The notes below the pieces were generated by a model. It saw only the letters and a program-made list of their open reading frames with translations. It made no database searches and was not told the DNA's origin. Positions 1 through 64,000 of a stretch of DNA of 64,000 bases are shown piece after piece; the first letter of the stretch is position 1; every line of letters begins with the position of its first letter. The translations under genes and the position numbers were made by a program. Source of the DNA: an uncultured Coriobacteriales bacterium (GTDB lineage Bacteria; Actinomycetota; Coriobacteriia; Coriobacteriales; QAMH01); contig CAKUES010000006.1 in NCBI GenBank assembly GCA_934646835.1, forward strand, positions 32,533 to 96,532, read 5' to 3'.

Positions 1-1
1 T

Positions 2-667
2 ATGGGTTCTGCTCCCAACGCCGCTGCTGCTGCAAGCGTGAGCCACCCCGTCAAGCAGGGCCTCATCCAGTCCCTGTCCGTCTACATCGACACGCTCGTC
101 ATCTGCACCTGCTCTGCGATGCTGATCATGGTCTTCTATGTCCAAGACCCTGCTACGGCCACCGCGCTCAACGGCATCCCCCTGGTCCAGGCTGCAGTCT
201 CCAGCTCCTTTGGCGAGAACGGCATCATGATCGTCACCTTCGCCATCTGGTGCTTTGCCTTCAGCTCCATCCTGGGCAACTACTACTACGCCGAGAGTAA
301 CTTCTTGTTCATCACCAAGAACAAGGTAGCGCTGTTCATCTTCCGCGCTGTCTGCCTGATCATCGTCTTCGCCGGTGCTTGTAACAGCTTCGACCTCGCT
401 TGGAACCTGGCCGACATCTTCATGGGCTTCATGGCGATCATCAACCTCGTCGTCATCCTCATCATCGGCAAGTGGGCCTTCAAGATCCTCGACGACTACA
501 CGGTCCAGCGCAAGGCGGGCAAGGACCCCGTCTTCGTCGCCTCGAGCATCGAGGGCCTTCCCGCAACTGAGTGCTGGCATGAGGCCCACATCGAGGACGT
601 GGGTGACAACCCCCTCAACGAGGTCCTCGACGCCGCCACCTGCGCCAAGGGCAACCCCATCAACTAA
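2..667 (+). CDS. Alanine/glycine:cation symporter (AGCS family), C-terminal part; the 5' end lies outside the window
   Basis: Frame is open from the window edge to TAA 665-667. Polytopic hydrophobic protein with AGCS-like stretches (SHPVKQGLIQSLSVYIDTLVICT...). A strong terminator follows. Confidence 0.7.
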   Translation: MGSAPNAAAAASVSHPVKQGLIQSLSVYIDTLVICTCSAMLIMVFYVQDPATATALNGIPLVQAAVSSSFGENGIMIVTFAIWCFAFSSILGNYYYAESNFLFITKNKVALFIFRAVCLIIVFAGACNSFDLAWNLADIFMGFMAIINLVVILIIGKWAFKILDDYTVQRKAGKDPVFVASSIEGLPATECWHEAHIEDVGDNPLNEVLDAATCAKGNPIN

Positions 668-680
668 CGTGCTAGCGCAA

Positions 681-709
681 AGAGGCTCCGCAGCTGCGGA
701 GCCTTTTTT
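681..709 (+). terminator. Rho-independent terminator
   Basis: GGCTCCGCAGCTGCGGAGCC hairpin (684-703) followed by TTTTTT. Confidence 0.8.
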
Positions 710-712
710 GCT

Positions 713-790
713 TAGGGAAGCACTGATCAATGCGAGGTTTATGGGGAGGGACAGGGTCCCTCCCCATACGTAACTGAGCGAGCGGCGTTA
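713..790 (-). repeat. Family A intergenic element (GGGGAGGGAC..GTCCCTCCCC core), partial copy, reverse orientation
   Basis: TAGGGAAGCACTGATCAATGCGAGGTTTATGGGGAGGGACAGGGTCCCTCCCCATACGTAAC matches the reverse complement of the 4622-4735 copy. Confidence 0.7.
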
Positions 791-978
791 TCTTGGGGGA
801 GGGTCGTCGGGCTTGCGATGGGCGGATCTTGCCGCTTACGCGTTCCTGCTGTGATCGCCGTATGTTGCAATTGCGCAAACCTACTGTGGAGAATGGGTCA
901 ATAGCCTGTTTGCCGGCACCCAAATCGGATAAAATTCCTTGGATATGCGTTTGATTCCAGATAAGAGGAGACACGCTT

Positions 979-1482
979 ATGAACAACGTCAACGACGTGA
1001 TGCCGTTTCTGCTTATGGCGCTTGCAGTGCTCGGCATCGTGGCGCTTATCGCTCTCATCGTGGTGCTCGTCAGGGCCGCCAAGGCGATGAAGGGCGTCAA
1101 CGAGCTTGTGGAGTCCGCCAACAGGGAGGTCACGCCTGCTCTTGAGAACGTAAACGCCATGGTGAGCGACCTCGCTCCCTCTGTAAAGGCCATCGGCCCT
1201 GCGATTGAGAAGGTCGATCCCCTGGTTGACCGCGTCCAGCTCACGGTCGACACCGTCAACCTGGAGCTTTTGCGCGTCGACGGCATCTTGGAGGATGTCG
1301 AGCAGGTCACTGACGTCATCGGTGGCGCCGCTACGACGGTAAACAACGTCGTCTCTGCCCCGAGCGAGGCGGTTGCGGGTATTCTCGACCACGTCAAGGG
1401 TCTGGTTGAGGAGACGACCGGCGCCGCGCCGAGCGGCAAGAAGCGCTTTGTCTACCCCATCGGCAAGGGCAAGAAAGAGTAA
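979..1482 (+). CDS. DUF948-like membrane-anchored protein
   Basis: One N-terminal TM helix (FLLMALAVLGIVALIALIVVLV) followed by a long helical repeat region typical of DUF948. AGGAG RBS lies 7 nt upstream. Confidence 0.65.
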   Translation: MNNVNDVMPFLLMALAVLGIVALIALIVVLVRAAKAMKGVNELVESANREVTPALENVNAMVSDLAPSVKAIGPAIEKVDPLVDRVQLTVDTVNLELLRVDGILEDVEQVTDVIGGAATTVNNVVSAPSEAVAGILDHVKGLVEETTGAAPSGKKRFVYPIGKGKKE

Positions 1483-1540
1483 CACCAGCGATTTTTTCGC
1501 ATGCACGACTTAGATAGATTGAGTTGAAGGAGAGCACTAC

Positions 1541-4180
1541 GTGAAAAGGATGACCTCCGCCGAGCTGCGCGCGGCCTACATCAAGTTCTTTGAGGAGAAG
1601 GGGTGCCAGCACTGGCCGTCTTCCTCCCTCGTTCCGGACGACCCCTCCCTGCTGCTGACGGTTGCGGGCATGGTCCAGTTCAAGCCGTACTTCCTGCAGC
1701 AAAAGCACCTCGATCCCAAGTACATCGGTGCGACCACCAGCCAGAAGTGCGTCCGCACCAATGACATCGACGTCATCGGCACCGATGGCCGCCACCTGAG
1801 CTTCTTCGAGATGCTCGGCAACTTCTCCTTTGGCGAGTACTTCAAGGACGAGATGTGCCAGTGGGCATGGGAGTTCTCCACGCAGATCATGGAGCTCGAC
1901 CCCGACAAGATCTACGTCACCATCTACGAGAAGGACGAGGAGACCGCCGAGATCTGGGAGCGCGTCGGCGTCGACCCGAGCCACATCTCCCGTCTGGGCG
2001 AGGATGACAACTTCTGGCGCGCAGGCCCCACCGGCCCCTGCGGCCCCTGCTCTGAGCTTTACTACGACCAGGGCCCCGAGGTCGGCTGCGACGACCCCAA
2101 CTGCGCACCTGGCTGCGATTGCGATCGCTACCTCGAGTACTGGAACCTCGTCTTCACCCAGTACGACGGCCAGGAGGACGGAAGCCTCGTCCCCCTCGAG
2201 AAGAAGAACATCGATACGGGCATGGGCCTGGAGCGCGCCGCTGCCATCCTGCAGGGCGTGACCTCCAACTTCGACAGCGACATCCTGCGCAGCCTCGTTG
2301 GCGTGGGTGAGAAGCTCACCGGCAAGAAGTACGGCGTTGACTACAAGACCGACCTCTCCTTGCGCATCATGGCCGACCACTCCCGTGCCATCACCTTTAT
2401 GATCGGCGACGGCATCCTGCCCTCCAACGAGGGCCGCGGCTATGTCCTGCGCCGCCTGCTGCGCCGCGCTGTTCGCCACGGTCATATCCAGGGCATCGAC
2501 AAGCCCTTCCTGGGTGTCTTCCTCGACGAGGTCGTCGCACAGATGGGCGAGGAGTACCCGGAGATCGTCGAGAACAAGTCCCTGATCGCCCAGACCCTCC
2601 TCAACGAGGAGGAGCGCTTCCGTGCGACGCTCGCACATGGCGAGGGCTTCTTGAACGACGCGCTCGACAGCCTCAAGGAGGGCGACGTCCTCGACGGCAA
2701 GAGCGCCTTCACGCTGCATGACACCTACGGCTTCCCCTTCGAGCTGACCTGCGAGATCTGCGCTGAGCAGGGCATCGAGGTCGACGAGGAGGGCTTCTCC
2801 AAGGAGATGGAGGCCCAGCGCCAGCGCGCCCGCGACGCCCGCAAGGACGACGCTTGGGACCTCGGCGGCGACGTCTACGCAGAGATCCTCGAGGAGCTTG
2901 GCGAGCCCGAGTTCACCGGCTACGTTGATGATGAGACGGAGGCAACCGTCAAGGCCATCGTCGTCGAGGGCAAGCGCGTCGACAGCGCCAGCGCCGGCCA
3001 GGAGGCCTGCATCATCCTCGACAAGACGCCCTTCTACGGCGAGATGGGTGGCCAGGTCGGCGATACGGGTACCATCAGCGCAGACGGCCTGGAGATCGAG
3101 GTCTCCAACACCGTCAAGCCCGAGGCTGGTCTGCCCGTTCACAAGTGCGTCGTCAAGAGCGGCACGGTGAGCGTGGGCCAGAGCGTCAACGCTGCAATCG
3201 ACACCCTGCGTCGCGCCCGCATCGCGCGCAACCACACCGCGACCCACATCCTGCAAAAGGCACTCGCCATGGTTCTCGGCGACCACGTCAAGCAGGCAGG
3301 CTCCCTCGTCGCTCCCGATCGCCTGCGCTTCGACTTCACCCACTTCGAGCAGGTGAGCCATGAGCAGATCGTCGAGATCGAGCGCATCGCAAACGAGATC
3401 ATCATGTCCGACCTCCCGGTCGTCACCTACGAGACAAGCCTCAACGCAGCGCGTGAGGCAGGCGTTCTGGCGCTCTTTGGCGAGAAGTACGGCGAGTTCG
3501 TCCGCGTGGTCGAGGTCGGCAACTTCTCCAAGGAGCTGTGCGGCGGTACCCATGTGGGCCACGCCGCAGAGATCGGCCTGCTCAAGGTCCTCGGCGAGAG
3601 CTCCGTTGGCTCCAACACCCGCCGCATCGAGGCAGTGACCAGCTTCGACGCCTTCAAGTACGTCACCGAGCAGACCGAGGAGCTCCATGCGGTGAGCAGC
3701 GCGCTCAACTGCAAGCCCCTCGAGTCCACCGAGCGTCTGGTCGCCCTGCAGGCGCGCGTCAAGGATGCAGAGGGCCAGCTCAAGAAGATTCAGAAGGCTG
3801 CCTCCGAGGGTAGCTTTGCGGATTACCTCGACAAGGCCGTCGAGGCCAACGGCTTCAAGGTTGTCGTCGAGGACCTGGGCGAGTCCACGATGGACGCCAT
3901 GCGCGAGGGCTGGGACGTCATGAAGAAGCGCGTTGAGAAGGCTGCCTTCGCCACTGTGCTCTTTGCCCGCAACCCCGAGGGCGGCAACCCCCTGATGATG
4001 GCCGCTGGCAACGACGCTGCCGTCGAGGCAGGCTTCCATGCAGGTAACCTCATCAAGGCTGTTGCACCTGCCATCAAGGGTGGCGGTGGCGGCAAGCCCG
4101 CCATGGCCCAGGCAGGCGGCAAGGACGCCGCTGGCATCCCCGCTGCCGTCGAGAAGGCCAAGGAGCTCCTGGGCGCTTAG
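1541..4180 (+). CDS. alaS: Alanine--tRNA ligase
   Basis: 879 aa. Class II AlaRS motifs are present (FFEEKGCQHWPSSSLVP, QKCVRTNDID, FFEMLGNFSFGEYFK, editing-domain HTATHIL). GTG start with GAAGGAGAG RBS. Confidence 0.97.
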   Translation: MKRMTSAELRAAYIKFFEEKGCQHWPSSSLVPDDPSLLLTVAGMVQFKPYFLQQKHLDPKYIGATTSQKCVRTNDIDVIGTDGRHLSFFEMLGNFSFGEYFKDEMCQWAWEFSTQIMELDPDKIYVTIYEKDEETAEIWERVGVDPSHISRLGEDDNFWRAGPTGPCGPCSELYYDQGPEVGCDDPNCAPGCDCDRYLEYWNLVFTQYDGQEDGSLVPLEKKNIDTGMGLERAAAILQGVTSNFDSDILRSLVGVGEKLTGKKYGVDYKTDLSLRIMADHSRAITFMIGDGILPSNEGRGYVLRRLLRRAVRHGHIQGIDKPFLGVFLDEVVAQMGEEYPEIVENKSLIAQTLLNEEERFRATLAHGEGFLNDALDSLKEGDVLDGKSAFTLHDTYGFPFELTCEICAEQGIEVDEEGFSKEMEAQRQRARDARKDDAWDLGGDVYAEILEELGEPEFTGYVDDETEATVKAIVVEGKRVDSASAGQEACIILDKTPFYGEMGGQVGDTGTISADGLEIEVSNTVKPEAGLPVHKCVVKSGTVSVGQSVNAAIDTLRRARIARNHTATHILQKALAMVLGDHVKQAGSLVAPDRLRFDFTHFEQVSHEQIVEIERIANEIIMSDLPVVTYETSLNAAREAGVLALFGEKYGEFVRVVEVGNFSKELCGGTHVGHAAEIGLLKVLGESSVGSNTRRIEAVTSFDAFKYVTEQTEELHAVSSALNCKPLESTERLVALQARVKDAEGQLKKIQKAASEGSFADYLDKAVEANGFKVVVEDLGESTMDAMREGWDVMKKRVEKAAFATVLFARNPEGGNPLMMAAGNDAAVEAGFHAGNLIKAVAPAIKGGGGGKPAMAQAGGKDAAGIPAAVEKAKELLGA

Positions 4181-4196
4181 GCCCGGGGAGGCGACT

Positions 4197-4610
4197 ATGC
4201 AGGTTCTCGCACTCGACATAGGTGAGAAGCGCATCGGCGTGGCGTCGGGCAACACCGCCTCCGGCATCGCCAACCCGGTCAAGGTCATGCCCGCAGACGA
4301 GGTCATGGCCAACGCCCGCACCTGGCGCATGCTGCTTGAGGATTACGAGCCAGAGCTCTTGGTCTGCGGATGCCCCAAGTCCATGAGCGGTGCCAAGGGT
4401 CAGCAAGCCCAGCGCGTTATGGCTGCGGCAGAAAGAATCGCGGCTGCGGCAGGACTTCCCGTCGAGTTCGTCGACGAGCGCCTGAGCAGCAGCGAGGCCA
4501 AGCGCTACCTGAGAGACCAGGGGATGTCCGAGCGAGACATGCGCGGCAAGGTCGACAGCGTTGCGGCGTCGATCTTCTTGTCGACATGGCTCGAGCAGCA
4601 TCGAGACTAA
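4197..4610 (+). CDS. ruvX: YqgF/RuvX putative pre-16S rRNA nuclease (Holliday-junction-resolvase-like)
   Basis: MQVLALDIGEKRIGVASGN... N-terminus is typical of YqgF. GGGGAGG RBS. Conserved alaS-ruvX-mltG order. The longer track ORF from 4038 overlaps alaS and was not used. Confidence 0.9.
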   Translation: MQVLALDIGEKRIGVASGNTASGIANPVKVMPADEVMANARTWRMLLEDYEPELLVCGCPKSMSGAKGQQAQRVMAAAERIAAAAGLPVEFVDERLSSSEAKRYLRDQGMSERDMRGKVDSVAASIFLSTWLEQHRD

Positions 4611-4621
4611 GGACACGTATT

Positions 4622-4735
4622 TAGGGAAACGCCGATTAAAGCAGATATCCACTGCATGTGATTAACAAAACCGCTGGTTATGTAGGGGAGGGACCCTGTC
4701 CCTCCCCATAAACCTCGCATTATTCAGTGTTTCCT
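4622..4735 (+). repeat. Family A element, full-length copy (about 114 nt), forward orientation
   Basis: TAGGGAAACGCCGATTAA...GTAGGGGAGGGACCCTGTCCCTCCCCATAA...CGCATTATTCAGTGTTTCC. The termini are inverted repeats of each other around a central G-rich hairpin. Confidence 0.8.
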
Positions 4736-4877
4736 TTGCTTTGAACGAGTTGCGTGCAGGTATCCGGTTTGACTGGATCTTGTGCGCAACTTGTCACATG
4801 AAGGGGTATTCCGCCCAAGCGCTGTGCATCTGAGCGCCACCTGGGCTTTTCGTACCAAAACAGAGAGGATTTTATCC

Positions 4878-5984
4878 GTGGCTTACGGCAGGCACTCTGC
4901 AGGCAAGGACAAGAAGAAGGCAAAGCCCGCGGCAGCTCAGCGCAGCGCTGGCAAGCCGAGGACCAAGCAGGGCCATATCGGCGTGATTGTGATAGCCATC
5001 GTCGTTGTGGCGGTCTTGGTCGTCGCGTTCAAGGTGTTTCCTAGCATCGGTGAGAGGTCGGCTGACGTCCTCGAGGGCCAGCAGATCACCGTCGAGATCC
5101 CCGAGGGGTCCACGACTTCCCAAATCGCAAAGATCCTCAAGCAAGACGGCGTCATCGCAACCGAGGGCGATTTCATCGGCAGCGTGAAGCAGAAGGGAGT
5201 CGCTGACCAGCTCAAGGCGGGCACCTACCGCTTCACGGGTGGTCAGGACACCGGCAGCATCGTCGATGCGATGGTCGAGGGCAACGCCGGCTACACGCTC
5301 CTCATTCCCGAGGGCTACACCGTCAAGAAGATCGCCAATGCCGTTCAGGACAGCTGCTCCATCAAGGCCGAGGACTTCTACAACCTCGCGATGAAGGCAG
5401 GCGACTACGTCGCGGACTATCCCTTCCTGTCTGATGCTTACAACGGCTCGATGGAGGGCTTCCTCTTCCCTGACACCTACACCGTGCCCTACGGGGCGAC
5501 GGCAGACGAAGTCATCCGCATGATGCTCGACAACTACACTGCGCAGATCGCGAGCGTGGACATGAGCTATGCGTCCTCTAAGAACCTTACGGCCTACGAC
5601 GTCTTGACCTTGGCTTCCATGGTGGAGAAGGAGTCGCGCGACGACTCCGACAAGGCCAAGATCGCCAGCGTCTTCTACAATCGCCTGCACGAGGGCATGA
5701 ACCTCGGCAGTGATGTGACCACGTACTATGCCGTCGGCAAGGAGCTGACCGAGGACCTCACCAAGGAGGACCTCAACAGCGACAGCCCCTACAACACACG
5801 CAATCCCAACCACAAGGGCCTGCCTGCCGGTCCTATCTGCAGCCCCGGCCTGGCGTCGCTCAACGCGGCTGCGCACCCGGAGGAGACGGACAACCTCTAC
5901 TTCTTCTACAGCTCGAAGAAGGACAAGACCATGTTCTACAAGGACCACGCCTCCTTCAACAAGGCGTGGGCGAAGCTGCAGTAG
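4878..5984 (+). CDS. mltG: Endolytic murein transglycosylase MltG (YceG-like)
   Basis: Basic N-terminus, one TM helix (IGVIVIAIVVVAVLVVAF), then a YceG domain (LASMVEKES, SVFYNRL, PYNTR...GLP.GPI..PG). Start chosen at GTG 4878 (AGAGAGGA RBS). The track ORF begins at 4782, so the start is uncertain. Confidence 0.85.
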   Translation: MAYGRHSAGKDKKKAKPAAAQRSAGKPRTKQGHIGVIVIAIVVVAVLVVAFKVFPSIGERSADVLEGQQITVEIPEGSTTSQIAKILKQDGVIATEGDFIGSVKQKGVADQLKAGTYRFTGGQDTGSIVDAMVEGNAGYTLLIPEGYTVKKIANAVQDSCSIKAEDFYNLAMKAGDYVADYPFLSDAYNGSMEGFLFPDTYTVPYGATADEVIRMMLDNYTAQIASVDMSYASSKNLTAYDVLTLASMVEKESRDDSDKAKIASVFYNRLHEGMNLGSDVTTYYAVGKELTEDLTKEDLNSDSPYNTRNPNHKGLPAGPICSPGLASLNAAAHPEETDNLYFFYSSKKDKTMFYKDHASFNKAWAKLQ

Positions 5985-5993
5985 GGGTGTGCG

Positions 5994-6524
5994 ATGGCGT
6001 TCTTCAGACCGCGCGAGTACTACGCCTCTGTGCTTGACATCGACCCTGCTGAGCTTGTCTCAAGGGGTTTTAAGGGCGTTTTGCTCGACGTCGACAATAC
6101 CTTGATGCCGCGCACGGACACCGAGGTCCCGGCGAAGATGGCCGATTGGGTGCGCCGCCTCCAGGAGGCGGGGCTTGCGACGCTCGTCTTGTCCAACAGC
6201 TTCCAGGACCGCGTGGTAAACGCAGTGGAGCAGCTGGGTTGCAAGTTCGTCGGCAAGGCGATGAAGCCGCTGCCGGGTGGCTTCAAGCGTTGTGAGGAGC
6301 TGCTTGGCCTTGCGCCTGCACAACTCGTCATGGTGGGCGATCAGACCTACACGGATATCCTGGGGGCGAACCTCGCCGGTATCCACAGCATCCTCGTTTT
6401 GCCGTTGGGCAGCGTGGATTTGTGGCATACGCGCGTCTTCAGGGTGATCGACAAGCTGCTGCTTGCGGGTCTGCATCCCAAGGGCGAGTTTCCCCAGGAC
6501 ATCTACACGCTAGGAGAGCGCTGA
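5994..6524 (+). CDS. YqeG-family HAD-IIIA phosphatase
   Basis: LLDVDNTLMPR (DxDxT nucleophile motif), VLSNS, GKAMKP, MVGDQTYTDILGAN. About 175 aa, as for YqeG. Confidence 0.8.
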   Translation: MAFFRPREYYASVLDIDPAELVSRGFKGVLLDVDNTLMPRTDTEVPAKMADWVRRLQEAGLATLVLSNSFQDRVVNAVEQLGCKFVGKAMKPLPGGFKRCEELLGLAPAQLVMVGDQTYTDILGANLAGIHSILVLPLGSVDLWHTRVFRVIDKLLLAGLHPKGEFPQDIYTLGER

Positions 6525-6625
6525 TAAACGCAGGTATCTACTGTACATGATTGGCAAATCGCTGGTTACCTAGGGGAGGGACTGGTGTCCCTCCCCATAA
6601 ACCTTGCATCAATCAGCGTTTCCCT
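6524..6625 (+). repeat. Family A element, forward orientation
   Basis: ...CTGGTTACCTAGGGGAGGGACTGGTGTCCCTCCCCATAAACCTTGCATCAATCAGCGTTTCCCT. Begins at the stop codon of the preceding gene. Confidence 0.75.
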
Positions 6626-6745
6626 AGAAAGTGCTGATTAATGCGAGGCGTAAAGGGAGGGGCGGGGTCCCTTCCCTACGTAACCAGCGATTCTCTATTG
6701 ATGGGATTGGCATAGGATATACGTAACCAGCGGTTTTCGATTGCC
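6626..6745 (-). repeat. Family A element, reverse orientation, diverged, with an internal duplication
   Basis: AGAAAGTGCTGATTAATGCGAGGCGTAAAGGGAGGGGCGGGGTCCCTTCCCTACGTAACCAGCG...; ACGTAACCAGCG occurs twice (6678-6689, 6721-6732). Sits head-to-head with the 6524-6625 copy. Confidence 0.65.
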
Positions 6746-6758
6746 GAGGAGGGCAGCT

Positions 6759-7661
6759 ATGGTGGGTTTTGGCGATGTGAGGAGCACGAACGAGAAAGTG
6801 GGGAAGCGCTTTGCCGTGATCGGCACCCCTGTCGGCCATTCGCTCTCGCCTGCCATCCACAACATCGTCTACCGTGCGGCTGACGTCGACTGGAGCTATT
6901 CCGCAATCGAGTGCCCGACCGAGGCCGACGCCCTCCATCAGATCGACCTCGTGCGTATGGGGCACCTTGACGGTATCAACATCACCATGCCCTACAAGAA
7001 ACTCGCGATGGAGCAGGCCGACCTCGTCGACGCGAGCGCCGTCGCTGCAGGCGGGGCAAACGTGCTGGTGCGACGCGGCAAGGACCTGTGCGCGTACAAC
7101 ACCGACGGACTGGGCGCCGTCGACGCGATCGTCCGTGCGGCAGACCTCGACGTGACAAAGGTCTACGCCTGTGTCTGTGGAACGGGCCCCACCTCGAGCT
7201 CTATCGCCTGCGCGCTTGCTATGAGCGGGGCGAAAAGCGTCACCGTGTTCAGCCGCAGCGCTTCCAAGGCCGCCTCTGCCGTCAGGCACATGGCAAGCTG
7301 CCTTGAATCCGAGCAGGCGGCGGTCCTGCATCCGGCGACCTACGACGATGTATTTCGTATCGTGCCCGGCTGCAATGTCTTCGTCGATGCGACGCCGCGC
7401 GGCATGAACCCCGACGACGAGCCGATCATCAGCCCGAGCTTCTTCCACGAGGGCCAGGTCGTGATGGACGTCGTCTACGCGCACGGGCTCACCAGAATCG
7501 TCGAGGGCGCACGCGAGCAGGGTGCAATCGCAATCGACGGTGGCGAGATGCTCGTCGGGCAGGCGGCGCTCGCCATAGAGATCTGGCAGCGGGAGCTCGG
7601 CTACAGCTTTCCCATCGACCGCAACATCATGCGCAAGCCGGTGCTCGCCAAACAGGCGTGA
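6759..7661 (+). CDS. aroE: Shikimate dehydrogenase
   Basis: FAVIGTPVGHSLSPAIHN, NITMPYK, NTDG.G and GTGPTSSS (NADP site) motifs. ATG 6759 has a GAGGAGGG RBS. The track start at 6741 (TTG) lies inside the repeat. Confidence 0.85.
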   Translation: MVGFGDVRSTNEKVGKRFAVIGTPVGHSLSPAIHNIVYRAADVDWSYSAIECPTEADALHQIDLVRMGHLDGINITMPYKKLAMEQADLVDASAVAAGGANVLVRRGKDLCAYNTDGLGAVDAIVRAADLDVTKVYACVCGTGPTSSSIACALAMSGAKSVTVFSRSASKAASAVRHMASCLESEQAAVLHPATYDDVFRIVPGCNVFVDATPRGMNPDDEPIISPSFFHEGQVVMDVVYAHGLTRIVEGAREQGAIAIDGGEMLVGQAALAIEIWQRELGYSFPIDRNIMRKPVLAKQA

Positions 7662-7666
7662 TCCGC

Positions 7667-7745
7667 GTTTGGGAAACGCTGGCCAAAGCGAGTCTTATGG
7701 GGAGGGACAGGGTCCCTTCCCTGCGTAGTCGGCGTTTCGCCAAAC
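7667..7745 (-). repeat. Family A element, short form (about 79 nt)
   Basis: GTTTGGGAAACGC...CTTATGGGGAGGGACAGGGTCCCTTCCCTGCGTAG...GCGTTTCGCCAAAC. The hairpin core is flanked by inverted termini. Confidence 0.65.
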
Positions 7746-7764
7746 AGCACGACCAAGTATTTGA

Positions 7765-9924
<2,160 letters not shown>

Positions 9925-9967
9925 CAGGCCGACGACTCCGTGCGCAATAGTCTCCGCATGCAAATAG

Positions 9968-10045
9968 AGGGGGCGCCTCCTCGGTGCATGTTCAGGTTCG
10001 AGATCGTTTTAACTCACCTGAACATGCACCGGGGAGGCGCCCCCT
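9968..10045. terminator. Long hairpin between convergent genes (possible bidirectional terminator)
   Basis: 30-nt arms AGGGGGCGCCTCCTCGGTGCATGTTCAGGT / ACCTGAACATGCACCGGGGAGGCGCCCCCT with one mismatch. No clear T-tract. Confidence 0.45.
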
Positions 10046-10073
10046 TGCGTTTGTCGACGTTATGCGCGACTGG

Positions 10074-10379
10074 CTAGTTGACGGGTACCCAACGCTCGAG
10101 GATGAGAAGCGTCTCCTCCTGAGTGCTGACCTGGTGAACTTCGTCTTCGTTGATGTAGGGCGCGCGTCCGATCTCGTTGACAACCGTCTGGGACAGCCTC
10201 CATCCCATCTCACCGTAAAGGTTGAGCAGTTCCTCGATCTTGCCGACGTTTGCGCCGCCATCCATGAGGTCGCTCACTTTGACGACCTTGTATTCAAAGT
10301 AACCGCCGCTTGTGGGACGGCCAGAAGTTGCAAGCTTGTCCGGGCCCTTTGTCGCCAGCGTCTTGTCTTCTTGAGTCAT
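10074..10379 (-). CDS. Small DUF4177-like protein
   Basis: MTQEDK...GGYFEYKVVKV...ELLNLYGEMGWRL resembles the DUF4177 pattern as I recall it. Start taken at the internal ATG at 10379. Preferred over the overlapping + strand ORF 9984-10442. Confidence 0.5.
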   Translation of the reverse strand: MTQEDKTLATKGPDKLATSGRPTSGGYFEYKVVKVSDLMDGGANVGKIEELLNLYGEMGWRLSQTVVNEIGRAPYINEDEVHQVSTQEETLLILERWVPVN

Positions 10380-10530
10380 GACTATCACCGTGCTTTCGAT
10401 TGCTTCCTCAAACTTGCTAATTGTAAATCGCGCGCATGGTGAAACTATGACGGCGCAACACAATTGCAAGCGAGGTGATACGTGCTTGTTGATATTGAGT
10501 TGAGCAGGAGCGTGTGCGGATGGCGGCTAG

Positions 10531-11772
10531 CTACTGAACCGGTGTGCCTATGAGGCAGCCGTTAGCTTCGTCGATGTCGGTGATCTGCATTTCAACGAGA
10601 GAACCAATCGGCAAGTGCTCGGAAAAGCGGACCTCGTGGAAGCTCTCTGCTGTGCCGCGTCCGGGGCGCTCGACGATGACGGACTCGACGGTGCCGACGC
10701 GTTGCTCCATATCCGCGTGTGCCATCTGTCTGCCCAAGGCGGTGAGCTCCTCGACGCGACGTGCCTTGACATGGGGGTCGATTTGGTCTTCGCGCTTGGC
10801 AGCAGGGGTGCCGGGGCGCACGGAGTAGGGGAAGACGTGCAGCTTCATGAAGCCGCATGCACGCACCATCTCGCAGGTGGTGGCAAAGTCCTCGTCTGTC
10901 TCGCCGGGAAAGCCGACGATGATGTCGGTCGAGAGCGCGATGTTGGGGACGGCGGTGCGCAGTCGCTTCACAATCTGCAAGAACTCGTCCGCGTCGTAGT
11001 GGCGTGCCATCTCACGCAAGACCTTGCTGCTGCCGGACTGCAGCACGAGGTGGAGGTGGCGGCAGAGGCGGCCGTTTGCGCTGGCCATGAGCTCGACGAG
11101 CTGCGGCGTCACGCTTTGGGGCTCGATGCTGGGGATGCGGATGCGGCCGACTTGCGTCTGCTCCAAAAGCAGGCGGATCAGGCCGTCGAGTCTCATGTTC
11201 TCCCAGCGGTAGGCGCCGGTGTCGATGCCGACGAGTACGAGCTCTTGCGCGCCGGCATCCACGAGCTCGCGTGTCTGCGCGAGGACGAGCTGCGGGTCTG
11301 TGCTCGTGGCGCGGCCGCGTGCCACATGGACGATGCAGAAGGTGCACGCGTTGTCGCAACCGTCTTGGACCTTTATCTGCCCGCGCGTGCGGAAGCCCTC
11401 GCCGTATGGGGCGCTGCTGCCGGCAGTTTGGGCAGCTTGCTCGAAGAGGAGGTCGAGTGCGCGGTTGGCGACCATCTCCTTGTTTGACTCGCAGATGACG
11501 CGCTCGTCGATTGCCTCGTAGGCGTCTGCGGCGATGTTGATGGCGCAGCCGGTGACGAGCACGGGGCCTTCTTGGCGCTTGAGGGCCTGACGTATGGCCT
11601 TGCGGTTCTTGTGGTCGGCCTCGCCGGTCACAGTGCAGGTGTTGAGCAGCGCGATGTCGGCCTCCTCAAGCGGGGAGGACTCCCATCCTGCGCTCATGAG
11701 CTTGGCGGCGATGGCGTCGGACTCGACGCGGTTGACGCGGCAGCCGTGGGTTGTGATGTGGAACTTGGTCAT
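10531..11772 (-). CDS. mtaB: Radical-SAM methylthiotransferase, MtaB-like (MiaB/RimO family)
   Basis: N-terminal UPF0004 cysteines (TTHGCRVN, LNTCTVT), a radical-SAM CDNACTFC motif and a C-terminal TRAM-like segment. Lies downstream of rsmE, as in the yqeU-yqeV arrangement. Confidence 0.85.
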   Translation of the reverse strand: MTKFHITTHGCRVNRVESDAIAAKLMSAGWESSPLEEADIALLNTCTVTGEADHKNRKAIRQALKRQEGPVLVTGCAINIAADAYEAIDERVICESNKEMVANRALDLLFEQAAQTAGSSAPYGEGFRTRGQIKVQDGCDNACTFCIVHVARGRATSTDPQLVLAQTRELVDAGAQELVLVGIDTGAYRWENMRLDGLIRLLLEQTQVGRIRIPSIEPQSVTPQLVELMASANGRLCRHLHLVLQSGSSKVLREMARHYDADEFLQIVKRLRTAVPNIALSTDIIVGFPGETDEDFATTCEMVRACGFMKLHVFPYSVRPGTPAAKREDQIDPHVKARRVEELTALGRQMAHADMEQRVGTVESVIVERPGRGTAESFHEVRFSEHLPIGSLVEMQITDIDEANGCLIGTPVQ

Positions 11773-11854
11773 TGGCTATCCCTGATACTGAGCGGGGGCG
11801 GGACTTGGTCCCGCCCCCGTGGCGTTGATGTGGAGCTGTGTGCTGTCGGTGGGT

Positions 11855-12664
11855 TTACTCGGCAGGGGTCTCGTCGTCGAAGTGCTGAGCGCCCAGGCCA
11901 CCTAGGCCGTACATGGTCAGTGCGCATGCGACGGTGCCTGCGGTCTCCGTGCGGAGGATGAGGCTGCCGAGCGTGACGACCTTGACCTGGTCGCCGACTG
12001 CCTTGAAAGCGTCGACTTCGCGCTTGGATAGGCCGCCTTCGGGGCCGATGACGAGCGCGACGCGGCTGTTGATGTCGCAGTTGGGCTCCTCGCGCAGGGC
12101 CTTGTCAACGGAGAGCGCGTAGCCCTCTGCGTCGAGGTCTGCCTCCTCCCAGGCGATGATGACGCGGTCGAAGCTCTTGAGCTCCTCGCAGATGTCCTCG
12201 ATGCTCGTGGGGTCCTCGACGGTGGGCAGGATGGTGCGGCCGGACTGCTTGGCTGCAGACAGCGCAATGCGGCGCCAGCGCTCGCCCTTGTAGCCGCCCT
12301 CATCCTTGCGCAGGCGCACGATGGAGCGCTCTGCCAGGAAGGGGATGATGCGCTCGATGCCGAGCTCTGTGGTCTGGCGGATGGTCTGACCCATGCGGTC
12401 GCCCTTGGAGATGCCCTGCACGAGCGTGAGGTGCGGCAGGCGCTTGATGGGCAGGGGAGCCACGATGCGGCCGGTCACGCGCTCATTGTCGATGTAGGTG
12501 ATCTCGACTTCCCAGGCGCGGCGGCCTTCGGAGAAGCACGCGATGTGCTCGCCGACCTCGCAGCGTCGCACGTTGATGTGGCGCAGCTCGGAGGAGTTGA
12601 AGGGAAGCGCAACCTCGCCGTCGTCGGGCAGCGGGGTCTCGATAAAGAAGCGGGGCAGGGACAT
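11855..12664 (-). CDS. rsmE: 16S rRNA (uracil1498-N3)-methyltransferase
   Basis: MSLPRFF...H..VRR N-terminus, LVQGISKGDRM, and C-terminal LVIGPEGGLSKREV...LGSLILRTETA SPOUT motifs. ATG 12664 has an AGGAG RBS. Confidence 0.85.
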   Translation of the reverse strand: MSLPRFFIETPLPDDGEVALPFNSSELRHINVRRCEVGEHIACFSEGRRAWEVEITYIDNERVTGRIVAPLPIKRLPHLTLVQGISKGDRMGQTIRQTTELGIERIIPFLAERSIVRLRKDEGGYKGERWRRIALSAAKQSGRTILPTVEDPTSIEDICEELKSFDRVIIAWEEADLDAEGYALSVDKALREEPNCDINSRVALVIGPEGGLSKREVDAFKAVGDQVKVVTLGSLILRTETAGTVACALTMYGLGGLGAQHFDDETPAE

Positions 12665-12869
12665 GTATTCTCCTATCACCATGGTAAGAACGCGCATATT
12701 GTACCGTGTCAGGCGGCATGTTATAGTGGCAAGAACCTCGAAGGCTCAATGTCTTCGGTATCTGTTCTCGTAACGCCAATCCCATGCAACATTTTCCCGT
12801 ATGCGACATGCTGCGGGTTTGCTCGTGGTTTGGCGCGTGTTCAATCCCACTCTAACTTAAGGAGCATCC

Positions 12870-13532
12870 ATGAAGTTTTTCCTGGATACCGCAAACCTCG
12901 ATGAGATCGCAGAGATTGCATCTTGGGGCGCACTCGCCGGTGTCACCACCAACCCCTCTCTCTACGCCAAGATCGGCGGCAAGCTGGAGGACTTCCAGGA
13001 TCACCTGAAGAAGATCTGCGAGCTCGTCGACGGCCCCGTCTCCGGCGAGGTCACCGGTGAGACCCGCGAGGAGATGATCGCCGAGGGCCGTGAGCTCGCC
13101 GCTCTGGCAGACAACCTCGTCGTCAAGATTCCGATGACCGCAGAGGGTCTGGCCGCATGCCGCGCACTGTCCGATGAGGGCATCGACGTCAACATGACGC
13201 TGGTCTTCACCGTCGCCCAGGCTTTGCTCGCCGCCAATGCCGGTGCTCGCTACATCAGCCCCTTCGTCGGCCGCTTCGACGACATCTGCGAGAACGGCGT
13301 CGCACAGCTCGAGGAGGTTGTCGCTGCGATCAACAACTACGACTTTGGCCATGAGGTCGAGATCATCGCAGCTTCCGTCCGCAGCGCAAACCACGTGCGC
13401 GAGGCAGCTCTCATGGGCGCAGACATCGCAACCGTGCCCTACGCCGCAATGAAGAAGTGCGTTTTGCATCCGCTGACCGACCAGGGTCTCGCAAAGTTCG
13501 CCGCTGACTGGGCAAAGGTCGTTAACGGCTAA
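12870..13532 (+). CDS. tal: Transaldolase type 3B / fructose-6-phosphate aldolase family
   Basis: MKFFLDTANLDEI, GVTTNPSL, VVKIPMT (Schiff-base Lys), ISPFVGR. 220 aa. Confidence 0.9.
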   Translation: MKFFLDTANLDEIAEIASWGALAGVTTNPSLYAKIGGKLEDFQDHLKKICELVDGPVSGEVTGETREEMIAEGRELAALADNLVVKIPMTAEGLAACRALSDEGIDVNMTLVFTVAQALLAANAGARYISPFVGRFDDICENGVAQLEEVVAAINNYDFGHEVEIIAASVRSANHVREAALMGADIATVPYAAMKKCVLHPLTDQGLAKFAADWAKVVNG

Positions 13533-16042
13533 TGGCCCAAGTAGAAGACAACAAGAGCGCGGCAGCCGAGGAGGCTTTCAAGCCCCGTCCTCGTCGTAAG
13601 ATGACCGAGGAGCAGAAGGCTGCCGCTGCCGCCAAGCGCCGCGCCACTATCGCCGCTAAGAAGGCGGCGGCAGCGGCCGCGGAGGCCGGCGAGCTCAAGG
13701 CCAAACAGGCGGATGCCAAGAAGCCCGCCGACGCCGACAAGCCCGCCGCCGCAAGGACCAAGAAGGCAGCTACCGAGCCTGTCAAGGCGCAGGACGGAAA
13801 GCCCGAGCCTGCAAAGGCGCCGTCTGCCGACAAGCCCGCCGAGCTTGCAAAGACTACGGCAGCAACCAAGCCCGCTGCAAAGGAGCAGACCCTCGCTCCG
13901 GTCGAGGCTGCCAAGCCCGCAGCCGACAAGCCCGAGGCGCAGGACAAACCCGCCGCTGCCAAGGCAGCCAAAGAAGAGCCCGCGGCAAAGGCCGAGGCCG
14001 CAAAGCCCGCGCAGGCAGATAGCGATGCCCAGGCTGACAAACCCCAGGCCGCCAAGAAGCCCGCTCGCCGCAGCACCAAGTCCGCTGCAAAGCCTGCCGC
14101 CAAGGCAGCAGACGCCGCAGGCGATGGCAAGGATGCCGCCGAGGCTCCCAAGCCCCGTCGCGGCCGCCCTCGCTTGAGCGAGGAGGAGAAGGCTCGCCGC
14201 AAGGCCGAGCGCGAGGCCATCAAGAAGGCCGCCCTCGAGGCTGCCGCAGCAGCAGAGGCAAAGTCCGCCGAGGACAAGCCCGCAGATGCCGCTGCAGAGT
14301 CTAAGCCTGACAGACCCGCCAAGGGTTCCAAGGCCGCTAAGGGCGCCAAGTCCGCGGCAGGGAAGAAGGCGGACGAGGCCGCACCCACATCCGAGGAAAA
14401 GCCTGCTGACGCTACTGCCGAGGCCACCTCTGAGAATCCCACGGAACCCAATAACGCCGACGAGGGCAAGCCCTATCGCCGCAACAATCGCCGTCGCAGG
14501 CGCATCGAGCTCGACAGCAACAAGGGCGACAAGTCCGCAGCCTCCGACAAGGAGGCCAAGGGCGAGGACAAGCCCGCTGTTGAGGGCGAGGCAAACGCGG
14601 AGGATGAAAAGGCCAAGGACAAGCCCGAAGGCGCGGAGGAGGGCTCCAAGCAAGAGGGCGAGTCCAACGACAACCAGGGTCGCAACAACGACCGCTACCG
14701 CGACCGCCGCAACAATCGCCGCAAGAACCGCAACCGCAAGGAACGCCGCGAGATTGTTCCCTCTGCGACGCGCGATGAGCTTGCAACGCTGGAGGACGAG
14801 GATCTCCAGGCAAAGGCAGTCGAGCTCGGCGTGGACCCGACGGAGTACGGTGAGCGCGACGACCTCGTGAGCGCCGTCTACGATGCATTGCTCCAAGCTG
14901 AGGGTTTCGTCATGGTCGACGGCATCCTCGACCTCATGCCCGATGGCTACGGCTTCATCCGCACCAACGGCTACCTTGCCGGCGAGCACGACGTCTACGT
15001 CGGCGCCAGCATGGTGCGCCGCAACGCGCTGCGTCGCGGCGACTACATCGCTGGCCGCGTGCGCCCTGCCCGCGAGAACGAGAAGTACCCTGCTCTCAAC
15101 ATGATCGTCTCCCTTAACGGCGAGCCCTTCGAGGGCCCGACGCATCGCGTCAAGTTCGCCCAGCTCACCCCGGTCTACCCGGACGAGCGCCTGATCATGG
15201 AGCACGGCCACAACACCTACACGGCCCGCGCGATTGATTTGGTCGCCCCCATCGGCAAGGGTCAGCGCGGTCTGATCGTCAGCCCGCCTAAGGCCGGCAA
15301 AACGACGGTCCTCAAGGACATCGCCGCTGCCATCAGCGCCAACAACCCCGAGGTCCACCTCATGTGCCTGCTCGTCGACGAGCGCCCTGAGGAAGTCACG
15401 GATATGGAGCGCAGCATCGACGGCGAGGTCATCTCGTCGACCTTCGACATGCCGTGTGAGAACCATATCGCCGTGGCCGAGCTCGTCATCGAGCGCGCCA
15501 AGCGCCTCGTCGAGCAGGGCCAAGACGTCGTCATCTTGCTCGACTCGATCACGCGCCTTGCCCGTGCCTACAACCTGGGCACCCCGGCTACCGGCCGCAT
15601 CTTGTCCGGCGGCGTCGACTCTGGTGCGCTCTATCCGCCCAAGCGCTTCTTGGGTGCAGCGCGCAACATTGAAAACGGCGGCTCGCTCACTATCCTGGGC
15701 ACCGCACTCGTCGACACCGGTTCCAAGATGGACGAGGTCATCTTCGAGGAGTTCAAGGGCACCGGCAACATGGAGCTCAAACTCGACCGCCAGCTGGCAG
15801 ACCGCCGCATCTTCCCTGCGATCGATCCGGTTGTCTCCGGCACCCGCAAGGAGGAGCTGTTGCTCGATCCGCAGGAGGCTCCGCTCATCTGGGGTCTGCG
15901 TCGTCTGATGGCGAACATGAACAACACGGAGCGCGCGATGGACATGCTCGTCAAGAGCCTGCGCCAGACCGATAACAACCGCGAGTTCCTGATCAAGAGC
16001 GCCAAGAAGGCCAACAAGAACAACGTCGGCGCCAACCTGTAA
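13532..16042 (+). CDS. rho: Transcription termination factor Rho with an N-terminal low-complexity extension of about 410 aa
   Basis: The C-terminal ~420 aa are canonical Rho: Rho_N LEDEDLQAKAVELG, cold-shock-like GYGFIR, Walker A SPPKAGKTT, and LDSITRLARAYN. The start ATG overlaps the tal stop (TAATG). Confidence 0.95.
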   Translation: MAQVEDNKSAAAEEAFKPRPRRKMTEEQKAAAAAKRRATIAAKKAAAAAAEAGELKAKQADAKKPADADKPAAARTKKAATEPVKAQDGKPEPAKAPSADKPAELAKTTAATKPAAKEQTLAPVEAAKPAADKPEAQDKPAAAKAAKEEPAAKAEAAKPAQADSDAQADKPQAAKKPARRSTKSAAKPAAKAADAAGDGKDAAEAPKPRRGRPRLSEEEKARRKAEREAIKKAALEAAAAAEAKSAEDKPADAAAESKPDRPAKGSKAAKGAKSAAGKKADEAAPTSEEKPADATAEATSENPTEPNNADEGKPYRRNNRRRRRIELDSNKGDKSAASDKEAKGEDKPAVEGEANAEDEKAKDKPEGAEEGSKQEGESNDNQGRNNDRYRDRRNNRRKNRNRKERREIVPSATRDELATLEDEDLQAKAVELGVDPTEYGERDDLVSAVYDALLQAEGFVMVDGILDLMPDGYGFIRTNGYLAGEHDVYVGASMVRRNALRRGDYIAGRVRPARENEKYPALNMIVSLNGEPFEGPTHRVKFAQLTPVYPDERLIMEHGHNTYTARAIDLVAPIGKGQRGLIVSPPKAGKTTVLKDIAAAISANNPEVHLMCLLVDERPEEVTDMERSIDGEVISSTFDMPCENHIAVAELVIERAKRLVEQGQDVVILLDSITRLARAYNLGTPATGRILSGGVDSGALYPPKRFLGAARNIENGGSLTILGTALVDTGSKMDEVIFEEFKGTGNMELKLDRQLADRRIFPAIDPVVSGTRKEELLLDPQEAPLIWGLRRLMANMNNTERAMDMLVKSLRQTDNNREFLIKSAKKANKNNVGANL

Positions 16043-16058
16043 GGCTTGCATCGACGGC

Positions 16059-16100
16059 AAAGCGAGCGGTAGGGGAAGCACCTTGCCGCTCGCTTTCTTG
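16059..16100 (+). terminator. Putative terminator after rho
   Basis: 11-bp stem AAAGCGAGCGG / CCGCTCGCTTT followed by CTTGTTG (weak T-tract). Confidence 0.5.
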
Positions 16101-16231
16101 TTGCGTGTGCAAGACGGCTCGGCGCTGCGTCATTAGGGGGACAAGGTGAGCGCATGGGTTTGCAGGCGGGTCTGCCATCCTCATAAGCGCGCTTTCTGCC
16201 GCTCGCCGAGCGTTGTGACGAATTCTTAATC

Positions 16232-16293
16232 AGTAACACATGATTCCTCCATACTCTGTTACTCTGGTAACACGAAATAACCAATCGTGTTAC
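16232..16293 (+). promoter_or_regulatory. Candidate operator: two inverted repeats built on a GTAACA half-site, just upstream of the ABC-transporter RBS
   Basis: AGTAACA-N18-TGTTACT (16232-16264) and GTAACACG-N11-CGTGTTAC (16267-16293). The same half-sites recur at 18071-18077 and 18141-18146. Confidence 0.35.
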
Positions 16294-16303
16294 TTAGAGA
16301 GGA

Positions 16304-17947
16304 ATGCAGATGCAGATTCTCACCCGCCGCGGGTTCGTCAAGATGGCAGGACTCGCCTCCGCTGCCGGCATCGCCGGCATGTCCCTTGCAGGTTGCGGCT
16401 CCAACCAGGAGACCAAGGGCGCAGGCGACACCCCCACCAAGGTCGTCGTTGCCATGAGCACGAGCTCCGAGCCTGCAGCTGGCTTCGACCCCTGCATTGC
16501 ATGGGGCTGCGGCGAGCATGTTCACGAGCCGCTGATCCAGTCCACCCTCATTACGACTGACATCAACCTTGAGTTCGTCAACGACCTCGCAACCGAGTAC
16601 TCCTGCAGCGACGACGGCCTCACCTGGACCTTCAAGATCCGCGACGACGTCAAGTTCACCGATGGCGAGCCCCTGACCGCCAAGGACGTCGCCTTTACCA
16701 TTAACACCATCAACGAGTCCAAGAAGTCCCAGGCAGACCTCTCTTCCGTCAAGAAGGCCGTCGCTGTGGACGACACCACCGTCGAGTTCCACATGAGCAA
16801 GCCCAACAACACGCTGCTCTACACGCTCGCAGTCGTCGGCATCGTCCCCGAGCACGCCTATGACAACAACTACGGCGCTGCTCCTATCGGCAGCGGCCGT
16901 TACAAGATGGTGCAGTGGGATAAGGGCCAGCAGGTCATCTTCGAGGCCAACCCGGATTATTATGGCGAGCCCGTCAAGATGCAGCAGCTCGTTGTCGTCT
17001 TCATGGACGAGGACGCGGCGCTGGCTGGCTGCCAGGCCGGCGAGATCGATATCGCTTATACTTCTGCCACCATGTACGACAGCGTGCCCGAGGGCTACGA
17101 GCTGTTGAGCTGCAAGTCTGTCGACTCCCGCGGCATCAGCCTGCCGACCCTCAAGGCCGGCTCTCCTCAGCGCGTGGGCATGGACGGCGAGAAGCACGAG
17201 GTCGGCAACGACGTTACCTGCGATATCGCCATTCGCCGCGCTATCAACCTCGCAGTCGACCGCGAGAAGATGATCACCAACGTCCTCAACGGCTACGGCA
17301 CCGTTGCCTACAGCGTCGGCGACGGCCTGCCCTGGTCTAGCGACGACATGCGCGTCGACATGGATGTCGAGGCAGCCAAGAAGATGCTCGACGAGGCCGG
17401 CTGGAAGCTCGACGGCGATTTTCGCTCCAAGGACGGCGTGAAGGCCAGCTTCGATCTGTACTACGCAGCAAACGACTCCTCCCGCCAGGCCATGTCCTAT
17501 GAGTTCGCCAACCAGATGGCCGAGATCGGCATCGAGGTCAAGTGCAAGGGTGGCGACTGGGACACGGAGCTGTACCCGCACGAGTTCGACACGCCCATCC
17601 TGTGGGGCTGGGGTTCCAATTCTCCGGTCGAGATGTACGAGATCCACTACTCCACCGGTTGGGGCAACGTCGCCGCTTATGACAGCAAGACGGTCGACAA
17701 GCACCTCGACGCCGCACTTGCCGAGACCAAGATCGAGAACTCCTACGACGACTACAAGCTCGCCATGTGGGACGAGGCTGCCCAGGACGGCGTTGCGCCC
17801 AAGGGCCAGGCCACGTGGGTTTGGCTTGCCAACATCGACCACCTGTACTTCCAGAAGTCCGGCCTGGACGTTGCCGCCCAGAAGCCGCATCCCCATGGCC
17901 ATGGCTGGTCGCTCGTCAACAACGTCGATCAGTGGAGCTGGAAGTAG
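16304..17947 (+). CDS. ABC transporter substrate-binding lipoprotein, family 5 (peptide/nickel/opine type), Tat-exported
   Basis: Twin-arginine signal TRRGFVK plus lipobox LAGC. The 547-aa body has family-5 SBP features (FTDGEPLTAKDV, ANPDYYG). Confidence 0.85.
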   Translation: MQMQILTRRGFVKMAGLASAAGIAGMSLAGCGSNQETKGAGDTPTKVVVAMSTSSEPAAGFDPCIAWGCGEHVHEPLIQSTLITTDINLEFVNDLATEYSCSDDGLTWTFKIRDDVKFTDGEPLTAKDVAFTINTINESKKSQADLSSVKKAVAVDDTTVEFHMSKPNNTLLYTLAVVGIVPEHAYDNNYGAAPIGSGRYKMVQWDKGQQVIFEANPDYYGEPVKMQQLVVVFMDEDAALAGCQAGEIDIAYTSATMYDSVPEGYELLSCKSVDSRGISLPTLKAGSPQRVGMDGEKHEVGNDVTCDIAIRRAINLAVDREKMITNVLNGYGTVAYSVGDGLPWSSDDMRVDMDVEAAKKMLDEAGWKLDGDFRSKDGVKASFDLYYAANDSSRQAMSYEFANQMAEIGIEVKCKGGDWDTELYPHEFDTPILWGWGSNSPVEMYEIHYSTGWGNVAAYDSKTVDKHLDAALAETKIENSYDDYKLAMWDEAAQDGVAPKGQATWVWLANIDHLYFQKSGLDVAAQKPHPHGHGWSLVNNVDQWSWK

Positions 17948-17977
17948 GCTTCTCTAGATAACCCAACAAGTGTGAGA

Positions 17978-18008
17978 GCACGCCCCGTGTGCCAGTCACG
18001 GGGCGTGC
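17978..18008 (+). terminator. Perfect 12-bp stem-loop between the SBP and permease genes (attenuator or mRNA stabiliser)
   Basis: GCACGCCCCGTG-N7-CACGGGGCGTGC. No T-tract. Confidence 0.4.
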
Positions 18009-18169
18009 GCATATCTGGCAATCGAACGGCTGCGGTCAGGCCTTTATGTGTGTGAAGGATCGCTGGGATTGTGTTACGGGGCCGTTGGACGAAAAAGCCC
18101 TGACTACAGTCGTTCGAGCAGGCGTTGTCTGTTTCCATCGGTAACAAGCTGCCTTAGGGCGGCTGCTTT

Positions 18170-19180
18170 GTGAAAGCCGGAGAGAAAGGTGCTCCTTTGG
18201 CTCGTTTCATTGCGAAAAACATCGTGAAGTTTGCGCTGCTCATGCTCGCCGTGAGCTTCGTGTGCTTTGCGCTGGTGTCTGCGTCACCCATCGACCCCGT
18301 CCAGGCCAACGTCGGCCAGAACGCGATGATGGGCATGAGCGCTGAACGCCGCGCCCAGCTCGCGTCTTACTGGGGCACTGATACCGGCTTCATCGAGCGC
18401 TATACCAGTTGGGCTGCCGCTTTTGTCACGGGTGACTGGGGCACTTCGCTGCGCTTCAACGCGCCGGTGACGGAGGTCATCGCCCACAAGGCCGTCAACT
18501 CCCTGGCGATGATGACGGTGGCGTGGCTGCTGTCCGGTGTCCTCGGCTTCATCTTGGGCGTCGCCGCCGGCGCCAAGCGCGGAGGTCTGCTCGACCGCTT
18601 CGTCAAGGGCTACTGCTATCTGCTTGCCTCGACCCCGACCTTCTGGATCGGTCTGCTCGTGCTCATGGTCTTTGCCGTCAATTTGCGCTGGTTCCCCATG
18701 GGCTTCTCGATCCCCATCGGGGTCTCTGCAGCCGACGCGACCATCTTCCAGTCGCTGCACTGCATGGTGCTGCCCGCACTGACCTTGTCGCTCGTGGGCG
18801 TTGCCAACATCGCCTTGCACACCCGCGAGAAGACCATCGACGTCTTGGAGTCCGATTACATCCGCTTTGCGCGCTCGCGTGGCCTGAGCCTTTGGGAGGC
18901 CTTGCGCCACCACGGTTTGCGAAATCTCATGCTCCCTGCGCTGACCTTGCAGTTTGCCTCCATCTCGGAGATTTTTGGCGGCTCGGTTCTGGTCGAGCAG
19001 GTGTTCTCCTATCCCGGTTTGGGCCAGGCAGCCGTTACAGCGGGCCTTGGTGGAGACGCGGCGCTGCTCGTCGGCATCGCGCTTGTCAGCGCTGCGCTCG
19101 TGTTCGCTGGAAACCTGATCGCCAACATCCTCTATGGCGTTGTCGATCCCCGCATCAAGGAAGGGGAGGCTCATGTCTAG
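18170..19180 (+). CDS. ABC transporter permease (DppB/NikB-like)
   Basis: Six hydrophobic segments and an EAA-type loop region (DYIRFARSRGLS). The start is uncertain: GTG 18170 or in-frame TTG 18197. Confidence 0.85.
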   Translation: MKAGEKGAPLARFIAKNIVKFALLMLAVSFVCFALVSASPIDPVQANVGQNAMMGMSAERRAQLASYWGTDTGFIERYTSWAAAFVTGDWGTSLRFNAPVTEVIAHKAVNSLAMMTVAWLLSGVLGFILGVAAGAKRGGLLDRFVKGYCYLLASTPTFWIGLLVLMVFAVNLRWFPMGFSIPIGVSAADATIFQSLHCMVLPALTLSLVGVANIALHTREKTIDVLESDYIRFARSRGLSLWEALRHHGLRNLMLPALTLQFASISEIFGGSVLVEQVFSYPGLGQAAVTAGLGGDAALLVGIALVSAALVFAGNLIANILYGVVDPRIKEGEAHV

Positions 19181-20078
19181 CAAAACCGCAACATCCGCGT
19201 TCCTCTCCCTGGACCGCGATATCTCGCCTGTTCTCTACCGCCCGAGCGAGCGTGCCCTTAAGGCAGGCAATCGCAAGAAGACGCTCGTCACCTGCGTCGT
19301 CGCTGCCGTGGTGCTTGTCGTGGTCGTTATCGCGGGCTTGCTTGCGCAAGACGCCGCGCAGGTGTCGGACTTCACCGCGAAGAGCCTCGCGCCTTCCCTG
19401 CAGCATCTCTTTGGCACCGACGCCATGGGCCGCGACATGCTCTGCCGCACGGTCGCAGGCTTGTCCACGAGCGTGCTGATCGGCCTGCTCGCCGCCTTTT
19501 GCTCCTCGGTCATCGCCCTTATCCTCGGCTGCGCTGCGGCTCTTGGCGGCAAGAAGGTCGACGCTGTCGTCACCTGGCTTGTCGATCTGTGCATGGGCAT
19601 CCCGCATATCGTGCTGCTCATCCTCATCAGCTATGCGCTCGGCAAGGGCTTTTGGGGTGTGACGATCGGTGTCGCCATCACGCACTGGCCGAGCCTTACG
19701 CGCGTTATCCGCGCGGAGGTCTTGCAGGTCAAGCAGTCCCAGTATGTGGCTGTCGCTCGACAACTCGGCGTGAGCCCGCTGCGCATCGCCGCCAAGCACG
19801 TGCTCCCGTACGTGCTGCCGCAGTATCTCGTCGGCCTCATCTTGCTCTTCCCCCATGCGATCTTGCATGAGGCATCCATCACCTTCTTGGGCTTTGGCCT
19901 GTCTCCCGAGGCACCGGCCATCGGCATCATCTTGAGCGAGTCCATGAAGTATTTGAGCAGCGGTATGTGGTGGCTCGCGCTTTTCCCCGGTATCGCGCTC
20001 ATCGTCACCGTCTTGCTCTTCGACGTCGCCGGCTCTGGCTTGCGACGCCTTATCGACCCGCATAGCGCTCAGGAATAG
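19173..20078 (+). CDS. ABC transporter permease (DppC/NikC-like)
   Basis: LFGTDAMGRDM motif, membrane segments, QYVAVARQLGVS EAA loop. ATG 19173 has an AAGGGGAGG RBS and overlaps the upstream stop. Confidence 0.85.
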   Translation: MSSKTATSAFLSLDRDISPVLYRPSERALKAGNRKKTLVTCVVAAVVLVVVVIAGLLAQDAAQVSDFTAKSLAPSLQHLFGTDAMGRDMLCRTVAGLSTSVLIGLLAAFCSSVIALILGCAAALGGKKVDAVVTWLVDLCMGIPHIVLLILISYALGKGFWGVTIGVAITHWPSLTRVIRAEVLQVKQSQYVAVARQLGVSPLRIAAKHVLPYVLPQYLVGLILLFPHAILHEASITFLGFGLSPEAPAIGIILSESMKYLSSGMWWLALFPGIALIVTVLLFDVAGSGLRRLIDPHSAQE

Positions 20079-20090
20079 GAGGTGCGCGAT

Positions 20091-20987
20091 ATGGCAGAAG
20101 CAATGCAGCATGGTCCCCACGAGGACGCGCAGGAGCATCATCACCACACCCATGCACCCCAGTCGGCGCATCCGGGTCATCATCACCTGCTCACCTGCGA
20201 GAACCTGAGCGTCGCGTTCTCGATGTACGACCCGGACGCCCCGTTTTTCCGTGCGAAGAAGCGCGAGGTCCGTGTGATCGACGACCTCTCGGTCTCTGTC
20301 CATGCCGGCGAGATCTTGGCGGTGGTTGGTGCGAGCGGCAGCGGTAAGACCCTGCTCGCGGATGCGATCATGGGCTTGTTCGAGCCCAACGCGACGGTCT
20401 GCGGGACGATATGGTTCGATGGCGAGCGGCAGGACGCCGCCGGCCTCGAGAACCTGAGGGGCCATGGCATCTCGCTGGTGCCGCAGAGCGTGAACCACCT
20501 CGACCCCATGATGCCCGTCGGTCGCCAGATCGAGGGCTTTGCCCATCCCCAATCCGAGCACGAGCAGCGCGCGGAGAAGCGCCGCAAGCTCTTTGCCCGC
20601 TACGACCTTGACGAGGAAGTCGCGCAGATGTTCCCGCATCAGCTCTCCGGCGGCATGGCGCGTCGCGTGCTCTTGTGCTGCGCGCTCATGGACGACCCCA
20701 AGCTCATCGTCGCCGACGAGCCGACTCCCGGCCTTGACTTGGACCTTGCGGTCAAGGCGCTGGAAGATTTCCGTGCCTTTGCGGACGAGGGGGGAGGAGT
20801 GCTGCTGATTACCCACGACATCGAGCTCGCCCTCAAAGTGGCCGATCGCGTTGCCGTCTTCAAGGACGGCACGGTCATCGAGGAGACGGCAGTCAAGTCC
20901 TTTGAGAGTCCGGACAAGCTGCGCCATCCCTTCACCCGTGCACTGTGGCACGCACTGCCGGAGCACGGCTTTACGGTGGAGTTGTAG
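20091..20987 (+). CDS. ABC transporter ATP-binding protein (DppD/NikD-like) with a His-rich N-terminal tail
   Basis: Walker A GASGSGKT, signature LSGGM, Walker B LIVADEPT. The N-terminus is MAEAMQHGPHEDAQEHHHHTHAPQSAHPGHHH. AGGAGG RBS lies 8 nt upstream. Confidence 0.85.
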   Translation: MAEAMQHGPHEDAQEHHHHTHAPQSAHPGHHHLLTCENLSVAFSMYDPDAPFFRAKKREVRVIDDLSVSVHAGEILAVVGASGSGKTLLADAIMGLFEPNATVCGTIWFDGERQDAAGLENLRGHGISLVPQSVNHLDPMMPVGRQIEGFAHPQSEHEQRAEKRRKLFARYDLDEEVAQMFPHQLSGGMARRVLLCCALMDDPKLIVADEPTPGLDLDLAVKALEDFRAFADEGGGVLLITHDIELALKVADRVAVFKDGTVIEETAVKSFESPDKLRHPFTRALWHALPEHGFTVEL

Positions 20988-21021
20988 CTGACGTGCCTGT
21001 TTGCGCTGATGAGAGGCCCCG

Positions 21022-21117
21022 CCACGTAGGGAAGGAACCGGGAGCGATGGAGCCTACGTAGGGGAAGTCCCGGGGATGACGGAGCCCACGTAGGGGAGGT
21101 CCCGGGAGCGACGGAAC
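21022..21117 (+). repeat. Three tandem 32-nt repeats derived from the 5' flank and core of the family A element
   Basis: ACGTAGGG(G)A recurs at 21024, 21056, 21088 and 21120 (period 32). Unit consensus is CCACGTAGGGGAGGTCCCGGGAGCGACGGAGC. Confidence 0.75.
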
Positions 21118-21176
21118 CCACGTAGGGGAGGGACCCTGTCCCTCCCCATAAGCCTTGCATTGTTCAGTGGTTTGCC
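21118..21176 (+). repeat. Family A element, 3' half (core hairpin plus right terminus)
   Basis: CCACGTAGGGGAGGGACCCTGTCCCTCCCCATAAGCCTTGCATTGTTCAGTGGTTTGCC. Confidence 0.7.
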
Positions 21177-21230
21177 GTGTGGTTCAAAACCATGTAGGTG
21201 TACAGACGGATCGAACGATAGGAGAGCCTC

Positions 21231-21821
21231 GTGCTCGAAGCCAAGAACATAACCTTTGCTTACCCCGGCGCCGAGCCGGTGCTGAGCGATGTCTCGCTGC
21301 AGGTTGCCCCTGGCGAGCGCGTGGCGCTAGTCGCGCCTTCCGGCTTTGGCAAGACAACGCTGTGTCAGGTGCTTGCCGGGTATCGTCAGCCGACAGACGG
21401 TGAGGTACTCGTCGACGGCACGCCGCTACCACGTCGCGGTGTGTGCCCTGTGCAGATGATCTGGCAGCATCCCGAGCGCGTGCTCGACCCGCGTATGCGC
21501 ATGATGGACTCGCTGCTCGAGGCGGGAAAGCCCAGCCCTCAGATCATCGAGGGCCTCGGTATCCAGGAGAAGTGGAAGACGCGCTTTCCCCATGAGCTGT
21601 CTGGCGGCGAGATGCAGCGCTTCTGCATCGCCCGTGCGCTCACGGCCTGTCCGCGCTATCTTATCGCGGACGAGGTCTCGACCATGCTCGACGCGGTGAC
21701 GCAGGCGCAGTTGTGGTACTTTCTCATCGAGGAGGCCGAGCGCCGTAACATCGGCATGCTGCTGGTGAGTCATTCCCCGGCGTTGCTCGACAAGGTCGCC
21801 ACTAGGATCATCGAGCTGTAG
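21231..21821 (+). CDS. ABC transporter ATP-binding protein (DppF/NikE-like, short)
   Basis: Walker A APSGFGKT, signature LSGGEMQR, Walker B YLIADEVS. GTG start with AGGAGAG RBS. Confidence 0.8.
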   Translation: MLEAKNITFAYPGAEPVLSDVSLQVAPGERVALVAPSGFGKTTLCQVLAGYRQPTDGEVLVDGTPLPRRGVCPVQMIWQHPERVLDPRMRMMDSLLEAGKPSPQIIEGLGIQEKWKTRFPHELSGGEMQRFCIARALTACPRYLIADEVSTMLDAVTQAQLWYFLIEEAERRNIGMLLVSHSPALLDKVATRIIEL

Positions 21822-21858
21822 GCGTCGTCAAGCGCATAGTTCGGACGCACACAGAGGT

Positions 21859-21957
21859 GCGTCCCAAAGGGGACCAGGTCTTTTATGGGACAGAGGGAGC
21901 GGCAGTTTGCTTTTAGCTTGCCTTGTCCCATAAAAGACCTGGTCCCCTTTGGGACGC
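21859..21957. repeat. Family C palindromic element: perfect 34-nt inverted repeat with a 31-nt spacer
   Basis: GCGTCCCAAAGGGGACCAGGTCTTTTATGGGACA (21859-21892) and its exact reverse complement (21924-21957). Confidence 0.85.
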
Positions 21958-22136
21958 TGCGGCGACTCCGCAAGCCATCAATCATCCTTTCTTCTAAATC
22001 AACGGAACGTCAACGCACAGCAGGCGGCAGGTTCTGCTCGAGAAGCGGTAGGCATATAATCAGCAGCGTTTACGAAGAGAGGGAGAGCAAATCGCGGTCT
22101 ACCTGCGGTTTTGCTCGGTTGTTACGGAGTAACTCT

Positions 22137-23162
22137 ATGATTACAAAGCAAGACAGATTCCTCGACTTCCTTGCTCAGGAAGACACCCAATTTGTCATTC
22201 CCGTTTACCAGCGTCCGTATGCATGGACGCCGCGTCAGTGCCGCGAGCTGTGGAAGGACATCGTTCGCGCAGGCGAGCAGGGCACGTCGCACTTTATGAG
22301 CATGGTGCTTTTCCGCGAGGTCGAGGGTTGCACGGGGTCGTTGCGCAAGGTCGACATCATCGACGGCCAGCAGCGCATCGCCACGATGACCATCCTGCTC
22401 AACGTGCTCAAGGAGCATCTTACCAAGACTGGCAAGACCGTGGCCGGCATGACGGCAGATGACATCGCTGCCAAGTTCCTCCAGGTTTCAGATGGAGGCA
22501 GCGTCGAGGCAAAGATCCAGCTGCTGAGCTTCGACCTCAATACGCTTGACGCGGTCATCAACGGCAGCGAGCTTCCCGCCAAGCCTTCGCCGCGCGTCAT
22601 CGACAATTACCGCTTCTTCCAGAAGCAGATGGAGGCCGAGGACTTCGACCTCGAGACCTTCTGGGCGGGCATCGAGCAGCTGCTCGTCATCGACGCGGAG
22701 CTCGGCGCAGATGACAAGGCCCAGGGCATCTTCGAGAGCCTCAACACCAAGGGCATCCCCCTGACCACCGCTGACCTCGTGCGCAACTACCTGCTGGTCG
22801 GCCTGTCGCGCGAGGAACAGGTCCGCCTCTACAACGAGTACTGGAACCCCATCGAGCTTATGTTTGGCGAGGACCGTGACTCCATGAAGCTCAACTCGGG
22901 CCTGCGCATGTGGCTCGACATTCGCTACCGCAAAAAGCGCCTCCATCGAGCGGAGGACACCTACAACTCCTTCAAGGAATACACCATGACGGTGTACAAG
23001 GGCACTGTCGAGGAGCTGCTCGACGAGCTGCGCAGCTTCTGCTTGATGTGGGCCGAGAACTTCAAGTTCAACGAGGTGAAGGCATATCGCACCATGGACT
23101 GGGCCAAGGACGGCCAGCGCAAGAACCTGCTGCCCGGCTGGGGCCACCAAAGCGGCTTCTAG
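22137..23162 (+). CDS. DUF262 (GmrS/ParB-like NTPase) domain protein, no DUF1524 nuclease domain apparent
   Basis: FVIPVYQRPYAW and IIDGQQRIATM motifs. 341 aa. GGAG RBS before ATG 22137. The upstream extension of the track ORF runs through the family C palindrome and was rejected. Confidence 0.8.
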   Translation: MITKQDRFLDFLAQEDTQFVIPVYQRPYAWTPRQCRELWKDIVRAGEQGTSHFMSMVLFREVEGCTGSLRKVDIIDGQQRIATMTILLNVLKEHLTKTGKTVAGMTADDIAAKFLQVSDGGSVEAKIQLLSFDLNTLDAVINGSELPAKPSPRVIDNYRFFQKQMEAEDFDLETFWAGIEQLLVIDAELGADDKAQGIFESLNTKGIPLTTADLVRNYLLVGLSREEQVRLYNEYWNPIELMFGEDRDSMKLNSGLRMWLDIRYRKKRLHRAEDTYNSFKEYTMTVYKGTVEELLDELRSFCLMWAENFKFNEVKAYRTMDWAKDGQRKNLLPGWGHQSGF

Positions 23163-23219
23163 CATGCCGGCGCCTGCGCGCGAAACCTTCCTATCCGCGG
23201 TAACTCGAAAGGATCTTCG

Positions 23220-24299
23220 ATGAAGACCGAACAAGCAACCTACCTGGACTTCCTTGGTGCGGCAAACACCAAGATGGCCATTCCTGTTTTCCAGCGCATG
23301 TATACCTGGAGCCCCTGGCAATGCGAGGAGCTTTGGGAGGACATCATCAATGCCGGTAAGAGTGGCGAGACGCATTTTATCGGCAGCATTATCTACACTT
23401 CCGAGGCGCTTGATGGCACAAACGGTGCAAACGAGCTGCGCAGCATCGTCGACGGCCAGCAGCGCACCACGACGGTGACCTTGCTGTTTATCGCCTTGCG
23501 CGACTGGCTGCGCGAGCACGGCGAGACCTGTGGCCTGACGGCTCAGGCGATCGAGGAGCGCTACCTCTACAACGCGACCCCTGACGGCGGCCGTGCGATG
23601 AAGTTCACCGCTGCCCCTGCCGACCACGAGACCCTCGTCTACATCCTCGAGGGTGGCGAGAAGCCGGAGCGCTACCGCTTCTCCAACCGCATGGACCGTA
23701 ACTATCGCTTCTTTGCCGAGCAGATGGCGGCCGAGGACTTCGAGCTCGAGGTCATGCTCGCCGGCCTGCGCCAGCTCTTTGCGATCATCGTCGAGCTTGG
23801 TGGCGACGACAACCCGCAGCTGATCTTCGAGGGCATCAACTCCAAGGGCATGGCGCTCAACACGGGCGACCTGCTGCGCAACAAACTCTTCTATGGCAAC
23901 GACCAGTCCGAGCAGGAGCGCCTGCTGGTCACGTACTGGGAGCCGATCGAGGCGCTCTTCGAGGAGGACGAGGACGAGAGCCTCTTCAACGCCTGCCTGC
24001 GCATGTGGTTGGTGGGCAAGGACGCCTCGCTCGAGAAGTACACGCCCTACGAGCTCTACAGCGGCTTTCGCAAGTACCTCAACGAATCCTACGAGGGCTC
24101 GACAGAGGATCTGATGAGGGAGCTGCTCGAGCACTGCGAGAACTTCCGCCGCCTGATCAAGAGCCCCATGACCAAGAAGCACATCGACTGGGCGACCGGT
24201 GAGACAGGCTTTGGCAAGGGCTATGGCGTCACCGTGGGCATCGCCACGCGCTCGATGTATCACGCCGCAACCGGCATGCCGACCAAGATGTTTCCCTAG
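23220..24299 (+). CDS. DUF262 (GmrS/ParB-like NTPase) domain protein, paralog of 22137-23162
   Basis: MAIPVFQRMYTW and IVDGQQRTTTV motifs. 359 aa. Alignable with the upstream gene to the C-terminus (NYRFFxxQMxAEDFxLE, YWxPIExxF, xDWA). GAAAGGA RBS. Confidence 0.8.
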   Translation: MKTEQATYLDFLGAANTKMAIPVFQRMYTWSPWQCEELWEDIINAGKSGETHFIGSIIYTSEALDGTNGANELRSIVDGQQRTTTVTLLFIALRDWLREHGETCGLTAQAIEERYLYNATPDGGRAMKFTAAPADHETLVYILEGGEKPERYRFSNRMDRNYRFFAEQMAAEDFELEVMLAGLRQLFAIIVELGGDDNPQLIFEGINSKGMALNTGDLLRNKLFYGNDQSEQERLLVTYWEPIEALFEEDEDESLFNACLRMWLVGKDASLEKYTPYELYSGFRKYLNESYEGSTEDLMRELLEHCENFRRLIKSPMTKKHIDWATGETGFGKGYGVTVGIATRSMYHAATGMPTKMFP

Positions 24300-24312
24300 G
24301 CGCTGAGTTTGC

Positions 24313-24349
24313 GAGGGGGCGGGGCCTTGGGGTCTCGTCCCCCTTTTTT
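24313..24349 (+). terminator. Rho-independent terminator after the DUF262 pair
   Basis: G-rich/C-rich hairpin (GAGGGGGCGG...CGTCCCCC) followed by TTTTTT (24344-24349). Confidence 0.6.
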
Positions 24350-24381
24350 GCGGTTGCAGCGGCAGGAGGATGGGTTCAGGG

Positions 24382-24485
24382 GTGACACACTTTGTGCCAG
24401 TGACAATGTGTGTCACGCCATAGAGCCGCAGGTGTCCCCATGCCTTCTGCGTGACACACATTGTCACTGGCACAAAGTGTGTCAC
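24382..24485. repeat. Family B palindromic element: perfect 37-nt inverted repeat with a 30-nt spacer
   Basis: GTGACACACTTTGTGCCAGTGACAATGTGTGTCACGC (24382-24418) and its exact reverse complement (24449-24485). Confidence 0.85.
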
Positions 24486-24696
24486 GCGGAGCTGCAGTCG
24501 AAGAATCTGAACGTTTGAGACCAGACGCTCAACTGATGTCATTTGTTGCCACGGCCAACCGCGATCCTTCTCTCGATTTGCCCCACGTTTTTGGCGTTTT
24601 GTGTACCCTATTGCGCCCTGCTCGCCGAAACGCGACCTGCGGCATGCGTCCCAAGCGGTACCATATCCTCCATCTGAGCTTTGAGGAGAGAATTCT

Positions 24697-26652
24697 ATGA
24701 CCCAGAAACTGCTGATGGGAAACGAGGCCTTCGCCCATGCCGCGCTCGAGGCGGGCGTCAACGTTGTGGCTGGTTATCCCGGTACACCATCGTCCGAAGT
24801 AATCGAGACCGTCGCGCGACTGCGCCGCGCTGGCAAGGCGCATGATGTCCACGTCGAGTGGTCCACCAACGAGAAAGCCGCGCTCGAGATGCTGGCGGGT
24901 GCCGCGTACTGCGGTGCGCGCACGCTGTTCACCTGCAAGCAGGTGGGTCTCAACGTCGCAAGCGACCCCTTGATGAGCCTCAACTACGTGGGCGTCAAGG
25001 GCGGCATGGTCCTCTTCGTGGCAGACGACCCGGGCCCCATCTCCTCGCAGACCGAGCAAGACACCCGCCGCTTTGGCTCCTTTGCCAAAGTCCCCGTCTT
25101 CGATCCCTCTACCCCTGACGAGGGCTTTGCGATGATGAAGCAGGCCTACGAGCTCTCTGAGAAGTACTCCTGCCCCGTCATCGTGCGCCCGACGACGCGC
25201 ATCGACCATGCGAGCACCTACTTTGACGTGCAGGAGGAGACCTGCGGTCGTCCTCTGCCCGAGGAGGGCTTCGTAAAAGACCCCAAGTGGATCATCTTCC
25301 CACGCCGCGCCTTCGAGGCCCACGGGGAGATCAACGCCCGCATCGCGGCGATGGCGGAGAACTTCTCTGATGACGCCGCCTACGTGCGCTTCAACCCCAT
25401 CATGCAGGCGGGCGAGGGCAAGCCGAGCATCGGCATCATGGCTGGTGGCGTAAGTGCTGCCTACACCCGCGAGGCGCTTCGTCAGCTGCAGGAGCTGGCC
25501 GATGCTGCTGGTGTCGAGCTGCCTGCTGTCCGCGTGATGCAGGTGGGCACGCCGTATCCCTTCCCCGCAAAGCGTGCCCTCGAGTTCACCGACGGCCTCG
25601 ATGCTGTCCTCGCGCTCGAAGAGCTCGACCATGTGCTCGAAGACGAGCTGCTCAAGCTCGCAGGACGCGAGCACCTTGCGCTCGAGGTGGCGGGCAAGCT
25701 CACGGGCGATGCTCGCGACCGCGGCGAGAACGACACGGACGATGTCATGCGCCGCATCTGCGCCTTTGCCGACGCGCGCTTTGGCACGCAGCTTGTTGAG
25801 CTGCTCCCCGCGGCCGCACCTTACGCATACCCCGATGACGCCCAGGCCCTGCCCGTGCGTCCCCCCGTGCTGTGCGCCGGTTGTCCGCATCGCGGCAGCT
25901 TCTACGCCATCAAGCGTGCGCTCGGTAGGCGCGAGGGCGCCTACTGCGGCGACATCGGCTGCTATACGCTCGGCAATGCCGCGCCGCTGTCTACGACCGA
26001 CACCTGCCTGTGCATGGGCGCGGGCATCACGGTTGCGCAGGGTTTCTCCGTGGTCGAGCCTGGCAAGAAGCAGATTGCCTTCGTCGGTGACAGCACCTTC
26101 TTCGCCAGCGGGCTCACGGGTTGCGCAAACGCCGTCTACAACCAGCATGATGTGACGATCTGCGTGCTCGACAACGCGACGACCGCTATGACGGGTAAGC
26201 AGCCGCATCCCGGCACGGGCGTCACGTTGATGGGAGCGCAAAGCGAGCCGATCAAGATCGACGCCGTGCTCAAGGCGTTGGGCTTTACCTGCATCGTCTA
26301 TGCCGATCCCCTGGACCACGCCGCGGCCGTCGCTGCTGCCAAAGAGGCTATCGACTTCGAGGGTCCGAGCGCGATCATCTTCAGGAGTCCTTGCGTGCAG
26401 CTCATCAAGCCGGCACCTGCTCTGGCGGTCGACACTGAAGCATGCACGGGCTGCAAACTCTGCATCAAGTCCATCGGCTGTCCCGGCGTTGGTTTCGATC
26501 CGGCGAAAACCGGTCCTTTGAGCAAGGAGCGCGGTCAGGCCTTCATTGATCCGAGCCAGTGCAACGGCTGCGGTCTATGCGCCCAGCTGTGCCCGAGCAA
26601 GGCAATTGTTATTCCGGTAGCTGACAAGGGAGAGGGGGCTTGCCGTGCTTAA
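24697..26652 (+). CDS. iorA: Indolepyruvate (arylpyruvate):ferredoxin oxidoreductase, alpha subunit
   Basis: MGNEAFAHAALEAGVNVVAGYPGTPSSE N-terminus, a TPP-binding region (GDSTFFASG) and two C-terminal 4Fe-4S motifs (CTGCKLCIKSIGCP, CNGCGLCAQLCP). Confidence 0.9.
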   Translation: MTQKLLMGNEAFAHAALEAGVNVVAGYPGTPSSEVIETVARLRRAGKAHDVHVEWSTNEKAALEMLAGAAYCGARTLFTCKQVGLNVASDPLMSLNYVGVKGGMVLFVADDPGPISSQTEQDTRRFGSFAKVPVFDPSTPDEGFAMMKQAYELSEKYSCPVIVRPTTRIDHASTYFDVQEETCGRPLPEEGFVKDPKWIIFPRRAFEAHGEINARIAAMAENFSDDAAYVRFNPIMQAGEGKPSIGIMAGGVSAAYTREALRQLQELADAAGVELPAVRVMQVGTPYPFPAKRALEFTDGLDAVLALEELDHVLEDELLKLAGREHLALEVAGKLTGDARDRGENDTDDVMRRICAFADARFGTQLVELLPAAAPYAYPDDAQALPVRPPVLCAGCPHRGSFYAIKRALGRREGAYCGDIGCYTLGNAAPLSTTDTCLCMGAGITVAQGFSVVEPGKKQIAFVGDSTFFASGLTGCANAVYNQHDVTICVLDNATTAMTGKQPHPGTGVTLMGAQSEPIKIDAVLKALGFTCIVYADPLDHAAAVAAAKEAIDFEGPSAIIFRSPCVQLIKPAPALAVDTEACTGCKLCIKSIGCPGVGFDPAKTGPLSKERGQAFIDPSQCNGCGLCAQLCPSKAIVIPVADKGEGACRA

Positions 26653-27250
26653 CGTCCTCATCACCGGCATCGGCGGCCAGGGTACGGTTCTGGCTGCAAA
26701 GCTTCTCGCTCAGGCTGCGCAGACGCGTGGTTGGCAGGTCCGCACGGCAGAGACCATCGGCATGGCCCAGCGAGGTGGTTCCGTCGTGAGCCATGTGCGC
26801 ATGGATAACGGCGGCGAAGAGGTTGCCGCCCCGCTGCTCAACAGCGCAACGGCGGATATGATCATCGCCTTCGAGCCGGGCGAGGCGGCGCGTTGTCTGC
26901 CGTATTTGGCAAGCGGTGGCACGCTCGTCACCGCCAAGAGTGCGGTCCAGCCGATTACTGCCGCGTTGAGCGGCAGCGGCTACAGCAGTGCCGGCGCCAT
27001 CGAAGGGCTGCATGCCGCGCTCGACGGCACGGACGCCAAGCTGTGCGTTGTCGACGACGCCGCCTTGGTGGCGGCAAGCGGGCTGCGCAAAGCCCGCAAC
27101 GTGATGCTGCTCGCCTGCGCGCTCAGCACCGGCGCCGTCCCCATCACAGTCGACGACCTGCGCGATGCCATCCGCGTTTGCGTCAAGCCGAGCTTTGTTG
27201 ACATGAACCTCGCCGCTGTCGATGCCGCCCTCGAGGTGCTGCAGGGGTAG
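26645..27250 (+). CDS. iorB: Indolepyruvate:ferredoxin oxidoreductase, beta subunit
   Basis: ITGIGGQGTVLAAKLLA and AETIGMAQRGGSV motifs of the 2-oxoacid:Fd oxidoreductase gamma-type domain. Overlaps the iorA stop. Confidence 0.85.
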   Translation: MLNVLITGIGGQGTVLAAKLLAQAAQTRGWQVRTAETIGMAQRGGSVVSHVRMDNGGEEVAAPLLNSATADMIIAFEPGEAARCLPYLASGGTLVTAKSAVQPITAALSGSGYSSAGAIEGLHAALDGTDAKLCVVDDAALVAASGLRKARNVMLLACALSTGAVPITVDDLRDAIRVCVKPSFVDMNLAAVDAALEVLQG

Positions 27251-27275
27251 GGACGTGCTACCGGTTTGAGCTTGG

Positions 27276-27310
27276 TTGACACACAATGTGCCAGTGACAA
27301 AGTGTGTCAT
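27276..27310. repeat. Family B element, single arm
   Basis: TTGACACACAATGTGCCAGTGACAAAGTGTGTCAT. Confidence 0.6.
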
Positions 27311-27367
27311 CCTGAGCGCAGTGCGTCGCGCTGGCTGCAACTGCGTAAATTCCGCTCGGGTCGAGTC

Positions 27368-27395
27368 TTGCGCCTTTCGCGAAAACCGCTAGAAT
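27368..27395 (+). promoter_or_regulatory. Putative sigma-70-type promoter for tRNA-Trp
   Basis: TTGCGC (27368-27373), 16 nt spacer, TAGAAT (27390-27395), about 22 nt before the mature tRNA 5' end. Confidence 0.4.
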
Positions 27396-27417
27396 ACTGC
27401 CTTGCGCACTTCAATAC

Positions 27418-27493
27418 ACGCCAGTAGCTCCAATGGTAGAGCGTCGGTCTCCAAAACCGAATGTTGTGGGTTCGAGTCCTACCTGGCGTGCCA
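27418..27493 (+). tRNA. trnW: tRNA-Trp (anticodon CCA), CCA end encoded, discriminator G
   Basis: Manual cloverleaf: acceptor ACGCCAG/CTGGCGT, D arm GCTC-CAATGGTA-GAGC, anticodon arm TCGGT-CTCCAAA-ACCGA, variable loop ATGTT, T arm GTGGG-TTCGAGT-CCTAC, then G-CCA. 76 nt. Confidence 0.95.
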
Positions 27494-27501
27494 GTAAACT
27501 C

Positions 27502-27530
27502 AAAGGCCTCCATCGTGGGGGCCTTTTTTC
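27502..27530 (+). terminator. Rho-independent terminator after tRNA-Trp
   Basis: AGGCCTCC-ATCGT-GGGGGCCT hairpin followed by TTTTTT. Confidence 0.7.
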
Positions 27531-27712
27531 GTGCTCGTCAGTCAACAAATCAGTCTGGCTGAAGTGTTGACTGGCCCGCTGGCCGTGTTTTGTCCACGTC
27601 TTTGCGTGGCTGACGGCCACATTCCCCTCCTGCAAGCGCCTATATCGGCGTACAATCCTTTCAAGCGCTGCTAAACGTCGGCAGCAAGGAGAAAAACATA
27701 GGAGGATGCGTC

Positions 27713-28951
27713 ATGAAGATGACAGACGAGCAGTTTGCGATCATCAAGCGACAGCTCAAGAAACTGACAGAGATCCCCGGTGGCTTCTACGAGAAGAAGT
27801 TCGCAGGCATCGACATCGATGCGATCAAGACCCAAGAGGATTTCGAGAAACTTCCCTTCACTGACAAAGCAGATCTTCGCGAGGCCTACCCGATGGGTCT
27901 GTGCGCCGTCCCGCAAAGCGAGATCGTCCGCGTCCACTCTTCCTCCGGTACCACCGGTACCCCCGTTGTCATTCCCTACACCAAAAAAGATATCGAGGAC
28001 TGGGCCATCCAGTTCGCGCGCTGCTATGAGTACGCAGGCATTACGCGCGACGATGTTATCCAGATTACCCCTGGCTACGGCCTGTGGACTGCCGGCATCG
28101 GCTTCCAGGCCGGTTGCGAGCGCCTGGGCGCTATGGCAATCCCCATGGGCCCCGGCAACACCGACAAGCAGCTTCAGATGATGGAGGACTTTGGCACGAC
28201 GGTCTTTTGCGCCACCAGCTCCTACGCGCTGCTTCTGGCAGAGGAGATCGAGAAGCGCGGCATCCGCGACAAGCTCAAGCTCAAGAAGGGTGTCATCGGC
28301 TCCGAGCGCTGGGGCGAGAAGATGCGCGCCCGCATCGCCAGCGAGCTCGGCGTCGAGCTCTTCGACATCTACGGCTTGACGGAGGTCTACGGCCCTGGCA
28401 TCGGCATCAACTGCAAAGCCAACGGAGCCATGCACATCTGGTCTGACTACCTTTACCTAGAGATTATCGACCCTGAGACCGGCGAGGTCGTCCCCGACGG
28501 CGAGCCAGGCGAGATCGTCCTCACCACGCTCCAGAAGGAGGGTGCGCCGCTCATCCGCTTCCGCACGCACGATTTGTCCCGCATCGTCCCCGGCCCCTGC
28601 GAGTGCGGCAGCCCCCATCCCCGCATCGACATCATCACCGGCCGCACGGACGACATGGTCAAGGTGCGCGGCGTGAATATGTTCCCCGCACAGATCGAGG
28701 AGGTCATCGCCTTTGCCGACGGCGCCTCGAGCGAGTACCAGGTGATGATCGACCACGTCAACGGCCGCGACCACATGACGCTGTTCTTCGAGACCGACCG
28801 CCCCAAGAGCGAGTGGCCCAAGATCGAGGAGAACCTCGCCGCCATCTTCAAGGGCAAGATCGGCATGACCCCGCACGCCAAGGCCGTCGCCATGGGCGAG
28901 CTGCCGCGCAGCCTCAAGAAGACCCGCCGCATCTTCGACAACCGCTACTAA
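27713..28951 (+). CDS. paaK: Phenylacetate-CoA ligase family (aryl-acetate--CoA ligase)
   Basis: 412 aa. LPFTDKADLREAYP, SSGTTGTPVV (AMP-binding P-loop) and the C-terminal KVRGVN motif of PaaK-type adenylate-forming enzymes. Confidence 0.85.
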   Translation: MKMTDEQFAIIKRQLKKLTEIPGGFYEKKFAGIDIDAIKTQEDFEKLPFTDKADLREAYPMGLCAVPQSEIVRVHSSSGTTGTPVVIPYTKKDIEDWAIQFARCYEYAGITRDDVIQITPGYGLWTAGIGFQAGCERLGAMAIPMGPGNTDKQLQMMEDFGTTVFCATSSYALLLAEEIEKRGIRDKLKLKKGVIGSERWGEKMRARIASELGVELFDIYGLTEVYGPGIGINCKANGAMHIWSDYLYLEIIDPETGEVVPDGEPGEIVLTTLQKEGAPLIRFRTHDLSRIVPGPCECGSPHPRIDIITGRTDDMVKVRGVNMFPAQIEEVIAFADGASSEYQVMIDHVNGRDHMTLFFETDRPKSEWPKIEENLAAIFKGKIGMTPHAKAVAMGELPRSLKKTRRIFDNRY

Positions 28952-28977
28952 GCTCGTCGAGTTTTCGCGTTAACGCG

Positions 28978-29016
28978 AAAGGACCCGCAAGTCGCATCGA
29001 CTTGCGGGTCCTTTTT
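28978..29016. terminator. Bidirectional Rho-independent terminator between convergent paaK and trpB2
   Basis: 14-bp stem GGACCCGCAAGTCG/CGACTTGCGGGTCC, 3-nt loop, flanked by AAA upstream and TTTTT downstream. Confidence 0.8.
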
Positions 29017-29088
29017 GTTGCTCGGGGGCCGCGGGCGTTGTGGGTGCCGCAGGCACTATTTGTGCCGCGCCTCTCGTCGCTGTCAGCC

Positions 29089-30510
29089 TTACTCCAAAGG
29101 CAGGCCGCCTGCTGCTTGGATGCCTTCGACGGCAGGGATGGTTGCAAAGCCCGCCTCGAGCTCCTCGTCGGTGGGGATGTGGTCTTCCATCTGGCCGTTG
29201 ATGAAGGCGTCGTAGGCCTTCATGTCAAAGTAGCCGGTGCCCGTGAGGCCAAAGAGGATGGTCTTGGCCTCGCCAGTCTCCTTGCACTTGAGGGCCTCGT
29301 CGATGGCGACCTTGATGGCATGCGAGCTCTCCGGTGCGGGCAGGATGGTCTCGAGCTTAGCAAACTGTACGCCGGCCTCGAAGACCTCGGTCTGCTTGAC
29401 GCTCACGGCGCGTGCGTAGCCATCATGGACGAGCTTGGAGACGATGGGGCTCATGCCGTGGTAGCGCAGACCGCCTGCGTGGTCGGCAGAGGGGATGAAG
29501 CCGTTGCCGAGTGTGTACATCTTGCACAGCGGACAGGTCTGGCCCGTGTCGGCAAAGTCATAGGCGTAGCGGCCGCGCGTCATGGACGGGCAGCTTGCCG
29601 GCTCGACGCAGATGAAGTCCGTGTCGGGGCGCGTGCCGTCGAGCTTGTCCTTCATGAAGGCGCTCATCAGGCCGCCCACGTTGCTGCCGCCACCTGCGCA
29701 GCCGATGATGACGTCGGGGTATTCGCCGAGTTCCTCGAGCGCGGTCTTGGACTCGAGTCCGATGATGGACTGGTGGAGCACGACTTGGTTGAGCACGCTG
29801 CCGAGCTGGTAGCGCCCGCGGTTGTCGGGCACATGGAGGGCTTTCTCGACTGCCTCGGAGATCGCAGTGCCGAGCGAACCGGTGGAATCAGGGTTGTCGG
29901 CGAGCATCTTGCGGCCGATCTCCGTCGTATCAGAGGGAGACGGGGTCACGTTGGCCCCAAAGGTCTGCATGATGTTGCGTCGGAAGGGCTTTTGCTCGTA
30001 GGAGCACTTGACCATGAAGACCTCGCAGTCCAGTCCGTAGTGGGCGGCTGCCTCGGAAAGCGCGGTGCCCCACTGGCCGGCGCCGGTCTCCGTGGTGATC
30101 GTGCTCAGGCCCTGCTGGGCACCGTAGTAAGCCTGCGCCAGCGCGGAGTTGAGCTTATGCGAGCCGGAGGTGTTGTTGCCCTCGAACTTGTAGAAGATCT
30201 TGGCGGGCGTGCCGAGCGCGCGTTCGAGGTTGTAGGCGCGGCACAGCGGGGAGGGTCGGTAGACCTTGTACATCTCGCGCACGCCCTCTGGGATGTCGAT
30301 GTAGCGCGTGTCATCGTCGAGCTCTTGTCGTACAAGCTCGTCGCAGAAGACGGCCCTGATGTCGTCGAACTCGGCGATTTTGCCGTTGGGCAGGCGCATG
30401 GGCTCGGGCTTTTGTGGCATGTCGGCGCGGACGTTGTAGAACTGGGTGGGGATCTGGTCCTCGCTCAGATAGAGGCGGTAGGGTTCGGTCTGCTTGTTCT
30501 CGTTGCTCAT
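29089..30510 (-). CDS. trpB: Tryptophan synthase beta-chain-like protein, TrpB2 type (stand-alone)
   Basis: 473 aa. PLP-lysine motif GSHKLNSA, GAGQWG, GGGSN. The long N-terminal segment is typical of TrpB2. Start at ATG 30510 (MSNENK). The track start TTG 30633 lies inside the leader terminator. Confidence 0.9.
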   Translation of the reverse strand: MSNENKQTEPYRLYLSEDQIPTQFYNVRADMPQKPEPMRLPNGKIAEFDDIRAVFCDELVRQELDDDTRYIDIPEGVREMYKVYRPSPLCRAYNLERALGTPAKIFYKFEGNNTSGSHKLNSALAQAYYGAQQGLSTITTETGAGQWGTALSEAAAHYGLDCEVFMVKCSYEQKPFRRNIMQTFGANVTPSPSDTTEIGRKMLADNPDSTGSLGTAISEAVEKALHVPDNRGRYQLGSVLNQVVLHQSIIGLESKTALEELGEYPDVIIGCAGGGSNVGGLMSAFMKDKLDGTRPDTDFICVEPASCPSMTRGRYAYDFADTGQTCPLCKMYTLGNGFIPSADHAGGLRYHGMSPIVSKLVHDGYARAVSVKQTEVFEAGVQFAKLETILPAPESSHAIKVAIDEALKCKETGEAKTILFGLTGTGYFDMKAYDAFINGQMEDHIPTDEELEAGFATIPAVEGIQAAGGLPLE

Positions 30511-30621
30511 GGTCTTCGTCCTTTCGGCTGGTGCGGATGCGCTTTGGGCGCACCCATTGGCTTGTCGGTGAGCTGGGACCTGGCCGTGGTCTTGGCTCGC
30601 GATGGTTTGCAGCCTGTGCCT

Positions 30622-30922
30622 GGAGACGAACAAAGCCCGCCCTCAAACAGCAAACATGCTCTTCAAGGACGGGCTTTCAATAAACGAAAACTCGCGGTGC
30701 CACCTTGATTCACCTCTCTAGGGGAGGTGCTCTTTTCGGGTGCCATCACACCCTTGGACGCTTACGCGGTCCTTGCGTCGCAGCTTTCACTGCGCCCTCA
30801 GCGGCCCATTATGGCGACCTGCTACTGCTCGGATCTCAGCTGCCCGAACTCTCTGTATGCGCGTCAGTCGCTTTTACCCCCGCCTCAACGGTTTAGGTGT
30901 ATGCGGTTGTCAACCTGTTTGC
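30622..30922 (-). promoter_or_regulatory. T-box leader (tRNA-Trp-sensing riboswitch) upstream of trpB2
   Basis: On the minus strand: AGAGAG and GCTGAGA stem I motifs (+ strand 30849-30854 and 30834-30840), a TGG triplet (+ strand 30808-30810) in a candidate specifier position, and the T-box sequence AATCAAGGTGGCACCGCGAG (30691-30710). A terminator hairpin AAAGCCCG...CGGGCTTT (30632-30677) plus U-rich tail follows. Confidence 0.75.
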
Positions 30923-30952
30923 ACTTTAGGCGCATGCTTTTGGGGTTGTCAA
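30923..30952 (-). promoter_or_regulatory. Putative promoter of the T-box/trpB2 transcript
   Basis: Minus-strand TTGACA (30947-30952), 18 nt spacer, TAAAGT (30923-30928). Confidence 0.4.
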
Positions 30953-31266
30953 GAAGATTTTTTGCGTCCGATAAAAACGGGCTTTGTCCTCTGTGCTAGG
31001 GAAAAGCGCAGGTCAGACGGCAATCTTATTGCGTTGTTCTATTACTTTGCAGCGGGTGCTCGAAATTCTTTTGCCGTTTATCGCCGATGTCTTAATGCAA
31101 AAGAAACAAAATGCCTACTTGTGCGATTGGTTTTGTTGGGCGTAAGATTGCGGCCAACCTCATAGGGAACCCGCGCCGCACAAAGCCATAGCGGCGCTGC
31201 TCCATAAAAACAGGCGGGCAGGATTGCGTAAGAGACGTAAAAGCCCAACGTGAAAGGAGCCATATC

Positions 31267-31839
31267 ATGGCAGAGAAACGTGTAGTTTCCACTCAGCAGA
31301 CCTCTGGTCTCACCACCCGCGACCTCATCTTGGTCGCCGTCCTGCTTGCAGCAGGCGCTGTTCTCAAGCTCACTGTCTCGAGCTTTCTCACCTTCGCCGG
31401 AATGAAACCCAACTTCATGATCGCCATGTACTGCCTGGCCATCATCCTCGTGCGTCCCAATGTCTTCCAGGCGATTATCATCGGTTTCTTGACCGGCCTT
31501 ATCTCCCAGATCCCCATGCTCAACGCTACCCCGCTCGTGAACCTCGCGTCCGAGACGGTCGGCGCCTTGGTCTGCGGCCTGCTCGTCTTGGGCCTCTTGA
31601 AGGTCGCCAAGGACAACTTCACACTCCAGTCCGTTGTCTTTCCCGCCGTCATCACCTTCATCTCGACGCTGTTCTCCGGCTATACCTTCGCGCTGATCGT
31701 CGGCTGCGCTATGAACGGCCTGGGCGTGGCTGAGGTCATGGTCATGTACGCCGTGATGGTCTTGGGCACCGCCGCGATGAATTGTGTGGTCGCCGCCATC
31801 CTCACCCCCGTTCTCAAGAAGGCCCTCAAGCTGGCATAG
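31267..31839 (+). CDS. trpP: ECF-transporter S component, TrpP/YhaG-like (probable tryptophan-specific)
   Basis: 190 aa, about 6 TM segments. GMKPNFMIAMYCLAIIL...IIIGFLTGLISQ resembles B. subtilis TrpP as I recall it. GAAAGGAG RBS. Followed by ecfA1-ecfA2-ecfT. Confidence 0.7.
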   Translation: MAEKRVVSTQQTSGLTTRDLILVAVLLAAGAVLKLTVSSFLTFAGMKPNFMIAMYCLAIILVRPNVFQAIIIGFLTGLISQIPMLNATPLVNLASETVGALVCGLLVLGLLKVAKDNFTLQSVVFPAVITFISTLFSGYTFALIVGCAMNGLGVAEVMVMYAVMVLGTAAMNCVVAAILTPVLKKALKLA

Positions 31840-31920
31840 CGGCTGTCGAGCTGGGCGAGGCAAGTCGGTCGCCTGCCCGGCTTCGACGTCGATGCAGCTT
31901 CTCACGGAAAGCGAACCATC

Positions 31921-32760
31921 ATGATTCAGGTCAAAGACGTGAGCTTCAAGTACGAGGAGGGGACGGGTGCCACGCTCCACGACATCACCCTCTCCATCCC
32001 GGATGGGCAGTTCGTCGGTATCACGGGAGCCGCCGGCAGCGGCAAGTCCACGCTCACCTACATCCTCAACGGCATCGTCCCCCATTGCTATCCCGGCGAC
32101 TTCTACGGCAGCGTCGAGATCGACGGCCATGACACGGTCGAGACCTCGCTCACTGATATCTCGCGTCTGGTGGGAAGCGTATGCCAGGACATCGACAGCC
32201 AGATGGTGTCGAGCGTCGTGGAAGACGAGGTCCTCTTCGGCCTCGAGAACTTTGGGGTTCCCAAAGATGAGGTCGAGGCACGCCTCGAGACGGCCCTTAG
32301 TGACATGGGAATCGCAGAGCTGCGGCACCGCAACATCGCGAGCCTCTCCGGTGGGCAGAAGCAAAAGGTCGCCGTTGCGTCGATCCTGGCACTTGCCCCC
32401 AAGGTCCTCGTCCTCGACGAGCCGACGGCCGAGCTCGATCCCGCGAGCTCGCGCGCCGTCTTCGAGCTGCTCGCCGCGTGTGCGCGAGAGAAGAAGATCA
32501 CCGTTGTGGTGGTCGAGCAGAAGATCGCCTTGCTCGGCGAGTACTGCGACCGGTTGCTCGTTGTCGAGGATGGCAAGATCGCCCTCGACGGCGCCTGCCG
32601 CGAGGTGTTCGACAGCTCCGAGAGACTCTTCAATGCGGGTATCAACTGCCCGCGTTCGACAAGCCTTGTTAACAGGCTGCGCGAAAGCGGGCTGTACTGT
32701 GGCCCTGCCTGCCGCAACGTCGCCGAGGCGACGGTGGTTCTCGAGGAGGTACTCGCATGA
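31921..32760 (+). CDS. ecfA1: ECF transporter ATPase component
   Basis: Walker A GAAGSGKST, signature LSGGQKQKV, Walker B LVLDEPTAELD. CbiO-type length. Confidence 0.9.
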   Translation: MIQVKDVSFKYEEGTGATLHDITLSIPDGQFVGITGAAGSGKSTLTYILNGIVPHCYPGDFYGSVEIDGHDTVETSLTDISRLVGSVCQDIDSQMVSSVVEDEVLFGLENFGVPKDEVEARLETALSDMGIAELRHRNIASLSGGQKQKVAVASILALAPKVLVLDEPTAELDPASSRAVFELLAACAREKKITVVVVEQKIALLGEYCDRLLVVEDGKIALDGACREVFDSSERLFNAGINCPRSTSLVNRLRESGLYCGPACRNVAEATVVLEEVLA

Positions 32761-33593
32761 TCGAGTTCAAGCACGTGAGCGCTGCGTACGAGGCAGAGAC
32801 GCCGATCTTGCAAGACGTGAGCTTCTCCATCGGCGACGGCGAGTTCGTCGCCTTTGTGGGAACCAACGGCGCCGGCAAGTCGACGACGATGAGGCTCGTC
32901 AACGGATTGCTCAAGCCCACGGCGGGGGAGGTGCTGATTGACGGCGTGCCGACAACGCAGCTCAAGACCAGTGAGCTGGCACGGCGTGTGGGCTTCCTCT
33001 TCCAGAATCCGGACCGGCAGATCTGCTGCAAGACCGTGCGCGAGGAGCTGGAGTTCAACTTCAAGGTGCAGGGCATCTACGACGAGGATGCGCGCCGCCG
33101 CGTTGACGAGGTCATCGCGCACTTTGGGTTCGAGCCCGACGCGGAGCCGTATCTGCTTAATCGCGGAACAAGGCAGCTTCTGGCCCTGGCCTCCATCATC
33201 GTCGCGGCACCACCCGTCGTAGTCCTCGACGAGCCGACGACGGGGCTCGACTTTCGCGAGTGCACCAAGGTCATGGAGATCATCTCCCAGCTCAACGAGG
33301 CTGGCACGACGGTCATCATGGTCTGCCACGACATGGAGGTCGTTGGCGATTACGCCAAGCGCAGCATTGCGATGACACAGGGCAGGGTCGTCGCCGACGG
33401 CCCGACCTTCGAGTTGCTGCGTGATGCGGAGGTGCTCGAGAAAGCACACCTTGTTGCTCCGCAGCTGCTTGAGATCGCCTCAAAGCTCGTTGAGGCTCAT
33501 CCCGAGCTGGCAGGCACGGCCATCGCCGCCGCGACGACGCTCGATGAGATGAGTGCTGCCATCGAGGCCTATCTGACGCAAAGGGAGGTTTAG
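32757..33593 (+). CDS. ecfA2: ECF transporter ATPase component
   Basis: Walker A GTNGAGKST, Walker B VVLDEPTTGLD, FQNPD motif. 4-nt overlap with ecfA1. Confidence 0.9.
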   Translation: MIEFKHVSAAYEAETPILQDVSFSIGDGEFVAFVGTNGAGKSTTMRLVNGLLKPTAGEVLIDGVPTTQLKTSELARRVGFLFQNPDRQICCKTVREELEFNFKVQGIYDEDARRRVDEVIAHFGFEPDAEPYLLNRGTRQLLALASIIVAAPPVVVLDEPTTGLDFRECTKVMEIISQLNEAGTTVIMVCHDMEVVGDYAKRSIAMTQGRVVADGPTFELLRDAEVLEKAHLVAPQLLEIASKLVEAHPELAGTAIAAATTLDEMSAAIEAYLTQREV

Positions 33594-33596
33594 GCG

Positions 33597-34373
33597 ATGA
33601 AGGGTTTTCTCGAATACGTGCCGGGAGACAGCTTTCTGCATCGGCTCAATCCGGTGGCTAAGCTTACGGCCTCGCTGCTGATCGTCTTCGCGTGCTTTGT
33701 CACGCCGAGCATGGCCCTGCTCATCGCCATCTTGGTGCTGGGTTCTGCCCTTGCCGCCAGCTGTGGCATGACGAAGCAGACCCTCGAGCTTGCAAAGGCG
33801 GTGGCGGGCTTCTCATTGCTGTTGGCGTTGATCGCGCTGTTTACGACGCCGCAGGGAGACGTTATCTTTGAGCTGCCCTGGGGCTATGTCGGTATTGGCA
33901 GTGTCCTTGCGGCAGTGCGCATCGTGCTGCGCTTGGTTGCGTGTGCGATCCCGCTGTTTCTCGTGTTCTACGTCACCAAGCTCAACGACATCTCGAACTC
34001 GCTGGTGAAGGTCTGCCACGTTCCCTACAAGTACGCCTTCGTCTTCACCTCGACGGTGCATTTCATCCCCGTGTTCATGAACGATATGTCTGCGATTATG
34101 GAGGCTCAAATGGCGCGCGGTGTCGAGTTTGACGGCGGTTTGGTCAAGCGCGTCAAGCTGATGGTGCCGCTGTGCGTGCCCCTGCTGGTTGGCAGCGTGC
34201 GCAAGACGAACAGCGCCGCCATCGCCGCCGAGGTCCGCGGCTTCAACTTGCGCAATGCTTCCAGTGGCTACAAGGAGTACCCGTTTGGCGGGGGAGACTC
34301 GGTCTATGTCTTGCTCGGGGCGGTGTTGCTTGCAGTGGCGATTGCGACGGCGGTCCTTGGGGTTGCGGTCTAG
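33597..34373 (+). CDS. ecfT: ECF transporter transmembrane (T) component
   Basis: FLHRLNP N-terminus, 5-6 TM segments, MEAQMARG coupling-helix motif (A-R-G). Confidence 0.9.
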   Translation: MKGFLEYVPGDSFLHRLNPVAKLTASLLIVFACFVTPSMALLIAILVLGSALAASCGMTKQTLELAKAVAGFSLLLALIALFTTPQGDVIFELPWGYVGIGSVLAAVRIVLRLVACAIPLFLVFYVTKLNDISNSLVKVCHVPYKYAFVFTSTVHFIPVFMNDMSAIMEAQMARGVEFDGGLVKRVKLMVPLCVPLLVGSVRKTNSAAIAAEVRGFNLRNASSGYKEYPFGGGDSVYVLLGAVLLAVAIATAVLGVAV

Positions 34374-34484
34374 GAAAACGCCGATTAAGGCAAATGTCCA
34401 CTGCGTGTGATTGGTAAAACCGCTGGCTACGTAGGGGAGGGACCGAAGTCCCTCCCCATAAGCCTCGCGTTAATCAGCGTCTCC
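34371..34484 (+). repeat. Family A element, full-length, forward orientation; its first 3 nt are the ecfT stop codon
   Basis: TAGGAAAACGCCGATTAAGG...CGTAGGGGAGGGACCGAAGTCCCTCCCCATAAGCCTCGCGTTAATCAGCGTCTCC. Confidence 0.8.
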
Positions 34485-34630
34485 TTAGAGCTGTACACGA
34501 AAGCTGGCTGTTGAGAGCGCAATCAAATAGCGCACAATACGATAGCAGGAAATAATAAAATTGCGCAATCGAAAAAGTGTAGAAGGAGCAGGTCAGAGGG
34601 AAGTGAACTTGGCTTTTCTGGAGTGGTTTT

Positions 34631-34665
34631 ATGACACAGCGTCACTGGCACAAAGTGTGTCACGC
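34631..34665. repeat. Family B element, single arm
   Basis: ATGACACAGCGTCACTGGCACAAAGTGTGTCACGC. Confidence 0.6.
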
Positions 34666-34814
34666 TCACAGGGCTGTCTGGGCTGTGTGCGCGGACAGAT
34701 TCATGCGATGGTGATATCGGAATAATGCTTGCACTAACGAGCTTGCGCAGTTATCCTAGACAGGCTTGTGTAAATTGCATTGGTCGGTAACCAATGCGGC
34801 TTTAAGGAGACTTA

Positions 34815-35240
34815 ATGCGACCCAATATTCACCCTGAGTACAAAGAGTGCACTGTCCGCTGCTCTTGCGGCAACACCTTCAAGACCCGCTCCACTGTGAG
34901 CGAGATCGTGGTCGAGCTTTGCAACGAGTGCCATCCCTTCTTCACCGGTCAGCAGAAGTTTGTTGACACTGGTGGACGTGTCCAGCGCTTCGCTGACAAG
35001 TTCGGTTCCGCTGCTGCTCGCGTCAAGGAGCAGGAGGCTGCCAAGAAGGCTGCTAAGGCTGCTGCAGCTGCAGAGGCTGAGGCCGCTAAGAAGGCTGAGC
35101 GCGAGGCTAAGGCTGCTGCCAAGGCTGCTCGTGCAGCTGAGTACGCCAAGAAGGCTGAGGCAGAGGCTGCTGCCGCTCCCGTCGAGGCTGAGGTTGAGGC
35201 TCCCGCAGAGGAGGCTGCTGCCGAGGAGTCCGCTGAGTAA
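34815..35240 (+). CDS. rpmE: 50S ribosomal protein L31 (type A, Zn-ribbon) with a C-terminal Ala/Lys/Glu-rich tail of about 75 aa
   Basis: [13 protein letters not shown]...[10 protein letters not shown] core, then [47 protein letters not shown].... AAGGAG RBS. Confidence 0.9.
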
Positions 35241-35264
35241 GCTGACATTCGCATAGCGCATTGA

Positions 35265-35295
35265 GAGAGGTCGTCCGCAAGGGCGGCCTCTTTTG
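35265..35295 (+). terminator. Rho-independent terminator after rpmE
   Basis: GAGGTCGTCC-GCAA-GGGCGGCCTC hairpin (two G-U pairs) followed by TTTT. Confidence 0.7.
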
Positions 35296-35474
35296 TTATG
35301 CCCTCGTTTTGCCGCATTGCTCGTCTTGTCTGCTGAACTTGACCGTGAGGAGGGCTTGACCTGCGGCTGGGGCGTAGAAGGTTGCTTTATCGGCGTGGAC
35401 TGCAGCAGGGGTCTTGGGCCGTTCCCCATACAATCGAATCAAAGAATGAGTCTTGTTCTGGGAGGTTGATTGCG

Positions 35475-44224: not shown

Positions 44225-44905
44225 ATGCCGAAGGAGAGGCTTTTGATTCGCGTTGCCGCATTTGACCTGGATGGTACCGTCCTCGACGGCGAGTCCCCGT
44301 TCATTCTCACAAAGCGCCTGCTCATCCACCATGACCTCAAGATTCGCAACGGTCTCAAGATGGGAGTCTGGGGCCTCAAGTATCGCCTGCGCCTCCCGCA
44401 GCGCGAGGCAACTCCCCGCGAGCTGCTCTTCTCCGCCTTTGCGGGCGAGAGGGTCGAGGACGTCGACGCCCGCATCATGGAGGTCTACAACAAGCATATC
44501 CACAAGCGCATCCGCCCCGGCGCGCGCCGCGAGGTCGCCAAGGTCAAGGAGCAGGGCATGGTCCCCATTCTGGCCAGCGCCTCTTTCAAGCCGATGACCG
44601 ACGCAATTGTCGAGGAGCTCGGCTTTGACGGGCAGGTTTCCACCGTCATGGAGGAGCGCGACGGCTGCTATACCGCGAAGGTCGTCGGCGAGCCGGCGCA
44701 GGGTGCGGCGAAGTTCCGCCAGCTGCAGGGCTACTGCGACGGGCGCTTTGGCGTCGGCAACTGGGTGCTCGAGCGCGCCTACAGCGACCACTACAGCGAC
44801 ATCCCCATGCTCCAGCATGCGCAGCATGCGGTCATCACGGACCCCGATAGCGTCCTCAAATCCGTTGCCCGCGTCTGCGGCTGGGAAGTCGCGGACTGGG
44901 ACTAG
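44225..44905 (+). CDS. HAD-IB family hydrolase (SerB-like)
   Basis: AAFDLDGTVLDGES (DxDGT), SASF, YSDHYSDIPML motifs. Confidence 0.75.
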   Translation: MPKERLLIRVAAFDLDGTVLDGESPFILTKRLLIHHDLKIRNGLKMGVWGLKYRLRLPQREATPRELLFSAFAGERVEDVDARIMEVYNKHIHKRIRPGARREVAKVKEQGMVPILASASFKPMTDAIVEELGFDGQVSTVMEERDGCYTAKVVGEPAQGAAKFRQLQGYCDGRFGVGNWVLERAYSDHYSDIPMLQHAQHAVITDPDSVLKSVARVCGWEVADWD

Positions 44906-44910
44906 TCTCT

Positions 44911-45780
44911 GTGAGTTCGTTGCCTAGCGAGGCTTTTGTGGACCTCTCGAAACTCATCGACACCGTCTGGACGCAGGGCCGCACCCTCTATCGCGACCTG
45001 CCGTGGCGCAATACGCGCGACCCCTATGCCATCTGGATCAGCGAGGTCATGCTCCAACAGACTCAAGTGAGCCGTGTGGAGGGCCGCTGGCAGCGTTGGA
45101 TCGAGCGCTTCCCCAATGTCGAGGCCTTGGCCCAAGCGCCCTTGGCCGATGTCTTGGGCGAGTGGCAGGGCATGGGCTACAACTCGCGTGCTAAGCGCTT
45201 GCAGGCCTGCGCGCAGCAGATATGCCGCGACCATGGCGCCGTGATGCCGAGCAACTACAAGGAGCTTGTCGCACTGCCGGGCATCGGCCCTGCGACGGCG
45301 GCGGGCATCCGCGCCTTTGCCTTTGACGAGCCGGGCGTCTACCTCGAGACCAACGTCCGCACTGTCTTCATCCACGAGCTCTTCCCCAACGAGGAAAAGG
45401 TCGACGACAAACAGCTCGTCCCGCTTGTGGAAGCTGCCTGCCCGGCGGCGGGGGAGGATGTGCGCGGCTGGTATTATGCCCTGCTCGACTACGGGGCTTA
45501 TCTCAAGAAAATCCATCCCAACCCCTCGCGCCGCAGCAAGCAGCACACCAAGCAGAGCAAGTTCGAGGGAAGCCATCGCCAGAAGCGCGCCTTTGTCTTG
45601 CGCTGCGTGTTGGCGGGTCCCAAGCAAACGCGTCAGATTGCCGACGAGCTCGATGCCTTCGAGCTCGGGGAGGGGCGCGCCGCTGTGCACCCCGATGAGC
45701 TCGTTTCGATCCTTGCGGAGCTGCAACAGGAGGGCATGATCGCCCAAGGCGACGACGGCATGTGGGGTGTTGCGGAGTAG
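44911..45780 (+). CDS. HhH-GPD base-excision glycosylase, MutY-like, without Fe-S cluster cysteines or a NUDIX-type C-terminal domain
   Basis: LPWR..RDPY.IWISEVMLQQTQV and LPGIGPATAAGI (HhH) align with MutY. The cluster-loop region has no Cys motif. The ~70-aa C-terminus looks winged-helix-like. Confidence 0.7.
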   Translation: MSSLPSEAFVDLSKLIDTVWTQGRTLYRDLPWRNTRDPYAIWISEVMLQQTQVSRVEGRWQRWIERFPNVEALAQAPLADVLGEWQGMGYNSRAKRLQACAQQICRDHGAVMPSNYKELVALPGIGPATAAGIRAFAFDEPGVYLETNVRTVFIHELFPNEEKVDDKQLVPLVEAACPAAGEDVRGWYYALLDYGAYLKKIHPNPSRRSKQHTKQSKFEGSHRQKRAFVLRCVLAGPKQTRQIADELDAFELGEGRAAVHPDELVSILAELQQEGMIAQGDDGMWGVAE

Positions 45781-45829
45781 GGGCGTGACGTTCCTTTTTG
45801 ACACGTAGGCCAGCGTAGATTCTTTGTTA

Positions 45830-45933
45830 GTGACACACTTTGTGCCAGTGACATTGTGTTTCACGCCGTCGAATTGCAGGTTAACGCAAGCCCTCTGCGT
45901 GATACACAATGTCACTGGCACAAAGTGTGTCAC
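45830..45933. repeat. Family B palindromic element: 37-nt arms, 30-nt spacer
   Basis: GTGACACACTTTGTGCCAGTGACATTGTGTTTCACGC (45830-45866) and GCGTGATACACAATGTCACTGGCACAAAGTGTGTCAC (45897-45933), with 2 mismatches. Confidence 0.85.
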
Positions 45934-45954
45934 GTGTCCTTTTGTCTGCACCCC

Positions 45955-45989
45955 CGTCCCATAAAAGGCCAGGTCCCGAATGGGGCACG
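45955..45989. repeat. Family C element, single diverged arm
   Basis: CGTCCCATAAAAGGCCAGGTCCCGAATGGGGCACG compared with TGTCCCATAAAAGACCTGGTCCCCTTTGGGACGC at 21924-21957. Confidence 0.5.
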
Positions 45990-46004
45990 TTGCGCTGACG
46001 GCAG

Positions 46005-46847
46005 CTATGCCCTCGGGTAGGAGCCGATGACTTTGACCTGGCGCAGCTTGAGGCGCAGGCAGTCGAGTGCCATGCGCACGTTGGCGTCGTCTGCGTAGCC
46101 CTCGATCTCGACGAAGAACATGTAGTCGCCAAGCTCGCGCTTGGTGGGGCGGCTTTGGATCATCGTCATGTTGACCTGGGCGTAGGTGAACTCCGAGAGG
46201 ATCATGCTGAGCTCGCCGGAGCGGTCTGCGCGCAGGAAGAGCGCGAGCGTCGTCTTGCCTGGTCCTTCGTGCTTGGCCTGGCCGTTGCCGATGAGCACGA
46301 AGCGCGTCTGGCTCGTGAGGTGGTCCTCGATGGCCTCCTCGTAGACCACGCCGCCGGAGAGCTCTGCGGCAAGCGGGTTGGCGATGGCGGCGATCGTCTT
46401 GTCGTGTGCGGCCATCTCCGCGGCGGCTGCAGTGCTCGTGGCCATGCGCGTCTGGCGGCCGGGGAGGTTTTGCTGCAGCCAGCGACGGCACTGGCCGACG
46501 CCCTGCGGGTGGCTTGCGATGGTGGTCACGTCGTCGAGCGTGGCACCGGGCGCCAAGATGAGCGCCTGGTGGATGTCGAGCACGCACTCGCCCAGGATCT
46601 CTGCGCGCGAGGTGAAGGCGAAGGCATCGAGCGTGGTCGTGACCGGGCCCTCGAGCGAGTTCTCGATCGGCACCACGCCAAAGTCCGCCTGACCGCGGTC
46701 GACTGCCTCGAAGATATCGCCCATGTTCTCGCACATGAAGCCCTCGAAGTCGGCCTCGAGCTGTCCGCGCTCGACAAAGGTGCGTACGGCCTGGTGCGTC
46801 CAGGTGCCGGCAGGGCCGAGGAAGGCGACGGTGGGCTTGCGGGTCAT
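46005..46847 (-). CDS. pheA: Prephenate dehydratase (PDT plus ACT domains)
   Basis: VAFLGPAGTWTHQA, VVPIENSLEGPV, TRFV.IG, and a C-terminal ACT region with the ESRP-like IQSRPTK. Confidence 0.9.
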   Translation of the reverse strand: MTRKPTVAFLGPAGTWTHQAVRTFVERGQLEADFEGFMCENMGDIFEAVDRGQADFGVVPIENSLEGPVTTTLDAFAFTSRAEILGECVLDIHQALILAPGATLDDVTTIASHPQGVGQCRRWLQQNLPGRQTRMATSTAAAAEMAAHDKTIAAIANPLAAELSGGVVYEEAIEDHLTSQTRFVLIGNGQAKHEGPGKTTLALFLRADRSGELSMILSEFTYAQVNMTMIQSRPTKRELGDYMFFVEIEGYADDANVRMALDCLRLKLRQVKVIGSYPRA

Positions 46848-47139
46848 AGGCGTGCTCCTAGCATGTGCATGTGTCGGTAATAAGCGCTCATTTTACGCCA
46901 GCTGCGTGTCTGCGTTGTAAAAGATTGCCCTCATTGACCACGCTAGATGCCTTGAAATTAGTTGCGTGAGGCGTGTCCCAATCCCTCCGGATCCCCGCCC
47001 GGGAACAGCGAGCGCATGAGCAAAGCGAGTGATGCAGAACCGCTAATGAACATCAGGTGAAGAAATTGCGCTTTTGTCTCAAAAAAGGTCCCACTGCGTG
47101 TACTATTTCTGTTGTTGAACATGCGGAGGGAGAGTTGCA

Positions 47140-47364
47140 ATGATGCAGCATGACGATCGTCAGATACTACTGATGCTCGGTATATCTGATGCTGATCCGG
47201 TCTCCCTGCCCTCGATTTCCCAGGTGAAAGATAATTTCGGGGGGGGGCACTCTCTTAAGCCTGTTGTCCGTCTGACCAGGGCAAAGCTTAGCTTAGTACA
47301 TCAAAACATATACACGACGAGACTCCGGTTTCGCTCTGCCATCCCTTGGCTCAAGGCTGGCTAG
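47140..47364 (+). CDS. Small hypothetical ORF (74 aa), doubtful
   Basis: GGAGGG RBS lies 9 nt before the ATG in an AT-richer intergenic region. No recognisable similarity. Confidence 0.2.
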   Translation: MMQHDDRQILLMLGISDADPVSLPSISQVKDNFGGGHSLKPVVRLTRAKLSLVHQNIYTTRLRFRSAIPWLKAG

Positions 47365-47463
47365 CGAAGCCGGGGTCTTTTTTGCTTTTGCGGTAATTCT
47401 GGCCTGCGTATGCACGCGGGCTTACGAGTCGCAGCACTAGGCTGCGAGAAAGGGGTTACGAAT

Positions 47464-50283
47464 ATGAAGAAGAACGTATGCGGAGCAGGGAAGAAGGTCC
47501 TTGCCAGCGCCCTCAGCGCTGCGATGGTCGTCGCCTTTGCTCCGGCGGTTGCGATGGCGAATGGCGGCATCGCGAGTAATATCGAGGCTGAAAATGCCGG
47601 ACCCGCTAAGGCACAAGAAAGCACGATAACAACTGAGATTGCTCTCAAGCAAGCGATCAACAACGCGAATGCTGGAGATACGGTTTCTCTCGGCGGAAAT
47701 ATTACGCTAACAAGTGCTCTTGAGATTAATAAAGCGATTACTCTCGACGGCTCCAATTGCACTATTACCGGCAATGGAATAAAAATAGAAGCATCTGATG
47801 TGTCGATTAAGAATGTTGTCTTTGGCGATGGAGGTTTCATTAACGCAACGGTCAAAGATGGCAAGACGACGGTCGAGAGTTGTAAGTTTACTGCCACGGA
47901 TTCGTCTTATGTCAGAACAGCTATTACATTGGCTGTTGCTGAGCCAACTGTCACCAATTGTGAGTTCGCTGGTACTGCTCGTGCTTATTACAACGGTATA
48001 GAATTCGGTCTTAAACAGCGAGTCTCCAAGGCAGTTGTAAGCGGTAATACCTTCACCCAAACTATCAAGAACAACTATATCAGTGCGTATAATTACAGTG
48101 ACAATGCACAAATCGTGATTGCTGATAATACGTTTGGTTATGTTGCGAATGGACTGCGAATTAGCAACGTTGGCAACACACATGCTGAATTCGAGATCTC
48201 GAATAACTCCTACACTGGTACGTCGTCTGACGATTATGCTGGGTTTATTCTGCTTCAAGATTACAACGGGAAAGATGCGGGTAAGCAAGATTTCTCTAAA
48301 ATCAAGCTGAATATCTCTAAACTGAGCAACTCGTCTTCTAGCAAGAGATTGTTTTATGTATATGACGATCAAGACGGGATTATCACTGACAACAATCCTC
48401 TTGTCGTCGGTGATTCGACAATCGAGGGTATGACAACCTCAGGTGACGCTTTGGTGACAACGGCCGAGGACAATGGAACCTATTACAACTCCCTCGAGAA
48501 CGCGATTGCTTCTGCAAAGACAGGTGACACGATCAAGCTTCTTGCTGATGTCAAGGATTTCAGCGGTGTCCAAATCAACAAAAATCTTACCATCGACTTT
48601 GGTAATTGCAGCGTTACCGGTGCCAAAGATGCGGTGGTTTTCAATGTTAGCAACGCCAAGGTTACCTTGAAGGGCGACAAGGGAGGTATCAACGGTGGTG
48701 CCGGGGGCAATAACGTCGCTATTCTGGCGAATAGCGGCAGCGAGGTGACGATTGACTCTGGTATCTACACTGTTGGAGGAGATGCTAACGGTGTAGGAAA
48801 CAGCACGGTTTACGTAGTGGGGACCGGCAAGGCAATAATCAATGGAGGCGCCTTCTCTTCTGAGAAGCCCTACAACAACAAGTACTACGTGCTCAACCTC
48901 CAGAACAGTGCTACAGGTTCGATAACGGTCAACGCGGGCATTATCGAGAAGCAGAATCCCGCTGTGGGCGATGACAATAAGGGCGGTAACTTTGTTGGGG
49001 CGGGCAGCGTCTCTCACCATGTTGGCGACAGCTATGTCGTCCATGCTGCCGATGCAGGCACGACTTGGGTTGGGGGCAGCTCTGCTACCTGCACATCAAG
49101 CGGTTCGACCGCAACGGGGTATTGCAAGGGCTGCTACGACCTTGGAATCAGAAACGTGACGTCAGCTGGCTCTGCGGTCCCCGCTTTTGGCCACGACTAT
49201 TCTTGGGTCACCACGACGCCTGCGACCGAGGATGCCGAGGGTGTCATGACGGGCACCTGCTCGCGTGGCGACTCCACAATTACCAAGGCCATCCCCAAGT
49301 TGCCCAAGGCCGGCTCCGACGAGACTGTGACCGACAGCTCTGGTGCCAAGGTAGACGTCACTGTTGCCGACAACAAGGCCGGCAAGACCGAGTCCGGTAT
49401 CGAGTACGTTGGAAGCGTCGAGTACAACGGCGTGAAAGATGGTGCGCCTGCCGCGGAGACCAAGGTCCCAGAGACTGTGACCGTCAACGGCTCCACCTAT
49501 GTTGTGACCAAGATTGCCGACGAGGCATTTGAGGGACAGGAGCAGCTGACCAAGGTTACCATCCCCGAGACCGTGGTTGAGATCGGTGAGCGCGCCTTCG
49601 CGGGCACGTCCGTCGAGAATGTCGTGCTCCCCGCAGCGACGACCGTAATCGGCGCCGGCATCTTCCAAGGCTGCGATGATCTGAAGTCCGTTGACATCTC
49701 CAAGGCCGCCATCACCGAGATCCCTGCAGACGCCTTCAACGGCACCTCCATCGGCTCCATCGAGATTCCCGCGACGGTGACAAGCATCGGAGCACGCGCT
49801 TTCAAGGGCACCGCTCTCACGTCTGCCGAGCTACCCGCCGCGGTAAAGGCCATCGAGAAGTCCACCTTCGAGAACTGTACCGCGCTCAAGAGCGTGACGA
49901 CTTCCGCGACCGCGGTCGGCTACAAGGCGCTGGCTGGATGTACGGCACTGAAGAGCATCGACCTTTCCAAGGCGACTGAGCTCGGCAAGTACGCGCTCAA
50001 GGGCGACTCTAAGCTCAAGACTGTGACCACTGGTGCCAAGCTCAAGGCCATCGGCTATAAGGCGCTCTCCGGCACCAAGGTGAAGGTGCTGACCATTAGC
50101 TCCAAGAAGCTCACGGCCGCATCCGTCAAGGGCAGCCTCAAGGGTTCGAGCGTGAAGAAGGTTGAAGTCGCCGTCTCCGGCTCTAAGAAGACGGTCGACA
50201 AGTACGTCGCCAAGTACAAGAAGGTCTTCAAGAAGAGCAACAGCGGCAAGTCTGTCGACGTCGTCGCCAAGAAGGCAAAGTAA
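47464..50283 (+). CDS. Large secreted/surface protein: signal peptide, right-handed beta-helix-like N-terminal region, BspA-type leucine-rich repeats at the C-terminus
   Basis: MKKNVCGAGKKVLASALSAAMVVAFAPAVAMA signal. N/G/T-rich repeats of about 22-25 aa follow. The C-terminus has LRR_5-like units (IPETVVEIGERAFAG..., IPATVTSIGARAFKG..., AVKAIEKSTFENC...). No LPXTG motif. AAAGGGG RBS. Confidence 0.8.
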   Translation: MKKNVCGAGKKVLASALSAAMVVAFAPAVAMANGGIASNIEAENAGPAKAQESTITTEIALKQAINNANAGDTVSLGGNITLTSALEINKAITLDGSNCTITGNGIKIEASDVSIKNVVFGDGGFINATVKDGKTTVESCKFTATDSSYVRTAITLAVAEPTVTNCEFAGTARAYYNGIEFGLKQRVSKAVVSGNTFTQTIKNNYISAYNYSDNAQIVIADNTFGYVANGLRISNVGNTHAEFEISNNSYTGTSSDDYAGFILLQDYNGKDAGKQDFSKIKLNISKLSNSSSSKRLFYVYDDQDGIITDNNPLVVGDSTIEGMTTSGDALVTTAEDNGTYYNSLENAIASAKTGDTIKLLADVKDFSGVQINKNLTIDFGNCSVTGAKDAVVFNVSNAKVTLKGDKGGINGGAGGNNVAILANSGSEVTIDSGIYTVGGDANGVGNSTVYVVGTGKAIINGGAFSSEKPYNNKYYVLNLQNSATGSITVNAGIIEKQNPAVGDDNKGGNFVGAGSVSHHVGDSYVVHAADAGTTWVGGSSATCTSSGSTATGYCKGCYDLGIRNVTSAGSAVPAFGHDYSWVTTTPATEDAEGVMTGTCSRGDSTITKAIPKLPKAGSDETVTDSSGAKVDVTVADNKAGKTESGIEYVGSVEYNGVKDGAPAAETKVPETVTVNGSTYVVTKIADEAFEGQEQLTKVTIPETVVEIGERAFAGTSVENVVLPAATTVIGAGIFQGCDDLKSVDISKAAITEIPADAFNGTSIGSIEIPATVTSIGARAFKGTALTSAELPAAVKAIEKSTFENCTALKSVTTSATAVGYKALAGCTALKSIDLSKATELGKYALKGDSKLKTVTTGAKLKAIGYKALSGTKVKVLTISSKKLTAASVKGSLKGSSVKKVEVAVSGSKKTVDKYVAKYKKVFKKSNSGKSVDVVAKKAK

Positions 50284-50395
50284 CGAGCGACAACCGCATC
50301 TGATGGGGAGCCGCCTGCCTCGGGTGGCTCCCCTTCCTGCAAGAAGGGGCATGGTGCCTTTTGCGTCAGACAATCATGTGATAACGGTGAGTAGG

Positions 50396-50481
50396 GCATC
50401 CGATGTGTACCAGTGACAAGTTGGCTACCCGGCCGAACCCTCGGCCGGGTAGCCAACTTGTCACTGGTACACATCGGATGC
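50396..50481. repeat. Perfect 41-bp inverted repeat with a 4-nt loop
   Basis: GCATCCGATGTGTACCAGTGACAAGTTGGCTACCCGGCCGA-ACCC-TCGGCCGGGTAGCCAACTTGTCACTGGTACACATCGGATGC. Confidence 0.9.
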
Positions 50482-50505
50482 CACGCAGGTCACCGGTCGG
50501 TCGAT

Positions 50506-50696
50506 GCGACGAACTGGGTGGTTTCGAGCTTTAATTTCACGATCTGGGTGGTCTGGTTCGCACGTTGAAGCGATGAGTCTGATTCCGATTTGCAAAGCAG
50601 CGGGTCAGAGCACTGCCACTCGGAGGCTTTCTCGTCGGGCATCGTCAAAACCACCCAGATCGCGAAATAAAAGCTCGAAACCACCCAGTTCGTCGC
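50506..50696. repeat. 47-nt inverted repeat (2 mismatches) with a 97-nt spacer; each arm carries two CTGGGTGGT/ACCACCCAG motifs
   Basis: Left arm 50506-50552 GCGACGAACTGGGTGGTTTCGAGCTTTAATTTCACGATCTGGGTGGT. Right arm 50650-50696 ACCACCCAGATCGCGAAATAAAAGCTCGAAACCACCCAGTTCGTCGC. Confidence 0.8.
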
Positions 50697-51020
50697 GTTT
50701 TCGAGCGTGAACCGCCCAGTTCCGGCACCTCGCAGGTGGCGGCCGTCTCGTTGCGACCTATGGCGCCGACTTCGTCTGGCGCCTACGTGGTGCCTGGGAC
50801 CCATTGGCGCTGACGCGAAATCAGCAGAGCGCAGCCCTCCTACGTGGCCAGCGGTTTTGCCAGGTTGCAGGCAAGGGGCCCACCTACGAGCGCATAAGCG
50901 AGGCGAGCGGTGCAACAAGCTGTCCCAAGCCCTCCAGATCCCCGCTCGGGGACATCGGGGATGGGTGAGCGCATGCTTCTGCACATCTCCGTCACAGCAT
51001 TCGTCTATAATTTCAACATT

Positions 51021-52220
51021 ATGCTTATTTGGTGGCACTATCTCATACTCTTTGCCGTGGCCTTTGGCGTGACCTTGGCCGCGGTCCCCGTCGTGCGCTC
51101 TGTCGCGATTCGCTACGGCATCGTCGACCAGCCCGGCGCGCGCCGCGTCAATAAGGAGCCGATCCCCCGTATGGGCGGCGTGGCTATGTACGCAGGTCTG
51201 CTCGCGGCGTTTGCCGTCGAGTACATCCTCGAGCTCGCCCACGTTTGGCCCGGCCCGTTCTCGCTCGCGCAAGGTAGCGGCGTGAACATGCTCGGCGTGA
51301 TGATCGGCATCACCCTCATCGTGATCGTGGGTGTCATCGACGACGTCCAGTCCCTGCGCCCGGGCGTCAAGTTCCTCGGCCAGATCATCGCCGCAATCGT
51401 CATCGCATCCTCTGGTGTGCTCATGAGCGGCTTCAAGATTCCTCTGGGGGATGGCCGCGTCGTCTTGGGTTGGCTGTCCTACCCGGTCACGGTCATATAC
51501 CTCGTGGCCTTCGCCAACATAATCAACCTCATCGACGGCCTCGACGGCCTTGCTGCCGGCATCACCGGTATCGGCGCCTGCGGTCTTTTCATCCTCACGG
51601 TGACCCTCGTGCGCAACGACGCGTCCCTCGTGGCCATCGTGCTCATCGCCGTGTGCATCGCCTTCCTCTTCTACAATTTCCACCCGGCGAGCATCTTTAT
51701 GGGTGACTCCGGCTCCCTGCTCTTGGGAACGACGCTCGGCGTCATCAGCCTCATGGGCGCGACGCGCTTCTCGAGCATCACGGCGCTGGCAGTGCCCATC
51801 ATGATCGCAGGCGTGCCCGTTATCGACACGGCGAGTGCCATTATCCGCCGCACCCTCAACCACCAGCCCATCCAGCAGGCCGACCGCGGGCACGTGCACC
51901 ACCGCTTGCTCGACCAGGGCTTCTCGCAGCGCAAGGCCGTGCTGATCATCTACGCCTGGACCGCCATTCTCACCATCGGCGGCTGCCTGGTGTGGAACCT
52001 TGGCGGCCTGGTCAAGTACACCGTGCTCTTTGTCCTGCTTGCGGTGTCCGCCTTCATCGTCTTCAAGCTCAAGCTGCTCGGCCCCGTGCTCGAGCATCAC
52101 TACTTCCCCGACGCCTTCCGCAGTCCTGCGCCTGGCTCCACGGGCACCATGCCCAAGGTGAGCGGCGACGCTGCGGCGGGGGAGGGCGACGGGCAGGCGG
52201 GTAGCGGGAATGAGCGCTAG
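51021..52220 (+). CDS. Glycosyltransferase family 4 (WecA/TagO/MraY-like) undecaprenyl-phosphate sugar-1-phosphate transferase
   Basis: GIVDQPGARRVN..PIPRMGG, NLIDGLDGLA and FMGDSGS motifs, about 10 TM segments. Start chosen at ATG 51021; 50973 or 50910 remain possible. Confidence 0.85.
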   Translation: MLIWWHYLILFAVAFGVTLAAVPVVRSVAIRYGIVDQPGARRVNKEPIPRMGGVAMYAGLLAAFAVEYILELAHVWPGPFSLAQGSGVNMLGVMIGITLIVIVGVIDDVQSLRPGVKFLGQIIAAIVIASSGVLMSGFKIPLGDGRVVLGWLSYPVTVIYLVAFANIINLIDGLDGLAAGITGIGACGLFILTVTLVRNDASLVAIVLIAVCIAFLFYNFHPASIFMGDSGSLLLGTTLGVISLMGATRFSSITALAVPIMIAGVPVIDTASAIIRRTLNHQPIQQADRGHVHHRLLDQGFSQRKAVLIIYAWTAILTIGGCLVWNLGGLVKYTVLFVLLAVSAFIVFKLKLLGPVLEHHYFPDAFRSPAPGSTGTMPKVSGDAAAGEGDGQAGSGNER

Positions 52221-54129
52221 CGACGCCTTGCCCTCCATCCGCGAGCAGCTCAAGAGCGTGCCCGAGGAACCCGGCTGCTACCTGTGGAAGGATGCTGCGG
52301 GCGAGGTCCTCTACGTCGGCAAGGCCATCAACCTGCGCTCGAGGATGAGCCAGTACGTGCTCGGCCAAGACGAGCGCGCAAAGATCCCGATGATGATGGA
52401 GCAGGTCGCCTCCTTCGACTACATCGTGGTCAACAACGAGACAGAAAGCCTCGTCCTCGAGAAAAACCTCATCCAACAGTATCATCCGCCCTTCAACGTC
52501 GACTTCCGCGACGACAAGAGCTATCCCTTCATCGCCATCACCAAGGGCGACGTCTACCCCGCGATCAAGTACACGCGCGAGAAGCACCGCCCGGGTACGC
52601 GCTACTTTGGGCCCTACACGGACAGCCGCGCCGCGCGCGACACCATCGAAGCCCTGCGTCGCGTCGTGCCCATCTGCCAGGCGAGCTGCGCGGAGTACAA
52701 GAAACTGTGCCGCAAGCTCAAGGCCGGCAAGCAGCCAAGCCCGGATGACAAGGCGTGCTTCGAGTACCACATCGGCAAAGGCGCCGGCCCGTGCTGCGCT
52801 GCCATCACGCCGGAGGACTACGCCGTGCACGTCAAGCGCGTCGAGCGCTTCTTGGCGGGCCATCGCGACGAGTTCGTCGACGAGCTCACCGAGGAGATGA
52901 AGCAGGCAGCCGCAGAGCTCGACTTCGAGCGCGCCGCCCGCGTGCGCGATCGCCTCGAGGCAATCAAGGCCCTGCAGGAGAAGCAGAAGGCCGTGCTCAG
53001 CCGCAGCCTCTCCCTGGACGTCATCGGGTTCTTCCGCGAGGAGACCATCAGCGCCGCGCACGTCTTCGTCGTGCGCGAGGGCCGCATCATCATCAGCAAC
53101 GACTTCATCCTCGACAAGGGCATGAACGTCTCCGACGATGAGCTGGCGATGCAGTTCCTCAACCGCTACTACCATGAGACCGAGGGCATCCCGCATGAGG
53201 TCGTGATTGCGGAGGAGCTCGACGCGGAGGACGTCGCGAGCATCGAGTCCTGGCTCACGCGCCGCCTGGCGAGCAAGCACGGCGCCAAGGTCGTCGTGAC
53301 CGTGCCGCAGCGCGGTGAGAAGCACGACCTGCTGCAGATGGCGCAGCTCAACGCCAAGCACGCTCTCATGCGCCACAAGGTCCGCACCCGCTATGACGAG
53401 GAGCGCATCGACCTCGCGCTGCTGCAGCTCGAAAGCGCGCTCGCTCTGCCGGCGCCGCCCATGCGCATCGAGTGCTTCGACATCTCGACGCTGCACGGTA
53501 ACTACAGCGTCGCGAGCATGGTTGTTTTCACGGGCGGCAGGCCGGACAAAAGCCAGTACCGCCGCTTCAAGATCCGCCAGGACTTTGGCGAGGCAAACGA
53601 CTTTGAGAGCATGAAGGAGGTGCTCGGTCGCCGTTACTGCGCCGAGCGCATGGCCGACGAGCGTTTTGGCTCAAAGCCCGACCTCCTCGTGGTCGATGGT
53701 GGCAAGCCCCAGCTCACCGCCGCCCTCGAGCAGCTCGCGAGCCTGGGCATCACGGACATCCCCGTGTGCGGCCTGGCCAAGAAGGACGAGGAGATCTTCG
53801 TGCCGTGGAGCGAGACGGGCCCGGTGGTGCTTCCCAGCGGCAGCCCCAGCCTCTACCTGATCAAGCACGTGCGCGACGAGAGCCACCGCTTTGCGATCAC
53901 CTTCCACCGCGAGCTGCGTGACAAGGGCATGGTGGCAAGCATCCTCGACGAGGTCCCCGGCCTGGGCCCCAAGCGCAAGAAGCTGCTGCTCAAGCACTTT
54001 GGCAGCGTGAAGCGCATGCGTCAGGCGAGCCTCGAGGACATCGCCGCCGTCGAGGGTATTCCCCAGCAGGTGGCAGAAGACGTCTACGCCCTCATCGTCG
54101 ACGCCAACGCGGAGACGCCCGAGGAGTAG
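52210..54129 (+). CDS. uvrC: Excinuclease ABC subunit C
   Basis: GIY-YIG N-terminus (GCYLWKDAAGEVLYVGKA), UVR domain (FERAARVRD), endonuclease V-like and HhH C-terminus. 639 aa. Confidence 0.95.
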   Translation: MSASDALPSIREQLKSVPEEPGCYLWKDAAGEVLYVGKAINLRSRMSQYVLGQDERAKIPMMMEQVASFDYIVVNNETESLVLEKNLIQQYHPPFNVDFRDDKSYPFIAITKGDVYPAIKYTREKHRPGTRYFGPYTDSRAARDTIEALRRVVPICQASCAEYKKLCRKLKAGKQPSPDDKACFEYHIGKGAGPCCAAITPEDYAVHVKRVERFLAGHRDEFVDELTEEMKQAAAELDFERAARVRDRLEAIKALQEKQKAVLSRSLSLDVIGFFREETISAAHVFVVREGRIIISNDFILDKGMNVSDDELAMQFLNRYYHETEGIPHEVVIAEELDAEDVASIESWLTRRLASKHGAKVVVTVPQRGEKHDLLQMAQLNAKHALMRHKVRTRYDEERIDLALLQLESALALPAPPMRIECFDISTLHGNYSVASMVVFTGGRPDKSQYRRFKIRQDFGEANDFESMKEVLGRRYCAERMADERFGSKPDLLVVDGGKPQLTAALEQLASLGITDIPVCGLAKKDEEIFVPWSETGPVVLPSGSPSLYLIKHVRDESHRFAITFHRELRDKGMVASILDEVPGLGPKRKKLLLKHFGSVKRMRQASLEDIAAVEGIPQQVAEDVYALIVDANAETPEE

Positions 54130-54135
54130 TTGCTC

Positions 54136-54244
54136 TAAGGAAACGCCGATAAGCACGAGGTTTAGGGGGAGGGACAGGGTCCCCTACGCAGCCAGCTTTT
54201 CTGCCAGTCGTGCGCAGTAGGTTCTCCCGTTAATCAGCGCCTCC
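54136..54244 (-). repeat. Family A element, reverse orientation
   Basis: TAAGGAAACGCCGATAAGCACGAGGTTTAGGGGGAGGGACAGGGTCCCCTACGCAGCCAGC...CCCGTTAATCAGCGCCTCC. Confidence 0.7.
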
Positions 54245-54338
54245 CCGGTCCTTCGAGCTGATGGCCGGTACTGCCTGGCGTCTCGTGTCACACCCTCGCG
54301 CTATACTTTCAGGTCAAACACGTAACGAGAGGAGCAAC

Positions 54339-55289
54339 ATGGACACCCAGGAAACCCTCGATGTTTCCACGGCTGCAGACGGTGGCAACCAGGCGACGCA
54401 AGACAACAACAGCGCGGGCCCGGACCTCGTCATCATCACCGGCATGTCCGGTGCCGGCCGCACGGAGGCCATGCACACCTTCGAGGACATCGGCTACTTC
54501 TGCATCGACAACCTGCCACCCAGCCTGCTCTCCAACCTCGTGAGCCTCGCGGGCCTCACCTCGGGCTCCCTACGCAAGCTCTGCATCGTGTGCGACCTGC
54601 GCGCCAAGGAGTTCTTTGGCGAGCTCACCGGCGAGCTGCTCAAGCTCGACGACAGCGGCCTGTCCCGCGCGCTCATCTTCCTCGACTGCAGCGACGACGT
54701 TTTGCTCTCGCGCTTCAAAGCCACGCGCCGCCGCCATCCGCTGTGCGACGCCGGCATGACGATCACCACCGGCATCCAGCGCGAGCGCAAGCTTTTGGCA
54801 GAGGCGCGCCGCATGGCGGACTACGTGCTCGACACCTCCCATGTGCGCCCGCAGGAGATGCGCCGCCGCATCCACGAGCTCTTCTCCGAGCAAAGCGAGC
54901 GCGAGGGCATGGGCGTCAACGTCTACAGCTTTGGCTTCAAGCACGGCGCTCCCACGGACGCTGACATCGTCATGGACGTGCGCTTCCTTCCCAACCCGTA
55001 CTACGTGGACGAGCTGCGCTCCAAGACCGGCAAGGACAAGGAGGTCCGCGACTACGTGATGGAGCGCGACGAGACCCGCGCCTTCCTCGACAAGTGGTTC
55101 GCGCTGCTCGACTGCGTCATGCCCGGTTACGTCAACGAGGGCAAGCAGTACCTCTCCATCGCCGTCGGCTGCACGGGCGGTCAGCACCGCAGCGTCGCCA
55201 TCGCAGAGGCCACCGGCCACTATCTCTCCCAGTCCGGCTACCACGTGGGCGTCTCGCATAGGGACCTTCCCCTCGCAGAGGGGGCGTAG
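54339..55289 (+). CDS. rapZ: RNase adapter protein RapZ (YvcJ)
   Basis: P-loop ITGMSGAGRT, CIDNLPP, GCTGGQHRSV. ATG 54339 has a GAGAGGAG RBS. Confidence 0.9.
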   Translation: MDTQETLDVSTAADGGNQATQDNNSAGPDLVIITGMSGAGRTEAMHTFEDIGYFCIDNLPPSLLSNLVSLAGLTSGSLRKLCIVCDLRAKEFFGELTGELLKLDDSGLSRALIFLDCSDDVLLSRFKATRRRHPLCDAGMTITTGIQRERKLLAEARRMADYVLDTSHVRPQEMRRRIHELFSEQSEREGMGVNVYSFGFKHGAPTDADIVMDVRFLPNPYYVDELRSKTGKDKEVRDYVMERDETRAFLDKWFALLDCVMPGYVNEGKQYLSIAVGCTGGQHRSVAIAEATGHYLSQSGYHVGVSHRDLPLAEGA

Positions 55290-55293
55290 AGAT

Positions 55294-56334
55294 ATGGCAG
55301 AGCGCATCAAGGCCGTCGTTATCGGCGGCGGAAGCGGGGCGCCTGTCTCGATCCGCACCTTGCTCGACATGGGCTGCAAGACCTCGAGCATCGTCGGCAT
55401 GATCGACGACGGCGGCTCGACGGGCATCCTGCGCGAGCGCGGTGGTGTCGTCCCGCCGGGAGACATCCGCAAATGCATCCTCGCCATGAGCGCTGACACG
55501 AAGTCCGCCTTCGCGCGCGCCTTCAGCCACCGCTTCTCCTACTTGGACGACCACTCGCTCGGCAACCTCATACTCATCGCCTTCGCAGAGGAGATGGGCT
55601 CCTTCCCTGATGCCATCCACATCTGCGAGTACATGCTTGACGCGCGCGGGCATGTGTACCCGTCTACGCTCGGCGACGTCAGCCTCACCGGCGTGACGGT
55701 CGACGGTCAGGAGCTCTCAGGCGAGCACAACATCGGCGATGCTCCCTGCCGCATACAGACGGTGACGCTGCACCCTGCCCATGTGCAGGCGCATCCGGCG
55801 GCGCTCAACCAGATCCGCGCGGCGGAGTTCATCGTGCTCGGCCCTGGCAGCCTGTTTACCTCGATCATCCCCAACCTCTTGGTTCCGGGCGTGCTCGAGA
55901 GCATCCGCAAGGCCAAGGCGCGCGAGGAAAACCCCGCCAAGACGGTCTTCGTGTGCTCGCTTGCAGACATGCAGGGCGAGACCTGGGGGATGAACTGCTA
56001 CGACTACGTCGAGGCCCTCATGCGCCATGGCATGGAGGGTCTGCTCGACTACGTCTTGATCCACAAAGATCACGGCGGGGAACCGGGCGTCACCGGGTTC
56101 TTCCCCGTGGTGCGCGATTACTCGGATTCCCGCTACCAGACGCGCGGCCGCCGCAGCGGCCAGGTGCGCCGCGTCGAGTGCAACGAGGAGCTCATCGCCA
56201 AGATCGAGGCACTGGGCGTGAAGACCATCGTGCGCGACATGGTCGACCTCGAGCGCCCCACCTGGCACGACCAAAGGGAGCTTGCCGCCGCGTTTAGAGA
56301 GGTGATGGACGAGTGTCATATACAGGAGAGGTAA
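55294..56334 (+). CDS. yvcK: YvcK/CofD-like gluconeogenesis-factor family protein
   Basis: VVIGGGSG, DDGGSTG, GPGSLFTSIIPNLLV motifs. Confidence 0.9.
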   Translation: MAERIKAVVIGGGSGAPVSIRTLLDMGCKTSSIVGMIDDGGSTGILRERGGVVPPGDIRKCILAMSADTKSAFARAFSHRFSYLDDHSLGNLILIAFAEEMGSFPDAIHICEYMLDARGHVYPSTLGDVSLTGVTVDGQELSGEHNIGDAPCRIQTVTLHPAHVQAHPAALNQIRAAEFIVLGPGSLFTSIIPNLLVPGVLESIRKAKAREENPAKTVFVCSLADMQGETWGMNCYDYVEALMRHGMEGLLDYVLIHKDHGGEPGVTGFFPVVRDYSDSRYQTRGRRSGQVRRVECNEELIAKIEALGVKTIVRDMVDLERPTWHDQRELAAAFREVMDECHIQER

Positions 56335-57233
56335 AAGACGAGCTCTCGCGCGTCGAGCTCTCCTGCAACGGCTGCGTCCATGCGGAGCTTGCCGCCTTGG
56401 TGAGGATCATGGGCTCGCTCGGCATCAGCGAGGGCAAGCCGCGCCTCGAGCTCACGACGGAGACCTCGACGGTGGCGCGTGCCATCATCAACCTGCTGCA
56501 CAGCGACAGCATCGACCTCAAGACGGAGCTCACCATCCGCCGCAGCGTGCTGCACAAGTCGCACAACTTCCTCATCATGGTGCCCTACCAGGCGGGCCTC
56601 ACGCAGGCTCTCAAGGACCTGGGCATCTTGGGTGACGACGGCTTTGAGAGCGGTATCCGCTATGGTCTCGTCGCCAAGGACTGTTGTGCGGCGAGCTATC
56701 TGCGCGGCGCCTTTCTGGCCGGTGGCTATGTGGCAGACCCGCGCGGGGATTTCCACTTCGAGCTTTCGACGACCAACTTCGCCATGGCCCAGGGCCTGGT
56801 CAAGATCATGGGGCGCTTTGGGATCAACGCCCGCTGCGTGCAGCGCCACAACACCCATGTGGTCTACCTCAAAGGCGCGGAGGACATCCTGCGCTTTCTG
56901 GCGCTCACCGGGGCGAACCAGTGCGCGCTCAAGCTCGAGGAGCACCGCCTGCTCAAGAGCGTGAGAAACGACACCAACCGCCGCGTCAACGCGGAGATCG
57001 CCAACGCCCGCAAGACCACGCGTGCGGCAGAGGAGCAGGTCGCCGCCATCCGCCGCCTCATCGAGAAGCGCGGCATCGAGGCCATCCCCACCTCGCTGCA
57101 GGAGGTCTGCGTCTTGCGCCTGCAGCACCCGGAGGCCTCGATCAAGGAGCTCGGCGAGTACGCGGACCCGCCGCTTTCCAAATCCGCGATCTACCACAGG
57201 ATCCGTCGCATCAACCAGATGCTCGAGGAGTGA
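56313..57233 (+). CDS. whiA: Sporulation/cell-division transcription regulator WhiA
   Basis: (M)SYTGEVKDEL N-terminus, LAGLIDADG-like core, C-terminal HTH (LSKSAIYHRIRRI). GTG start overlaps the yvcK 3' end. Confidence 0.9.
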   Translation: MSYTGEVKDELSRVELSCNGCVHAELAALVRIMGSLGISEGKPRLELTTETSTVARAIINLLHSDSIDLKTELTIRRSVLHKSHNFLIMVPYQAGLTQALKDLGILGDDGFESGIRYGLVAKDCCAASYLRGAFLAGGYVADPRGDFHFELSTTNFAMAQGLVKIMGRFGINARCVQRHNTHVVYLKGAEDILRFLALTGANQCALKLEEHRLLKSVRNDTNRRVNAEIANARKTTRAAEEQVAAIRRLIEKRGIEAIPTSLQEVCVLRLQHPEASIKELGEYADPPLSKSAIYHRIRRINQMLEE

Positions 57234-57301
57234 CGTTGTTGGTACGGCATCTCTTGCCAAGCGGCAAGGGCGTGCCGTCAAAGAAGCGCAAAGGAGTAGC
57301 T

Positions 57302-58567
57302 ATGAGTGCATCAGAGGTCATCCAGAAGTGCGAGGCCGCCAAGGCTGCGAGCGTGAAGCTCACCTCCGCAAGCGGCACGCAGAGAAACGACGCGCTGCTC
57401 GCCATGGCAGACGCCCTCGAGCGCCGTGCCGCAGAGGTTCTGGCTGCCAACAAGGTCGACATGGACGCCGCCAAGGCCGCGGGCACGCCGGCGCCGCTGC
57501 TCGACCGCCTGATGCTTGACGCGGGTCGTATCGAGGCCATCGCAGATGCCCTGCGCAAGCTCGCCAAGCTCGAAGACCCCCTGGGCGAGGTGCTCGAGGG
57601 CCGCACGCTCTACAACGGCATCCAGCTCACTCGACGCCGCGTCCCGCTCGGCGTCGTCGCCATGATCTACGAGGCTCGTCCCAACGTCACGGCAGATACC
57701 GCCGGTCTGTGCATCAAGACCGGTAACGCCTGCGTGCTGCGCGGTGGCAGCCTGGCGATCAACTCCTGCGTGACGATGGCAAACGTGCTCATCGACGCCG
57801 CGGAGGGCGCCGGCCTTCCCGCGGGCTGCATACAGGTCATCGAGTCGACGGACCGTGCGGCCACCAAGGAGCTTATGGAGGCCACGGGTCTGGTGGACGT
57901 GCTCATCCCGCGCGGCGGCGCCGGCCTCATCAAGGCCTGCGTCGAGGGCGCCAAGGTCCCCGTCATCGAGACGGGCGTGGGCAACTGCCATGTCTACCTG
58001 CACCGCACAGCCGATGTCGACAAGGCCGTCGCCATCGTCGTCAACGCCAAGACCCAGCGCCCCGGTGTCTGCAACGCGGCCGAGAGCCTGCTCGTGGACA
58101 TCGAGGCGGCGCCGGAGCTGCTGCCGCCCGTCCTCGAGGCGCTGGCAAGCAGGGGCGTGGTGCTGCATGCCGATGAGCAAGCGGCCACCATCGCCGCTGC
58201 CTGCGGCATCGAGACCGTGCCCGCGACCGAGGAGGACTGGGGTCGCGAGTACCTCGACCTCGAGATGAGCGTCAAGTGCGTGAGCGGCCTTGCAGAGGCC
58301 ATCGCCCACATCAATGCCTACGGCACCGGCCACTCCGAGTGCATCGTCGCCCAGGACATGGGCGCCATGCTGCGTTTCACCAACGAGGTCGACGCGGCGG
58401 CCGTCTACTGCAACGCGTCGACGCGCTTTACCGACGGCGGCGAGTTTGGGCTCGGCGCAGAGATCGGCATCTCCACCCAGAAGCTCCATGCCCGCGGCCC
58501 CATGGGCCTGCGCGAGCTTACCAGCAGCAAGTTCGTGCTCATCGGCGACGGCCAGGTGCGCGGGTAG
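57302..58567 (+). CDS. proA: Gamma-glutamyl phosphate reductase
   Basis: IYEARPNVT, catalytic-Cys region (RPGVCNAAESLLV), GTGHSE.I and YCNASTRFTDGGEFG motifs. ATG 57302. Confidence 0.93.
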   Translation: MSASEVIQKCEAAKAASVKLTSASGTQRNDALLAMADALERRAAEVLAANKVDMDAAKAAGTPAPLLDRLMLDAGRIEAIADALRKLAKLEDPLGEVLEGRTLYNGIQLTRRRVPLGVVAMIYEARPNVTADTAGLCIKTGNACVLRGGSLAINSCVTMANVLIDAAEGAGLPAGCIQVIESTDRAATKELMEATGLVDVLIPRGGAGLIKACVEGAKVPVIETGVGNCHVYLHRTADVDKAVAIVVNAKTQRPGVCNAAESLLVDIEAAPELLPPVLEALASRGVVLHADEQAATIAAACGIETVPATEEDWGREYLDLEMSVKCVSGLAEAIAHINAYGTGHSECIVAQDMGAMLRFTNEVDAAAVYCNASTRFTDGGEFGLGAEIGISTQKLHARGPMGLRELTSSKFVLIGDGQVRG

Positions 58568-59178
58568 TGGCGGCTGGCAGCAAGACGATAGCGGTGCTCG
58601 GCGGCACCTTCGACCCGCCGCATCTGGGGCATCTGGCGCTTGCGCGCGGTGTTGCAGACGCGCTCGGCCTTGCGCGCGTCTTCCTCGTGCCCACGGGCAA
58701 CCCGCACTTCAAGCTCGACGAGGACGTGACGCCTGTGGCCGCCCGTGTGGCAATGACGAGGCTGCTTGCCGCAGAGGACGATCGCCTCGCGGTCAGCGCC
58801 ATCGAGGCCGAGCGGCCGGGTGTGACCTACACCGTCGACACGCTCGAGGAGCTGCAGCGCCTGCACCCGGGCTCGCAGCTCGTCTTCATCGTCGGCGGGG
58901 ACTGCGCTGCGCATATCTGGCGTTGGCGCGCTGCTGACAAGCTCGCCAAGCTGTGCATCGTCGTCGCGGTGGCGCGCCCCGGGTACGACTTCTCTGCCGC
59001 CCAGCGCGACCTCGAGGCCAGCGGCTTGGGCTTTGACGTGCGCTATCTGCACCTTGACGTGCCGGATGTCTCCTCGACGCAAGTGCGCCAGCGCGTCGCG
59101 GCAGGGCAGCGGCTTGGCGGTCTCGTGCCTGCAAGCGTCGAGGCCTTCATCCGCGAGCACGGGCTGTATCGCGGTTAG
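58567..59178 (+). CDS. nadD: Nicotinate-nucleotide adenylyltransferase
   Basis: GGTFDPPHLGHL (HxGH) and SSTQVR (ISSTxxR) motifs. GTG start shares one nt with the proA stop (TAGTG). Confidence 0.88.
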   Translation: MAAGSKTIAVLGGTFDPPHLGHLALARGVADALGLARVFLVPTGNPHFKLDEDVTPVAARVAMTRLLAAEDDRLAVSAIEAERPGVTYTVDTLEELQRLHPGSQLVFIVGGDCAAHIWRWRAADKLAKLCIVVAVARPGYDFSAAQRDLEASGLGFDVRYLHLDVPDVSSTQVRQRVAAGQRLGGLVPASVEAFIREHGLYRG

Positions 59179-59275
59179 GGAAGTGCCCGATTAATGTACG
59201 GCATATGGGAAAGGACAGGGTCCTTCCCCTACGCAACCAATGGCAAACAAGAGACTCACTGCATCAATCGAAAGG
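59176..59275 (-). repeat. Family A element, reverse orientation, diverged; its first 3 nt are the nadD stop codon
   Basis: TAGGGAAGTGCCCGATTAATGTACGGCATATGGGAAAGGACAGGGTCCTTCCCCTACGCAACCAATGGC.... Confidence 0.65.
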
Positions 59276-59286
59276 ATTTGCACCAC

Positions 59287-59925
59287 ATGATCGAAGACAA
59301 GAAGCGCTTTAAGGAGTACGAGGCCGCGGTCGACGCGCGCCTGTCCGGCAAGCGCTTGAAGCACGTCCACTCCGTGAGCGACTACGCCGCGCAGGTGGCG
59401 CGTGCCTACGGCGTCAACGAGTATGACGCGCGCGTCGCCGGCCTGTTGCATGACTGGGACAAGCTCTACACGGACGAGGAGCTGCCCGCGCGCATGGAGG
59501 AGCTCGGGGTCGAGCCCCCGCAAGACGTGGAGCTCATGTGGCCCGTCATCCACTCCTTCACCGGCGCCAAGGCCGTCGAGCGTGAGTTCCCCGAGCTCGA
59601 GCCGCAGATCATCAGCGCCATCTGGAACCATACCCTCGGCGCGGTCGAGATGAGCGACTTGGACATGGTGATCTTCGTCGCGGACATGATCGAGCCGCTG
59701 CGCAAGTCCTACGGCCGCCCGTATGCAGCCGAGCTGCGCACCAAGGTAGGCGAGATCTCCCTCGACGAGCTTTACTTCGAGGCCTATAAGGAGACGATGA
59801 TCTCCCTATGCGAGCGCAAGCGCTACATCCACCCGCTGGCCTTCAACATCTGGAACGGGCTCGTCCTCAAGCACAACCCCAATCCCGGCAAGCGCGGGCA
59901 GGGCAACCCCAACGCCGTGCTGTAG
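59287..59925 (+). CDS. yqeK: HD-domain protein YqeK (bis(5'-nucleosyl)-tetraphosphatase family)
   Basis: RLKHVHSV...AGLLHDWDK HD motif. Lies downstream of nadD as in yqeJ-yqeK. ATG 59287. Confidence 0.8.
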   Translation: MIEDKKRFKEYEAAVDARLSGKRLKHVHSVSDYAAQVARAYGVNEYDARVAGLLHDWDKLYTDEELPARMEELGVEPPQDVELMWPVIHSFTGAKAVEREFPELEPQIISAIWNHTLGAVEMSDLDMVIFVADMIEPLRKSYGRPYAAELRTKVGEISLDELYFEAYKETMISLCERKRYIHPLAFNIWNGLVLKHNPNPGKRGQGNPNAVL

Positions 59926-60050
59926 GGTGCTCGCAGCAGCACCGACCACCTGTGGAAGTGCTGTGACCTTCCCCGCGGCTCGCCTATGCGCTACAATGCG
60001 CGTCCGCTAAAATAGCTTGATTGACGTTACATCTAGAGAAAGGGCCGCAC

Positions 60051-60464
60051 ATGGCCGTTGATTCCAAAGAATTCGCGATGGTCGCCGCACGCGCCATCGA
60101 CGACAAGAAGGGTTCCGACATCGTCATCCAGGACGTGTCCGAGCTTCTCAACGTGACCGACTACTTCGTCATCGCCACCGGTGCCAACAACCGCCGCGTC
60201 GACGCGATCGCGGAGGAGGTCGAGGAGAAGCTGCGCGAGACGTGCGACATCAAGCCCATCAGCCGCGAGGGCCTCGACGAGGCCGAGTGGGTCTTGCTCG
60301 ACTACGGCTCCATCGTCGTCCACATCTTCCAGCCTGCCGCCCGCGACTTCTACCGCCTCGAGCAGTTGTGGGAGAACGCGCCCACCGTCGACGTCGCGCT
60401 CGCAGGCATCGAGGACCCCGTCTACACGGAGCGCATCTCCAAGCTTCTCGGCCGTCAGGGCTAA
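60051..60464 (+). CDS. rsfS: Ribosome silencing factor RsfS
   Basis: KKGSDIVIQDVSELLNVTDYFVIATGANNRRV, WVLLDYGSIVVHIF, YRLEQLW motifs. Confidence 0.88.
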   Translation: MAVDSKEFAMVAARAIDDKKGSDIVIQDVSELLNVTDYFVIATGANNRRVDAIAEEVEEKLRETCDIKPISREGLDEAEWVLLDYGSIVVHIFQPAARDFYRLEQLWENAPTVDVALAGIEDPVYTERISKLLGRQG

Positions 60465-60470
60465 ATCACC

Positions 60471-61838
60471 ATGGGCCTGAGAACCACCATCGCGGGTATC
60501 GTGTGCAAGGGCAGCTACAAGCTCTTGCGCATGATGGGCCGTGGCGCGACGAGCCTTCCCGGCAAGCTCGCCCTCAAGGTCGATCCGCACTATCTCAAGA
60601 CGCTCTCGAGCGGCGTCAAGACCGTTGTGCTCACCGGCACCAACGGCAAGACCACGTCGACGCACATCGTCGCCCAAGCGCTCGAGAACGCTGGCCAGGA
60701 GGCCTTCTACAACCGTAGCGGCGCCAACCTCATCCAGGGCATCACGACGGAGTTCTCCACGAACTCCTCTGTCACAGGCAAACCGCGCTGCAAGTACGCC
60801 GTCATCGAGTGCGACGAGGGCGCGCTGCGCCGTGTCTGCGATGGGCTCGACCCGGACGTCGTGTTGGTCACCAACGTCTTTCGCGACCAGCTCGACCGCT
60901 ACGGCGAGGTCATGCACACGCGCGACAACATCTTGGCGGGCCTCAAGAACAGCACGCATGCCCACGTCCTGCTCAATGCGGACTGCTCCATCACGGCCAG
61001 CCTCGCGGATGAGATCGACAACGAGGTGAGCTTCTACGGCGTCGACTGCGAGATCTACCCTGAGCGCGTGGCGGACCTCTCCGATGCCACGCACTGCATC
61101 AAGTGCGGCGCCCCCTACGAGTACGACTACAGCACCTATGCCCACCTGGGCGGTTTTCGCTGTCCGTCGTGCGGCTACCATCGCCCGGACTGCGAGGTCG
61201 CCGTCGAGGAAATCGTCGAGCGCGGCACCAACGACTGCATGCTGCGCATGCGTGTAGGCGACGAGGTCTCCACGGTGCGCGCGGATGTTCCCGCGGACTA
61301 CGACATCTACAACTGCGCTGCCGCCGTCGCGGCGCTGACGGCCTTTGGCCTGCCGGTCAAGGACGCCTTTGGCGCAGTCGGCCACTTCAAGCACGGCTTT
61401 GGCCGCGGCGAGGTCTTCGAGCTGGGCGACGTCAAGGTGCGCCTCATGCTCATGAAGAATCCCGCCGGCTGCAACCAGATCATCAACCTGCTGCTCAACG
61501 AGCCGGACAAGGAGATGGGCCTGTGCGTCCTGCTCAACGACCAGGACTGCGACGGCACGGACGTGAGCTGGATCTACGACGCCAGCTGGGAGGCCATCGC
61601 CGCTAAGAAGGACGCCGCCGTCTTTGGCGGTGAGCGCGCGGAGGACATGGCCCTGCGCCTCAAGTACGCGGGCATGCCCGCTGCCGGCATCTCGATCGAG
61701 AAGGACTACGACAAGCTGATCGACAGGCTTGCCGCCGCCGGTCACGACACTACGGTGGTCGCCAACTACTCCTCGATGATGGAGTTTCGCAAGCACATCG
61801 CCGCGCGCTTGGGTCTCGCGGGCTTCTGGGAGGGATAG
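60471..61838 (+). CDS. murT: Lipid II isoglutaminyl synthase, Mur-ligase-like subunit MurT
   Basis: GTNGKTT P-loop, Cys4 ribbon (CIKCG...CPSCG), C-terminal DUF1727-like region. Followed by gatD. Confidence 0.85.
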   Translation: MGLRTTIAGIVCKGSYKLLRMMGRGATSLPGKLALKVDPHYLKTLSSGVKTVVLTGTNGKTTSTHIVAQALENAGQEAFYNRSGANLIQGITTEFSTNSSVTGKPRCKYAVIECDEGALRRVCDGLDPDVVLVTNVFRDQLDRYGEVMHTRDNILAGLKNSTHAHVLLNADCSITASLADEIDNEVSFYGVDCEIYPERVADLSDATHCIKCGAPYEYDYSTYAHLGGFRCPSCGYHRPDCEVAVEEIVERGTNDCMLRMRVGDEVSTVRADVPADYDIYNCAAAVAALTAFGLPVKDAFGAVGHFKHGFGRGEVFELGDVKVRLMLMKNPAGCNQIINLLLNEPDKEMGLCVLLNDQDCDGTDVSWIYDASWEAIAAKKDAAVFGGERAEDMALRLKYAGMPAAGISIEKDYDKLIDRLAAAGHDTTVVANYSSMMEFRKHIAARLGLAGFWEG

Positions 61839-61841
61839 TCG

Positions 61842-62591
61842 ATGACGCATGAACTGAAGATCTGCCATCTGTACCCGGATGTCCTCAACCTCTACGGCGA
61901 CCGCGGCAACACCATCACCTTGATCAAACGCTGCGAGTGGCGCGGCATCCAGGCCGCCGTCGACGGTTTTGGCGTGGGCGATGCGGTCGATTTTTCCGAG
62001 TACGACCTCTTCTTTATCGGCGGAGGCCAGGACTTCGACCAGGGTACCCTGCTCGACGACCTCTGGCGTGGGGGAGAGGACTCCAAGGCCAAGCAGCTCA
62101 CGCGCGCCATCGAGGCAGACGCCCCTGTGCTCGCCATCTGCGGCGGCTACCAGCTGTTGGGCGAGTACTACCTCACCCACACGGGCGACGAACACCGCTT
62201 CATCGGCGCGATCCCCTTCCACACCATCGGCGCCACGGAGCGCATGATCGGCAACCTGCTCTTCACGGCCGACGGCATCGCGGGTGCTCCGCAGGTGGTC
62301 GGCTTCGAGAACCACAGCGGTAAGACCTTCCTCGACGAGGGCCTCAAGCCCCTGGGCCATGTGGACAAGGGCTTTGGCAACAACGGCGAGGACGGCACGG
62401 AGGGCCTGCGCTACCGCAATGTCATGGGCACCTATAGCCACGGTCCCTTGTTGCCCAAGAACCCTGCCGTCGCCGACGAGCTCATCTGCCTTGCGCTCGA
62501 GCGCAAGTACGGAGCCGGAATCGAGCTTGCCGCGCTCGACGACAGCCTAGAGATGCGCGCCCACGACACTATGGCCGCGCGCTTGAAGTAG
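61842..62591 (+). CDS. gatD: Lipid II isoglutaminyl synthase, glutaminase subunit GatD (CobQ-type GATase)
   Basis: LYPDVLNLYGDRGN, nucleophile region AICGGYQLLG, MGTYSHGPLLPKNP. Confidence 0.85.
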   Translation: MTHELKICHLYPDVLNLYGDRGNTITLIKRCEWRGIQAAVDGFGVGDAVDFSEYDLFFIGGGQDFDQGTLLDDLWRGGEDSKAKQLTRAIEADAPVLAICGGYQLLGEYYLTHTGDEHRFIGAIPFHTIGATERMIGNLLFTADGIAGAPQVVGFENHSGKTFLDEGLKPLGHVDKGFGNNGEDGTEGLRYRNVMGTYSHGPLLPKNPAVADELICLALERKYGAGIELAALDDSLEMRAHDTMAARLK

Positions 62592-62693
62592 AAGCAAATT
62601 CAAGAGGGAATCCTTGCAGGGGTGGGACGTAAGTCTCGCCCCTGCCGCGTTACAATCGCTTCTATCGAAAATCCTTGTGAGAGAGGAAGCAGC

Positions 62694-64000: not shown

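What the first reader, a model, noticed from the sequence alone, without database searches (positions are those of the whole stretch)
21859..24485. Two tandem GmrS-like (DUF262-only) paralogs with no nuclease partner, boxed in by long perfect palindromes
Seen in the sequence:
- CDS 22137-23162 and 23220-24299 both open with the DUF262/ParB-like NTPase signatures: (I/V)P(V/I)(Y/F)QR.Y.W near residue 20-30, and (I/V)DGQQR about 45-55 aa later.
- They remain alignable with each other to their C-termini (NYRFF..QM.AEDF.LE, YW.PIE..F, .DWA..G), and both end at about 340-360 aa.

Established knowledge: in the characterised members of this family (GmrSD-type type IV restriction enzymes, BrxU, SspE-like proteins) the DUF262 NTPase is fused to, or encoded next to, a DUF1524 His-Me-finger nuclease.

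Context seen here:
- I see no His-Me/HNH-like motif in either C-terminus.
- No other plausible ORF lies between the ABC transporter (ends 21821) and iorA (starts 24697).
- Both copies stop at homologous positions, so the short form was duplicated as such rather than arising from two independent truncations.
- The pair has a TATAAT box (22055-22060) and its own terminator (24313-24349).
- It is bracketed by a perfect 34-nt inverted repeat (21859-21957) and a perfect 37-nt inverted repeat (24382-24485).
- It interrupts otherwise metabolic context.

Inference: a nuclease-less two-NTPase module. It could be a candidate new defence or DNA-modification-sensing pair, a system whose effector is encoded elsewhere, or a decoy. 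This is my best candidate for an undescribed system in the window.
Basis: partly seen in the sequence, partly recalled or inferred. Interest (0 to 1): 0.7.

Follow-up and report, generated by a model that had tools for sequence, protein, structure and literature searches.

The report
Nuclease-less GmrSD-derived DUF262 gene pair
Two adjacent, selectively maintained genes encode only the nucleotide-binding DNA-sensor half of a GmrSD-type anti-phage restriction enzyme and no DNA-cutting half; the pair is widespread in Coriobacteriia gut bacteria, has not been characterised, and may be a restriction enzyme converted to a non-cutting role.

Summary
ORF1 (22137-23162, 341 aa) and ORF2 (23220-24299, 359 aa) are 40% identical DUF262/GmrSD_N proteins. 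Both keep intact QRxxxW, DGQQR and FxxxN NTPase motifs, and neither has a DUF1524 nuclease. They are not remnants: dN/dS is 0.18-0.25, and no nuclease-half sequence exists in any frame of the 64-kb window. The short form is a monophyletic family that appears confined to Coriobacteriia (about 45-50 clusters at 50% identity). Its nearest relatives are ~700-aa full GmrSD enzymes, which it matches only over residues 1-305. An ORF1-type and a partner-type paralogue sit together in 11 of 14 contexts, with different neighbours and no conserved nuclease. Eggerthellaceae versions have a conserved divergent TetR regulator. Some ORF1-type proteins carry a C-type-lectin-like DUF6273 domain where the nuclease would be. 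The flanking palindromes are incidental: the right one is a dispersed repeat, and neither is conserved in syntenic relatives. GC, synteny and context indicate a vertically inherited chromosomal operon, not an inserted island. Best reading: a heteromeric, NTP-gated DNA-binding sensor descended from GmrSD that works without its own nuclease. Closest characterised analogue: TgvAB. Verdict: new variant of a known kind; function untested.

The parts
22055..22060 (+). -10 box TATAAT of the pair's promoter
   Evidence: Read directly. A TATAAT at the equivalent position upstream of the ORF1 orthologue is conserved in L006 and L009. The strict two-hexamer scan found no full sigma-70 match because the -35 is weak.
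22061..22136 (+). 5' leader with conserved block (CTGCGGTTTTnCT...) and Shine-Dalgarno-like GGAG
   Evidence: The leader sequence just upstream of the ATG is conserved between the window, L006 and L009.
22137..23162 (+). ORF1, 'A-type' short DUF262 protein (341 aa): ParB-like NTPase domain (res ~10-220), four further helices (res 225-311) and a short-form-specific tail
   Evidence: Pfam GmrSD_N E=7e-32. PADLOC Orf5 model (543 positions) matched only at positions 4-294. 35% identical to residues 9-311 of a 704-aa GmrSD. AF2 model pLDDT 81.8, with top PDB folds the N-terminal halves of DndI and SspE. dN/dS 0.18-0.25.
22362..22376 (+). ORF1 DGQQR motif (D76-R80), the nucleotide-binding/hydrolysis motif II
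   Evidence: Read directly. Invariant in all 56 A-type sequences examined. The equivalent Q79A/R80A mutations abolish defence in HEC-06 (10.1101/2024.01.29.577857).
23220..24299 (+). ORF2, 'B-type' short DUF262 protein (359 aa), paralogue of ORF1; own RBS (GAAAGGA), 57 nt after the ORF1 stop
   Evidence: Pfam GmrSD_N E=5e-29. 40% identical to ORF1. It has its own orthologue family of ~27 clusters of 339-414 aa, plus one 264-aa cluster, all DUF262-only. dN/dS 0.18-0.24.
23451..23465 (+). ORF2 DGQQR motif (D78-R82)
   Evidence: Read directly. Invariant in all 31 B-type sequences.
24315..24349 (+). Intrinsic terminator of the pair (12-bp G+C-rich stem, loop 4, T-run)
   Evidence: Terminator scan. 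RNA fold -26.2 kcal/mol, z=-2.4.

Best explanation
The two genes form a bicistronic operon. They encode a heteromeric (A/B) ParB-like NTPase that descends from a GmrSD-type type IV restriction enzyme and has lost the DUF1524 His-Me nuclease and the distal half of the helical linker. Shown: both proteins keep the complete nucleotide pocket (QRxxxW, DGQQR, FxxxN). Both are under purifying selection. The two paralogue lineages are ancient, evolve at similar rates and are usually adjacent. No nuclease is encoded in or next to them in any context examined. Inferred: the two proteins associate, as BrxU and SspE dimerise and as TgvA needs TgvB. They bind DNA through the DUF262 domain plus the retained proximal linker helices (the start of the region called ParBDB in Menshen NsnA). 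They use NTP binding and hydrolysis as a conformational switch on recognising a particular DNA state, most likely a base or backbone modification, as in their relatives. Because there is no intrinsic or conserved neighbouring effector, the most likely output is non-nucleolytic: occupancy or clamping of the recognised DNA, or signalling to other factors. This makes it a domesticated, vertically inherited chromosomal function of Coriobacteriia rather than a mobile defence cassette. The flanking palindromes are unrelated intergenic hairpin elements.
For: Domain content: PF03235 only. PADLOC GmrSD-like models of 543-570 positions are matched only over their first ~300 positions. Nearest non-Coriobacteriia relatives are ~560-860-aa proteins with DUF262 (1-225), a linker, DUF1524 (415-555) and DUF5655/DUF4268/RAMA; they align to query residues 1-305. 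No nuclease: an HMM built from the linker+DUF1524 half of 56 long relatives, run with filters off, gave no hit in six frames of the window and L001-L015. Fold: DndI and SspE N-terminal halves, E 6e-11 to 1e-7, and nothing else significant. Selection: dN/dS 0.18-0.25 for both genes versus 0.13 (iorA) and 0.24 (ABC ATPase); in ORF1 the post-DUF262 part is the more constrained, 0.11-0.16. Motifs are invariant in A (56), B (31) and B' (10) sequences. The short forms are monophyletic, and each pair has one A plus one non-A member, with matching branching order and near-equal divergence (A 77-83%, B 75-84% identity). Pairing was seen in 11 of 14 contexts, with 10-57 nt gaps in most tandem pairs and otherwise unrelated neighbours. 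Vertical and chromosomal: GC 0.57-0.65 versus 0.60-0.68 in the flanks; conserved synteny in L006-L009; only long-type relatives at 38% identity or less on viral contigs; housekeeping neighbours. Precedents for DUF262 as a sensor without its own nuclease: TgvA, NsnA, Dazbog, PD-T4-2.
Against: No direct evidence for heteromerisation, DNA binding, NTP hydrolysis or any phenotype. Three contexts have an A-type gene alone (L012, L013, L255), so the partner is not obligatory. Only about the first four helices of the eight-helix ParBDB/linker domain are retained, so DNA binding by that part is uncertain. A trans-acting nuclease elsewhere in the genome cannot be excluded with one 64-kb window. The ORF1 model has pTM 0.61 and a disordered tail.
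Confidence: 0.45

Rival explanations
1. Split type IV restriction system: the pair is the modification-sensing, NTPase half of a GmrSD/TgvAB-like defence system, and its nuclease (a GmrD-like DUF1524 protein, a full-length GmrSD or another effector) is encoded elsewhere in the genome and recruited in trans.
For: The closest homologues are validated defence nucleases (PADLOC Orf5/HEC-06, E down to 1.7e-64). TgvA is a DUF262-only protein essential for TgvB-mediated restriction, and both DGQQR motifs are needed. Full-length GmrSD genes exist in Coriobacteriia (L056, L064, L078, L083). The GmrSD phylogenomics paper notes that DUF262 proteins tend to neighbour other GmrSD homologues while GmrD-domain proteins localise in separate genome regions.
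Against: No DUF1524 or long GmrSD lies within 64 kb in the window or within about 4-8 kb of the short genes in the 14 contexts. Defence partners are normally adjacent. The family is syntenic, vertically inherited and has host-like GC, unlike typical patchy defence genes. TetR-type regulation in Eggerthellaceae is unusual for restriction systems.
Confidence: 0.22
2. Non-defence housekeeping or regulatory role: a ParB/DndB-like NTP-dependent DNA-binding regulator or chromosome-associated factor, or another ParB/Srx-fold enzyme activity, unrelated to foreign DNA.
For: Apparently confined to one bacterial class, conserved position, purifying selection comparable to metabolic neighbours, no mobile-element signatures. 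A conserved divergent TetR-family regulator with invariant cysteines in five Eggerthellaceae contexts suggests ligand- or stress-controlled expression. DndB, a ParB-like relative, is a transcriptional regulator (established knowledge; mentioned).
Against: 35% identity to bona fide GmrSD sensor domains, with all sensor/NTPase motifs invariant. Fusion of some A-type proteins to DUF6273, a C-type-lectin-fold domain typical of arms-race, hypervariable ligand binders. Not universal: 80 iorA-anchored loci of other gut Coriobacteriia lack it locally, and singles exist.
Confidence: 0.25
3. Decaying remnants: two frameshifted or truncated pseudogene fragments of full-length GmrSD genes.
For: Both match only the N-terminal ~55% of full-length models.
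Against: dN/dS 0.18-0.25, with the C-terminal part at least as constrained. The same lengths recur in dozens of independent contigs. The short forms share a conserved tail absent from the long forms (W322; N308 in the A-type). No nuclease-half remnant in any frame. Intact promoter, RBS and terminator.
Confidence: 0.02
4. Mobile cassette delimited by the two long palindromes, inserted between the ABC operon and iorAB.
For: Perfect 34- and 37-nt inverted repeats flank the pair. The pair is inverted relative to both flanks in L006-L008 compared with the window and L009.
Against: The two palindromes are unrelated to each other. The right one is a dispersed ~104-nt element (45830-45933, plus half copies). 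L009 has the pair in the same place with no palindromes, and L006 has a different imperfect element on one side only. Neither occurs in any of 257 fetched loci. GC is host-like. No transposase or integrase ORF lies in the interval.
Confidence: 0.03

Closest known systems
[quoted passage not shown]
   Same: Two adjacent DUF262 paralogues in one operon, each with intact QR/DGQQR/FxxxN motifs. TgvA, like both proteins here, lacks DUF1524.
   Different: TgvB carries the DUF1524 His-Me nuclease that executes restriction, whereas here neither partner has one. TgvAB is embedded in a type I R-M cluster on a pathogenicity island, whereas this pair sits in housekeeping context and is vertically inherited.
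Single-chain GmrSD-like type IV restriction enzymes (Eco94GmrSD, BrxU/HEC-05, HEC-06, PADLOC 'Orf5' models; ~700-aa DUF262-linker-DUF1524-DUF5655/DUF4268/RAMA proteins)
   Same: 30-37% identity over residues 1-305. Same motifs; the DGQQR falls at the same residue numbers as in HEC-06 (Q79, R80). Same proximal linker helices.
   Different: Lacks the distal linker, the DUF1524 nuclease and the C-terminal accessory domains. Has a family-specific ~35-residue tail. Occurs as two diverged paralogues rather than one homodimerising chain. I could not establish which defence system PADLOC's 'Orf5' label refers to.
SspE and DndI (phosphorothioate-sensing DUF262-DUF1524 nickases/nucleases)
   Same: Best structural matches of the ORF1 model (9jfl E=6e-11; 6jiv, 7drs E~1e-7), covering their N-terminal sensor/NTPase halves.
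   Different: 13-18% sequence identity only. No nuclease domain. No ssp/dnd modification genes among the annotated neighbours.
Menshen NsnA (also the Dazbog and PD-T4-2 DUF262 proteins)
   Same: DUF262 proteins without DUF1524, proposed to act as DNA sensors; architecture of ParB-DUF262 followed by a helical DNA-binding region.
   Different: Menshen requires NsnB (ABC ATPase) and NsnC (nuclease effector) immediately downstream, and nothing comparable is adjacent here. PADLOC's best matches are GmrSD-type models, not these families.
DndB
   Same: ParB-like NTP-binding protein without a nuclease that acts by DNA binding and regulation (established knowledge).
   Different: DndB has the DGQHR variant motif and is part of dnd clusters. 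Here the motif is DGQQR and no dnd genes are nearby.

Membership tests
DUF262 / GmrS (ParB-like NTPase) superfamily | PF03235 match above the gathering threshold | tested here: met
   111.6 and 102.2 bits versus a cut-off of 33.2.
DUF262 / GmrS (ParB-like NTPase) superfamily | Three motifs: QRxxxW, DGQQR, FxxxN | tested here: met
   Present in both ORFs. Invariant across 97 short-family sequences. Motif definitions.
GmrSD-type type IV restriction enzyme | DUF1524 His-Me finger nuclease fused to, or encoded next to, the DUF262 domain | tested here: not met
   No PF07510 or HNH hit at E<=1. A custom linker+DUF1524 HMM with filters off finds nothing in six frames of the 64-kb window or L001-L015. 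The model shows only helices after residue 225.
GmrSD-type type IV restriction enzyme | Modification-dependent, NTP-stimulated DNA cleavage | not testable with these tools
   Requires biochemistry.
TgvAB-like two-gene system | Two adjacent DUF262 genes, both with DGQQR | tested here: met
TgvAB-like two-gene system | One partner (TgvB) carries DUF1524 | tested here: not met
   Also not met in any of the 11 paired contexts.
TgvAB-like two-gene system | Embedded in, or next to, an R-M or defence cluster | tested here: not met
   Neighbours are Rho, an Opp-like ABC transporter, iorAB, tRNA-Trp and a PaaK-like ligase.
Menshen (NsnABC) | NsnA-like DUF262 gene followed by an NsnB ABC-ATPase and an NsnC effector | tested here: not met
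   The gene after ORF1 is another DUF262 gene, then a terminator and iorA. The upstream ABC_tran genes belong to a solute-binding-protein/permease transporter operon.
SspABCD-SspE / DndBCDE-DndI | Linked phosphorothioate modification genes and a DUF1524 nickase domain | tested here: not met
   No such genes among the annotated neighbours. No DUF1524. Only the fold of the N-terminal half matches.
DndB-like regulators | DGQHR motif and dnd-cluster context | tested here: not met
   The motif is DGQQR in all members. No dnd context.

The most novel reading that the evidence does not exclude
A restriction enzyme turned into a non-cutting machine. In the ancestor of Coriobacteriia, a GmrSD enzyme lost its nuclease, duplicated, and was fixed as a chromosomal A/B heterodimeric NTP-gated DNA clamp or sensor. 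It acts on modified or foreign DNA without cleavage, by occlusion, silencing or signalling. Its output end is modular, as shown by lineages that fuse a C-type-lectin (DGR-target-type) DUF6273 domain in the nuclease's place or put the operon under a cysteine-rich TetR regulator.
Probability: 0.2. Interest if true: 0.75.

Novelty: new variant of a known kind. Interest (0 to 1): 0.5.

Why it matters
GmrSD-like enzymes are viewed as sensor plus nuclease fusions, and the known nuclease-less DUF262 proteins (TgvA, NsnA, Dazbog, PD-T4-2) all sit beside an effector. A selectively maintained, class-wide pair that has the sensor/NTPase half twice and no effector nearby would show one of two things: either the DUF262 module has a biological output of its own, or defence sensors and effectors can be unlinked in the genome. 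Either result bears on how modification-dependent restriction works and on how defence genes become domesticated. The family is abundant in human-gut Coriobacteriia (for example, it is present in a Gordonibacter genome), so it may influence phage susceptibility and genetic tractability of these bacteria.

Tried and rejected
1. Frameshifted or truncated GmrSD: rejected by dN/dS, recurrent lengths, a conserved family-specific tail and the absence of any nuclease-half remnant.
2. Palindromes as cassette ends: rejected, because the right one is dispersed and neither is conserved in relatives.
3. Presence/absence test between the ABC operon and iorAB: the three closest lineages all have the pair. 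An iorA-anchored metagenome scan returned only relatives at 59-71% identity with neither the pair nor the ABC operon nearby, so it could not give an empty-site comparison.
It was still useful for showing that the nearest outgroups are ~700-aa GmrSD proteins.
5. Viral contigs: only distant long-type relatives.
6. NCBIfam: no informative hit.
7. DUF6273 fusion protein: the AF2 model was too poor in that domain (pLDDT 30-60) for a fold search, and the PDB sequence search was empty. I relied on the published C-type-lectin assignment. No DGR template repeat or RT was seen within the 13.8-kb L001 locus.
9. Heterodimer prediction was not possible, because the tool folds single chains only.
10. I could not establish what PADLOC's 'Orf5' label refers to.
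Full report
OBSERVATION. The window has two co-directional ORFs at 22137-23162 (341 aa) and 23220-24299 (359 aa). They are 40% identical over 331 residues (E=2e-79), and the alignment runs to a shared DWA motif near residue 323/325. Pfam finds only PF03235 (GmrSD_N/DUF262) in each, at residues ~10-224, with no nuclease family even at E<=1. The TATAAT at 22055-22060, the terminator hairpin at 24315-24342 and the two perfect inverted repeats (34 nt at 21859-21957, 37 nt at 24382-24485) are all present.

WHAT THE PROTEINS ARE. PADLOC's best matches are GmrSD-like models ('Orf5' at 1.7e-64 and 3e-58, and HEC-06). These models are 543-570 positions long, and only positions ~4-300 are matched. A scan of species-representative genomes showed that the nearest relatives outside Coriobacteriia are single ORFs, mostly ~560-860 aa, from many phyla, and they align to query residues 1-305 only. 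Nine of ten long relatives scanned with Pfam have DUF262 (1-225), a helical linker, the DUF1524 nuclease (~415-555) and usually DUF5655, DUF4268 or RAMA. ORF1 is 35% identical to residues 9-311 of one such 704-aa enzyme (E=1e-53). The AF2 model of ORF1 (pLDDT 81.8) shows the DUF262 alpha/beta core, then four helices (225-311) and a disordered tail. Its only significant PDB matches are the N-terminal halves of DndI and SspE. So each protein equals the sensor/NTPase domain plus roughly the first half of the linker of a GmrSD enzyme. The Menshen analysis calls that linker region ParBDB, an eight-helix DNA-binding domain (PMC12065111).

NOT REMNANTS, AND NO HIDDEN NUCLEASE. I built an HMM from the linker+DUF1524 halves of 56 long relatives and searched it with all filters off. 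It found nothing in six frames of the 64-kb window or of 15 related loci. Orthologue comparisons (window versus L009 versus L006) give dN/dS of 0.18-0.25 for both genes, similar to iorA (0.13) and the ABC ATPase (0.24). In ORF1 the post-DUF262 part is the more constrained, at 0.11-0.16. The QRxxxW, DGQQR and FxxxN motifs are invariant in all 97 short-family sequences examined. The short forms also share conserved tail residues (W322; N308 in the A-type) that the long enzymes lack. In the validated defence protein HEC-06, Q79A and R80A in the same motif, at the same residue numbers, abolish activity (10.1101/2024.01.29.577857).

A CONSERVED FAMILY, USUALLY PAIRED. ORF1 has many homologues of 334-375 aa, and ORF2 has its own set of ~27 clusters of 339-414 aa, plus one of 264 aa. 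All named hits come from Coriobacteriia, including Gordonibacter, Eggerthellaceae and Coriobacteriales. An exhaustive HMM search of 1.84 billion representatives shows ~45-50 clusters at 50% identity that match the full profile including the tail. After that the hits switch abruptly to ~700-aa GmrSD proteins matching only positions 1-305. In a neighbour-joining tree the short proteins are monophyletic relative to long GmrSD. They split into an A clade (ORF1-like), a B clade (ORF2-like) and a third partner group, and every paired locus contributes one A and one non-A member. A and B orthologues have matching branching order and near-identical divergence (A 77-83%, B 75-84% identity). Pairing occurs in 11 of 14 genomic contexts, mostly in tandem with 10-57 nt gaps and once divergent. 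Three contexts have an A gene alone. This fits one ancient loss of the nuclease, then duplication and long co-retention, which is what a heteromer would predict.

CONTEXT. In the window the neighbours are Rho, an Opp-type ABC transporter operon, iorAB, tRNA-Trp and a PaaK-like ligase. GC is 0.57-0.65 against 0.60-0.68 in the flanks. The two closest sequenced lineages (76-77% identity) keep the pair between the same ABC operon and iorAB. So it is vertically inherited and not a recent insertion. Elsewhere the neighbours are unrelated: hexapeptide transferase/GGDEF, TrmO/M23 peptidase, MFS transporters. No nuclease, helicase, methyltransferase or ATPase is consistently adjacent. The one recurrent neighbour is a divergently transcribed TetR-family regulator of 184-189 aa in the four verified cases. 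It scores 30-40 bits for TetR_N against a cut-off of 24, the copies are 35-60% identical to each other, and it has three invariant cysteines. It lies immediately upstream of the pair in five Eggerthellaceae-type contexts, the fifth (L015) detected by the TetR HMM, and is absent from the window lineage. Eighty iorA-anchored loci from other gut Coriobacteriia have no DUF262 gene nearby, so there is no functional tie to iorAB. Viral contigs hold only distant long-type relatives.

THE PALINDROMES. They are unrelated to each other. The right one belongs to a ~104-nt dispersed hairpin element, with a second full copy at 45830-45933 and half copies at 27276 and 34640. The left one is single-copy in the window and sits directly after the ABC operon stop, with terminator-like sub-hairpins on both strands. 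L009 has the pair in the same place without any palindrome. L006 has a different, imperfect element on one side. Neither sequence occurs in any of 257 fetched loci. They are genome-specific intergenic elements and not part of the module.

MECHANISM. Shown: a promoter-to-terminator bicistronic unit; two diverged, selected DUF262 proteins with intact nucleotide pockets; no nuclease in cis. Inferred from the family (BrxU, SspE, HEC-06 and TgvAB): the proteins associate, bind NTP and DNA, and switch conformation on recognising a DNA feature, probably a modification. Since no effector is fused or conserved nearby, I favour a non-nucleolytic output, either occupancy/clamping or signalling (confidence 0.45). 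Two rivals remain serious. One is a trans-encoded nuclease partner, i.e. a split restriction system (0.22). The other is a non-defence regulatory or chromosomal role (0.25). Pseudogene remnants (0.02) and a palindrome-bounded cassette (0.03) are effectively excluded.

COMPARISON AND NOVELTY. The closest characterised system in organisation is TgvAB, an adjacent DUF262-only protein plus a DUF262-DUF1524 protein, both required for defence. Here both partners are of the TgvA kind. Other DUF262 proteins without DUF1524 (NsnA, Dazbog, PD-T4-2) are known, and Menshen couples NsnA to adjacent NsnB and NsnC effector genes. The pair belongs to the DUF262 superfamily but fails the defining nuclease criterion of GmrSD, TgvAB and SspE/DndI, and the gene-neighbourhood criterion of Menshen. 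I found no paper describing a conserved DUF262-only pair. I rate it a new variant of a known kind, with moderate interest (0.5), because the evidence for an unusual architecture is solid but the function is entirely untested.

SIDE OBSERVATION RELEVANT TO FUNCTION. In some Coriobacteriia the A-type protein is 567-587 aa and carries a C-terminal DUF6273 domain (residues ~410-585) where GmrSD has its nuclease. Published structure comparisons describe DUF6273 as a C-type-lectin-like fold that carries the variable region of diversity-generating-retroelement targets in gut phages (PMC10743442, PMC11792537). This suggests that the C-terminus of the short protein is a modular attachment point for ligand-binding or output domains.

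Noticed in passing
window 24382-24485; 45830-45933; 27276-27299; 34640-34663: A dispersed ~104-nt palindromic element (37-nt perfect arms, ~30-nt partly conserved loop). It has two full copies and two half copies in 64 kb, all apparently intergenic, and resembles a REP/MITE-like hairpin family. It is absent from all 257 related loci fetched.
   Followed up: partly
window 21859-21957: A perfect 34-nt-arm hairpin (-82.5 kcal/mol) directly after the ABC-transporter operon stop. It contains terminator-like sub-hairpins with T-runs on both strands and is single-copy in the window. It is probably a bidirectional terminator or a genome-specific element rather than part of the DUF262 module.
   Followed up: partly
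L006-L008 (pair at 8001-10214) versus window and L009: The whole pair, with its promoter, is inverted relative to both the ABC operon and iorAB in one lineage but not in the window or L009. This implies a ~2.5-kb inversion with breakpoints in both intergenic regions.
   Followed up: partly
L010 7270-7839, L015 3071-3766, L253 7327-7881, L254 7322-7885, L256 6211-6774 (all - strand): A conserved TetR-family regulator with three invariant cysteines, divergently transcribed immediately upstream of the DUF262 pair in Eggerthellaceae-type genomes. The ~115-nt intergenic regions share a TGTnCGATA-like motif that could be its operator.
   Followed up: partly
L001 6001-7764 (P0046); also P0036, P0049, P0065, P0109: A-type short DUF262 proteins fused to a C-terminal DUF6273 domain (C-type-lectin-like, a typical DGR target domain). 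No reverse transcriptase or template repeat was found within the 13.8-kb L001 locus.
   Followed up: partly
window 34777-34809: Rfam L31-Coriobacteria ribosomal-protein leader (35.5 bits, gathering score 33). This independently indicates that the window comes from a Coriobacteriia genome.
   Followed up: no
window 24697-28951: iorA-iorB (indolepyruvate:ferredoxin oxidoreductase), then tRNA-Trp (27418-27493), then a PaaK-like AMP-binding ligase. The same iorAB plus ligase association recurs in L006. It is probably an aromatic amino acid to arylacetate pathway.
   Followed up: no
L010 12079-17083 and L253 12211-17083: Downstream of the Eggerthellaceae pair lies a conserved trio: an AAA_5 ATPase fused to a SAM methyltransferase (769-813 aa), a DUF2201 protein and a large LRR_5 protein. 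It is not adjacent to the pair and was not analysed.
   Followed up: no
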